DNA from: Xylographa opegraphella | Taxonomy: Eukaryota | Direction of reading: 5' to 3' | Assembly: GCA_022813865.1 (NCBI GenBank) | Contig: JALDZX010000068.1 | Coordinates: forward strand, 62,001 to 97,929 | Length of the DNA stretch: 35,929 bases | Shown here: positions 1 to 35,929 of the stretch, piece by piece | How the letters are laid out: every line of letters starts with the position of its first letter | Numbering within the stretch: the first letter of the stretch is position 1 | Made by a program: the position numbers and the translations under genes | The notes under the pieces: generated by a model | Database searches by the model: none | Seen by the model: the letters and a program-made list of their open reading frames with translations, nothing else | What the model was told of the DNA's origin: nothing

Positions 1-2131
1 ACTCCTATACACAAGAAGTATGTATTGAAGATGCGGTTTTAGTGGAGCCAAATCAAGCCATTTCACGTTCATCATCAATTTTTCATCCTCAAGTGCCAGT
101 GCAACCACTCCATGTCTGCTCAGAAGCCGCTGCTCCCTCCTCTGTCCCCGAGAAAGCGGCACCTCCAGGCAAGAATCTTAGCCAGATTGTAACCTACTCC
201 TCCCGCTCGGTTTCTAACATGGCAGATATCATCGACGCCCTGAATCTATCAGCTTCAGCCAGCATCAAGTATGGTACGGTCAAAGGCTCTGGGAGCGCTT
301 CCTTCGTGAACGAGAATAAAGTTAGCCAGTCGGACGTCAGCTATATCATTACCGTGAAGGTTACCAACGAGACGAGTACAATTGCGGATCATATGGTTTT
401 CAATCCTCTGGAAAATATGGACCCAAGACACTTTACTGATTTCTTTGGAGACTGTTTCATTAGTGGGTTCTTGGAGGGTGGAGAATTCAGTGCCATTATC
501 TCCATCAAAGTCAATGATAAGAGTAAGATAAGAGAGGTGAAGGCAGCTGCGGAGGTCGATTTGGCAATAGCAGGTAATATTGATGGGTGAGGAAGTTAGT
601 ATTCTGTATTGACGGTAGCAGCTGCTCCAGGGTTGACAGCAGGGGCATCAAGCAGCGTCGACAAGAAAAAGACGAGTGTTTGGAATGACACCGAGACAAC
701 GATATCGGTAAATTGGAGTGGTGGCGGGGAGATCAAGGTCAGCCCAAGACAAGCATCAGCTCAATCTAGTACCAATGATACCCAACACAGGACCCAGCCA
801 CAAAATGGGACCTTGCCACCGTTGTCGACGTCGCCAGCCGCTTTCCCCACCTAGTAGAGACATCCGCCCAGCGCACTTCTGCCATCCTCACAAAGTACAG
901 CAGCCTTCGTTCCTTTGTCAGCGCCAACGCCACGCTCATTGCCAAGAACGGTCCGACGGGCGGCTACAGCATCAAGAACTACGAGCTCTGCCAGCTGTAC
1001 ACCATGGATCTCTTCTCGGCATACATGGCTTACAAGTCGATCTGGACGCAGCTCTCGGATATGATGAAGCACACCCACCGCTTCCAGGAGCGCGAGAAGA
1101 GCAAGGATGTACCGGACCCCATTGCCTTGACAGCCGAGAGCCTGAACGAAGCGCGTCTCTTCGCTCGGAAAGAAATGACGCTGATTGCCGACGAGAACGC
1201 GCGGCTGATCCGCGAACCAGAACTGTCAGATGTGGATGACAATGGCGAGCAGAGGCCGCTACCGTATACTTACCCCGGGAAACTGGCCATCCGGCTGCCC
1301 GTAGGTCTCCCCCATCCCATAAGCAAAACTCCCCACACGACCATCACTAAGACCGCGCAGACGAAGATCCCCCACTCCGCCCCCTCAGACCCAAGCACAT
1401 CCTCCCGCAACTCCCACAAACCCACCAAGGAAGAAACCGCCGCCATCAGCGCCTTCGCCGCGCGCGACGACCTGTATTTCAGCCCCCTCTGCGGCGACGC
1501 GCCCTCTCTCACGCACGCGCTCCTCGACCGCGGCAAGCACAAGGCCTTCTGCACCCTCGAGCCGAGCCTCTCCGCCCTGACCAAAGTCCGCTTCCACGCC
1601 CACGAGCACCACTACGGCGACCTGTTCGGCGACTGCCGGCGGCACTCCAAGTCCTCGCAAGGCTGCCTCGCGGCCATCGCCTTCAGCACGCGCGCCAACG
1701 CCACCGCGCGCCCGCTCGAGGACGGCACGCACCACCGCGTCGGCCACCCGAACGGTAACCTGACCTACTGGTCACGGCTGGCGGATCTGGGCTTCGCGAA
1801 GGTGGCGAAGGTGCTCGTCGAGTATGTCCCCGGGAGCGGGCGCGTGGCGGGCCTGGTGTTGAGAGATGCGGGTGGGAATGAGATCACGAGCTGGAGGCAG
1901 TATGGTCAGGCGAAGGTGGAGAGGCCGAAGGGGGTTAGGGTCGAGGTGCAGAGCCCGCCGGATGGGAAGGCCGGGTGGCTGCTGGTAGGGTTTTGGGGGA
2001 GTGTGGATGCGGTAGTGGTGTTGAGGGTTGGGGCGGTGTGGAAGCGCGAGGGTGGTGGGCATGGGGGAGGGATGTGGGCGGATGGGTCGGAGAGTGAGGT
2101 CAGTAGGTCGGTGGGGTCGTCGGCGAGGTAG
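1..2131 (+). CDS. 5'-truncated multi-exon gene: MACPF/CDC-like N-terminal domain plus putative jacalin-like C-terminal domain. Exons <1-573, 619-737, 791-1300, 1361-2131
   Basis: Frame is open from base 3 (SYTQEVCIEDAV), so the start lies upstream of the window. GT-AG introns 574-618, 738-790 and probably in-frame 1301-1360 join the ORF-track pieces in frame. FGDCF-ISGFLE-GG (444-482) has the spacing of the MACPF signature. C-terminal GWLLVGFWGS...LRVGAVW resembles the last strands of jacalin-like domains. The gene is well supported; the domain names are inference. Confidence 0.75.
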
Positions 2132-2257
2132 ATGGAAAGGGGTATCGCGCAGCGTCTGGTCTATATATCAAAAACAATAGTATAGTTCATAGATGCAGTC
2201 CATCTCTCTTTGCGGTCTTGAAGGTTATAGATAACACTGAAATCTAGCTTTCTTCTC

Positions 2258-3227
2258 TCAACCCCTCCGCCGTGTAGTCGGGCTCTTCACCTTTGGCTGA
2301 GCGCTGGTACTCGAGCCCATTGCAATTGCTTCCGGCTTCTTGCCAATCTTGCCTGCGTGGCCTGCTGTCTGCGGGCTGTTCCAGTAGTAGACCACCTGCG
2401 CTGCCAAGACTGCGTTCAGCGCAAAGCCGGCTACGAAGCCGTAGAGGATGAGTTTGTCGTCCACCTCTTGCAGAGTGGTGAAGATGCGGGTGAGGGAGCC
2501 CATGAGGTAATTGAAGACCTGTGGCACTCGCATGTTAGCCAAAATCTTCATCGATGCACGAGCGAGGATGCAGTCATAGAAATGTTGAGTGAAAATAGGG
2601 CATTCGTACCGCAAAGGCGCTCAACTGCCCAGTACCCCCATCCTGGTACACCGTCCAGATCTGCGGCACCTTGCTCACGACGCCTAGGGCCCCAGCGCCG
2701 GCCATCAACGTCCCAAGCATATCCATCCCTACCACCTGCTCCCTGAAAAGCGCCCACCCCACCGCTGCCAACGTCGCGACAAAGGACGCTGCCAGCGGTC
2801 CATGTCCGGCATACTGCAGCACCAGGACCGCAATGACGACGTTTTGGGCAGCGATCAGCGCGGTCTCGCCGTAAGTGCTGAATGGGAAGCCCATGCGCGT
2901 GTTATACGCGAGGGAGATGAGATAGGCAAGCGTTTCGAGGGCGTAGGAGGAGAACGAGATGCCGGCGGGGGATTTGCTGGCGACGAGTTTGAGGATCTGT
3001 GGGACTTTGACGATGGAGGAGGCGGAGATGATGGCGAGGCCGAGGGTCTTGGAGAAGGCGAGCTTGAGGCATGGGGTGGTCGGTTGGAGGTCCAGGAGGA
3101 GGGTTTGATGGCAGGCGGGGCCGAGGAGGGAGACGGAGAGGGACGCGAGAGGGGCGGGGACATTGTGCGTAATGGGCGTGAAATAGGGACGGAGAGCGTC
3201 AAATATGGGAGCGAGAGCCTGGTCCAT
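2258..3227 (-). CDS. MPDU1: Mannose-P-dolichol utilization defect 1 (Lec35), PQ-loop membrane protein. Exons 3227-2610, 2518-2258
   Basis: Two PQ-loop motifs (IVKVPQILKL, SKVPQIW), GFPFSTYGE and GTGQLSAFA|VFNYLMGSLTRIFTTLQE. Intron 2609-2519 reads GTACGA...GCTAAC...CAG. Confidence 0.93.
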
Positions 3228-4616
3228 TGTGGCGAGCGGTGGCGGTGCGAGTGGTGGATAGTAAGTTGAGCGGGCCGTGAGTTGGTGAGAAGAGTTCCTG
3301 ACTCGAAAGACACCTTGTTTATTTTCAGACTAGCTTAGCCCTAACTTAGTACGCTTAATCTCGGCAGTACATTGCTCCGCTCAGAGCTAGATATAAATCG
3401 TTCTAGCTAATGTTACCAAGGTATTTTACCGTCATCAAAGATCGTTACATCTTAGGTAAGACGCAGATGTCAAATACTAGATAGTTGATTATGTTCGTCG
3501 CGTCTAAGTTGCTATTTCTGTGAGAACAATTCCCTTTTGCTTCCAGTGGCTTGGAGTCTCCGTATTGTCTCGAATATTGACATCGGATCAATATTCGGTG
3601 CAGGGCTCTTCAACAAGAAGCTACTCAACAAGATACACAACGGAACGAATTTCATAGTAGCAAGTGATTATGGCGTCCGCCACTTGTGTTACATATGACC
3701 CTACATATGACCCGATATCCGACACACCTCCCGGGCTCCCATTCCTACCTTCATTTCAAATAGTATAGCATCAGATAGGGGTGCTTGCAAGCATTTACAA
3801 TCTGCGAAGTGCTCACGCTTACACATTTCGCGCAAGTTCTAATATGATTACATCCTGAATATTCATGATCGAATGCGATCGTGCCCTTCGAAATTCCATT
3901 ATGTTGGTTTTATTTCTGGGCTGTGACCCGCCGCATGCCCTCCCAACGACATGCTCCTCACACCTATCCCGGCCCATTGTTTCCGTTTTCGCGATAGGTC
4001 AAAGTCCAATTGCAGCATCTCCTGTGGACGATATCTGGGATGGCGACAACGCAGTGGGTGGAGGCACAGACCCCGTTTCCGCATATCAATGTGGGAAGAC
4101 ATGGAGGTTTGTAAGTAGCCAGTAGGCGTTTCTGCGTTGAGTTCTGAGCGGGGAGTCGTGGTTTAGTCAGGACAAAGCGAAAAGTCCGACAGACGCCAGC
4201 TTGAGGGGATTAGAGAGTGCTGGCCAATAAAGCTTCATCCACAGGGGAAAATCCGACGGAGTCAGGGATGTCGTCAGATATGAGAATGCAAGGTGCGCGA
4301 AGCATGACGACTGAGGTCACTCCAAGATTATTAATTCTGCTTTCAATGGGTTCGAATACCGGTATCTCAGAAGTCGTCTTAGAGGTAAATGGTCTGAAGA
4401 TCCGAGAGCAAGAACACCTTCTGAGCACCGTCAGAGGGTTCATATGTCTGTCCACTATCGAAAGCAGTGCTAGAACCATGGGGTCTTCAACCAAAAAAGG
4501 CTTCCAACCTTCAACACAAGATCAACAAATTCCCGCGCTGTTTCCCCGTGAGAGAAACTAAAGTCACGTCTTAGCACCATGCATTGCCAGATCAAAACGT
4601 GAATTTTAGCTCACAC

Positions 4617-5432
4617 TCACAAGCTCCACGAGAAAGCAGAAGTCCTCCGCTCCTCAACCGGCGGCTCAACAGGCAGCGTTCCCTCGGTCCGTATTTCCAC
4701 CGTCGGGAAAAACTGGCTTATGCTCTCTTTGAACCGTAGGACCAGCTCCTTATCCACATCCGCATCACTCAGCACAATGACCAAATTCTTTAGCGATCGG
4801 ATACTCTGCAGACCCTCACTGACCCAAGCAGCATCCATGTTCAGTAGAGCGTCCCAGTTAAAGCCTCGTGTGCCATTGACACAGAGCGTTATTGTACGCA
4901 CCCCGGCAGGTACATGTGCCTCCGCGCTTAGCAGTTTGCAGATCTGCAGCCAGCCTTCGCGCGCCTGCCAACCGCTCAACTCCCGACCATTGACGGTCAG
5001 GCTAAGGGTGCGAACCTCCCGCCGCTGCCAGTCCTGGATCGACTTTAGGAAGGCCGTGCAGCAGAAGACACTACTGCCGTACCATTTTTGAAAATTGATA
5101 CTGCTGAGTTGGAAGGGGAGCAGACGCGCTTCGTTGTAGATGGCCTTGTTGACACGGAGGAGGGAGAGTGCAGTGCTTTGCGAGGGTGGCCTAGTGTGAG
5201 AATGGCGGAAGCAGTCCGTTTGGGCGAGAACGTGACCGTAAACTTGGAGGCGGATCTCGGTTGGGAGAGCTAAGAGGTGAAGGGTCTCGTTGGTTGATAT
5301 GGAAGCGGGTTTTGCATACACTTCCTGTAGATGACTTGGCTTCGAAAAGGGTAGTAGCCATTGGGGCTTGTCCGATGTGCAATACAACTGCGGAAGGTTG
5401 GAGACAGAAATCGGGAGCCTGAGAACAGCCAT
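4617..5432 (-). CDS. Fungal hypothetical protein with an F-box-like motif
   Basis: 271-aa ATG-started ORF with LLALPTEIRLQVYGHVL and LLRVNKAIYNEA, followed by leucine-rich segments typical of fungal F-box-like hypothetical proteins. Confidence 0.75.
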   Translation of the reverse strand: MAVLRLPISVSNLPQLYCTSDKPQWLLPFSKPSHLQEVYAKPASISTNETLHLLALPTEIRLQVYGHVLAQTDCFRHSHTRPPSQSTALSLLRVNKAIYNEARLLPFQLSSINFQKWYGSSVFCCTAFLKSIQDWQRREVRTLSLTVNGRELSGWQAREGWLQICKLLSAEAHVPAGVRTITLCVNGTRGFNWDALLNMDAAWVSEGLQSIRSLKNLVIVLSDADVDKELVLRFKESISQFFPTVEIRTEGTLPVEPPVEERRTSAFSWSL

Positions 5433-5993
5433 TGTTGGAGGTCACCTTTTTCCACCGATGGATTTGATGCAAGAATTTTATCGAGAGTAACTTGAGAGTT
5501 CCATTGTGCCTTTGTATGCCGTCTCAATCTGGTCATATCACTGAACTGTCCAATCAAAATTATCGTCTGATAATAGCCCTAGTGTTGTCATCCACGAGCC
5601 TTACTAAGCCCTAAGTCAGAGCGATGCTGGATCCTGCAAGCGCTAACTTCAGCTCTTCAGGTGCAGAACTCAGCTGCGTGGCGTAAGCTGATAAAACAAC
5701 CAAGTCATGATTTTGTTTCATCGGATATTAAATCCAAGGCTTGCCAGAAGAGTGTGCGCCACATATTCCAGAGTAGCTCAACAAAAGGGATATACTTATG
5801 CATGACCACGAGAGTGATTGGAGCTCAAGTTGTCGACTTGAATGCCTCACGCAATGTCGTTCCTTATAATCGTAGAGTACTCATTTGTGCATCTCAAAGT
5901 AATTGGCGTGAGCTGAGAAACATTGATCCCCGGCCGGTTATTCTCTCCTTTGATCCTTCGGAAGAGGAAGCAACGAAGAAGCCACTGCTACGG

Positions 5994-6816
5994 CTAGCGT
6001 CCAGAAGGCATAGCCCCTGTCATCATGAAACGGAAAGTATCATCGATCGGCATCGCAGTGGCATTGATTTTCGATAGTATATCCTCGGATTCTGGCTGCA
6101 TGTCGAACTCCAGATCATCTCCACTCTCTTTACGATGTACGCCAACGATTTCCATCTCGTCTGGATCTGCTTCATCTGCTGCCGCTTCATCATCGTCCTC
6201 TTCATCTGATGAATCGTCGGGATCTGCATTCAGCTTTCTCCGCAAGCCCGTGATCACGTTCTCCACGCCCAACTCCCTCTCTTCCAAGGTATAATCTCCT
6301 CCCCAGGTATGCTTGCGCGCCTCCTCATTCGCGGCCATTCCTGCCCAACTCCATAAGTCGTGCAGTTCCGATTGTTGCAAAGTGCCATTGATGTCTTGCC
6401 CTGTAACCTCGCTTGCAGTTTGCCGGCCTTCGGCAACCCAGTCCTCGACGTTCGGTTCTAGTTTTTTGCGGAGCAGCTGCCCGAGAAGCTCTTCTTGTGT
6501 CTGACCAGGGAACTCCGGTAATGGATAGACTACCATCGATGCAAACAGGTCCTGGTGGGAGCTAAGAAGTTGAGACACAGACGCAAGGTTCTGGGAGATG
6601 ATGGCGGCGACGGACTGGAGTGAAACCCTATCGTCGCGCTGATTAGTCTTTGTATGTCATCCATCGCTCTTAATGGGCCGCATACCATGGTGGGAGAGGA
6701 TCAAAGTGAAGAATCTTTTGTTGAAAGGAACCTAGTGAATGGGAGAGCTGGGAAAGACGCTGGCGAGTTTGCTCGAGGGCTTTGATCTCTTGTGGATTGA
6801 GAGTGGTCGTGCTCAT
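5994..6816 (-). CDS. MED8: Mediator of RNA polymerase II transcription subunit 8. Exons 6816-6686, 6627-5994
   Basis: The spliced N-terminus reads MSTTTLNPQEIKALEQTRQRLSQL...PLPPW|VSLQS, followed by VYPLPEFPGQTQEELLGQLLRKKLEPNVEDWV. Intron 6685-6628 reads GTATGC...ACTAAT...TAG. Confidence 0.92.
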
Positions 6817-7179
6817 GTTGGCAGTTCATCCGGTGTAGATTTGATACATTTGAAGCTTCAATGATTGAAACCCGAGGCAAGTTCCCGCTACGATACGGAG
6901 TAGGATAAAGCTATCTACACATTTTATGCTAAAGCTTGGCTGCTTCATAACAGTCGGACAGTTTGCATAAATACAGTATTTCCCGGTACCACCAGTAGAT
7001 ACAACTAGATGCCATAAAGTTCGATTGGTACTGGCCATTCTAAGTCCTTCGCCAGCGGTGGCATTCATGAATATGACGTGGAAATTACTGTAGTCATTTG
7101 GTCATATGCAAAAGGGGATTTGACTTGGTATTCTTCGTCCTGTCATGCACTTTGCTATCCTATCGGGGCCACCCGCACC

Positions 7180-8508
7180 ATGGTACCCAATCCTGTAGCC
7201 AGCTTCACCATACCATCGATATACGACGACATCCTTCTGGACTGCAGAATCTACCATCCCGAACACTTTGTGCCGAATCACGGCGAATCAAGCTGGCGGA
7301 AGAAAGGAGCAATTTTAACGCATCCGTACGCTCCGCTAGGGGGATCTTATGATGACCCAGTTGTGCTGTCAGCGCTGAGTGAGATTTTAAAGCACGGTTT
7401 TGTGGTTGGGACATTCAATTTCAGGTCATTGGAAACTCATCTCCTCAATCAGAGCCTGTGACTGATCGGTATATACCGTAGGGGAGCTGCCTCATCCAGA
7501 GGCAGAACAAGCTGGACCGCTAAGCCTGAGCTATGGGATTTGATCTCCTTCTGTGGGTTTTTCGTGCACTATGTCAACGGTCTCAGACCGCCGTGGGTTC
7601 ACCACACCATGAATCCCCTGGAATCGCCTGTAGTCTCACCACTTTCAACGATCCAATCCGAACTCCCCTCAGTGGTTGATCTATATGAGCAAAGTGATAA
7701 GGGGATGACCCTACTATTGGGAGGGTACTCGTACGGTTCACTAATTACCAGTAACTTACCGACTACAGAGAGCATATTATCGCACTTTTCTACAGTCCGC
7801 AAGGGCACGTCTGAGGCGGAAATCAGGCTCCGCGCTTTCCACATGTCGACTCAATGGAATTCTGAGGTAGCACCACGTCCAATACGGGGACGAAGCCTGG
7901 CGACGATCAAGACTTGTGCGGCAAGTCCACACGCGGTTACTTTGGGTGGCGAGGAGTCAGAGCCAGGCACCCGGCGGGCCAGCAGGGAGTCGAGGAGCAG
8001 TCTTGAGTTCGTGAGACGCAGTATGGATCGTTCGAGAGCAAGACGTAGTTCAAGCAGGCGTAGTACTGATATGGAGGCGCCACTGCTGGAAGAGAAACTT
8101 GGAAGCATACGGGTGGCCGAGCCACGCACGATCTTCCTTCTGATCTCACCTTTGCTGCCACCGGTCTCGATGTTTGCAACGATGTTCAGCAAGCCGGGCG
8201 CTCTCCTGAAATGGCAAGGCGGAAATCCTGAAGTGACGACCGGTAATGTGCATCCGGATGTAGACGACAGGTTTCGAAAGCACGCAACTTTGGCAATCTA
8301 TGGAGACAAAGACTTTTTTACTTCCCATAAAAGATTGAGGAAATGGGCAGAGCAGTTGAGCTCAGGTGTCGACTCCCACTTCACATTCCGTGAGATTCAC
8401 AAAGCAGGGCATTTTTGGCACGAGGAAGGCGTCGACGCGGAAATGCGCAAGTGCATCCGTGAATGGGTTTTGGATGTAATCGGTGGCGCAAAGCACAGCG
8501 CATCGTGA
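7180..8508 (+). CDS. Alpha/beta hydrolase fold protein. Exons 7180-7424, 7482-8508
   Basis: Motifs HPYAPLGG and FNFR|GA, nucleophile elbow GYSYG, acid in GDKDFF and His in AGHFW. Intron 7425-7481 (GTCATT...CTGAT...TAG) keeps the frame. Confidence 0.9.
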
Positions 8509-9281
8509 CAGGAAGTGATGTGTTTCTGCATGTGAAGTTTTGGATAGATATGGCAGACCACAGGATAGGAAGTTGCCATGTCCGTTGTTTCCAAAAGCGT
8601 CAGTCCGTGTGAAGGGCCTCGAACCAGCCCAGGAACAGGCACATGTCAGCGACTCATATCGCACTTCCACCCCCCTTCACATCTTTTCCCGGTGAGGGCC
8701 TCTGATCCACCATTCGACGTTGCGTCGCGGCGATGGACTGAAGACCGCAGCAAGAAGGCGCGTGAATGGTGGCCATTCGTACACTCTGCAGGTCAGATCT
8801 GCGACCATGCCACACTGCGTGGGTGAATCACTTGGTCATGGGAATCATTGAAATTGGTCATTTGAGCAAAGGCGCATCCAGCTTGGCCAGGTTCCACATG
8901 CTGTTGGCCAGCTTTTTCGTGTAATTTACCTCCTCTGCGGAGCGAAAAATTCTTCCGACCTGAAATCCTGAATGATGCCCTGCCTAGATAGGTTGGTCGT
9001 CTGTATAGAGAGCTAGATGCTTGCGTATCCACAGTAGGTAAGTAATCAATGGCAGTTGCGGGCCCGACTACCGGAGAGCAACCCGGACGAAGATCCGGGG
9101 GTTGTTGTGTAGAATATAGTGACGTTCGTTGTCCACAGAACCTGCACCTGTCCTCGTGACAGCATCCTTCATTGTGCTTGCTGTATATTTGTTTAATCTT
9201 TCCTAAACTACTTCACGCATCCTTAGATACCGTTGCGAATATTGCCGAGGATGCCCCGGATTTCCCTGCTCTGGCATCACG

Positions 9282-11959
9282 ATGTCGTACCTTCAGAATA
9301 CGACCCTGCTTCAAAGTACGCGAGGCCATAGCACATTAGACTCGAAGTCCACAGACCAAGTGCCTTTAGGGAAGCAGACGAATGGCTCAAAATCTCTGCG
9401 CTCTCGCGGCTCGATCGCCGCGTTGGTCAACCTTGTTCGCAATCCGGTGGCCACGGTTGGAGAAGCCGTAGAAAACTGGTATGGCGGTTTGACAGCGGAG
9501 GAGCGCGCCCGCAAGCAGCAACTTGAGGATACGACACATATCTTCTATCTGCGAATGCGCAGCGTAAGGATTGCTTCTATACGCCGTACATCATTGTCTT
9601 GCATTGCTGACTCAATTTCCTGACGCAGGCAACCAACTACGATGACTGGAAAGCGGCCGCGACCAAGCTCGATGAGCTTGAGGGCAATAACGCCTGGAAG
9701 ACGGTCGTTGAATCCGCAGAATATGACGATCGACTCGTTGAAGCGCGTCTGAGACAGCTGGACGAAGCACGGATCAGCTGCGATGTTGGGCGAATGCTTT
9801 TCCTCATTCGGACGGCGCTCGCTCGTGGACTCGGAAACATGGGCAATCTTCACCTCTACAAGCACACTCACATTGGTACGAAAGATCTCATTGAACGATA
9901 TATTACATCTGCCCTAGAGACGCTGGATGCTTTGCTCGATATATCCGCCAAGGCCAAGTGCGACCGACTGGAAACGAAGCACATACTTGAGCAGGTCCTG
10001 TCTTCAAGACAGGCTTTTGGGCGAAGCGCTTTGCTGCTTTCAGGCGGTGCTACGTTTGGGATGAATCACATCGGTGTATTGAAGGCACTCTGGGAGACGC
10101 ATCTACTTCCCCGGATTATCTCCGGCGCATCGGCCGGTAGTATTGTATGTGCAGTACTTTGTACTCGCACAGATGAAGAGATGCCCGACCTCCTCGCGGG
10201 CTTCTGCCACGGTGATCTTGCCGTGTTCGAAGAAGAGGGCAACGAAGACGGATTAATGCAGAAGATCGTACGCTTCTTAAAGTTTGGTGCATTATTCGAC
10301 ATTTCGCATCTTACTAGAGTGATGAAAGACATGTTGGGTGATCTTACCTTTCAGGAGGGCTATAATCGTACTAGAAGGATATTGAACATTTGTGTCTCGA
10401 GCGCAAGTCTGTACGAATTACCGAGATTGCTTAACTATGTTACCGCTCCAAATGTCCTGATTTGGTCTGCAGTGTAAGTGAGGGTGCGACTCTATGGCGG
10501 CCTACCCTAACGAGGAAACAGTGCTGCCTCATGTTCTGTTCCGCTACTATTTTCGGCCGCTTCGCTTTTGGCGAAGGATCCGAGGACGGGTGAAGCGGTA
10601 CCATGGAACCCTTCACCTCAACAATGGATCGATGGGTCGGTTGACAATGATTTGCCGATGACCCGTTTGGCAGAGATGTTTAATGTCAACCATTTCATTG
10701 TCTCCCAAGTTAACCCACATGTTGTACCATTTCTTATCAAGGAGGAAGACACGATCGCGAGAGAAGCTCAGCAATCGACCGCAAGCCTTGCTGCAGCTCC
10801 AACATGGGTCCACAGTATGACACATTTTGCTAAAGGTGAGGCTCTGCATCGGATGCACATGATGTCAGAGATGGGTATATTTCCAAATACCTTGACCAAG
10901 GCTGTCTCGGTCTTAAGCCAGAAGTACTCAGGAGATATCACTATCTTTCCAGAGATCTCGTATGCCGATTTCCCTCGAATGTTATCTAATCCGACACCCG
11001 AGTTCATGGAACGGGCAATGCTTTGCGGACAAAGGGCAACATGGCCAAAGCTGAGTAGGATAAGAAACCATTGTGCGATTGAGCTAGCATTAGACGATGC
11101 TGTCCAAAAGCTGCGAACGCGAGTCGTGTTCAGTACAAGTCAAGCCGACTTAAGACTTAGGGCCTATGTGCGATCAAACTCGGACTCCAAGAGTCGTCGC
11201 AGTCTCGATGATGCCCGTGGTGGGAGAAGTCGACGGAAAATGTCGCAAAACAGTGAGATAGCTGCAGAAGTTCGAAGCTTCAGAGATGGCAGAACAAAAG
11301 TGCAGAACGCTGCTTCGAGCAACAATGTCCTTGGTCCCAACACGCACCCTTCAGATCTCAATAGAGCGAAATACACAATCCCTGACCGAAGTGCACTTCA
11401 GCGCTTATCAACTGAACTAAAGTCTTCTCCATTTTTCCAACCATACCCTACCTACGATATCGTATCTTCCGGAGCGGAAACCTCGAACCTTTCAACCTCG
11501 GACTATGACACTGATGTGTCATCTCCAATGGACTCTCCTTACTCATCAACATCGCCTGCTATTCCTGAGCTTTGGCCGGATTCACGTCAGCTTTTTCCGC
11601 ACGCAACGCAACCAAATACCCCCGCCGGTGATCTGTATCGATCTGCAATATGGTCTCCTCTGGCGAATGCTTCGCCTTGTGTATCAGGCCACAGTAGGAG
11701 TCCATCGGCATCGAAGAAGTCGCTGTCAATGACACCTGGCGATGAGGTAGCTACAAGCACCATACCTAGCTCACCCGAACAGAAGTACAAGCGCTTATTT
11801 CACAACGCCAAATCGCGTCTGAAAGCTATTTCGCCTGTTCAGCCGTCTCACCCGACCCCTGCACCTAACACAGGCGTAAAGAGATTCAGCAGCATAGGGT
11901 TGGAAATCGATATGTCTGGCACAAGAGGTATGGTACTCCGGAAGAAAAGCAGAGATTGA
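9282..11959 (+). CDS. TGL4: Patatin-like triacylglycerol lipase (Tgl4/Tgl5/SDP1 family). Exons 9282-9563, 9629-10473, 10522-11959
   Basis: LLLSGGATFG oxyanion motif, GASAG catalytic Ser, WIDGSV catalytic Asp and FNVNHFIVSQVNPH. Introns 9564-9628 (GTAAGG...CAG) and 10474-10521 (GTAAGT...CTAAC...CAG) restore the frame. Confidence 0.93.
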
Positions 11960-14282
11960 CAGTACTTCTTACGAATCTCCTTATCATGACTCACTTGTCT
12001 ATACATTCCCCTTTCGTTCTTCTTCGGCATTTAGCGTAAATACCATTGGCATGGAGGGAGTTATACCCATTGGCTAGACGGAATTAGCGTACTGAGCGCG
12101 AATGACGAACCTAAGCACGGATATACATAGGTATTCATATATGGGGCTAAGAGCATGCACTGGGAAGTTGTACTAGATGGGATATCAGGTGCCGCTCGTC
12201 CTGTTCATGGACTTGAGCACATTCTAAGATTCAGCATCCTCTCGCATTATTGACTGGTATATTAGCCAGAAATCAATTTTCTCACTGCTGTATTTGAGCT
12301 CTCTATTCTCCACCTAAAGATGTGACGCAGCGTGTTTGCCTGCGGGCCGAGTCGATGTTAGTCGCCTTGTTCATTCATCGTGTTTGCTACGTCTCCACAG
12401 CTCGACCCACTGCAACTTATAATTTCCCGTTTGCGAATCTCTTCTCTCTCTTCTCTGCTGTGCTCTCATCTATATATGATTCCCTGATATCGCTTTCACC
12501 CCATCGCGAAGTACTGGCTTGAGTTGTACCCGTATCACCTGTTGTTTCCCCGAGCCGATGGAACAGTCTTCTGTGTATTTGCTTGATATCATGTACGACA
12601 TGCTGCACCTATGGCCGAATCTTTAGCCTCACACAAAGCTGGAAATGCTATCTCGTGCTGTATCAAACTTACAAGTTGTCCTATATTCTCTACAATTTGG
12701 GTGAACAAAAGTCGATCACGGAATATTTGTGCCGTGGTCATAGGCACGACGCAGAAGTGCATACCATGAGAATGTTCTGATGGTGTTTTCTGACGATGGC
12801 TTCTGATAGCATGCGACCCATTTCATAATTATATATCAAGATGCCTCGTCCTGGTTCGTTGTGGTGACAGGCCTATGGTAGCTATAACGCCAATATATGA
12901 ATCTACTCTTAGCTACTACATATGGAAACCAGGTAGGATACTACTATGAATAGGAACCGGATAGAGACGAAGAAAGATGATACAGAAGAAAAGCTCGGAG
13001 CACTTCTCACTCGGTTGAGCTGGATGTCGCAACGTCGAGCTGATCCGGACCTGGTTTATTTTGCCAGTAGTCTAGTCATATGCTTGTCTCAAAGAGTGAG
13101 CTATGCAAGTACGGTGCTTGGGGAAATCGACGCGACGGGTGTACGGCCCTCACCCCATAACTTTTTAAATGTCTAAGAACATTACAAGACTAACCGTACG
13201 ACCGCTATACAAATATGCCGGGAGCTACCAAGCGGGGCCTCAACTGGAGCTACTCTGAGGTCGGTAAACGTCACGGCCGAGTCCAACGGGACTTTACATG
13301 GAAAGAGTAATAGAAGGGAGCGTTTGTCAAGGGGGAACTTTTACGGATGCGCTCGGGGATTTGCGCTACATACCTTCCGAGAACCCTGCGTGCCTTGAGA
13401 AATCGTATGAGGAGCACACCTCATTAAAAACAACCCATGGCGCATGCACCACCCGCTTCGGCGGGCAGCGCGAGGACTATCCATTCCAAGAAAACGACGG
13501 AAGAACATGCGGAGATGGTTCTCTGGATATAGATGAGTCCTTGACGGCGATGCGGTGGATTGTTTTCAGTTCTGCGGCGCACTTTTCTGCGGGGTGTAGA
13601 CAAACCACCTCCGAATACTGCCACCGGTGATCGAAGTCTCGACGTTACGACCGGTGTGGATTGGATAAACTATTTGCAGACGAGATTTCCCGAATTCGGA
13701 AGCTCAAGAATGGAATTACAACCAGCCAATCGGAAGTCACGATCAAGTTATAAGCCCCAAATACTCCGTTTAAAAGCCTGCTTGGAACTACTGAACCTAC
13801 TGTAACAGCAGCCGAGTACAACAATAGGTGCCTAGTAACATCGGTGCTGGCAGGTGGTATTTCAACCAGTTGCGGCTTCACCCTGTCCGCTACAATCGAA
13901 AAATATCTAGAAACTCACTCTTCTGCTTCAGTGCTTGACAATCTGTTCCGTGCTATCAGACTTGTCTTTTAATATCATCATCACTAAAAATGAAGGAAAA
14001 CCCCGTCAATCACCCAGCTCGCTATTACTTGAACCACCCGACCCTACCTACAACGGCACGAAGCCGAAGCGTTACAGATGGGCAGCAAGTTTCGCAACAA
14101 CGCACCAAGTACTAAAGCAGCTTATAGCTACAGCACGACTTACAAATAGGAAGCCATAAGCGCAATGTCAGGAAAACGGACGATACCGAAGTTGGAACTC
14201 GAACTCGGGATGAAAATGAGGCAGGAGCGCGGACAGTGAGCCAAAGCGGTCGATCCGTGGTTCACTTACCAAAGGATCATTC

Positions 14283-14887
14283 ATGGTATATATGATATCT
14301 TACGGATGCCAATATTTCCGGATGGGCGCCCTCCTTGCCATCGGAGCGTTTCACGACATGTCGGTATCTATGCAAGGTCTGCAGGAACTGTGGTCTTGCA
14401 TGGAAACGATAGGTGGTGACGCAAAACCAGAGACAAGCGAGGTCATCAGCGCAGTCACCCACAGGTTCAGCTGATGGCGAGGCTGACCGGTCCGCTGGGT
14501 CGTCCTCTCGGTCATACGCATGACCTTCATGTGACATGGTACAACGTGTATGCCGTAGACGAGGTGAGGAAGAGACTTCGAAACTTCATTCCTCGTGACG
14601 GTCTGTTGTTGTGGCGGTTTGATAGCGCCTTTACTAGGGACGGAATATGCAAAGTTGCGAAAGACGAGTGAGCTATGCCTATTACCATTCATTTCAGTTG
14701 CGGAACTTACTATTTTGATGACTACTTGGAGATGACTATCTGGATGTTATTAGAAAAGGCAAATGCAACGTTGGATGGCAACCGTTATCCTTACAGCTTA
14801 CAAAAGAAGCGCCGAAGCGTTCATCGCTGGACGACTGTTCCGCATACAGTCATAAGCTTAAGTGCCTCTGCCACTATTACTCTATGA
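14283..14887 (+). pseudogene. Probable decayed gene fragment of unknown family
   Basis: ORFs 14474-14671 and 14675-14887 share a frame and are split by a single TGA (KDE*AMPITIHFSCGTYYFDDY). ORF 14283-14474 abuts them in a shifted frame. The composition is protein-like but I do not recognise the family. Confidence 0.35.
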
Positions 14888-16249
14888 TACCGGACGTCAA
14901 CGTCCCTAGAAGTTGTGTTACGAGGGTCACGTTGTACTTATTATTGTTATTATTATGGAATACTTATGAATGCTTATACTGAAGTGGAACTTATCCGGCA
15001 ATGCAGACCAGCTTGACTTTGAACGACTAGGAAGAGACCTTCGCTGAGTGTAAGAGCGAATAGGACTTCGACACGGACAGGTAGATTCTGAACAAGTCTT
15101 AGAACGGAGGAATGTTTCTTGTTTGCTTGCTCAATCGGGGATGATCCTCAATCTCAACCAATTATTCCACAGCGAGCAGGCCAGCTGTTCAACAGAAAAC
15201 GGAAGCCTTAGTCAACCTGAGCACCATCTCAACAGCTCGAGTCAGGCTCGACGACTTAACGATCCACCAAACTCCTAGGAGGGGATTGCTGGTACTGGAC
15301 TTATCGGAATTATCAGATTCACCGATCCCGATCAAGTTGGGCCTCGGTGGTCCTGGCTGCAGGCGGTCACACTATCGTTCGTCGTGCCCTATTCAATTCG
15401 ATGGACAGGAGAAGCTGATATATGGGTATTACTTACATCTGTTGGGATCGGAGGAGACGGACAAACTTCGTTGCGAGTAAGAAATGTATTCCTGCTGGAA
15501 TACTTACGGGACGCCGGAGTTTCCATGCAAGCAATGAGACGCGTCGCTCGCGAGGGTCAATGTAATATGGAACGCTTTCGGATATCAGATGTTGACGAAG
15601 GGGGTTTGAAGCGGACTCGGTGGCCATGGGTCGGGCGAAGATTGAAGAATTTCTGTCGAGCTCAGGCGTGACGGGCATTACTGAAGAATCAGCCCCACGG
15701 CCTCCGGGACTTGAATGGTTCTCGCAACTCATAATAGTGCGACTAGTCTCCTTGATCTGTAACTTTCACCATGTACATAACAACTGACAGCGAATGCAAT
15801 ATGGTCCTTAACCTCAGCTTAGAATTTGTAAGGCGAGTCCACAAATGGAGACCCGAGAAGCACTATAAAGAAATACTAAAGCGTAGGACTGGAAGCTCGA
15901 GCCTCGACCGCGTAGCAGAGCTTATAACTATCTGACATGTAGGGAAACTGGAAGCCAATACTGGCCGCGGACCTTGGAGCCATATTGATCGTAGAACTTA
16001 AAGCTAAAGCTCTTTATAGAACTGGAAGCCACCTTGGTCGCATAGACTACGAAAATTTTCGGAAATTTTTTTCGGACAAATACTGGAGCATGTTCTCAAA
16101 TCTACGAGGAAATAACAACGAACGAAAATCCGCGAGCTAAGTTTTTATCAGTATCATGAAGCGCGAACCTATCAGTGAGAGCAAAGCCACATCATATATT
16201 CGCGAACAATGACACTCGTCTCGAAGGCCCGCTCCCTCCTGCCCGCCCA

Positions 16250-16745
16250 TCACACCTCTTGCACCTGATTCCAACCAACACCTTCCTCCCGACCCTGTCC
16301 GTCCCCAGAGCGAATAGACCACCCCCCCTTTACCCAATCCATCCCGCTCTCCGGAGCACACCTCCACCACATTCTCCTGTTTCATGCCCCTATAAATCTA
16401 ACACAGACTTGCTCGCGGCCCCTGCATACAGCACGGCCACGCCACCAAGCTTCAGCACCCGAAACACCTCCCCGGTCACTTCGGTATCCACATCCGCGTC
16501 TCTCGGCACCAGTAGACCCATACTGATAATGAAATGTGCGGTAAGGTACCACCAGGTAGGGTTGACAGCGAGGGGGCGTCCAGAAAGCATGTGAGTCCGA
16601 CCTGCAGCTTCGATACGAGGCCTCGTTTCCTCGATCGTCCCAGGCGATAGCCATGATGCGGGCGTCCGGGGTGCCGGGACTTAATCTGCTGGCTGACGAC
16701 GTCAGTGCCGCTGGCATTGTCGAGGATGTGGGGAGGAGATGTCAT
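16250..16745 (-). pseudogene. Frameshifted class I SAM-dependent methyltransferase
   Basis: Motif I-like ILDNASGTD, then DARIMAI after a frameshift near 16675, and HFIISMG...EVFRVLKLGGVAV in a further frame. The 3' boundary is approximate. Confidence 0.65.
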
Positions 16746-17482
16746 GGGTGGAGAGATTTGTGGAGACGATGTGGGCGGCGATGAGGCGTGGAGGAATCGG
16801 GGTCGGAGGATGAAGCGGTAGCCGTGATGAGAGAAAGAGGGGGAAAGCTAAGTGCGAATGGGAGGTGGCGTGAAAGTTTGAGGTTCACCAGGCGATAATG
16901 GGGGATGAGAGGAACGTAAGAGGTGGCAGTACAGAAGATACATCAACATAATACAGGCTTATGGAGTTCGCCGAGAGTGGAGAGCGAAACAAAGTCTCCG
17001 CCATGCACTCTGCTGCATAACTCGGCGAACGCCTCATGTGTTCTTCAGGCGATGTGTTCCGGAGACATATGAAGCAAAAGCTCGGAGACATCTCGGAATG
17101 AGGCCGGCGGTCTCTAGCCGACCACTTGCAATAGCCGTTGGCTGTATGTTAACACAAGCGGAAGAATGCGGAATGATGGAATTGCGATTGAACGGTGAAG
17201 TGGTGTAAGCGAACCAAAGTCCTTGAGCGGAAACGACGGGAATGGAAGCAAGTAAAAATATAACCTTCGCTAGTTTCAGAAGAAACAACCAGCTTTGGAA
17301 GTGCTGCCCATTAACAGCAAGTTACAATTCCTTCTTGTCTGTAGACCTGGAAGTCTTGTCGACATTGCTTTGCATCATCGAACAATCGTGTGTGATATAA
17401 CAGCATAGATAACTCACAACCTCTGGATATATCTCGAAATGAATATCAACATATCAGACCTATGTCACTCACCCTGGTTCGG

Positions 17483-19189
17483 TCAGTGCTCAATCAAAAA
17501 GTCTGGCCCGGGCTCATCGTCCTCATCCTCCGACCTCTCCACACTCGGCTCCTGCAGCTCAGACAGATCGCTCATCACCGATCCACTCGTCGTCTCAGTC
17601 CCAACTCCCAACGTACTTCTTCCCAAGAGGGCTTCTTTCGTAGTATGGAAAGACTGGGACGCTGAGGACGGCAGTGTTGAGCCCTGATCTCTGCTTGGCG
17701 TATCGTCCCCCTTTTTGCCTGACGAGCCACCGTCCAGTTGACTCCCTAGCATTGGATTCAACGACGTTAAGCCACTATCGTCGGGTAGCAGAGTAGATTG
17801 CGAGAGCGCGGATAATAACATTCCTCTCCCTTCCCGCAGCGCTTCGAGTTCGGCGCCTATAGAGCAGACGAGTAGCTTCCAGCTCTCAGACTCGGCCAGA
17901 TCGAGCTGTGTGGAGAGCGTAGAGAGTGCGCTGGTCATGTGCTGAAGCATGGCTTCCATGCCATCTTCCGCGCCCGTGCCAGTTCCTGGTCTCTTCTCTG
18001 CAGACTTCACTCTACCCAGCTCAGCTTTCAGCCTACGCTCTACCTCGGCGATTGTGGTCACTACTTCAGCCCACACCTCCGCGCCTCTTCCACAAGCCTC
18101 TCTTTCCCTTTCTATCTTATCCAGTTTCTCCTCTACCCCCGCCCTCTCCTCTTTCACACTCTCGCGCACAAGCCCCAGTGTGGGCCTCTCTGCCTGCAAC
18201 GCCCAGACGCCCTTTCCTTTCCTCAAACCCGTGCTCTTGTCACCAAGCCATCTCTCACCCCCTCCCCTCTCGAGATCTTCCAGGGCAGCCCGCCAGCTAC
18301 TCAGTCTGGCATCCAGTCTATTCCCCCCTTCTTCCCTCTTTACTCTTACCCTCTTCAACCTCAGCCTCAACTCCGCTAATCGCTCCTCCGTCTCCAGAAT
18401 CGACCTCTCTAGATCCCTTTCTTCCCCTTCTAGCTTACTGATAGCCTCCGTACCCTCGCGCGCGTTCCGCTCAATAGCCTCAATCTGCCCAACGATACCC
18501 CGTCGCTTTACTTCCGCCGCCTCCATCTGCATAAGGCTGTCATCATGCCGGCTCAGTTGTGCAGCTAGCACCACCTCCTCTTGAGCCTTCACCTCCATTA
18601 GGTCGTATAAGCCGCGGAGGATGCCTTTACGAGCAGCTTGTAGTCCCACGCGCTTCTGCGCAGAGGCTCTTCGCCGCATGGGCATCGGCGCATCGCGGTA
18701 GCGGGACGCCTCCGCCGCGTGCGTACTAGCAGGAGCATTTTTGTAGCTGTCCGTATTCCCTGCTCTTGAGACAGAGCTCTCACGCGTGGTAGGTGTGCGG
18801 CTTCCTTCTTCGCTACTGGCGGGCTCGACATCGTGATAGCGGCGCGGCGATGCTGAAGGTCGCTGTCGAAGATCTTCGGAAGGTAACTGAGGGGGTATGT
18901 CCTGCGGAGGACCACCTAGGCCGGCGAGAAGGCCCGCGCTTTGGGCATTGAGAAGGGATTGGAGCGTTCTTTGCAAGTGAGCGGTCTGGCGAGCAAGGGC
19001 GCGAAGTGTAGCGCCGTCCGTCGAGGTGTCTGCAACTGAGATTGGGAGTTGCGTGACTGAATTCGGAGGAGGTAGGAGGACTGAGGCGACTGGCTGAGGT
19101 ATTGTCGGGGAGATGTCAGACGTGTGGAGTGGGAGCAGGGGAGGGGTTTGCGAGGAAGGGTGGGAGCGGAACGGGGAGAAGGCGCGCAT
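17483..19189 (-). CDS. ATG28: Atg28-like coiled-coil autophagy/pexophagy protein
   Basis: 568-aa ORF with LQRTLQSLLNAQSAGLLAGLG, a long coiled coil, WKLLVCSIGAELEALREG and an acidic C-terminal EDEDDEPGPDFLI. I recognise these from filamentous-fungal Atg28-like proteins. Confidence 0.72.
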   Translation of the reverse strand: MRAFSPFRSHPSSQTPPLLPLHTSDISPTIPQPVASVLLPPPNSVTQLPISVADTSTDGATLRALARQTAHLQRTLQSLLNAQSAGLLAGLGGPPQDIPPQLPSEDLRQRPSASPRRYHDVEPASSEEGSRTPTTRESSVSRAGNTDSYKNAPASTHAAEASRYRDAPMPMRRRASAQKRVGLQAARKGILRGLYDLMEVKAQEEVVLAAQLSRHDDSLMQMEAAEVKRRGIVGQIEAIERNAREGTEAISKLEGEERDLERSILETEERLAELRLRLKRVRVKREEGGNRLDARLSSWRAALEDLERGGGERWLGDKSTGLRKGKGVWALQAERPTLGLVRESVKEERAGVEEKLDKIEREREACGRGAEVWAEVVTTIAEVERRLKAELGRVKSAEKRPGTGTGAEDGMEAMLQHMTSALSTLSTQLDLAESESWKLLVCSIGAELEALREGRGMLLSALSQSTLLPDDSGLTSLNPMLGSQLDGGSSGKKGDDTPSRDQGSTLPSSASQSFHTTKEALLGRSTLGVGTETTSGSVMSDLSELQEPSVERSEDEDDEPGPDFLIEH

Positions 19190-19650
19190 CTGGGAGAGAG
19201 CTTTGCGGGGTTCGGGATGCTTCTATACGATCATCATATTTGATCATTAGGAAGGAAGGGAATCGTTGCAGCGTGGTGTAGCAGGAGAAGCAAAGGATGC
19301 CTGGAGATGTCGCCTAAGGAAGTAGAAAGATGTTCACTCATGCGGAGAGACCACGCGATTCATATTTAAAAGTCACATGTCTCGACGAGATACAGTGGGC
19401 AAAAGACTTTACTTGTAGCTGCGGTAAAAATCCGGCTTTGATGCGTTGTGATAATATTCAAGATATCGTATATGGTCCACGTCTGCTGCATAATCCCCAA
19501 AAGCGCCGACGACCGATGATATGCTTGCCGTTGATGGCGTCCTCCCAATCCCAAACGCCTCGCTTTTATAACACGTCATCCTTGTCATTCAAACATAGAA
19601 GCGATGCGTATAGCGTCTCTGAACAGACATTGCACGATACATGGCCCGAG

Positions 19651-21959
19651 TTATAGGTTGACAGCCCATAAACCCCTTCCGCCACTGACCCCAAGCCAGT
19701 CGCTGCCTTGACTTGTCAGCCCGCTCTTTGGCGCCCAGCTTATATTGCCGACTTCATATTCGCACTGCCAGCTTGCAGCAGGGCCGCGGGCATTTTCAGT
19801 ACTTAACGTGCCCTGGGACTGCGGATTCCCGTTCGCGCCGGGTACTACGGCTGCGTTGCTTTGATTGAGCAGGTCCCAAATCAGGACCAGAGAATCGTCC
19901 CCACCAGAAGCAAGTGTCCCTCTCCGTGACGGAGACCATTCCATACAGTTTATTGAAGCACCATGGCCTTGAAGCTCAAGAAGAGCCTGACCAGGCTGGC
20001 GAACGTCAAGGATACGGATGATGCTCGAATCCTGCGAAAAAGTCGCGAGCAAATGGGCGTCGTGCGGAGATGCTGGGTATATATGATTAGCCTTTCCATT
20101 GCCAGCGCCGTGGAGAAGCCACATGTGACCACATACCTGCCAAGCGTAACAATGGTGGAGCATATGACATGGTTTGTTGTGCTTTCGTCGGACTTATATC
20201 ACCAGGACTCGAGGCTTAGGCTCATGATTAGCACATGTCTTCCACAGTTGGGTAGTATATATCATACATTTGTCTCCCTTTTCAGATGGCTCGTATATTA
20301 TAGTACTGTGCTCCAAGCTTCTGAGATCGAACATTCTTACGCTCCCGTCTGCTCCACAACTCACGAACACGTCAATGCTGTTGGCACAGAATCGGACATC
20401 GAATACTTCTTTGTCATGCGCTATGAGTTGTGTTTTAGCAGTTAAAGATGGAATATCCCATATCGTACAGGTAGTATCAATACTGGACGTGATGATTAAG
20501 CTGGGAGAAACTGTGTTCCAGTCCAAGGACGTCAAAGGTGCAGTATGTTCCGGTGATTTCGAATTTGAGAGGAGGGCAAGAGGCGTTAACTTCTGTATTG
20601 GAGGTTCGTTGGAGTTGGAAGATCGTGTAATAGAATTGCTGGAGTTGTATTGCTTTTGTGGTGGAAGTGACCACAGGCGTAAGTGGTCGCCTGAAGTAGC
20701 TAAAAGGTCACATGATTGTTTCATTGAGTATTCAGGCTCCCATAAGATACGCGTTACAGGATATGAGTGAGTTGCCTCTGCTGTTTTGACAAATTCTATG
20801 CCATATTGTGGAGCGCCAGGAGTAGAATCGGGATCTGGATCAGGGACAATCTGGGTATCTAATATTTGTATCTTGTGCACACCGTCAGTCATATCGTCGA
20901 TAAGAAGTCCACTGATATGCCATGAATGACACTCACATAATTATGTCCATCTTCAAGATAGCTGCCAATTGCCATCTTGCCGGCCGAGTCTCCGAGACCT
21001 TGCTGTGATACCGGCCACTTGCACCAGTCGAACGCGTACACAGCCCAAGGTGCGAGATAGTTACAATTAGTGGGCATTGAGGAATAGCCGTCATTCGTAT
21101 AGGGATTTGCGTTGGCAAGACCATCGGACATCCCAGAATCTGCACGAGGCCGAATGTCTGCAAGTCCTAGCGGCGAATAGGATCCTGCTTGAGGGGTTTG
21201 CGAAGATGTATACTTATGACTTGGGGTCGTCGCAAATTTTGAATCTTCGGGAGTATTTACAAATGGTGCGGCTGGGCTAGATCTTGAATAATTATGAGCA
21301 TGACTGGTTGAAGACATCCGTGAAGTATTTGGATATGGTTGTGATTGTGATTGTGATTGTGTCGAGATTTGCGGGAGAATTGGGACAGTCGAAGGTGCTG
21401 TGTTGACTGAAGCTGGATGTGGCCGTCCTGTATTACCGGACTGCAAAGCCCCCGGCAACGGTAACGCTGCCGTAGTTTGTTGCCCCTGCTGAACGCCTGG
21501 TCTTCCGGCCTCTTGAGATGAACTGTATGACATGTGTGAACTATTGCCCATCTGCTCTCCCGGGTTTTGTTGCCCCATCTGTCCATAGTTTTGTGGTATG
21601 TGAAGCTCTTCCGCCTGACGACCATAACCCTGAGAGCGTCGAGGTGTTTCGTACCTCTGAGATGAACTGAGACCCACTGACGCCGATGTTGGGGATGCTG
21701 GAGCATTTGGACGTGGTAAACCCGCACTACTTGGCGGTGCTGTCTGCCCTCCTCCGCTTGAGCCGTGTCCGCTCGTACCAGAGTAGTAGACACTGTCGGC
21801 AGCATTACCGCTAGAAGAAGAGGTTCGTGCTGCGGTCACGGGGGCCCTCGTCGAGTCCGTTGGTTGAGTGCCTTGGTACAAACCGTTGCCAGATTGACTG
21901 GACCCACTCTGGTAGCGCGTCGTGTTCATAGACGGGTACTGATCCCCTGGAGGAGCCAT
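19651..21959 (-). CDS. WD40 scaffold protein, DCAF7/WDR68/AN11 (yeast YPL247C) family, with a long low-complexity N-terminus. Exons 21959-20937, 20871-20268, 20214-20137, 20072-19651
   Basis: Motifs HSYPVTRILWEP, DLLATSGDHLRLW, SSIDTTCTIWDI, KTQLIAHDKEVFDV and GADGSVRMFDLRSLEHSTIIYE. Introns 20936-20872, 20267-20215 and 20136-20073 all have GT..CTRAY..AG and give a continuous frame (APPLLRLA|ASPHD). Confidence 0.92.
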
Positions 21960-22358
21960 GTCTGCGGAGAGCTCTGGTTGTTCGTCTTGAAGTGCTTCGC
22001 ATCAATTGAGGGAGACTTACCTTAGGGTATTCGCGTTGCCTTGTCAAGCTCAATATTCCCAAAGGGCTTAGCGTTAGATTGTCCTGCCGAATGCGTCGGG
22101 CTATAACCCTACCAGGAGGGCATCAGCCATAAGGTATTTTTCTTGCGCCAAAGGCCACTACAGCTATCCTTGAAGACATTCACTGGTAGACTGATATTCT
22201 TCTTAACGTTCGGTGCTCGCCTGTACTTGAAAGTCTACAGTCTGACTCAGTCAAGTACTTCATCTTATTTGGAGAAATGACCACCTAATAGTATTCACCG
22301 CAAGAGAGGAGACAGGACTACATAGCCACATTTTTTCTTATTGAAGGTTGAATGGATC

Positions 22359-23618
22359 ATGGAAGAAACTTCAAGAACCGAGGGTCAAGCTTTTTCTTTG
22401 TTGATACTGCCTAATCCACCAGCTGACGTCTCCCTTACAACCTTTCGAGCAGCATATCAGACAGCATTAACTCAAGCTCTATCGGAGGCCGCGTCTAAAT
22501 CCAAGTCTGGATATACCTCTATCCTGGATATCGCCCTCGTTTGTCATTTCCCGAGTCAATCAGTCGATGGTCCGGGTTGTAGAAGCGGTATCTATTTCGA
22601 CGCCCAGCGTGCAATTGCACTTCTTTACGGATTAGTGTGCTTCATCTGTACTAACAAAGCTATCGATTTACAGTATGATAACGATGTTGACGTACGGGTG
22701 GTACTACTGAACGAAAGTGCCCCTGGGTACACCCTCGGATTGAACAATACCATAGACTTGCAAGGTCCGATTATAGACATGGAAACACTCGGCCGGACTT
22801 CCAGACCTTGGAGTCATGTGTACTCATTCGAAAGTGAAGAGGGTGAAGCATTGCTTCAGAGCTTCATCAGCATTAGGAGCAGAGATGTGCCAATATACGA
22901 GCAACCATCCAGTTTCACAACAGAGCGGATTGCGGGCGGCATGATCACTGAGCGATCTGCGAATCAACATTTAGACTTCAAGGGTGTGTCTTCAACTGGA
23001 TGTTACCACTACCATGTTGCTGTTGGAGGAACTTTCGACCATTTGCACGCTGGCCACAAACTTCTCCTGACCGCAACCGCACTGATCTTGGAGCCAGTGG
23101 GAAACCGTAAAGATTCACCGCAAAGGTCGCTGACCATTGGCATTACTGGTGACGCGCTTTTGAAAAACAAGAAATACCCTCAGGTGCTCGAGACCTGGGA
23201 CGAGCGGCAACAGGCGGTCTGGGGATTTCTAGCGGCAATCATCAATTTTGGAAGGCCACAAGAAGCAGTTTATCAATCGGAGCGCTTTTCCAACGCGGGG
23301 CCAAATGGCAAAGCAATTCATCATAAGCTCGCCAACGGACTGACCATCAAATGTGTTGAGATATCTGATCCGTATGGCCCCACAGTCACGGACGAGGCGA
23401 TAACAGCACTCGTCGTATCAGGCGAGACTCGATCGGGAGGAGAGGCTGTGAATGAGAAACGTCGGGAAAGGGGGTGGTCGGAGCTGGAAGTCTTCGAGGT
23501 CGATGTGCTGGATGCGGGCTCGCCCGATAAGACGGCTTCACCACATGGCTTTCAGGACAAGATTAGTAGCACAGAGATACGAAAGAGGCTGCAGGCCAGG
23601 GTTTCAAATATAGCATGA
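22359..23618 (+). CDS. CAB4: Phosphopantetheine adenylyltransferase (CoA biosynthesis, cytidylyltransferase family)
   Basis: VAVGGTFDHLHAGHKLLL (HxGH motif), ISDPYGPTVTD, LVVSGETRSGG and KISSTEIR. First in-frame ATG is at 22359. Confidence 0.9.
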   Translation: MEETSRTEGQAFSLLILPNPPADVSLTTFRAAYQTALTQALSEAASKSKSGYTSILDIALVCHFPSQSVDGPGCRSGIYFDAQRAIALLYGLVCFICTNKAIDLQYDNDVDVRVVLLNESAPGYTLGLNNTIDLQGPIIDMETLGRTSRPWSHVYSFESEEGEALLQSFISIRSRDVPIYEQPSSFTTERIAGGMITERSANQHLDFKGVSSTGCYHYHVAVGGTFDHLHAGHKLLLTATALILEPVGNRKDSPQRSLTIGITGDALLKNKKYPQVLETWDERQQAVWGFLAAIINFGRPQEAVYQSERFSNAGPNGKAIHHKLANGLTIKCVEISDPYGPTVTDEAITALVVSGETRSGGEAVNEKRRERGWSELEVFEVDVLDAGSPDKTASPHGFQDKISSTEIRKRLQARVSNIA

Positions 23619-24984
23619 TGGTCAGCCGCACATCCAATGTGGTCTGGATATCGCACAGAGCGACCGAGTAAGCTAGAATGTGCGTGCTAGTCACCGAAGC
23701 TTTGGACATTCTACCACACCATGGCCACAGCACGTATCGAGAGAGTGGTGGACTCCCCTCTGCACGGACATGCACGATAAAGGCGTAAGGTAGGATCAGC
23801 AGTGCTCGGTGCATGAATGCACGTTGACTGACTATTTGCGCCGAGAGCATGGGTCCAAGACCGCCCCTCACCCACTGCGCCTGGCCCTGCGTGTGTGGGC
23901 CATGGGCACCGAGCACCGAGGCGGCTCTGCCCTTCCGAAGACTGGCTCGGACATCGGACGGCTGCGCAGGTTGAGAGCTATGGATTGCACGGCAGCATTG
24001 CTGACGGAGCCAGTTGCAGAGTGTTCGACGACGTCCACCGTAAGGCCGGGGAAGGTTGTTCGACACGTCGTCTTCTTAAGCGCCAGCGTCAGATGGCAGT
24101 GGTGGACGCTACACCCGGAGGGGCTACCGTCGATCGGACCCTGACCTGTGGTAGCCAATGGAAAGGCGCAGCCGCATCCGAAGCGAATGAGACGAGCGCG
24201 GTGAAGGACGAAGTCGAGCCAAGCAAATCGTAGGGAGATCGTTGGATTATATATAGCCATTCGTCCGGTAACTTAACACCGCTCGTAAACCTCGGCCATC
24301 CTGTGCACTTCCACACTGCTGGAAGGAAGCTTTTGGGCTGTCCAGCGGCCGACGCTCATTCGTCACCATTCTGCAGGCCAAGATCTGCACTTGGGACGCT
24401 TATTCCCGCATGGGTGGCCTCTTCCTTGTTCTGCTCGCACCGCGCTCCTCCCCTCCTTCCCTCCCCGCCAATATCTGCCCCTCGAGCCATTCTCTTGACA
24501 CCCGGCCCGTTGCATGTCCACTGAGCCTGCAGCGGGAGCCAGTAGCCGATGGTACAATTTCAGTCATGTGACCTGGATGGTGTGCGGCCTCGCGGTGCCA
24601 CTGGTCGCTGAGGTCGTTTGTGGGCTTTCCAATGCAGCTCGCGGCTTCTCTCCTTCCTACTCGACGGCATAATGAGGAATCTAGCGCCTCTTTGCTGCAT
24701 TCCCTTTGTTTCATTTCAGGTTGTCCCATCTACTTCCGTGCCGTGACAGGTCGTGTGCTGGCATCATGTCGTCTGACTTCTTCAGTGACCACCCACCGCG
24801 CCCATGACCGTGAATTTCTTCCTCTTCTGCTTCCTACACGACCATCAGTACACGCCTTAAGTCCATCGAGTCTTCTTCGCAATGATCACTTACCATTGCC
24901 CTAATCATCGCTGTTGCTGAGTCTTTGGTTCCCCGTCGTGCATTCTGGTCCATGCCGCTATCCTATTGCCGAACATCGCACGAC

Positions 24985-26582
24985 ATGCCGAGGAAGGCCG
25001 GGATTCAGAAGCTCTCGAACGAATTACTTAAGGACATTCTGGATCATATCGAAGCTGACCCGGAGATATCTGTAAGCATAGATCGACGAGCTTATCTATC
25101 AGTGGAGAGCTTCCGCCTACCAAGTCCACCATTACCTTCTCAGGCGCAAGACATTGGCAATTTCCGATTAGCTTGCCGACGATTCGGCGAACTTGGGATA
25201 CCCCATCAGTTCACCAGAGTAGCTACGCGCTTTTCGCGCGCCGGTTTGCAACGGTTGGAAAAAATCGTCAGTAGACCAAACCTAGCGAAACATACGAAAA
25301 AGTTCAGCTATCTGATACCATTCTTCTACGTTGAAGGTTAGAATTTCCCGAGCCCTCTTCCCACCTCATGTTCTGACGAGAATTGTTGCTATCAGGCAGG
25401 GAGCGAGTTGGAGAACTTCTCCATCATGCCAACGGTGACTTACAAACACTCGATGCGTCATTCTTTGAGCGCAAAGCGGAGGCGCAGCGAAGTATCGTAC
25501 GGTCTGGGGAAGACTTGAGGGTGCTTAAGAAGGCAATGATGGCATTCCGATCTCTCCAACATGTGCAGATTCTTCGGCTCCAGGATGAAGCTGACCGCTC
25601 TTTACTGGATTACCTCCATGAAAACGACGGTGCTGCTTTGCGATTAGTGGACTTGAAGTGGACGCCTGCTTGCACACATGCGTTGAGGACGGTCGGAGAG
25701 GCCTTAGCTGAAGCGCGATCGCCCTTCACGCGCTTCTCCGGGCCCATGATGAATCCTCAAAGTGTACTTGCACTCAAAAAGGGCATACCGCATACGATCA
25801 CGGTGCTCTCGGAACGTCTAACATGCTTGGAGCTGCATTTTGATGATCCAATTGATTTGAATGCCAGGATGAAAGACCTGTCTCCTCTGTTCAAACTGAC
25901 CTTCGCTTCCGCCAGGAATATGCAGGCTGTTCATATTGGCTTTCCTTCAAGTCAGCCACTCGATTTAGACCTAGAAGAAATCTTTCATAACATTCACTGG
26001 GAAAAGCTACGTGCGTTTGGCGTTCAGGCTTGGCGGCTAAGCGCAGAAGAGATTATCAGCTTAGCGAGGCGGCATAGCAAAACCCTCAGAGGTCTACGAT
26101 TGCGAGACGTTCAACTGAAGGATGGCAGCATGTGGAAAGATGTTCTTGCTATGCTGCGCGCGGAAATGGAACTCCTCGATTGGGTCAGTTTGCGGAGGAT
26201 AGATTATTCCAGCCATTTCGATGAGTTATGGGGTGACAGTATGGAGGTGCCGGACTATCCTCCAGGTGGCGCCAGTGACAGCGATGATGAAGATGACTTT
26301 CACGCGCATGTCGATCTGGGAGACGACGTTTTCGAAAGCGAGGACGAATACTCAAATGGGGATTCGGATGAACGGAGCAATGCCGATACCGACCACGGCC
26401 CTGATGCGAATGAGTTGGCCTTGTCTCCAGATACGCCTGCATCCTTGCCATTCTGTACATGCTCACGCAGTTCTTTCCCTGCGACAGCCGATGATCTCGG
26501 AGATAATGGACGATTCGTGGTGTATCAGCAAAGGAAGTTTTGGGAGAAATGGGTAATAGGAAGATGTCCGGAGCATACGTAA
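24985..26582 (+). CDS. Fungal hypothetical protein with F-box-like N-terminus and LRR-like core. Exons 24985-25336, 25396-26582 (alternative ATG at 24952)
   Basis: IQKLSNELLKDILDHI...IGNFRLACRRF is F-box-like; LRGLRLRDVQL is LRR-like. Intron 25337-25395 (GTTAGA...CTGAC...CAG) joins the two ORFs in frame. Confidence 0.85.
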
Positions 26583-27379
26583 TAGGACTGCAGGCACGAA
26601 GGGGACGATGTCGGAGACAACCCAGATTCGACATTCGACGTGTCATGAACCTAATCACAGTCATCTCTTATGAGCCGAGATTGGACTGATGCCATCGCTA
26701 AGCGGTATTTATATAGCTATCCATATCCTACATGGGGCGGCAAACTTTGTTGATATAGACTATTCATAGGACATATAATACATTGGTATCAATTTCTACT
26801 TTGCACATGTCAACTGACCATTCTTTCGCCTCCACCAGGTCCGCTAAGTCGGAGCACTCAAGCTTCGACGTCACTGCAACATCTTCGGCTAGAACCCCGT
26901 GTGGTCCATAGCCATCCAGAAAACGAGCCAGGGGAGAAGTACTGGAAGTGTATACAAAGTGCGCCAAGAATTCTGATAGGCTATGTTAAGCAGTAAACTA
27001 CTCTCGCCACTCATCAGATTTGAGTAAACTCGGCAAAACGCTTTGGCGCCTTCGATTTTGTTCAGTCATGCAGGTGTATATCTCTCAATACCAAGAGGAC
27101 TTGAAACACCTATGGCCCATTCCGCCCTCAAGGCCATGTGAGAGCGTATGATATCTGGCTCCATTGAAAGCCCTTTCGACCGCTAGCACCTACTGACCGC
27201 CCTCGCCCACGAAGACCGCGATCCACCCACCTCCAGAACAATCGGCCCAAAGCTCTTCGCAGGCATACTCATAGCAGGATATATCCCGATCTCATCACAT
27301 CATGATTCGTACAATCCATTCATCCCCCCAAGCATCCCGAACATCACACCTCCTCCGCCGCAACCCATCTACCTCTCCC

Positions 27380-27805
27380 TCACGCCGGCCCTCCCATTTG
27401 CCCTTCGCCCTCCCCATCCCCCTTAACCCCCCCCTCCCCCCACCCCCCCAGATTAACTACCACCGCCTCCCCCCCCGCCCTCACAATCGCCCACACGACC
27501 TCCTCCTCACCATTATTCACCTCCTGATGCTCCTCCCAGGCAGGGATGAGCGCGAAATCGCCCGGCGCCATCGGCTGCGTCTTGCGGCCGCCGTCCGTGA
27601 CGATGGCGCCGTGCCCGCTGCGCGCGTACACGACCGTGTCCTGCGCGCCGTGGTGGTGCACCGCCGAGGCGCTGTGCGGCGCCGCCGTCATCAGCGACGC
27701 GTTGAGCTGCGTCGAGGCCCGGTGCAGGGCCGCGGCACGCGTCATGCCTGGCGATTGGGCCGTTTGCGCTGAGAGCGCGGTGGAGGGCGTGTGGGTTAGG
27801 GGCAT
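27380..27805 (-). CDS. RmlC-like cupin domain protein (~141 aa)
   Basis: Cupin motif 1 SAVHHHGAQDTVVYARSG and motif 2 PGDFALIPAWEEHQEVN. The ATG at 27805 is preferred over the upstream ATG, which falls inside the tRNA. Confidence 0.88.
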   Translation of the reverse strand: MPLTHTPSTALSAQTAQSPGMTRAAALHRASTQLNASLMTAAPHSASAVHHHGAQDTVVYARSGHGAIVTDGGRKTQPMAPGDFALIPAWEEHQEVNNGEEEVVWAIVRAGGEAVVVNLGGWGEGGVKGDGEGEGQMGGPA

Positions 27806-27985
27806 TATTGGGTTTGGTTTTTGAAAGGGGGGGGTGGGGAGGAGGGAGATGGTGGAGATGGTGGAGGATGACGTGGTGAAATGGGGTAGTTCTGGGGGGA
27901 GAAAGAAATGTAAGGTTATATACGATAATAAGATACTGTGTTTTTGTGAATGCCAGTTCCGCTGGCGCAATGGTAGCGCGCTAGA

Positions 27986-28032
27986 GTGTGTATATCAAGT
28001 CTACAATATCAACCTCAGCTAATGTTAAATAG
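27986..28032 (+). other. 47-nt spliceosomal-type intron inside the tRNA, between positions 31 and 32
   Basis: 5' GTGTGT, branch-like GCTAAT at 28018-28023 and 3' TAG at 28030-28032. Exact GT-AG excision restores the anticodon arm. Confidence 0.8.
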
Positions 28033-28038
28033 CTTCTA

Positions 28039-28045
28039 CCCCGAT
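28039..28045 (+). other. 7-nt canonical tRNA intron at position 37/38 (CCCCGAT)
   Basis: Starts one base 3' of anticodon TCT. Its antepenultimate G can form the anticodon-intron pair with C32. Confidence 0.75.
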
Positions 28046-28086
28046 ATCTAGAGGCTGTGGGTTCGAGTCCCACGCGGAATGCTCAC

Positions 28087-28093
28087 TTTTTTT
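28087..28093 (+). terminator. RNA polymerase III terminator (T7 run)
   Basis: TTTTTTT begins 5 nt after the tRNA discriminator, followed by several more T runs up to ~28122. Confidence 0.8.
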
Positions 28094-28169
28094 GCCACTT
28101 TTTGGCATCACTTTTTGGTTTTTGTTCAGGAATACCGGAACTAGTATTCAGCTTACGAATCTATGCATT

Positions 28170-28799
28170 TTAGCCCTCTTCAGCATGATCGAATGCCTTT
28201 GAAGACGCTTTATCAAGATCATAACGCCAATGATTAGGGTCAAGTTTCCTACCTATAGTAGAAATTGTTAGCATATCCACATGTTGAGCTTCGTGTAACC
28301 TGCCGCCGAGTTCTTCTGTCTCAGTCACATCAACAATCGAATTACTTTTCTTGGAAGCCTGCAGTCGTTTCAACCCTCTACCGCCACTAGTCTGTCGTAA
28401 AGGCTTTCTTTTGGTTATCGATAATATAGGCGTAGTTTCCTCTTCCTCATATTCGACGGCAGGCTTACCAAGTAGGTTAGTATAGTGTACTGAGTCGACC
28501 TCAGAGAGATCGTTGAGCTTTGGTTCCTCCTCTTTCTTTTTACCAGCCCTTACCCATTTGTCGTGCAGTTTAGCCACTTCCGCCTTTATCCATAAACCTT
28601 GTAGCCCTTTTAATCCCTAAAGATCTCACCATTCCGATACTTTCATATACCACTCGATCAAGGCGTGGCGGTTCTCGCACTTTGATACTTAATACAGCAT
28701 CCTTTTTACTAATTTCCGCATCTCCTTTTCATATAAGAACACGGTTTCACCTATAATAGAAAACATAGTCCCTCTCTTGCTTCTTCCCTTATTTTTTTG
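28170..28799 (-). pseudogene. Decayed ORF with in-frame stops, unknown family
   Basis: The frame of ORF 28170-28577 continues upstream as MFSIIGETVFLYEKEMRKLVKRMLY*VSKCENRHALIEWYMKVSEW*DL*GLKGLQGLWIKAE, with three stops (TAA, TGA, TAG) in AT-rich sequence. Confidence 0.5.
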
Positions 28800-28814
28800 G
28801 GCTTTAGCCCAAAC

Positions 28815-28910
28815 TCCATCATGTCCCAGGTTTTCTATCTCATTGTTCCATCATGTCCCAGGTTTTCTACCTCATCGTTCCATCATGTCTTAGGTGTTCT
28901 ACCTTATTCT
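28815..28910. repeat. Tandem repeat, 3 x 32 bp
   Basis: Units start at 28815, 28847 and 28879 with consensus TCCATCATGTCCCAGGTTTTCTAYCTCATYGT. The third copy is more diverged. Confidence 0.9.
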
Positions 28911-30069
28911 TCATTAGTTCCAGCTTTCCTATCAACATAATATTCAGCTGTTGAAGTCCATCCCATATCTCATACCATCGCGAGAAACGCCGCATCGTAA
29001 TACCAGTCTCTGAGTCCACATGCAAAGCCAATGTGTGCGATACTGTAGTAGAAGCTCAAGGCTCAACCTTGGCAGGACGTACTTCTCCGGCATGAAGTCC
29101 CTCTTGGCCCACAGCACATATGTTCTTCTCAGCATCGGCGAGCCGATATTACCATCCGGGCACACTTCCGTCCACGTGCTGGCTTTAAACGGGTCGAGAG
29201 CAACAGCTGGTTGAATGCGAGATATTCGACAAATGCGAACGCCACTGCGTTTCATGGGACTTCCTGTGGTTGCAGTGGATCCCGTGGCAAGGCAACACCG
29301 TTAATAGGGCTACCAGTAGTCGTTGGTAAAAGGATTGCAATTACTCTTTGATAAAAGGCTTCATACAGCACTAGTAGCTGCGCTGAATGAGGCCATTGGC
29401 ATTGTTCTTATAGCCACGATGGATTCATAGTATCGTATAAGATCGTTCGCTTCTCTATGCCTTGAACGTCTGTTCCACCCGTCCCTTCGCGGCATCTCTC
29501 ATTCCTGCATCGTGGGAAATAAGAGGTTTGTCTTGTCTGAGGTACTGAGGCAAAGGTTTACCCACTGTTGGGTAAATCCTTTCCCTTGCCGCATCTCTTA
29601 TAGTCCGGGCCTTGCCTAGAATTTTCTTTGTGTCCGTCCTCACCATTTGTAACTCGTTGCTTAGGAGCCCTTTGAACTTTGTGATTAACGTTCAAATCAT
29701 TGGAATGTAGACCCCATCTCTTCCGCCACAAGCAGAAAAGCCGGATTAATTTAGCCAGTAACTCCGATTAGTTTGAACTTGTCCTCGATATAATTAGCAA
29801 ATCGTATGTTTGAACGATTCAACCCGTTTTTCGTCGCCTTCTTCTTTCGGCGGAATGATTGATACTTTTCTACCTCTCGGCAATGAGCCGTATTTTCTCC
29901 TCTTCCCCTGAGGGCTTCCACTGAACTATGGCTTGTTAGACAAGATTGCTTCGTTAGCTGTGGCTGCAGTGACAGGTCGAGACTGTATCTAGACTTTCAA
30001 TGCTGCAGCAGAAAATTCCGCGCTTCTAGGCCATTGATCGCCCCTCTCTATATCTTGCAACTCGATAAT

Positions 30070-30310
30070 CCTTCTAGGCCAAATCCCTTCCGTTATATAT
30101 GATTTTTTTTCCATCGCTACAGGAGTGACTCCTCTATCCACGATCCATTCCAGCTCGCAGTTCTTATTGTTGCCATCACCATCCACTTACACTGAGAGGG
30201 GTATTCATGGTCCTGAGGCAGCCCCATAGATCGCTGCCGAAGCGTAAAAGCTTCAGTATTGCTACCAAGAAGACTGAATGTACTCTCCACTGATCAGGCA
30301 GTCCCAACAC
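30070..30310 (-). mobile_element. Degenerate Ty3/Gypsy (chromovirus) pol 3' fragment: integrase C-terminal region plus chromodomain relic
   Basis: Across frameshifts it reads LGLPDQWRVHSVFLVAILK...GSD, then VDGD...CELEWIVDR, then RKGFGLE. This follows the order of the fungal Gypsy motifs LP..WR(I/V)HPVF, YE(I/V)ERI(V/L)D(K/R)R and WKGYGPE. Confidence 0.7.
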
Positions 30311-31280
30311 CATCGTAACCCTGCAGCCGTAGGGAAAATCTCGTTTTGGGAAGCGCAGCGCTGTACCCGTTCCACAGTAGGCGGCACTTCTGCGACTGTC
30401 TGGTAATATCACCTGCTAGTCGCCTTGGAGATTCCAGATCGGAGTGCTTGGCTTTGCCTGTATCCTACCGCAACACCTTGTTCAACCTCGTTTCGGGTTT
30501 TGTTTGTACCTTTGATGCCAAAGCTGTAAGCGAGCGAACGGTGTCTGCTTTCCCTACGTTCCTGGTATAAGTTGCTTGTCGACAGGCCGTTTCGACCTTC
30601 TCTGAGGTTTGTTTCGAGACGGCCAGGTGGCGGTGATTCATGATCGATCAACCCAAGAGTTCACCACCCTGGCAAGACTTTCGATGAGTGCGTAGTAAGT
30701 GACCTGACACAATCTCTCAAACAATACCTTCCTACGCAGCACCATTTCAGCACCATGCAATCCCACTCCGACAAGCTTTCTAAGCCTTCAGTAGTAGCAG
30801 TGATGGGAGGCCGTAGTCCTTTCCCCAGAAAGGCTTGGAATACTGATTGGGCGTGGTCCACGCACGTCCTGTTGTGGGCTTCAGTTTGATCATGCTCTTG
30901 CACACGTTTCTGTACGCGAAGCAGGATGTGCCGGTGATAATTATCAAGCGCGGCTCCACCCACGGAAACCATGCGCGTGGTTGTCGACGCAGCTGGATAT
31001 GACTACTGCCTCGATCGGGATCGTGTCGCGACCCGTTTCTTCAGCGAGTCTACCTTCTCCTCCACCGCCGCTCGGAGCTTCCTTTTCTTGTCCGAAACAC
31101 TATTCGTGTACAGACGAGCTCATTATCATCTATTTCACGATCACGCTTTGCAGGCGGCGCGAGTATCGGGCTTACAGGAGCGGATGTCCTGATCGGGAGA
31201 ACAAAAGTAGCAGGTTGATGGGGGGGGGAGTGTCGAGGTTCAGAATCTTCGTCAAGATATCCGACGAAGTTTCGTATATG

Positions 31281-31483
31281 CCATGCATCCTTTACCCTAT
31301 CGAGTACCGTTGGACTAGAAAGTTCCACTGGAGTAGAAGGTCCCACGAGGAATTGCTGAAAGGCCGGGTTAGTTTCCGTTCCCGCGCTTTGCTCTCGCAT
31401 TTGCCACCGATCTTCTATCCTATCGATCGCAGTTGGAGTGGAAGGTTCTCCTGGAGTAGAAGGTCCCACGAGGAATTTTTGAA
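31281..31483. repeat. Imperfect direct repeat with a 123-bp offset inside a decayed minus-strand ORF
   Basis: The 27-mer CTGGAGTAGAAGGTCCCACGAGGAATT is identical at 31328-31354 and 31451-31477. It translates on the minus strand as QKFLVGPSTPGEPSTPTAIDRIEDRW and QQFLVGPSTPVELSSPTVLDRVKDAW. Confidence 0.85.
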
Positions 31484-32638
31484 CGTGCTCCCAGGTCTGG
31501 TACAGTTCCCGCACTGCAACTCCTCCACAATGCTTCGATCAATGTCCGACATAGTAGTACTCCCGGAAAACTCTTTAATTGTAATCCTGTCGCCATGGCA
31601 CTAGCAAGGAGGTTCAGGACTCAGGTCCTGACTTGCTGTGCAAGGTAGTACACCAGGAAAAAAACATGTATCGGAAACATGGCCGCCAGGCTTACTCACC
31701 AAAGCAGCTACCATTCGAACAGGTGTTTCCGGCCGCCCGAGCGCACGCCCGTGTACCGGCTTCTAAGTCCCGCAGGGAATCCAGCAGTGGAACCCAACGC
31801 GCTCGAGTCAAGAGTCGAGGGGTGATGAAACGGTATTATTTTCGCAGTCCGTGGGTAGTGCTTATGCATTCCTAGTAGCAGCTCTGTACAATCTTCCTCG
31901 TATTCATTGTCTAGCGACACCGAGCCGTGAATTATCTTCTCGCCCCTGGATTCAGCGACCTGTTGGGAGGTAGCCCGGATAGCTTAAAGGCAACATCGAC
32001 AAACTCCAGCACAGAGGCCTACCCCATCCATGTCAAGTCCTTGATCGTGGGATAGCTGGCGGCGGCTTGGTTTTCGCGAGTAGGTGACTTGCATGAATGA
32101 CTCGTAGTATGTGTGTGGATTTTCGTAAAGTTCGGTGCATTGAAGCCACCGGTTCATAGAAGGGGTGCTTTCAGTAGAACTTCGGTCCCTCCAGCGCAGT
32201 ATTCGTCCCGTGCTTTTAGCTCACGGTGCAAAGAGTCAACTGGAGATCAGAGCGTAATGCAGATTAGGTTGTATAACATAAGCGATCAGTGCAATCAACC
32301 AATGGGAGCTTATCATATATAACGACAATGTTCTTAAACAAGCGCATACAAGAAAAAGCGGAGAGGGGTAAGTGAGAAATGGTATCATATCTATAAGTCT
32401 ACTTGAGAGGTATCGGGAAACAGGATAAGGGTAAGTTTTATCAATATATTGGGAAAATTCAATCATAAAACGTAAAAAATGACGAACGGCATTGTGAGTA
32501 AGGCTGAGAGTTGTTGAGTATAATGATATTGTATTACTCAAAAAAGCAAGGAATCCACCACAGCATACACCTTTGCAGTAAGACTCCTATTTCAAATGCA
32601 GCTAAACCCTAAATTTCACGTGAGAGCTATCCCGCAGT

Positions 32639-34636
32639 CTACAACTTCATGCCGAGAGCCTTGTGTACACGCAGTGCCTGTCGGATGCTGAGATCCAGCA
32701 TGATCTCCTCAGAGCCTCCAGGGATAGCGTAAGCGCGCACATCTCGGTAGAGTCTGCGAAAGAGAGTTAGCAGCCGCATCCATAAGCATCGACTCACTCC
32801 CAAACGTGGAGACTACCACAGGAGAGCAAGTCATCAGACATACCTCTCGACCTTTGCACCCTGACCACCTCGGCTGTAGCTCAATCCGCCGAATATTTGA
32901 CTTGCCTCCCGTGCACAGAATTCGAAAGTGACCGTAGATTGGGCTTTCAATCCAGCAATGGCGCCTCCAAGCTTCAACATCGCTTCCGTCTCGTTCATTC
33001 GCTGACATTGGTAAATGAGATTCTCAAGCCAGTTGTAGGAGGCTTCAATCTGGCGTGCCATGTGCGCAAGCTTGAGCCGGATGACGGGGTGGTCGATCAG
33101 TTTTTTTCCGAAAGTACGCCGCTTGTGGGCATACTTCATTGCTTCCTCGTAGCACACTCGTGAGAAGCGGAGGCATTGAATCACGATTCCAATCCGTTCG
33201 TGATTGAAATTTGTCATCACCACTACAAGTACCATATGTCAGTCTCACAAACGGGTGAAAGACGTGGTAGAAAATGTGAAAGGAATGAAGAAGATCTTAC
33301 CTCGAAAACCCTGGTTCTCCTTGCCGATCAAGTTTTCAACCGGGACTTTAACATCCTCGAACGTGACATACGTGGTCCCACTACTCCATACTCCCTGGCA
33401 ATCCATCCTTCTCGTACTCACACCGCCATGCTCACGCTCGATGAGGAGCATACTCACCCCGGCAGCTCCTGGTCCCCCAGTGCGAACTGCGGTAGAAAAG
33501 TAATCGCACCAGATACCATTCGTGATCCACTTCTTCTCGCCATTAACGATGTAATGCTTGCCATCTTCTGTAAGCTTGGCCTCGCATGTCAGATTCGCAA
33601 CATCACTTCCAGCATCGGGTTCGGTAATTGCCAAACATATCCGTTTATCACCAGTCAAGATCCCAGGCAGTATCCTATCGACAACAGATTTCTTGCCAAA
33701 TTTGACGAATGGTGGACATCCGATCCCAAACCCACCGAGAAGATTCCAAACCAGACCTCCACTGCCCGGTCTCGATAGTTCGTCAGTCACTATCATCTCG
33801 TGGAACATGTCCCACTTCTCTGGCGGTACACTCTTCACGGTATTCTTCGCGTATTTCTTGGGGTACTCGTGGAGACCCATCAAGCCTGGCAAGTAACCAC
33901 GCTCTCCCATCTGTTTATATATCGTATCAGGCACTTTCTTAGCTTCCTCCCACTCGGTCACGTATGGCTCGATCTCAGAATCTACCCACGCGCGGACCTC
34001 TGCCCGAAGGGCTTCGTGACTCTCGTTGAAGTATGGAGTGTGATACTACCTGAAGCGTGAGTCCGTGCTCAAAAGGGTTACAAGGGTAAACGTACACTCT
34101 GATACCATGACGGGTCAGCGTAAGGGACCAGGTCACCGAAGGGATCCATCGATTCCTTGAGTTCCGTGACATTCTTGCCAGGCATTGGAGCAACCGTCCC
34201 GGACTCCGCTTGTGGCTTGGCAACGGCCTTCTGTTTCTTCTCTTGTGGTGGTGGGGTCGCGGGAGGAGTAGGCGGAGCAGCCTGCTTCTTGGTATCTAGA
34301 GATCCGACCTGCAGCTGGCCCTTGAACTTCTTGAGAATGCTCTCGTTGTGGTATTTCCAGAATTGCTTGGACGCATCCTTTCCGGCGACTCTTTGTAAGA
34401 CTGATGATCCGTGAGCATGTGATTATCATTTGCAAGGGAGTTGTATGCTCACTCTTTTGTCCACCTGTATGTTGTCAGTCCTTAGTTCAAGAGATCTTTT
34501 CCGCAGAGAACTGCTATTTACCTGGATGTTCGCTCTGAAACTTGGTCAAATCATACACATCCTCGTCAACAATAATCCAGAGGTCGTCGGGTTTCTTGTG
34601 CGCCGCAACGTCGCTTTGAGAGAAAGTTTTGGACAT
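32639..34636 (-). CDS. Acyl-CoA dehydrogenase with N-terminal cytochrome b5-like heme domain. Exons 34636-34522, 34464-34453, 34400-34096, 34045-33301, 33222-32844, 32753-32639
   Basis: b5 domain: LWIIVDEDVYDLTKFQSEHPGG...AGKDASKQFWKYH. ACAD motifs: CLAITEPDAGSDVA, NGEKKWITNG, QIFGGLSY and YRDVRAYAIPGGSEEIM. Five GT-AG introns with branch points give a continuous frame ending ALGMKL*. Confidence 0.95.
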
Positions 34637-34714
34637 TGTGGTGGTTGATGGCACAGGAAATGCTCGGTGGAAAGGACAAGAAGTACTGCTGCAGGACCAG
34701 GAGATGCATTTGTT

Positions 34715-34978
34715 CCGAGGTCAGGAGAGCTGAGGTGAATAACAATGGAATTCGATAGTCTAGACAGTCTAGCCCTCGGACCGAAGCACATTCACATGCC
34801 AGTTGAGGCCCGCTAATGGAGTCCCCGGAATCCTCCCCACAATCAGAAGCCAACCCGCCCCCGCGGTCCCTAGAAATCACGCTCTTGTGCGGCACGAGAC
34901 CGTCTTCAGGGGCCGTTGATCCAATCAGCCCCCGCCGCCGCTGCTCTTGGGCTGTTAGCGCTCCGAAATGTACCTCGG
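34715..34978. promoter_or_regulatory. Cluster of three CCTCGG/CCGAGG motifs (FarA/FarB-type fatty-acid response elements) upstream of the acyl-CoA dehydrogenase
   Basis: CCGAGG at 34715-34720, CCTCGG at 34774-34779 and CCTCGG at 34973-34978, about 80-340 bp upstream of the ATG. CCTCGG is the established FarA/FarB core in Aspergillus fatty-acid catabolic genes. Confidence 0.65.
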
Positions 34979-35929
34979 CATTTCGAGAAGACGCTAGTGA
35001 GGTCATGCCCCAAGTCTCGGCTACTCTTGCCAACCCAGGTGCAATTCTATCGCCAGCAATACGGCTACGCTGTATGGAGGCATACAGAATTGAAATATGA
35101 AAGCCCAGATATGAGTTGACATAGACCATAACATGGCGTCAAAGGTATCCATTGATGAGCATACCATACCAAATAGAGCGTCAGCCACGGAGAGATCCTC
35201 GTTTCCGAAGCCAGCGTTTCTCATGAGCCTTGGCAGCTATCAAAACGATTCATCGTACTCTCCTCTTTAAATGGCACAGGCATTTCGTTTCCGAGTCGTA
35301 AAGCTTCACTCACGTCTCATGCCCGCCATTTGCGAAAGTCACGTTTATTCATCACGATATCGCCGGCACAAATAGCTACAGTGGTGTCTGATCACCCATC
35401 CCTCCACCCGCCTTGAAGCCGCTATTCACAGATAGATCACGCATGTACCATTGCATTCCACTATTTAGAGCCCGCATCCTCAATCATCCTATAAGCCAAC
35501 TACAATAGCTTACATGGCACATGCAGGGCAACGCGGGCTTGGACCGATGGAAGCAGGTACGGCGTGGTACATGTTGAACTCAACATGGATTGTACTTGGA
35601 GGCGTTCGTGGAGAATGATCTAGAGTAGGAAACAGTTGGATCTAATCGAGTGATAATCGTTTCCTCTGAAGACGTAGTTATACACAGCCGTAATTGCGGG
35701 AAAGGCCCTATTGCGTGATTGAATATGGGATACGTCGTAGAAATCGTGGTAGGTACACATGCGATCGACCAGGCTTATTCCTCACTAACGTCCCTCCATG
35801 GGTGGCGGAAAACCACCTGTGTGTTACGATCCTGCCTCTCACTAGTATAGTTCGATTAGGGATCAGGGTTGGATTCGTCAATGAGTAGATAGGAAGTCAC
35901 GATGCAGTCTTAATGCTCCAGTCTAATAG

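Follow-up and report, generated by a model that had tools for sequence, protein, structure and literature searches.

The window, by which we mean the whole 35,929-nt (35.9-kb) stretch of Xylographa opegraphella DNA that was analysed, carries a tRNA-Arg(UCU) gene whose cloverleaf is interrupted by two inserts, one of 47 nt and one of 7 nt (Table 1). The species is a lichen fungus, and its nearest relatives by the comparison that matched it to the window are X. soralifera, X. bjoerkii, X. trunciseda, and Lambiella insularis. The arms of the cloverleaf can be read directly from the letters: the acceptor strands GTTCCGC (27956-62) and GCGGAAT (28074-80) pair with each other, the D arm is GCGC/GCGC, the anticodon stem brings together CTAGA (27981-85) on the 5' side and TCTAG (28047-51) on the 3' side, and the T arm is GTGGG-TTCGAGT-CCCAC (28057-73). 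The A-box-like element and the B-box were named by comparison with the Pol III consensus, and both of them, together with the T-run terminator, were found as given in an original prediction made for this locus.

Table 1. Features of the tRNA-Arg(UCU) locus, in positions of the window.
Feature	Position	Strand	Basis
Whole tRNA-Arg(UCU) gene, acceptor start to discriminator G, with two inserts	27956..28081	+	RF00005, own covariance model, ARAGORN
Exon 1, tRNA positions 1-31: acceptor 5' strand, D arm, 5' anticodon stem CTAGA	27956..27985	+	reading of the letters; ARAGORN cloverleaf
A-box-like internal promoter element TGGCGCAATGG	27963..27973	+	reading of the letters
Candidate intron of spliceosomal type (GT...AG), 47 nt, between tRNA positions 31 and 32	27986..28032	+	homology-best placement, splice signals unused
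5' splice-site-like hexamer GTGTGT (G at +1, T at +2, G at +5, T at +6)	27986..27991	+	reading of the letters
Branch-site-like GCTAAT; candidate branch A at 28022, 10 nt from there to the intron end	28018..28023	+	reading of the letters
3' splice-site-like TAG	28030..28032	+	reading of the letters
Exon 2, positions 32-37, CT-TCT-A; anticodon TCT at 28035-28037	28033..28038	+	reading of the letters; ARAGORN
Canonical-position tRNA intron ccccgat, 7 nt, at 37/38	28039..28045	+	ARAGORN after removal of the 47-nt insert
Exon 3, positions 38-73: A38, TCTAG stem, variable loop AGGCT, T arm, acceptor 3' strand, discriminator G	28046..28081	+	reading of the letters, ARAGORN, own model
B-box GGTTCGAGTCC	28060..28070	+	reading of the letters
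Run of seven T, Pol III terminator-like, 6 nt past the gene	28087..28093	+	first run of at least 5 T counted from the gene start

A covariance model of our own, built from 15 intact tRNA-Arg genes, matches the gene at 68.8 bits (E 1.9e-17), and this is its sole match in the window. The tRNA model of Rfam, RF00005, gives 50.1 bits (E 5.2e-8) in a permissive run, the gathering score being 29. When both inserts are deleted in silico, ARAGORN reports a clean 73-nt tRNA-Arg(tct) in which 21/21 pairs are standard, and the anticodon loop is then that of a tRNA-Arg(UCU), with 7 nt, T33, TCT, and a purine at 37. The form spliced in silico is identical to the intact Arg-TCT gene of locus L058 at 65 of 71 positions. 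The identity that had been predicted for the gene is borne out by both models and by ARAGORN after the removals. Run without introns, ARAGORN found no tRNA at the locus, and Rfam in gathering mode did not detect the gene. Two minus-strand genes flank the tRNA gene, which lies antisense to both of them and so belongs to no mRNA of its own strand.

Two inserts in one anticodon arm

Eukaryotic tRNA introns are normally cut by the tRNA endonuclease at 37/38. The 7-nt insert is like such canonical introns in its position, in its length (they span 6-133 nt according to the relevant part of a review) and in its pairing, its third-last base G being able to pair with C32. The 47-nt insert differs from them: it lies at 31/32, beyond the reach of the endonuclease ruler, and it has GT...AG signals. 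The original prediction had described the longer insert as interrupting an otherwise intact cloverleaf, and this has to be amended, because ccccgat also interrupts it, between CTTCTA and A38. The proposal that taking out GT...AG restores CTAGA-CT-TCT-A holds for the junction itself, where CTTCTA is joined to the stem, but 7 nt still precede A38. Deletion of 27986-28032 in silico leads ARAGORN to tRNA-Arg(tct), as had been anticipated, with a 7-nt intron at 37/38. To judge from the letters, the anticodon arm of this gene needs two removals and not one, of 47 nt and of 7 nt.

The borders of the 47-nt insert do not depend on its splice signals. A signal-blind parse of the locus has 84 formal solutions that yield 34 different mature forms, among which we chose by homology to Arg-TCT genes, and the parse closest to an intact tRNA (65/71) is exactly 27986-28032, which is GT...AG. 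The same interval between CTAGA and C32 had been predicted, with GTGTGT, GCTAAT and the terminal TAG, all of which are present where they were placed. The insert has the sequence features of a U2-type intron, namely a GTNNGT-like 5' hexamer, G at +5, a CTRAY box and a YAG end, although the T at +4 of the hexamer departs from the letter preferred there. To estimate chance, 502,026 intervals whose lengths match were taken from the window: 0.37% of them are GT...AG, and a fraction of 5.8e-5 combines this with G at +5 and with a branch-like box that lies 8-16 nt before the end. The likeness to the mRNA introns of the window, which had been claimed for both size and signals, is seen in length: 47 nt, compared with 65 nt in the only mRNA intron backed by protein alignment (9564-9628) and 48-91 nt in the others, which come from strict ORF joining and are candidates only. 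In these candidate mRNA introns, the spacing of the branch box is 11-19 nt.

The 47-nt insert has no stable fold (MFE 0.0). In a simple fixed-register test for a bulge-helix-bulge, the central helix of the insert has 2/4 pairs, so it lacks that motif as well as the canonical position. We rejected a self-splicing group I or II intron, given an insert of 47 nt with no predicted structure and, for E values up to 1, no hit to an Rfam intron family in the window. An introner-like or other multi-copy element that generates introns would show many nearly identical copies in a genome, often stably folded; no second copy of the insert was found in the 35.9-kb window or in 122 metagenome loci.

Inserts of the same kind in other tRNA-Arg genes

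A metagenome scan was seeded with the window gene's own D arm, and at least 123 hits in at least 122 loci were examined. The original prediction had proposed looking in this and related genomes for other tRNAs with inserts of the GT..CTRAY..AG type, and the metagenome contigs do hold such inserts. At least seven further complete tRNA-Arg genes of fungal type with non-canonical inserts were found on metagenome contigs (L008, L019, L032, L074, L083, L102, and L113), and they hold at least eight further inserts, at 26/27, at 27/28, at 33/34, at 32/33, in the variable loop, in the 5' T stem, and twice in the 3' T stem. One of these genes, L083, carries three introns.

All nine inserts, that of the window included, were placed without the use of splice signals. 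In the window and the matches listed, 9/9 begin with GT and have G at +5, and 9/9 contain the branch box YTRAB (a loosened CTRAY, that is, YTRA followed by C, T or G), which in one case is CTGAG. The distance after the branch A is 10-14 nt in all nine, again among the window and the matches listed. In this same set, the 3' end is YAG in eight of the nine and AAG in the second insert of L083, and the lengths run from 47 to 61 nt. The GT...AG placement is unique for 7/9 inserts, and for the other two it is one among 4-5 equivalent slides. As a control we took 30 canonical-position introns from the same gene set, where none starts with GT, one ends with AG, and none does both. Eight inserts were tested for a bulge-helix-bulge, the second of L083 being left out, and none has one (0-2/4 pairs in the central helix).

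We also looked at runs of T. No run of 5 or more T occurs inside any of the nine inserts, and the first such run always lies past the 3' end of the gene, about 2-11 nt beyond it in 7/8 genes and 43 nt beyond it in L074, an arrangement that would be compatible with transcription by Pol III. A TTTT is present in the intron of L032 and in that of L113, and might act as a weak terminator for Pol III.

Some of the introns are related to one another. Those of L032 and L113 share a common site, 61/62, and are identical at 34 of 61 positions, while those of L074 and L083 are recognisably related (38/55 identical). In a different organism of the same study, X2, one contig of 649 nt has matches to both the D arm and the T arm, which are 77 nt apart there compared with 65 in the window. 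After GGTTCGAGTC, the letters of this contig continue with GTAAGT, at the position that the introns of L032 and L113 occupy, and the contig of this relative probably holds an insert of the same kind. Matches of X2 cover 8 of 30 window bins and those of X3 cover 4 of 30, and the match to 27954-27985 in X2 comes from a record that stops five letters later. In the DNA run X1, which is probably the source of the window and so not independent of it, 1 of 98,362 records matched 27600-28500, and neither a twin nor an intron-less copy of the gene was seen; we give this no weight, since a set of contigs cannot establish absence.

Fourteen "one deletion" cases were left out of the insert count: L056, L062, L070, L087, L105, and L116 because they are of bacterial type and their inserts are very long, L014, L107, and L114 as having canonical introns plus one stem mismatch, L039, L085, L119, and L122 because weak acceptor pairing gave spurious solutions, and L002 as having a 13-nt T-loop insertion with no GT...AG. 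L109, which is interrupted by the end of its contig, is not counted. For 32 of the 124 hits no parse was obtained; judged by eye and by model score, these are non-tRNA matches, truncated genes, or tRNAs with the T loop off pattern. The open frames that flank the intron-bearing loci look non-coding.

Alternative readings of the inserts

An intron or intron-like mobile element could have inactivated the tRNA-Arg(UCU) gene, with other copies supplying the tRNA. Other intact Arg-UCU genes may exist, in which case the window copy could be dispensable, and the relevant part of a review states that insertions in one of many synonymous eukaryotic tRNA genes usually read as pseudogenes; the failure of the standard finders at this locus would fit such a dead copy as well. 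Its exons, however, are flawless. In comparison with the closest intact relative among the matches listed, the window gene shows only three two-sided compensatory changes, and 0/29 unpaired positions differ; both promoter boxes and the terminator are intact. The same is seen in the other genes, since in all eight spliced in silico (the window and the seven) 21/21 pairs are formed. Between L032 and L113 there are three compensatory and two one-sided changes with no pair broken, and between L074 and L083 there is one compensatory change, so that in both couples pairing was kept while the introns diverged. These substitutions show that the exons are under tRNA-type constraint, including between genes that have a common intron site. 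The splice signals themselves (GT, G at +5, branch box, AG) are kept in 9/9 inserts, which argues against decay, as decay would not preserve them. We consider an inactivated gene unlikely.

A working gene might instead lose its 47-nt insert to the tRNA splicing endonuclease, or to some other pair of nuclease and ligase, and not to the spliceosome. The 7-nt intron of the same gene already requires the endonuclease, and tRNA genes that carry multiple introns away from the canonical site are known from Cyanidioschyzon merolae and from the nucleomorphs of cryptophytes and chlorarachniophytes, where introns lie in the D arm, the T arm, and the anticodon stem, with up to three per gene, and are excised (relevant part of a review). 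Those introns are like the inserts described here in being ectopic and multiple, with three also in L083. The resemblance does not extend to the signals: the C. merolae introns need a bulge-helix-bulge, the nucleomorph ones named in that review are 3-24 nt long, and the pathway is that of the endonuclease, whereas our inserts are 47-61 nt long, lack the motif in the eight tested, and bear spliceosomal signals. An endonuclease has no need of GT, G at +5, a branch box, or AG, yet 9/9 inserts have them and 0/30 canonical introns are GT...AG. Removal by such enzymes therefore seems to us improbable.

A third reading, a tRNA-His(GUG) gene with a single intron of 54 nt at the canonical site, is what ARAGORN reports for the native sequence when introns are allowed, but we give it hardly any credence, since its loop G-T-GTG-T-A puts a purine at position 32 and a pyrimidine at position 37, its body scores and aligns as tRNA-Arg as described above, the exact CTTCTA along with the GT...AG borders and a branch box would become coincidences (about 6e-5 per interval), and the seven other genes with inserts outside the anticodon loop would go unexplained.

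The predicted reading, in which an apparently spliceosomal intron sits where the endonuclease does not cut, is thus supported by the signals of all nine inserts, by the control introns, by the lack of a bulge-helix-bulge, by the recurrence of such inserts, and by the constraint on the exons.

Two proposed splicing steps on one pre-tRNA

We think it rather probable that the locus is a functional tRNA-Arg(UCU) gene belonging to a lichen-forming ascomycete, and one that would need two mechanistically different splicing steps. RNA polymerase III would transcribe the gene, directed by the A and B boxes inside it and stopping at the seven-T run. The 47-nt insert would behave as an ordinary U2-type intron, GUGUGU ... 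GCUAAU ... UAG, which the spliceosome would excise as a lariat, as it does the mRNA-type introns of U6 snRNA genes. This would leave a pre-tRNA with a normal anticodon arm and the 7-nt intron at 37/38, from which the tRNA splicing endonuclease and ligase would remove the latter, so that the spliceosomal step would come first and the endonuclease step second. The sequence features of the gene suggest that two splicing machines act on one tRNA. Pol III transcripts lack the coupling to polymerase II that normally recruits the spliceosome, and the quick folding and processing of pre-tRNAs could compete with it.

Beyond this one gene, we incline slightly towards a broader view, in which the spliceosome of some lichen-forming and allied ascomycetes would routinely process Pol III pre-tRNAs, with up to three introns of two kinds per gene that are inherited and kept functional, and in which at least some of these genes would supply an essential tRNA. 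The 47-nt insert may have arrived by reverse splicing into an abundant RNA followed by copying back into DNA.

Spliceosomal introns in rRNA genes of lichen-forming and allied ascomycetes were reportedly described by Bhattacharya et al. in 2000. These rRNA introns come from the same broad fungal lineage as the window, and they too are short, of the GT...AG type, and located in a gene that polymerase II does not transcribe, the difference being that the rRNA host is a Pol I transcript and the host here a Pol III tRNA. The introns in U6, from fission yeast and certain other fungi, and in U1, U2, and U5 of Rhodotorula hasegawae, are also like that of the window in being short, with GT...AG and a branch box, and in lying in a gene for a small structured non-coding RNA; U6 is moreover transcribed by Pol III and has an internal promoter, as the window tRNA would be and would have. 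The snRNA hosts are parts of the spliceosome, so that closeness to its active site explains their gain of introns, but a tRNA is not such a part, and the tRNA host here bears an endonuclease-type intron in addition. For the introns of snRNA genes, gain by reverse splicing has been proposed in the part of a 2018 review that treats them. The non-coding hosts of spliceosomal introns named in that part of the review are U6, U2, U5, U1, and rRNA, the last in ascomycetes, and tRNA is absent from this list. Our searches of the literature found no published account of spliceosomal introns in tRNA genes, in line with the original prediction, which knew of none.

In textbooks, and in the portion of a recent paper that bears on the matter, spliceosomal and tRNA introns are treated as separate, unrelated systems that act on different transcripts. 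If the reading with two splicing steps is true, this would be the first case in which both systems meet on one molecule, and the non-coding hosts of spliceosomal introns, so far snRNAs and rRNA, would be extended to the most abundant product of Pol III. It would also bear on the open question of intron gain, for which the relevant part of the 2018 review contrasts an "abundance" and a "proximity" idea: because tRNAs are abundant and structured and are distant from the spliceosome's active site, they would allow the one to be tested against the other. Should these genes supply an essential tRNA, translation would be tied directly to the activity of the spliceosome. Given that ARAGORN by default and Rfam in gathering mode miss the gene, annotations of such fungi may lack real tRNA genes, and if standard finders miss the whole class, the tRNA sets of these genomes would be undercounted. 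At about 130 nt, the gene would also offer a natural and compact substrate with which to ask whether polymerase II is needed for splicing.

Anatomy of the tRNA gene and its two inserts

The halves of the anticodon stem of the tRNA-Arg(UCU) gene in the window are 61 bases apart, compared with seven in a tRNA. The original prediction described a single 47-nt insert in an otherwise intact cloverleaf. Its boundaries, the GTGTGT start, the GCTAAT and the terminal TAG were all found as claimed, but the gene carries two inserts, the second at the canonical 37/38 position. Removing the first does make CTAGA abut CT-TCT-A, but seven bases remain between A37 and A38. The expected return of an Arg gene on deleting the 47-nt insert in silico was borne out by ARAGORN, which then called tRNA-Arg(tct) and put a 7-nt intron at 37/38; deleting both inserts gave a clean tRNA-Arg(tct) of 73 nt. 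Eukaryotic pre-tRNAs usually pair the third-last intron base with position 32, and this base in the 7-nt intron, a G, is able to pair with C32. The length is also compatible with the canonical class, because the available text of a review gives 6-133 nt for canonical eukaryotic introns. Folding predicted no structure for the 47-nt insert (MFE 0.0), and no second copy of it was present in the window or in the metagenome loci listed.

Features of the window gene, and sites of the non-canonical inserts in the window gene and in seven metagenome tRNA genes (L numbers)
Feature	Locus	Position	Strand	Basis
tRNA gene	window	27956-28081	+	direct reading; Rfam RF00005; own covariance model
Acceptor stem, seven pairs	window	27956-62 with 28074-80	+	direct reading
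D arm GCGC/GCGC	window		+	direct reading
Anticodon stem, five pairs	window	CTAGA 27981-85, TCTAG 28047-51	+	direct reading
47-nt insert, GTGTGT start, GCTAAT (28018-23), TAG end	window	27986-28032	+	direct reading
7-nt insert ccccgat, between A37 and A38	window	28039-45	+	direct reading; ARAGORN
Variable loop AGGCT	window		+	direct reading
T arm GTGGG-TTCGAGT-CCCAC	window		+	direct reading
Discriminator G	window		+	direct reading
Seven-T run	window	28087-93	+	direct reading
Insert site	L074	26/27
Insert sites	L083	27/28 and 33/34
Insert site	window	31/32
Insert site	L019	32/33
Insert site	L008	variable loop
Insert site	L102	T stem, 5' strand
Insert site	L032, L113	61/62, T stem 3' strand

Across the entire window, ARAGORN run without introns made zero tRNA calls and Rfam at gathering thresholds gave zero matches. 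With permissive filters the single Rfam match in the window was this gene, at 50.1 bits (gathering score 29), in an alignment that skips 59 bases in the anticodon loop. The score is 21 bits above the gathering score, and the default gathering run, which uses fast filters, did not report the gene; it is the Rfam filters, not the score thresholds, that conceal interrupted tRNA genes. Our own tRNA-Arg covariance model, trained on 15 intact genes, also had this gene as its sole match in the window (68.8 bits, E 1.9e-17).

The spacer of ~380 nt that holds the gene is bounded by two minus-strand features, a cupin gene at its start (Pfam Cupin_2, E 2.2e-11) and the end of a second open frame, at 28170. 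Being antisense to both neighbors, it lies outside any same-strand mRNA. Directly upstream, between the tRNA gene and the cupin start, is a purine-rich, G-rich tract (27827-27905) with G runs and GGAG/GGTGG repeats. A 230-residue query from a patatin-lipase exon in the window matches a Xylographa opegraphella protein with 100% identity at 98% coverage, and its next matches are in other Xylographa species and Lambiella insularis (96-88%), so the window belongs to a lichen-forming ascomycete.

Placement of the inserts and their recurrence

To place the inserts we used a parser that is blind to splice signals. Its only rules are paired stems, T33, a purine at position 37 and a T loop of the form TTCRANY, with a canonical intron allowed, and it tests every removal of one 12-160 nt interval. 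At the window locus this gave 84 formal solutions with 34 distinct mature forms, so tRNA geometry is not enough to choose among them. When each mature form was compared with the intact tRNAs of the comparison set, splice signals again being ignored, the top solution by identity was exactly 27986-28032 plus the 7-nt intron, with 65/71 identity to an Arg-TCT gene. By chance, GT...AG occurs in 0.37% of 502,026 length-matched window intervals; requiring in addition G at +5 plus a branch-like box that lies 8-16 nt before the end lowers the fraction to 5.8e-5.

With the 17-base D arm as query, a scan of public metagenome contigs gave at least 122 loci, with 123 matches in them, which together with the window locus made 124 inputs to the parser. 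Of these 124, 70 parsed as intact genes (23 with a canonical intron), 32 were unparsable (non-tRNA matches, truncated genes or genes with a different T loop) and 22 required one deletion. Eight of these 22 are real interrupted genes, those whose insert sites are tabulated; the other 14 were rejected, being either bacterial-type genes whose inserts are very long or artefacts of strict pairing rules. L083 required a second non-canonical deletion, for a total of at least nine such inserts in eight genes among the matches listed. A search for other tRNAs with GT...branch...AG inserts had been suggested for this and related genomes; in metagenome contigs it yielded seven genes with eight inserts among those matches.

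In its homology-best placement every insert begins with GT and ends with AG (9/9; in L008 and L102 via one of 4-5 equivalent slides), and all nine have G at +5. The 5' hexamers are GTGTGT, GTAAGT (three), GTGAGT (two), GTACGT, GTATGG and GTAAGC, and the branch-like boxes are CTAAT (two), CTAAC (two), CTGAC (three), CTGAG and TTGAC, with the branch A 10-14 nt from the insert end in 9/9. Lengths are 47-61 nt. The canonical 37/38 introns of the same gene set (n=30, 7-54 nt) include none that start with GT, one that ends in AG and none that do both, and in 2/30 a branch-like box is suitably spaced from the end. These features suggest that spliceosome-type tRNA inserts are a recurring class, beyond one gene.

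We also matched to the window, at 80% likeness, the contigs of three DNA runs of one study: X1, probably the source of the window, and X2 and X3, each from another organism. One 649-nt contig of X2 matches the D arm (27962-80) and 28046-69, with 77 letters between the D-arm match and the 28046 match (A38), compared with 65 in the window. Directly past GGTTCGAGTC, midway through the T arm, come unlike letters beginning GTAAGT, the same site and start as the L032 and L113 introns. The contig is an independent, weak hint that such genes exist in this fungal lineage. The X2 gene may hold two or three introns.

Exon constraint, alternatives and a possible route of processing

With the inserts removed in silico, 21/21 standard pairs form in 8/8 genes. 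Compared with L058, its closest intact relative among the matches listed, the window gene has both bases changed in three stem pairs and no change at unpaired positions (0/29). L032 and L113 share an intron site; between their exons there are three two-sided and two one-sided changes, none of which breaks a pair or touches an unpaired position, and their introns are just 34/61 identical. The intron of L074 and the first intron of L083 are recognizably related (38/55 identical) and lie one base apart, which may reflect intron sliding, and the two genes show a single compensatory T-stem change. The pattern in these comparisons is that of intron-bearing tRNA genes on which purifying selection acts. 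The main rival explanation is a dead gene copy, and in the available text of a 2014 tRNA-intron review other insertions into tRNA genes are regarded as pseudogenes. We consider a dead copy unlikely, since the exon pattern is hard to reconcile with it.

Removal of the insert by the tRNA splicing endonuclease or another nuclease is improbable and fits the data poorly. That review's available text places non-canonical eukaryotic tRNA introns only in nucleomorphs and Cyanidioschyzon merolae. Nucleomorph introns are 3-24 nt, unlike the inserts here, and those of C. merolae form a bulge-helix-bulge, whereas in the endonuclease register the central four-pair helix would have only 0-2 pairs in the eight inserts tested (the first of L083 and those of the other seven genes). 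ARAGORN read the native locus as tRNA-His(gtg), its intron being 54 nt long; this reading is very improbable and fits the data poorly, with G at 32 and T at 37 in its loop.

The observation behind the original prediction is real, and a putative spliceosomal intron, amended by the second, canonical intron, is its best interpretation. The prediction knew of no described case in tRNA; a full-text literature search covering few subscription journals likewise found no description of a spliceosomal intron in a tRNA gene. The available text of a 2018 U6 review lists as non-coding hosts the snRNA genes for U6, U2, U5 and U1 and the rRNA genes of ascomycetes, tRNA not being among them, and calls the determinants of such insertions unclear. 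The available text of a 2025 paper places spliceosomal introns in polymerase II transcripts and describes the three types of nuclear intron as unrelated.

No run of five or more Ts lies inside any of the nine inserts, and in 8/8 genes the first such run is past the gene 3' end, about 2-11 nt away in seven and 43 nt downstream in L074. A T run acts as the polymerase III terminator, and its absence before the gene 3' end is what transcription through the intron by this polymerase requires. Judging from the anatomy and the precedent of U6 snRNA genes, the most likely route would have four steps. Polymerase III would synthesize a precursor of ~130 nt; U1 and U2 snRNPs would bind GUGUGU and GCUAAU, and the spliceosome would ligate A31 to C32; in the product a normal anticodon stem would close a loop of 14 nt still holding the 7-nt intron; and this intron would then be processed by the tRNA endonuclease and ligase.

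Other tRNA genes among the metagenome matches

L083:293-490 (+) encodes tRNA-Arg(TCG) and holds three inserts: two GT...AG ones, 55 nt long at 27/28 and 57 nt long at 33/34, and a canonical intron of 14 nt. A covariance-model scan of all loci listed found no more interrupted eukaryote-type genes except L109, which is cut by the contig end. This tRNA-Arg(TCT) gene (L109:8-91, -) has a 9 to 10-nt canonical intron and breaks off inside its T loop, just past GGGTTC; the letters that follow begin GTTTAT, and the contig stops before the remainder of the gene. GGC-anticodon tRNA genes in L002:67-150 (+) and L118 (cut) have a 13-nt T-loop insertion without GT...AG that resembles a local duplication. 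Eight bacterial-type genes with the same D-arm 17-mer (L056, L062, L070, L086, L087, L100, L105 and L116) have an anticodon loop beginning CTGT, a GTT-like anticodon and long anticodon-loop inserts with common sequence blocks, which look like putative group I introns. Second tRNA genes, with anticodons read by eye, lie beside the Arg gene at L008:703-789 (-), Gly(GCC)-like with a canonical-position intron, and at L011:19-89 (+), intact and Arg(ACG)-like.

Follow-up and report, generated by a model that had tools for sequence, protein, structure and literature searches.

We analysed a stretch of DNA of 35,929 nt (hereafter the window), in which a putative tRNA gene, interrupted by two inserts, lies at 27956-28081. 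The protein domains encoded in the window (Med8, PQ-loop, patatin with DUF3336, WD40, cupin and acyl-CoA dehydrogenase), together with the short CTAAC-type introns in its coding frames, which are like those of filamentous fungi, indicate fungal-type nuclear DNA. The tRNA gene is neighboured by a cupin-domain ORF that starts near 27815 and by another ORF that ends at 28170, both on the minus strand. The features of the locus are as follows.

27917..27933, plus strand: TATATA and AATAAG-like motifs some 25-40 nt ahead of position 1 (by eye)
27956..28081, plus strand: putative tRNA-Arg(UCU) gene from position 1 to the discriminator G73, inserts included (direct reading, ARAGORN, Rfam)
27956..27985, plus strand: 5' exon, positions 1-31, with the acceptor 5' strand, the D arm and the anticodon-stem 5' strand
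27963..27973, plus strand: A-box-like element TGGCGCAATGG, within the 5' exon
27986..28032, plus strand: candidate spliceosomal-type insert of 47 nt at 31/32 (signals, and same-position inserts in relatives)
27986..27991, plus strand: candidate 5' splice site GTGTGT of the 47-nt insert
28019..28023, plus strand: candidate branch motif CTAAT of the 47-nt insert, with its A at 28022, 10 nt from the end
28030..28032, plus strand: candidate 3' site TAG of the 47-nt insert
28033..28038, plus strand: 6-nt piece CTTCTA, positions 32-37, with the anticodon TCT at 28035-28037
28039..28045, plus strand: candidate TSEN-type insert CCCCGAT of 7 nt at the canonical position 37/38, whose G 28043 can pair with C32 (28033)
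28046..28081, plus strand: 3' exon with A38, the anticodon-stem 3' strand, variable loop, T arm, acceptor 3' strand and G73
28060..28070, plus strand: B-box-like element GGTTCGAGTCC, within the T arm
28087..28093, plus strand: T7 run, Pol III terminator-like, six bases past the gene

The acceptor stem (GTTCCGC / GCGGAAT) begins at 27956 with a G1-U72 wobble, the D arm reads GCGC-AATGGTA-GCGC, and a variable loop of 5 nt is followed by the T arm GTGGG-TTCGAGT-CCCAC and by the discriminator G at 28081. The two halves of the anticodon stem, CTAGA (27981-27985) and TCTAG (28047-28051), are separated by 61 nt where 7 are expected. The features of a type-2 Pol III gene are all present, namely the A-box-like element, the B-box-like element and the T7 terminator-like run, TGGCGCAATGG and GGTTCGAGTCC being identified by the A-box and B-box consensus; there is no second B-box-like match in the window. 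Only with both inserts out does the loop show a pyrimidine at 32, U33, the anticodon UCU and a purine at 37. The position of a TSEN-type intron (37/38) is that of the 7-mer at 28039-28045 and not that of the 47-mer, which is inserted at 31/32. The original prediction, made from the letters alone, had placed a 47-nt insert before CTTCTA (28033-28038) and CCCCGAT at 37/38, and the direct reading agrees with it to the base. It had also paired the antepenultimate G of the 7-mer with C32, and G 28043 can indeed pair with C 28033, with a 3-nt bulge before the stem. This bulge consists of A, T and A38, and adjoins the anticodon stem only once A31 and C32 are brought together.

For the whole window, default ARAGORN reported no tRNA, and Rfam at the gathering threshold reported nothing. 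When the locus alone was searched, the Rfam tRNA model reached 50.1 bits by skipping 59 nt in the anticodon loop. ARAGORN with introns allowed read the locus as tRNA-His(gtg) with one 54-nt intron, and after in-silico removal of 27986-28032 it called Arg(tct) with a 7-nt intron at 37/38. The original prediction had warned of a His or undetermined call by automated tools, and it turned out that this warning was right: the His(gtg) call appears when introns are allowed, and default ARAGORN and Rfam miss the gene.

Related genes were searched for in metagenomes with a pattern composed of a D-arm motif, 40-70 unspecified bases, CTTCTA, 14-40 unspecified bases and a B-box motif. The pattern is blind to GT, AG and the branch site, and reaches only Arg(UCU)-like genes in which an insert of 28-58 nt lies after the D loop and before the anticodon loop; the collection was scanned once. 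It matched 16 loci, which were examined with 400 nt on each side. Nine of the 16 (L001, L002, L004, L005, L008, L009, L010, L012 and L013) are Arg(UCU) genes with an insert of 50-55 nt upstream of the anticodon. They represent seven distinct genes, L009 being the same as L002 over 923 nt and L005 differing at 6 of 923 positions (the L002 group); with the window gene they make the eight distinct genes compared below. The metagenome loci are assumed to be fungal from the style of their introns. No further tRNA genes were found by ARAGORN in the flanks of the nine insert-bearing loci. As a negative control, the same pattern gave 0 matches in a collection of bacterial and archaeal genomes.

The remaining matches were set aside. 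L003 and L016 are two Ala tRNA genes in tandem, and in L007 and L015 a D-arm-like stretch lies ahead of an Arg(tct) gene that has no interruption. L011 was not counted, being without a tRNA call. L014 was not counted either; at 330-560 it holds a tRNA array (Pro, Ile, Thr) that includes an Arg(UCU)-like stretch, probably degenerate, whose acceptor strands are unpaired and which gets no ARAGORN call. In L006, an Arg(ccg) gene lies at 389-513 on the minus strand; its one intron is ordinary, 51 nt long and canonically placed, and a GT-AG insert is absent. A related D arm is thereby seen in a second Arg isoacceptor.

For each of the eight distinct genes, the position, length, 5' site, branch motif and 3' site of the GT-AG insert are listed here.

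Window gene: 31/32, 47 nt, GTGTGT, CTAAT, TAG
L002 group: 31/32, 52 nt, GTGAGT, CTAAC, CAG
L012: 31/32, 55 nt, GTGAGC, CTAAC, CAG
L001: 18/19, 52 nt, GTGAGA, CTAAT, TAG
L013: 18/19, 52 nt, GTAAGC, CTAAC, CAG
L004: 19/20, 53 nt, GTAAGG, CTAAC, CAG
L010: 19/20, 50 nt, GTAAGT, CTAAC, TAG
L008: 22/23, 53 nt, GTCAGT, CTAAC, CAG

The boundaries were obtained by listing all deletions that restore an uninterrupted D arm and anticodon loop, with splice signals ignored. This search gave 2-7 solutions per gene, so many because the rule left five stem bases free, and exactly one solution per gene has the form GT...AG. In all eight genes the GT-AG insert is 47-55 nt long, ends in YAG and places the branch A 10-12 nt before its final base; the branch motif is CTAAT in the window gene and L001 and CTAAC in the other six. 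Over both strands of the window, a triple of GT, CTRAY and YAG is found in 32 of the 645,804 segments that measure 47-55 nt, that is 5e-5 with real mRNA introns counted, and all eight distinct genes pass the same test; the boundaries of the 47-nt insert are fixed independently by tRNA structure. The bodies of the inserts are poorly conserved, with 27-38 identical of 50-55 positions in every pair, whatever their position class, and the signals are kept in 8 of 8. For comparison, the intron candidates of protein genes in the window are 44-71 nt long, begin with GTAAGT, GTGAGT, GTATGT or GTGGGT, contain CTAAC or CTGAC and end in YAG. The marks of a U2-type intron, i.e. an extended 5' GT site, a fungal CTRAY branch at a short fixed distance, YAG and a length within the host range, are thus all found in the inserts.

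The claim of the original prediction that two types of intron flank a 6-nt anticodon piece is strongly supported by this comparison, since the arrangement of a GT-AG insert at 31/32, CTTCTA and a 37/38 insert recurs in L002/L005/L009 and in L012. Five further loci have an equally spliceosome-like insert in the D arm. Judged by their sequence signals, such introns are present in fungal Arg(UCU) genes at at least four positions. Run on the unspliced window gene and its relatives, ARAGORN returned His, Ile (three times), Thr, Glu, Pyl and no call (three times), and once the GT-AG insert had been removed in silico, 9 of 10 sequences were called Arg(tct) and given an intron at 37/38. The exception is L010, which is read as Ala(tgc) through another placement of the intron.

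The second insert lies exactly at 37/38 in all eight genes, and its length is 7 nt in the window gene and 15-22 nt in the relatives. The anticodon-intron pair of eukaryotic tRNA genes joins C32 or U32 to the antepenultimate intron base, as described in section 11 of PMC10275265; the corresponding bases are C-G in five of the eight genes (window, L002, L004, L010 and L012), C-A in L001 and L008, and C-C in L013. A length of 7 nt is short for a tRNA intron, the range given for budding yeast in the cited part of PMC10275265 being 14-60 nt.

Once both inserts are taken out, each of the eight genes measures 72 nt and has the loop CTTCTAA (8 of 8), and the discriminator is G in 7 of 8. Every stem cell is paired (168 of 168), and compensatory double changes occur in 9 of the 21 pairs. 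Of these stems, the D stem and two T-stem pairs are imposed by the pattern or the boundary rule, and the 3' end of the 37/38 insert was itself placed by means of anticodon-stem pairing. The independent cells are all paired as well (80 of 80), comprising 56 cells of the acceptor stem, in which six of seven pairs are compensatory, and 24 cells of the three outer T-stem pairs.

Two further observations concern the family as a whole. The G1-U72 wobble is present in six of the eight genes (L013 has G-C and L004 has U-A); its conservation in this Arg(UCU) family is unusual. Besides, in the 70 nt viewed upstream, TATA-like stretches and a recurring AATAAG-like motif were seen by eye about 20-40 nt before position 1 in most of the eight genes, and these motifs could be an upstream promoter element.

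Sequencing runs were also compared with the region. In the DNA run X1, from which the window may come, only the source contig aligns on the tRNA (27300-28700 at 80% likeness), the exons of 30 and 36 nt being near the shortest alignable pieces. As the contigs may also have been filtered, we do not take this as a sign of a single copy. In run X2, which is from another organism of the same study, a contig matches the T arm up to 28069 and continues with GTAAGTCTTGC (30 letters read); a tRNA gene there may have a spliceosome-type insert at 61/62, in its T arm. The match of another X2 contig starts at 27962, and the letters ahead of it, ...CAGAATGTCCGA, are very similar to the 5' flank and acceptor of L001; the X2 organism may carry an L001-like Arg(UCU) gene with an insert in the D loop. 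Inside the ORFs on the cupin side, numerous short contigs of all three runs match a C/T-rich stretch of low complexity (27408-27449) at 80-90% likeness, which is a simple repeat and not a shared gene.

Taken together, we consider it quite probable from these sequence features that the locus is a functional nuclear tRNA-Arg(UCU) gene, in a genome like that of a filamentous fungus, with a 47-nt U2-type spliceosomal intron at 31/32 and a TSEN-type intron at 37/38. RNA polymerase III would transcribe the gene from its internal A and B boxes and stop at the T7 run. Excision of the 47-mer would then fall to the spliceosome, which in fission yeast also removes the intron of the U6 snRNA made by Pol III. 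The removal would join A31 to C32, so that the anticodon stem could form together with the C32-G pair and the 3-nt bulge. The tRNA splicing endonuclease and ligase would subsequently remove the 7-mer to leave the loop CUUCUAA. The 6-nt micro-exon should be no obstacle to the spliceosome, because all sequence past the AG serves as the 3' exon.

To consider the order of the two steps, we computed minimum-free-energy folds. The unspliced folds of the 31/32 class (window, L002 and L012) are without the canonical anticodon stem. In the unspliced fold of the window gene, AGCUUCUA (28031-28038) pairs with UAGAGGCU (28049-28056) in place of the anticodon stem. This alternative helix of 8 bp sets the last two intron bases and CTTCTA against the 3' strand of the anticodon stem and the variable loop, and the 3' splice site would be hidden in it; L002 could form a weaker version. 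After removal of the GT-AG insert, seven of the eight genes fold to a cloverleaf with an extended anticodon arm, L001 being the one that does not. The predicted folds of the 31/32 class fit an order in which the spliceosome acts first and the endonuclease second. In the D-arm class (L013, L004, L010 and L008) the anticodon arm is already formed before splicing, so a fixed order may not be imposed on all these genes. An ordered mechanism of two machines, as proposed in the original prediction, is plausible.

Four other explanations were weighed against this reading. The first keeps the same introns and the same mature tRNA and differs in the precursor, which would be made by RNA polymerase II from its own promoter or as part of a longer host transcript, be spliced co-transcriptionally and then be processed by RNase P and RNase Z. 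The spliceosome is normally recruited in coupling with Pol II, and there are TATA-like motifs upstream, but upstream TATA elements are also known in some fungal Pol III genes. The insert of L010 contains a T5 run, the sole such run among the eight distinct genes, which might stop Pol III; yet the A-box-like and B-box-like elements are intact and T runs are located close behind the genes, downstream of the relatives as well as of the window gene. Furthermore, no sense-strand coding gene able to lend a Pol II transcript is evident flanking the tRNA, both neighbours being on the minus strand. A Pol II precursor is hence regarded as improbable. A depletion of T runs in the inserts was also considered as a sign of Pol III and was rejected, as none of the seven mRNA intron candidates in the window has a run of four or more T and the inserts are not different from them.

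The second explanation is a dead gene: a 47-nt insertion would have struck an Arg(UCU) gene that had a normal intron of 7 nt, and the gene would have fallen into disuse. It would agree with the splice signals of the window gene, GTGTGT and CTAAT, which are weaker than GTGAGT or GTAAGT and CTAAC in the relatives. It does not agree with the perfect stems and compensatory changes in eight distinct genes (80/80 independent cells), with the preservation of all three splice signals in all genes while the rest of the insert diverged, or with the position 31/32 common to three diverged genes; and none of the nine insert-bearing Arg(UCU) loci found by the signal-blind pattern (0 of 9) is without the signals. 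Perfect stems and kept splice signals are what is expected from selection on a functional tRNA and on splicing, and not from decaying insertions. We therefore regard disuse of the gene as very unlikely.

Equally slim is the chance that the tRNA splicing endonuclease alone removes both inserts, in the way of the ectopic or multiple bulge-helix-bulge (BHB) introns of the red alga Cyanidioschyzon merolae or archaea. Ectopic and multiple tRNA introns removed by the endonuclease do exist in one eukaryote, as reported in the cited part of PMC3728597. However, a BHB motif is absent from all GT-AG inserts (0 of 8): none forms the central helix of 4 bp, only one to three of the four pairs being available, and the flanking helices are weak. 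A GT start, a branch motif at a fixed distance and a YAG end are also foreign to endonuclease introns, for which section 11 of PMC10275265 gives no conserved terminal motifs.

Finally, a single 54-nt tRNA intron (27992-28045) that leaves the anticodon GUG and a His-like tRNA, as called by ARAGORN with introns allowed, can hardly be credited, since the loop would have G32 and U37, which do not fit tRNA-His(GUG), with G opposite G at the anticodon-intron pair, since the identity would differ among genes of the same architecture (Ile in the L002 group and Thr in L012, whereas two introns give Arg(UCU) with CTTCTAA in 8 of 8), and since the conserved splice signals would be left unexplained.

For the tRNA-Arg(UCU) gene with one spliceosomal and one TSEN-type intron, known systems offer partial parallels. 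To our knowledge, textbooks hold that tRNA genes do not carry messenger-RNA-type introns. Reviews, in the parts cited here, keep the nuclear intron types apart: spliceosomal introns are assigned to Pol II transcripts and nuclear intron types are described as unrelated (PMC12530127), and tRNA introns are taken to occur one per gene and to be removed without the spliceosome, the limit of one intron per eukaryotic tRNA gene being stated in the tRNAscan-SE 2.0 paper (PMC8450103). In section 11 of PMC10275265, eukaryotic tRNA introns are placed between N37 and N38 and lack conserved terminal motifs, and five of six human tRNA-Arg(UCU) genes are listed with an intron. The 37/38 insert of our genes resembles such canonical introns in its site and, in the window gene, in the C32-G pair and the 3-nt bulge. 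The 47-nt insert is unlike them in its position at 31/32, in its terminal and branch motifs and in being a second intron of the gene. In Cyanidioschyzon merolae and Crenarchaeota, tRNA genes likewise have more than one intron, at non-canonical positions including the D arm, and standard finders miss or misread them, but their introns are BHB endonuclease substrates according to the cited parts of PMC3728597 and PMC4090602, whereas the inserts here are without BHB and have spliceosomal signals.

Spliceosomal introns in fungal non-coding RNA genes are already known. For Schizosaccharomyces pombe and other fungi, an mRNA-type intron was reported in the U6 snRNA gene (Tani and Ohshima 1989, 1991; Canzler et al. 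2016, as cited in PMC5855946), and section 14 of the same source describes the sole U6 gene of S. pombe as a Pol III gene whose intron is removed by the spliceosome. Like U6, the present locus is a small structured fungal non-coding RNA gene of Pol III type with a short GT-AG intron and canonical 5', branch and 3' sites. Unlike U6, its tRNA host is not a component of the spliceosome, so the idea of reverse splicing at the catalytic centre is not obviously applicable, and a second intron of endonuclease type is in the gene, so that two splicing systems would act on one RNA of 72 nt. Spliceosomal introns are further recorded in fungal U1, U2 and U5 snRNA and rRNA genes (Takahashi et al. 1993, 1996; Bhattacharya et al. 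2000, as cited in PMC5855946) and in fungal U3 snoRNA (in the cited part of PMC5832005). They share with our inserts their non-coding RNA hosts, recognition by signal motifs, a lineage-specific occurrence and, for the most part, the lack of direct experimental proof; none of them is in a tRNA and none is paired with a tRNA-type intron. In the full-text literature that was accessible to the searches, no earlier description was found in which a nuclear tRNA gene has an intron of spliceosomal type. What would be new here is the tRNA host and the combination with a tRNA-type intron.

In a wider sense, the comparison makes us lean, with some reserve, towards the view that in an ascomycete-like clade the AGA-decoding tRNA-Arg(UCU) would be made only by way of the spliceosome and then of the endonuclease and ligase, acting on one Pol III transcript, and that spliceosomal introns would have entered this gene at at least four positions. 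If the two-intron reading is true, there would be a systematic gap in annotation, where such genes are missed or given a wrong anticodon and fungal genomes may falsely seem to be without an Arg(UCU) gene. The range of substrates of the spliceosome would extend to a tRNA, and the gene would be the second natural gene of Pol III type, after U6, that needs the spliceosome. tRNAs, like U6, could then be targets of intron gain, for instance by reverse splicing followed by reverse transcription, and the various insertion sites scattered over a single small RNA would provide a clean system for studying the gain of spliceosomal introns. For the organisms themselves, the translation of AGA codons would be tied to the capacity of the spliceosome.
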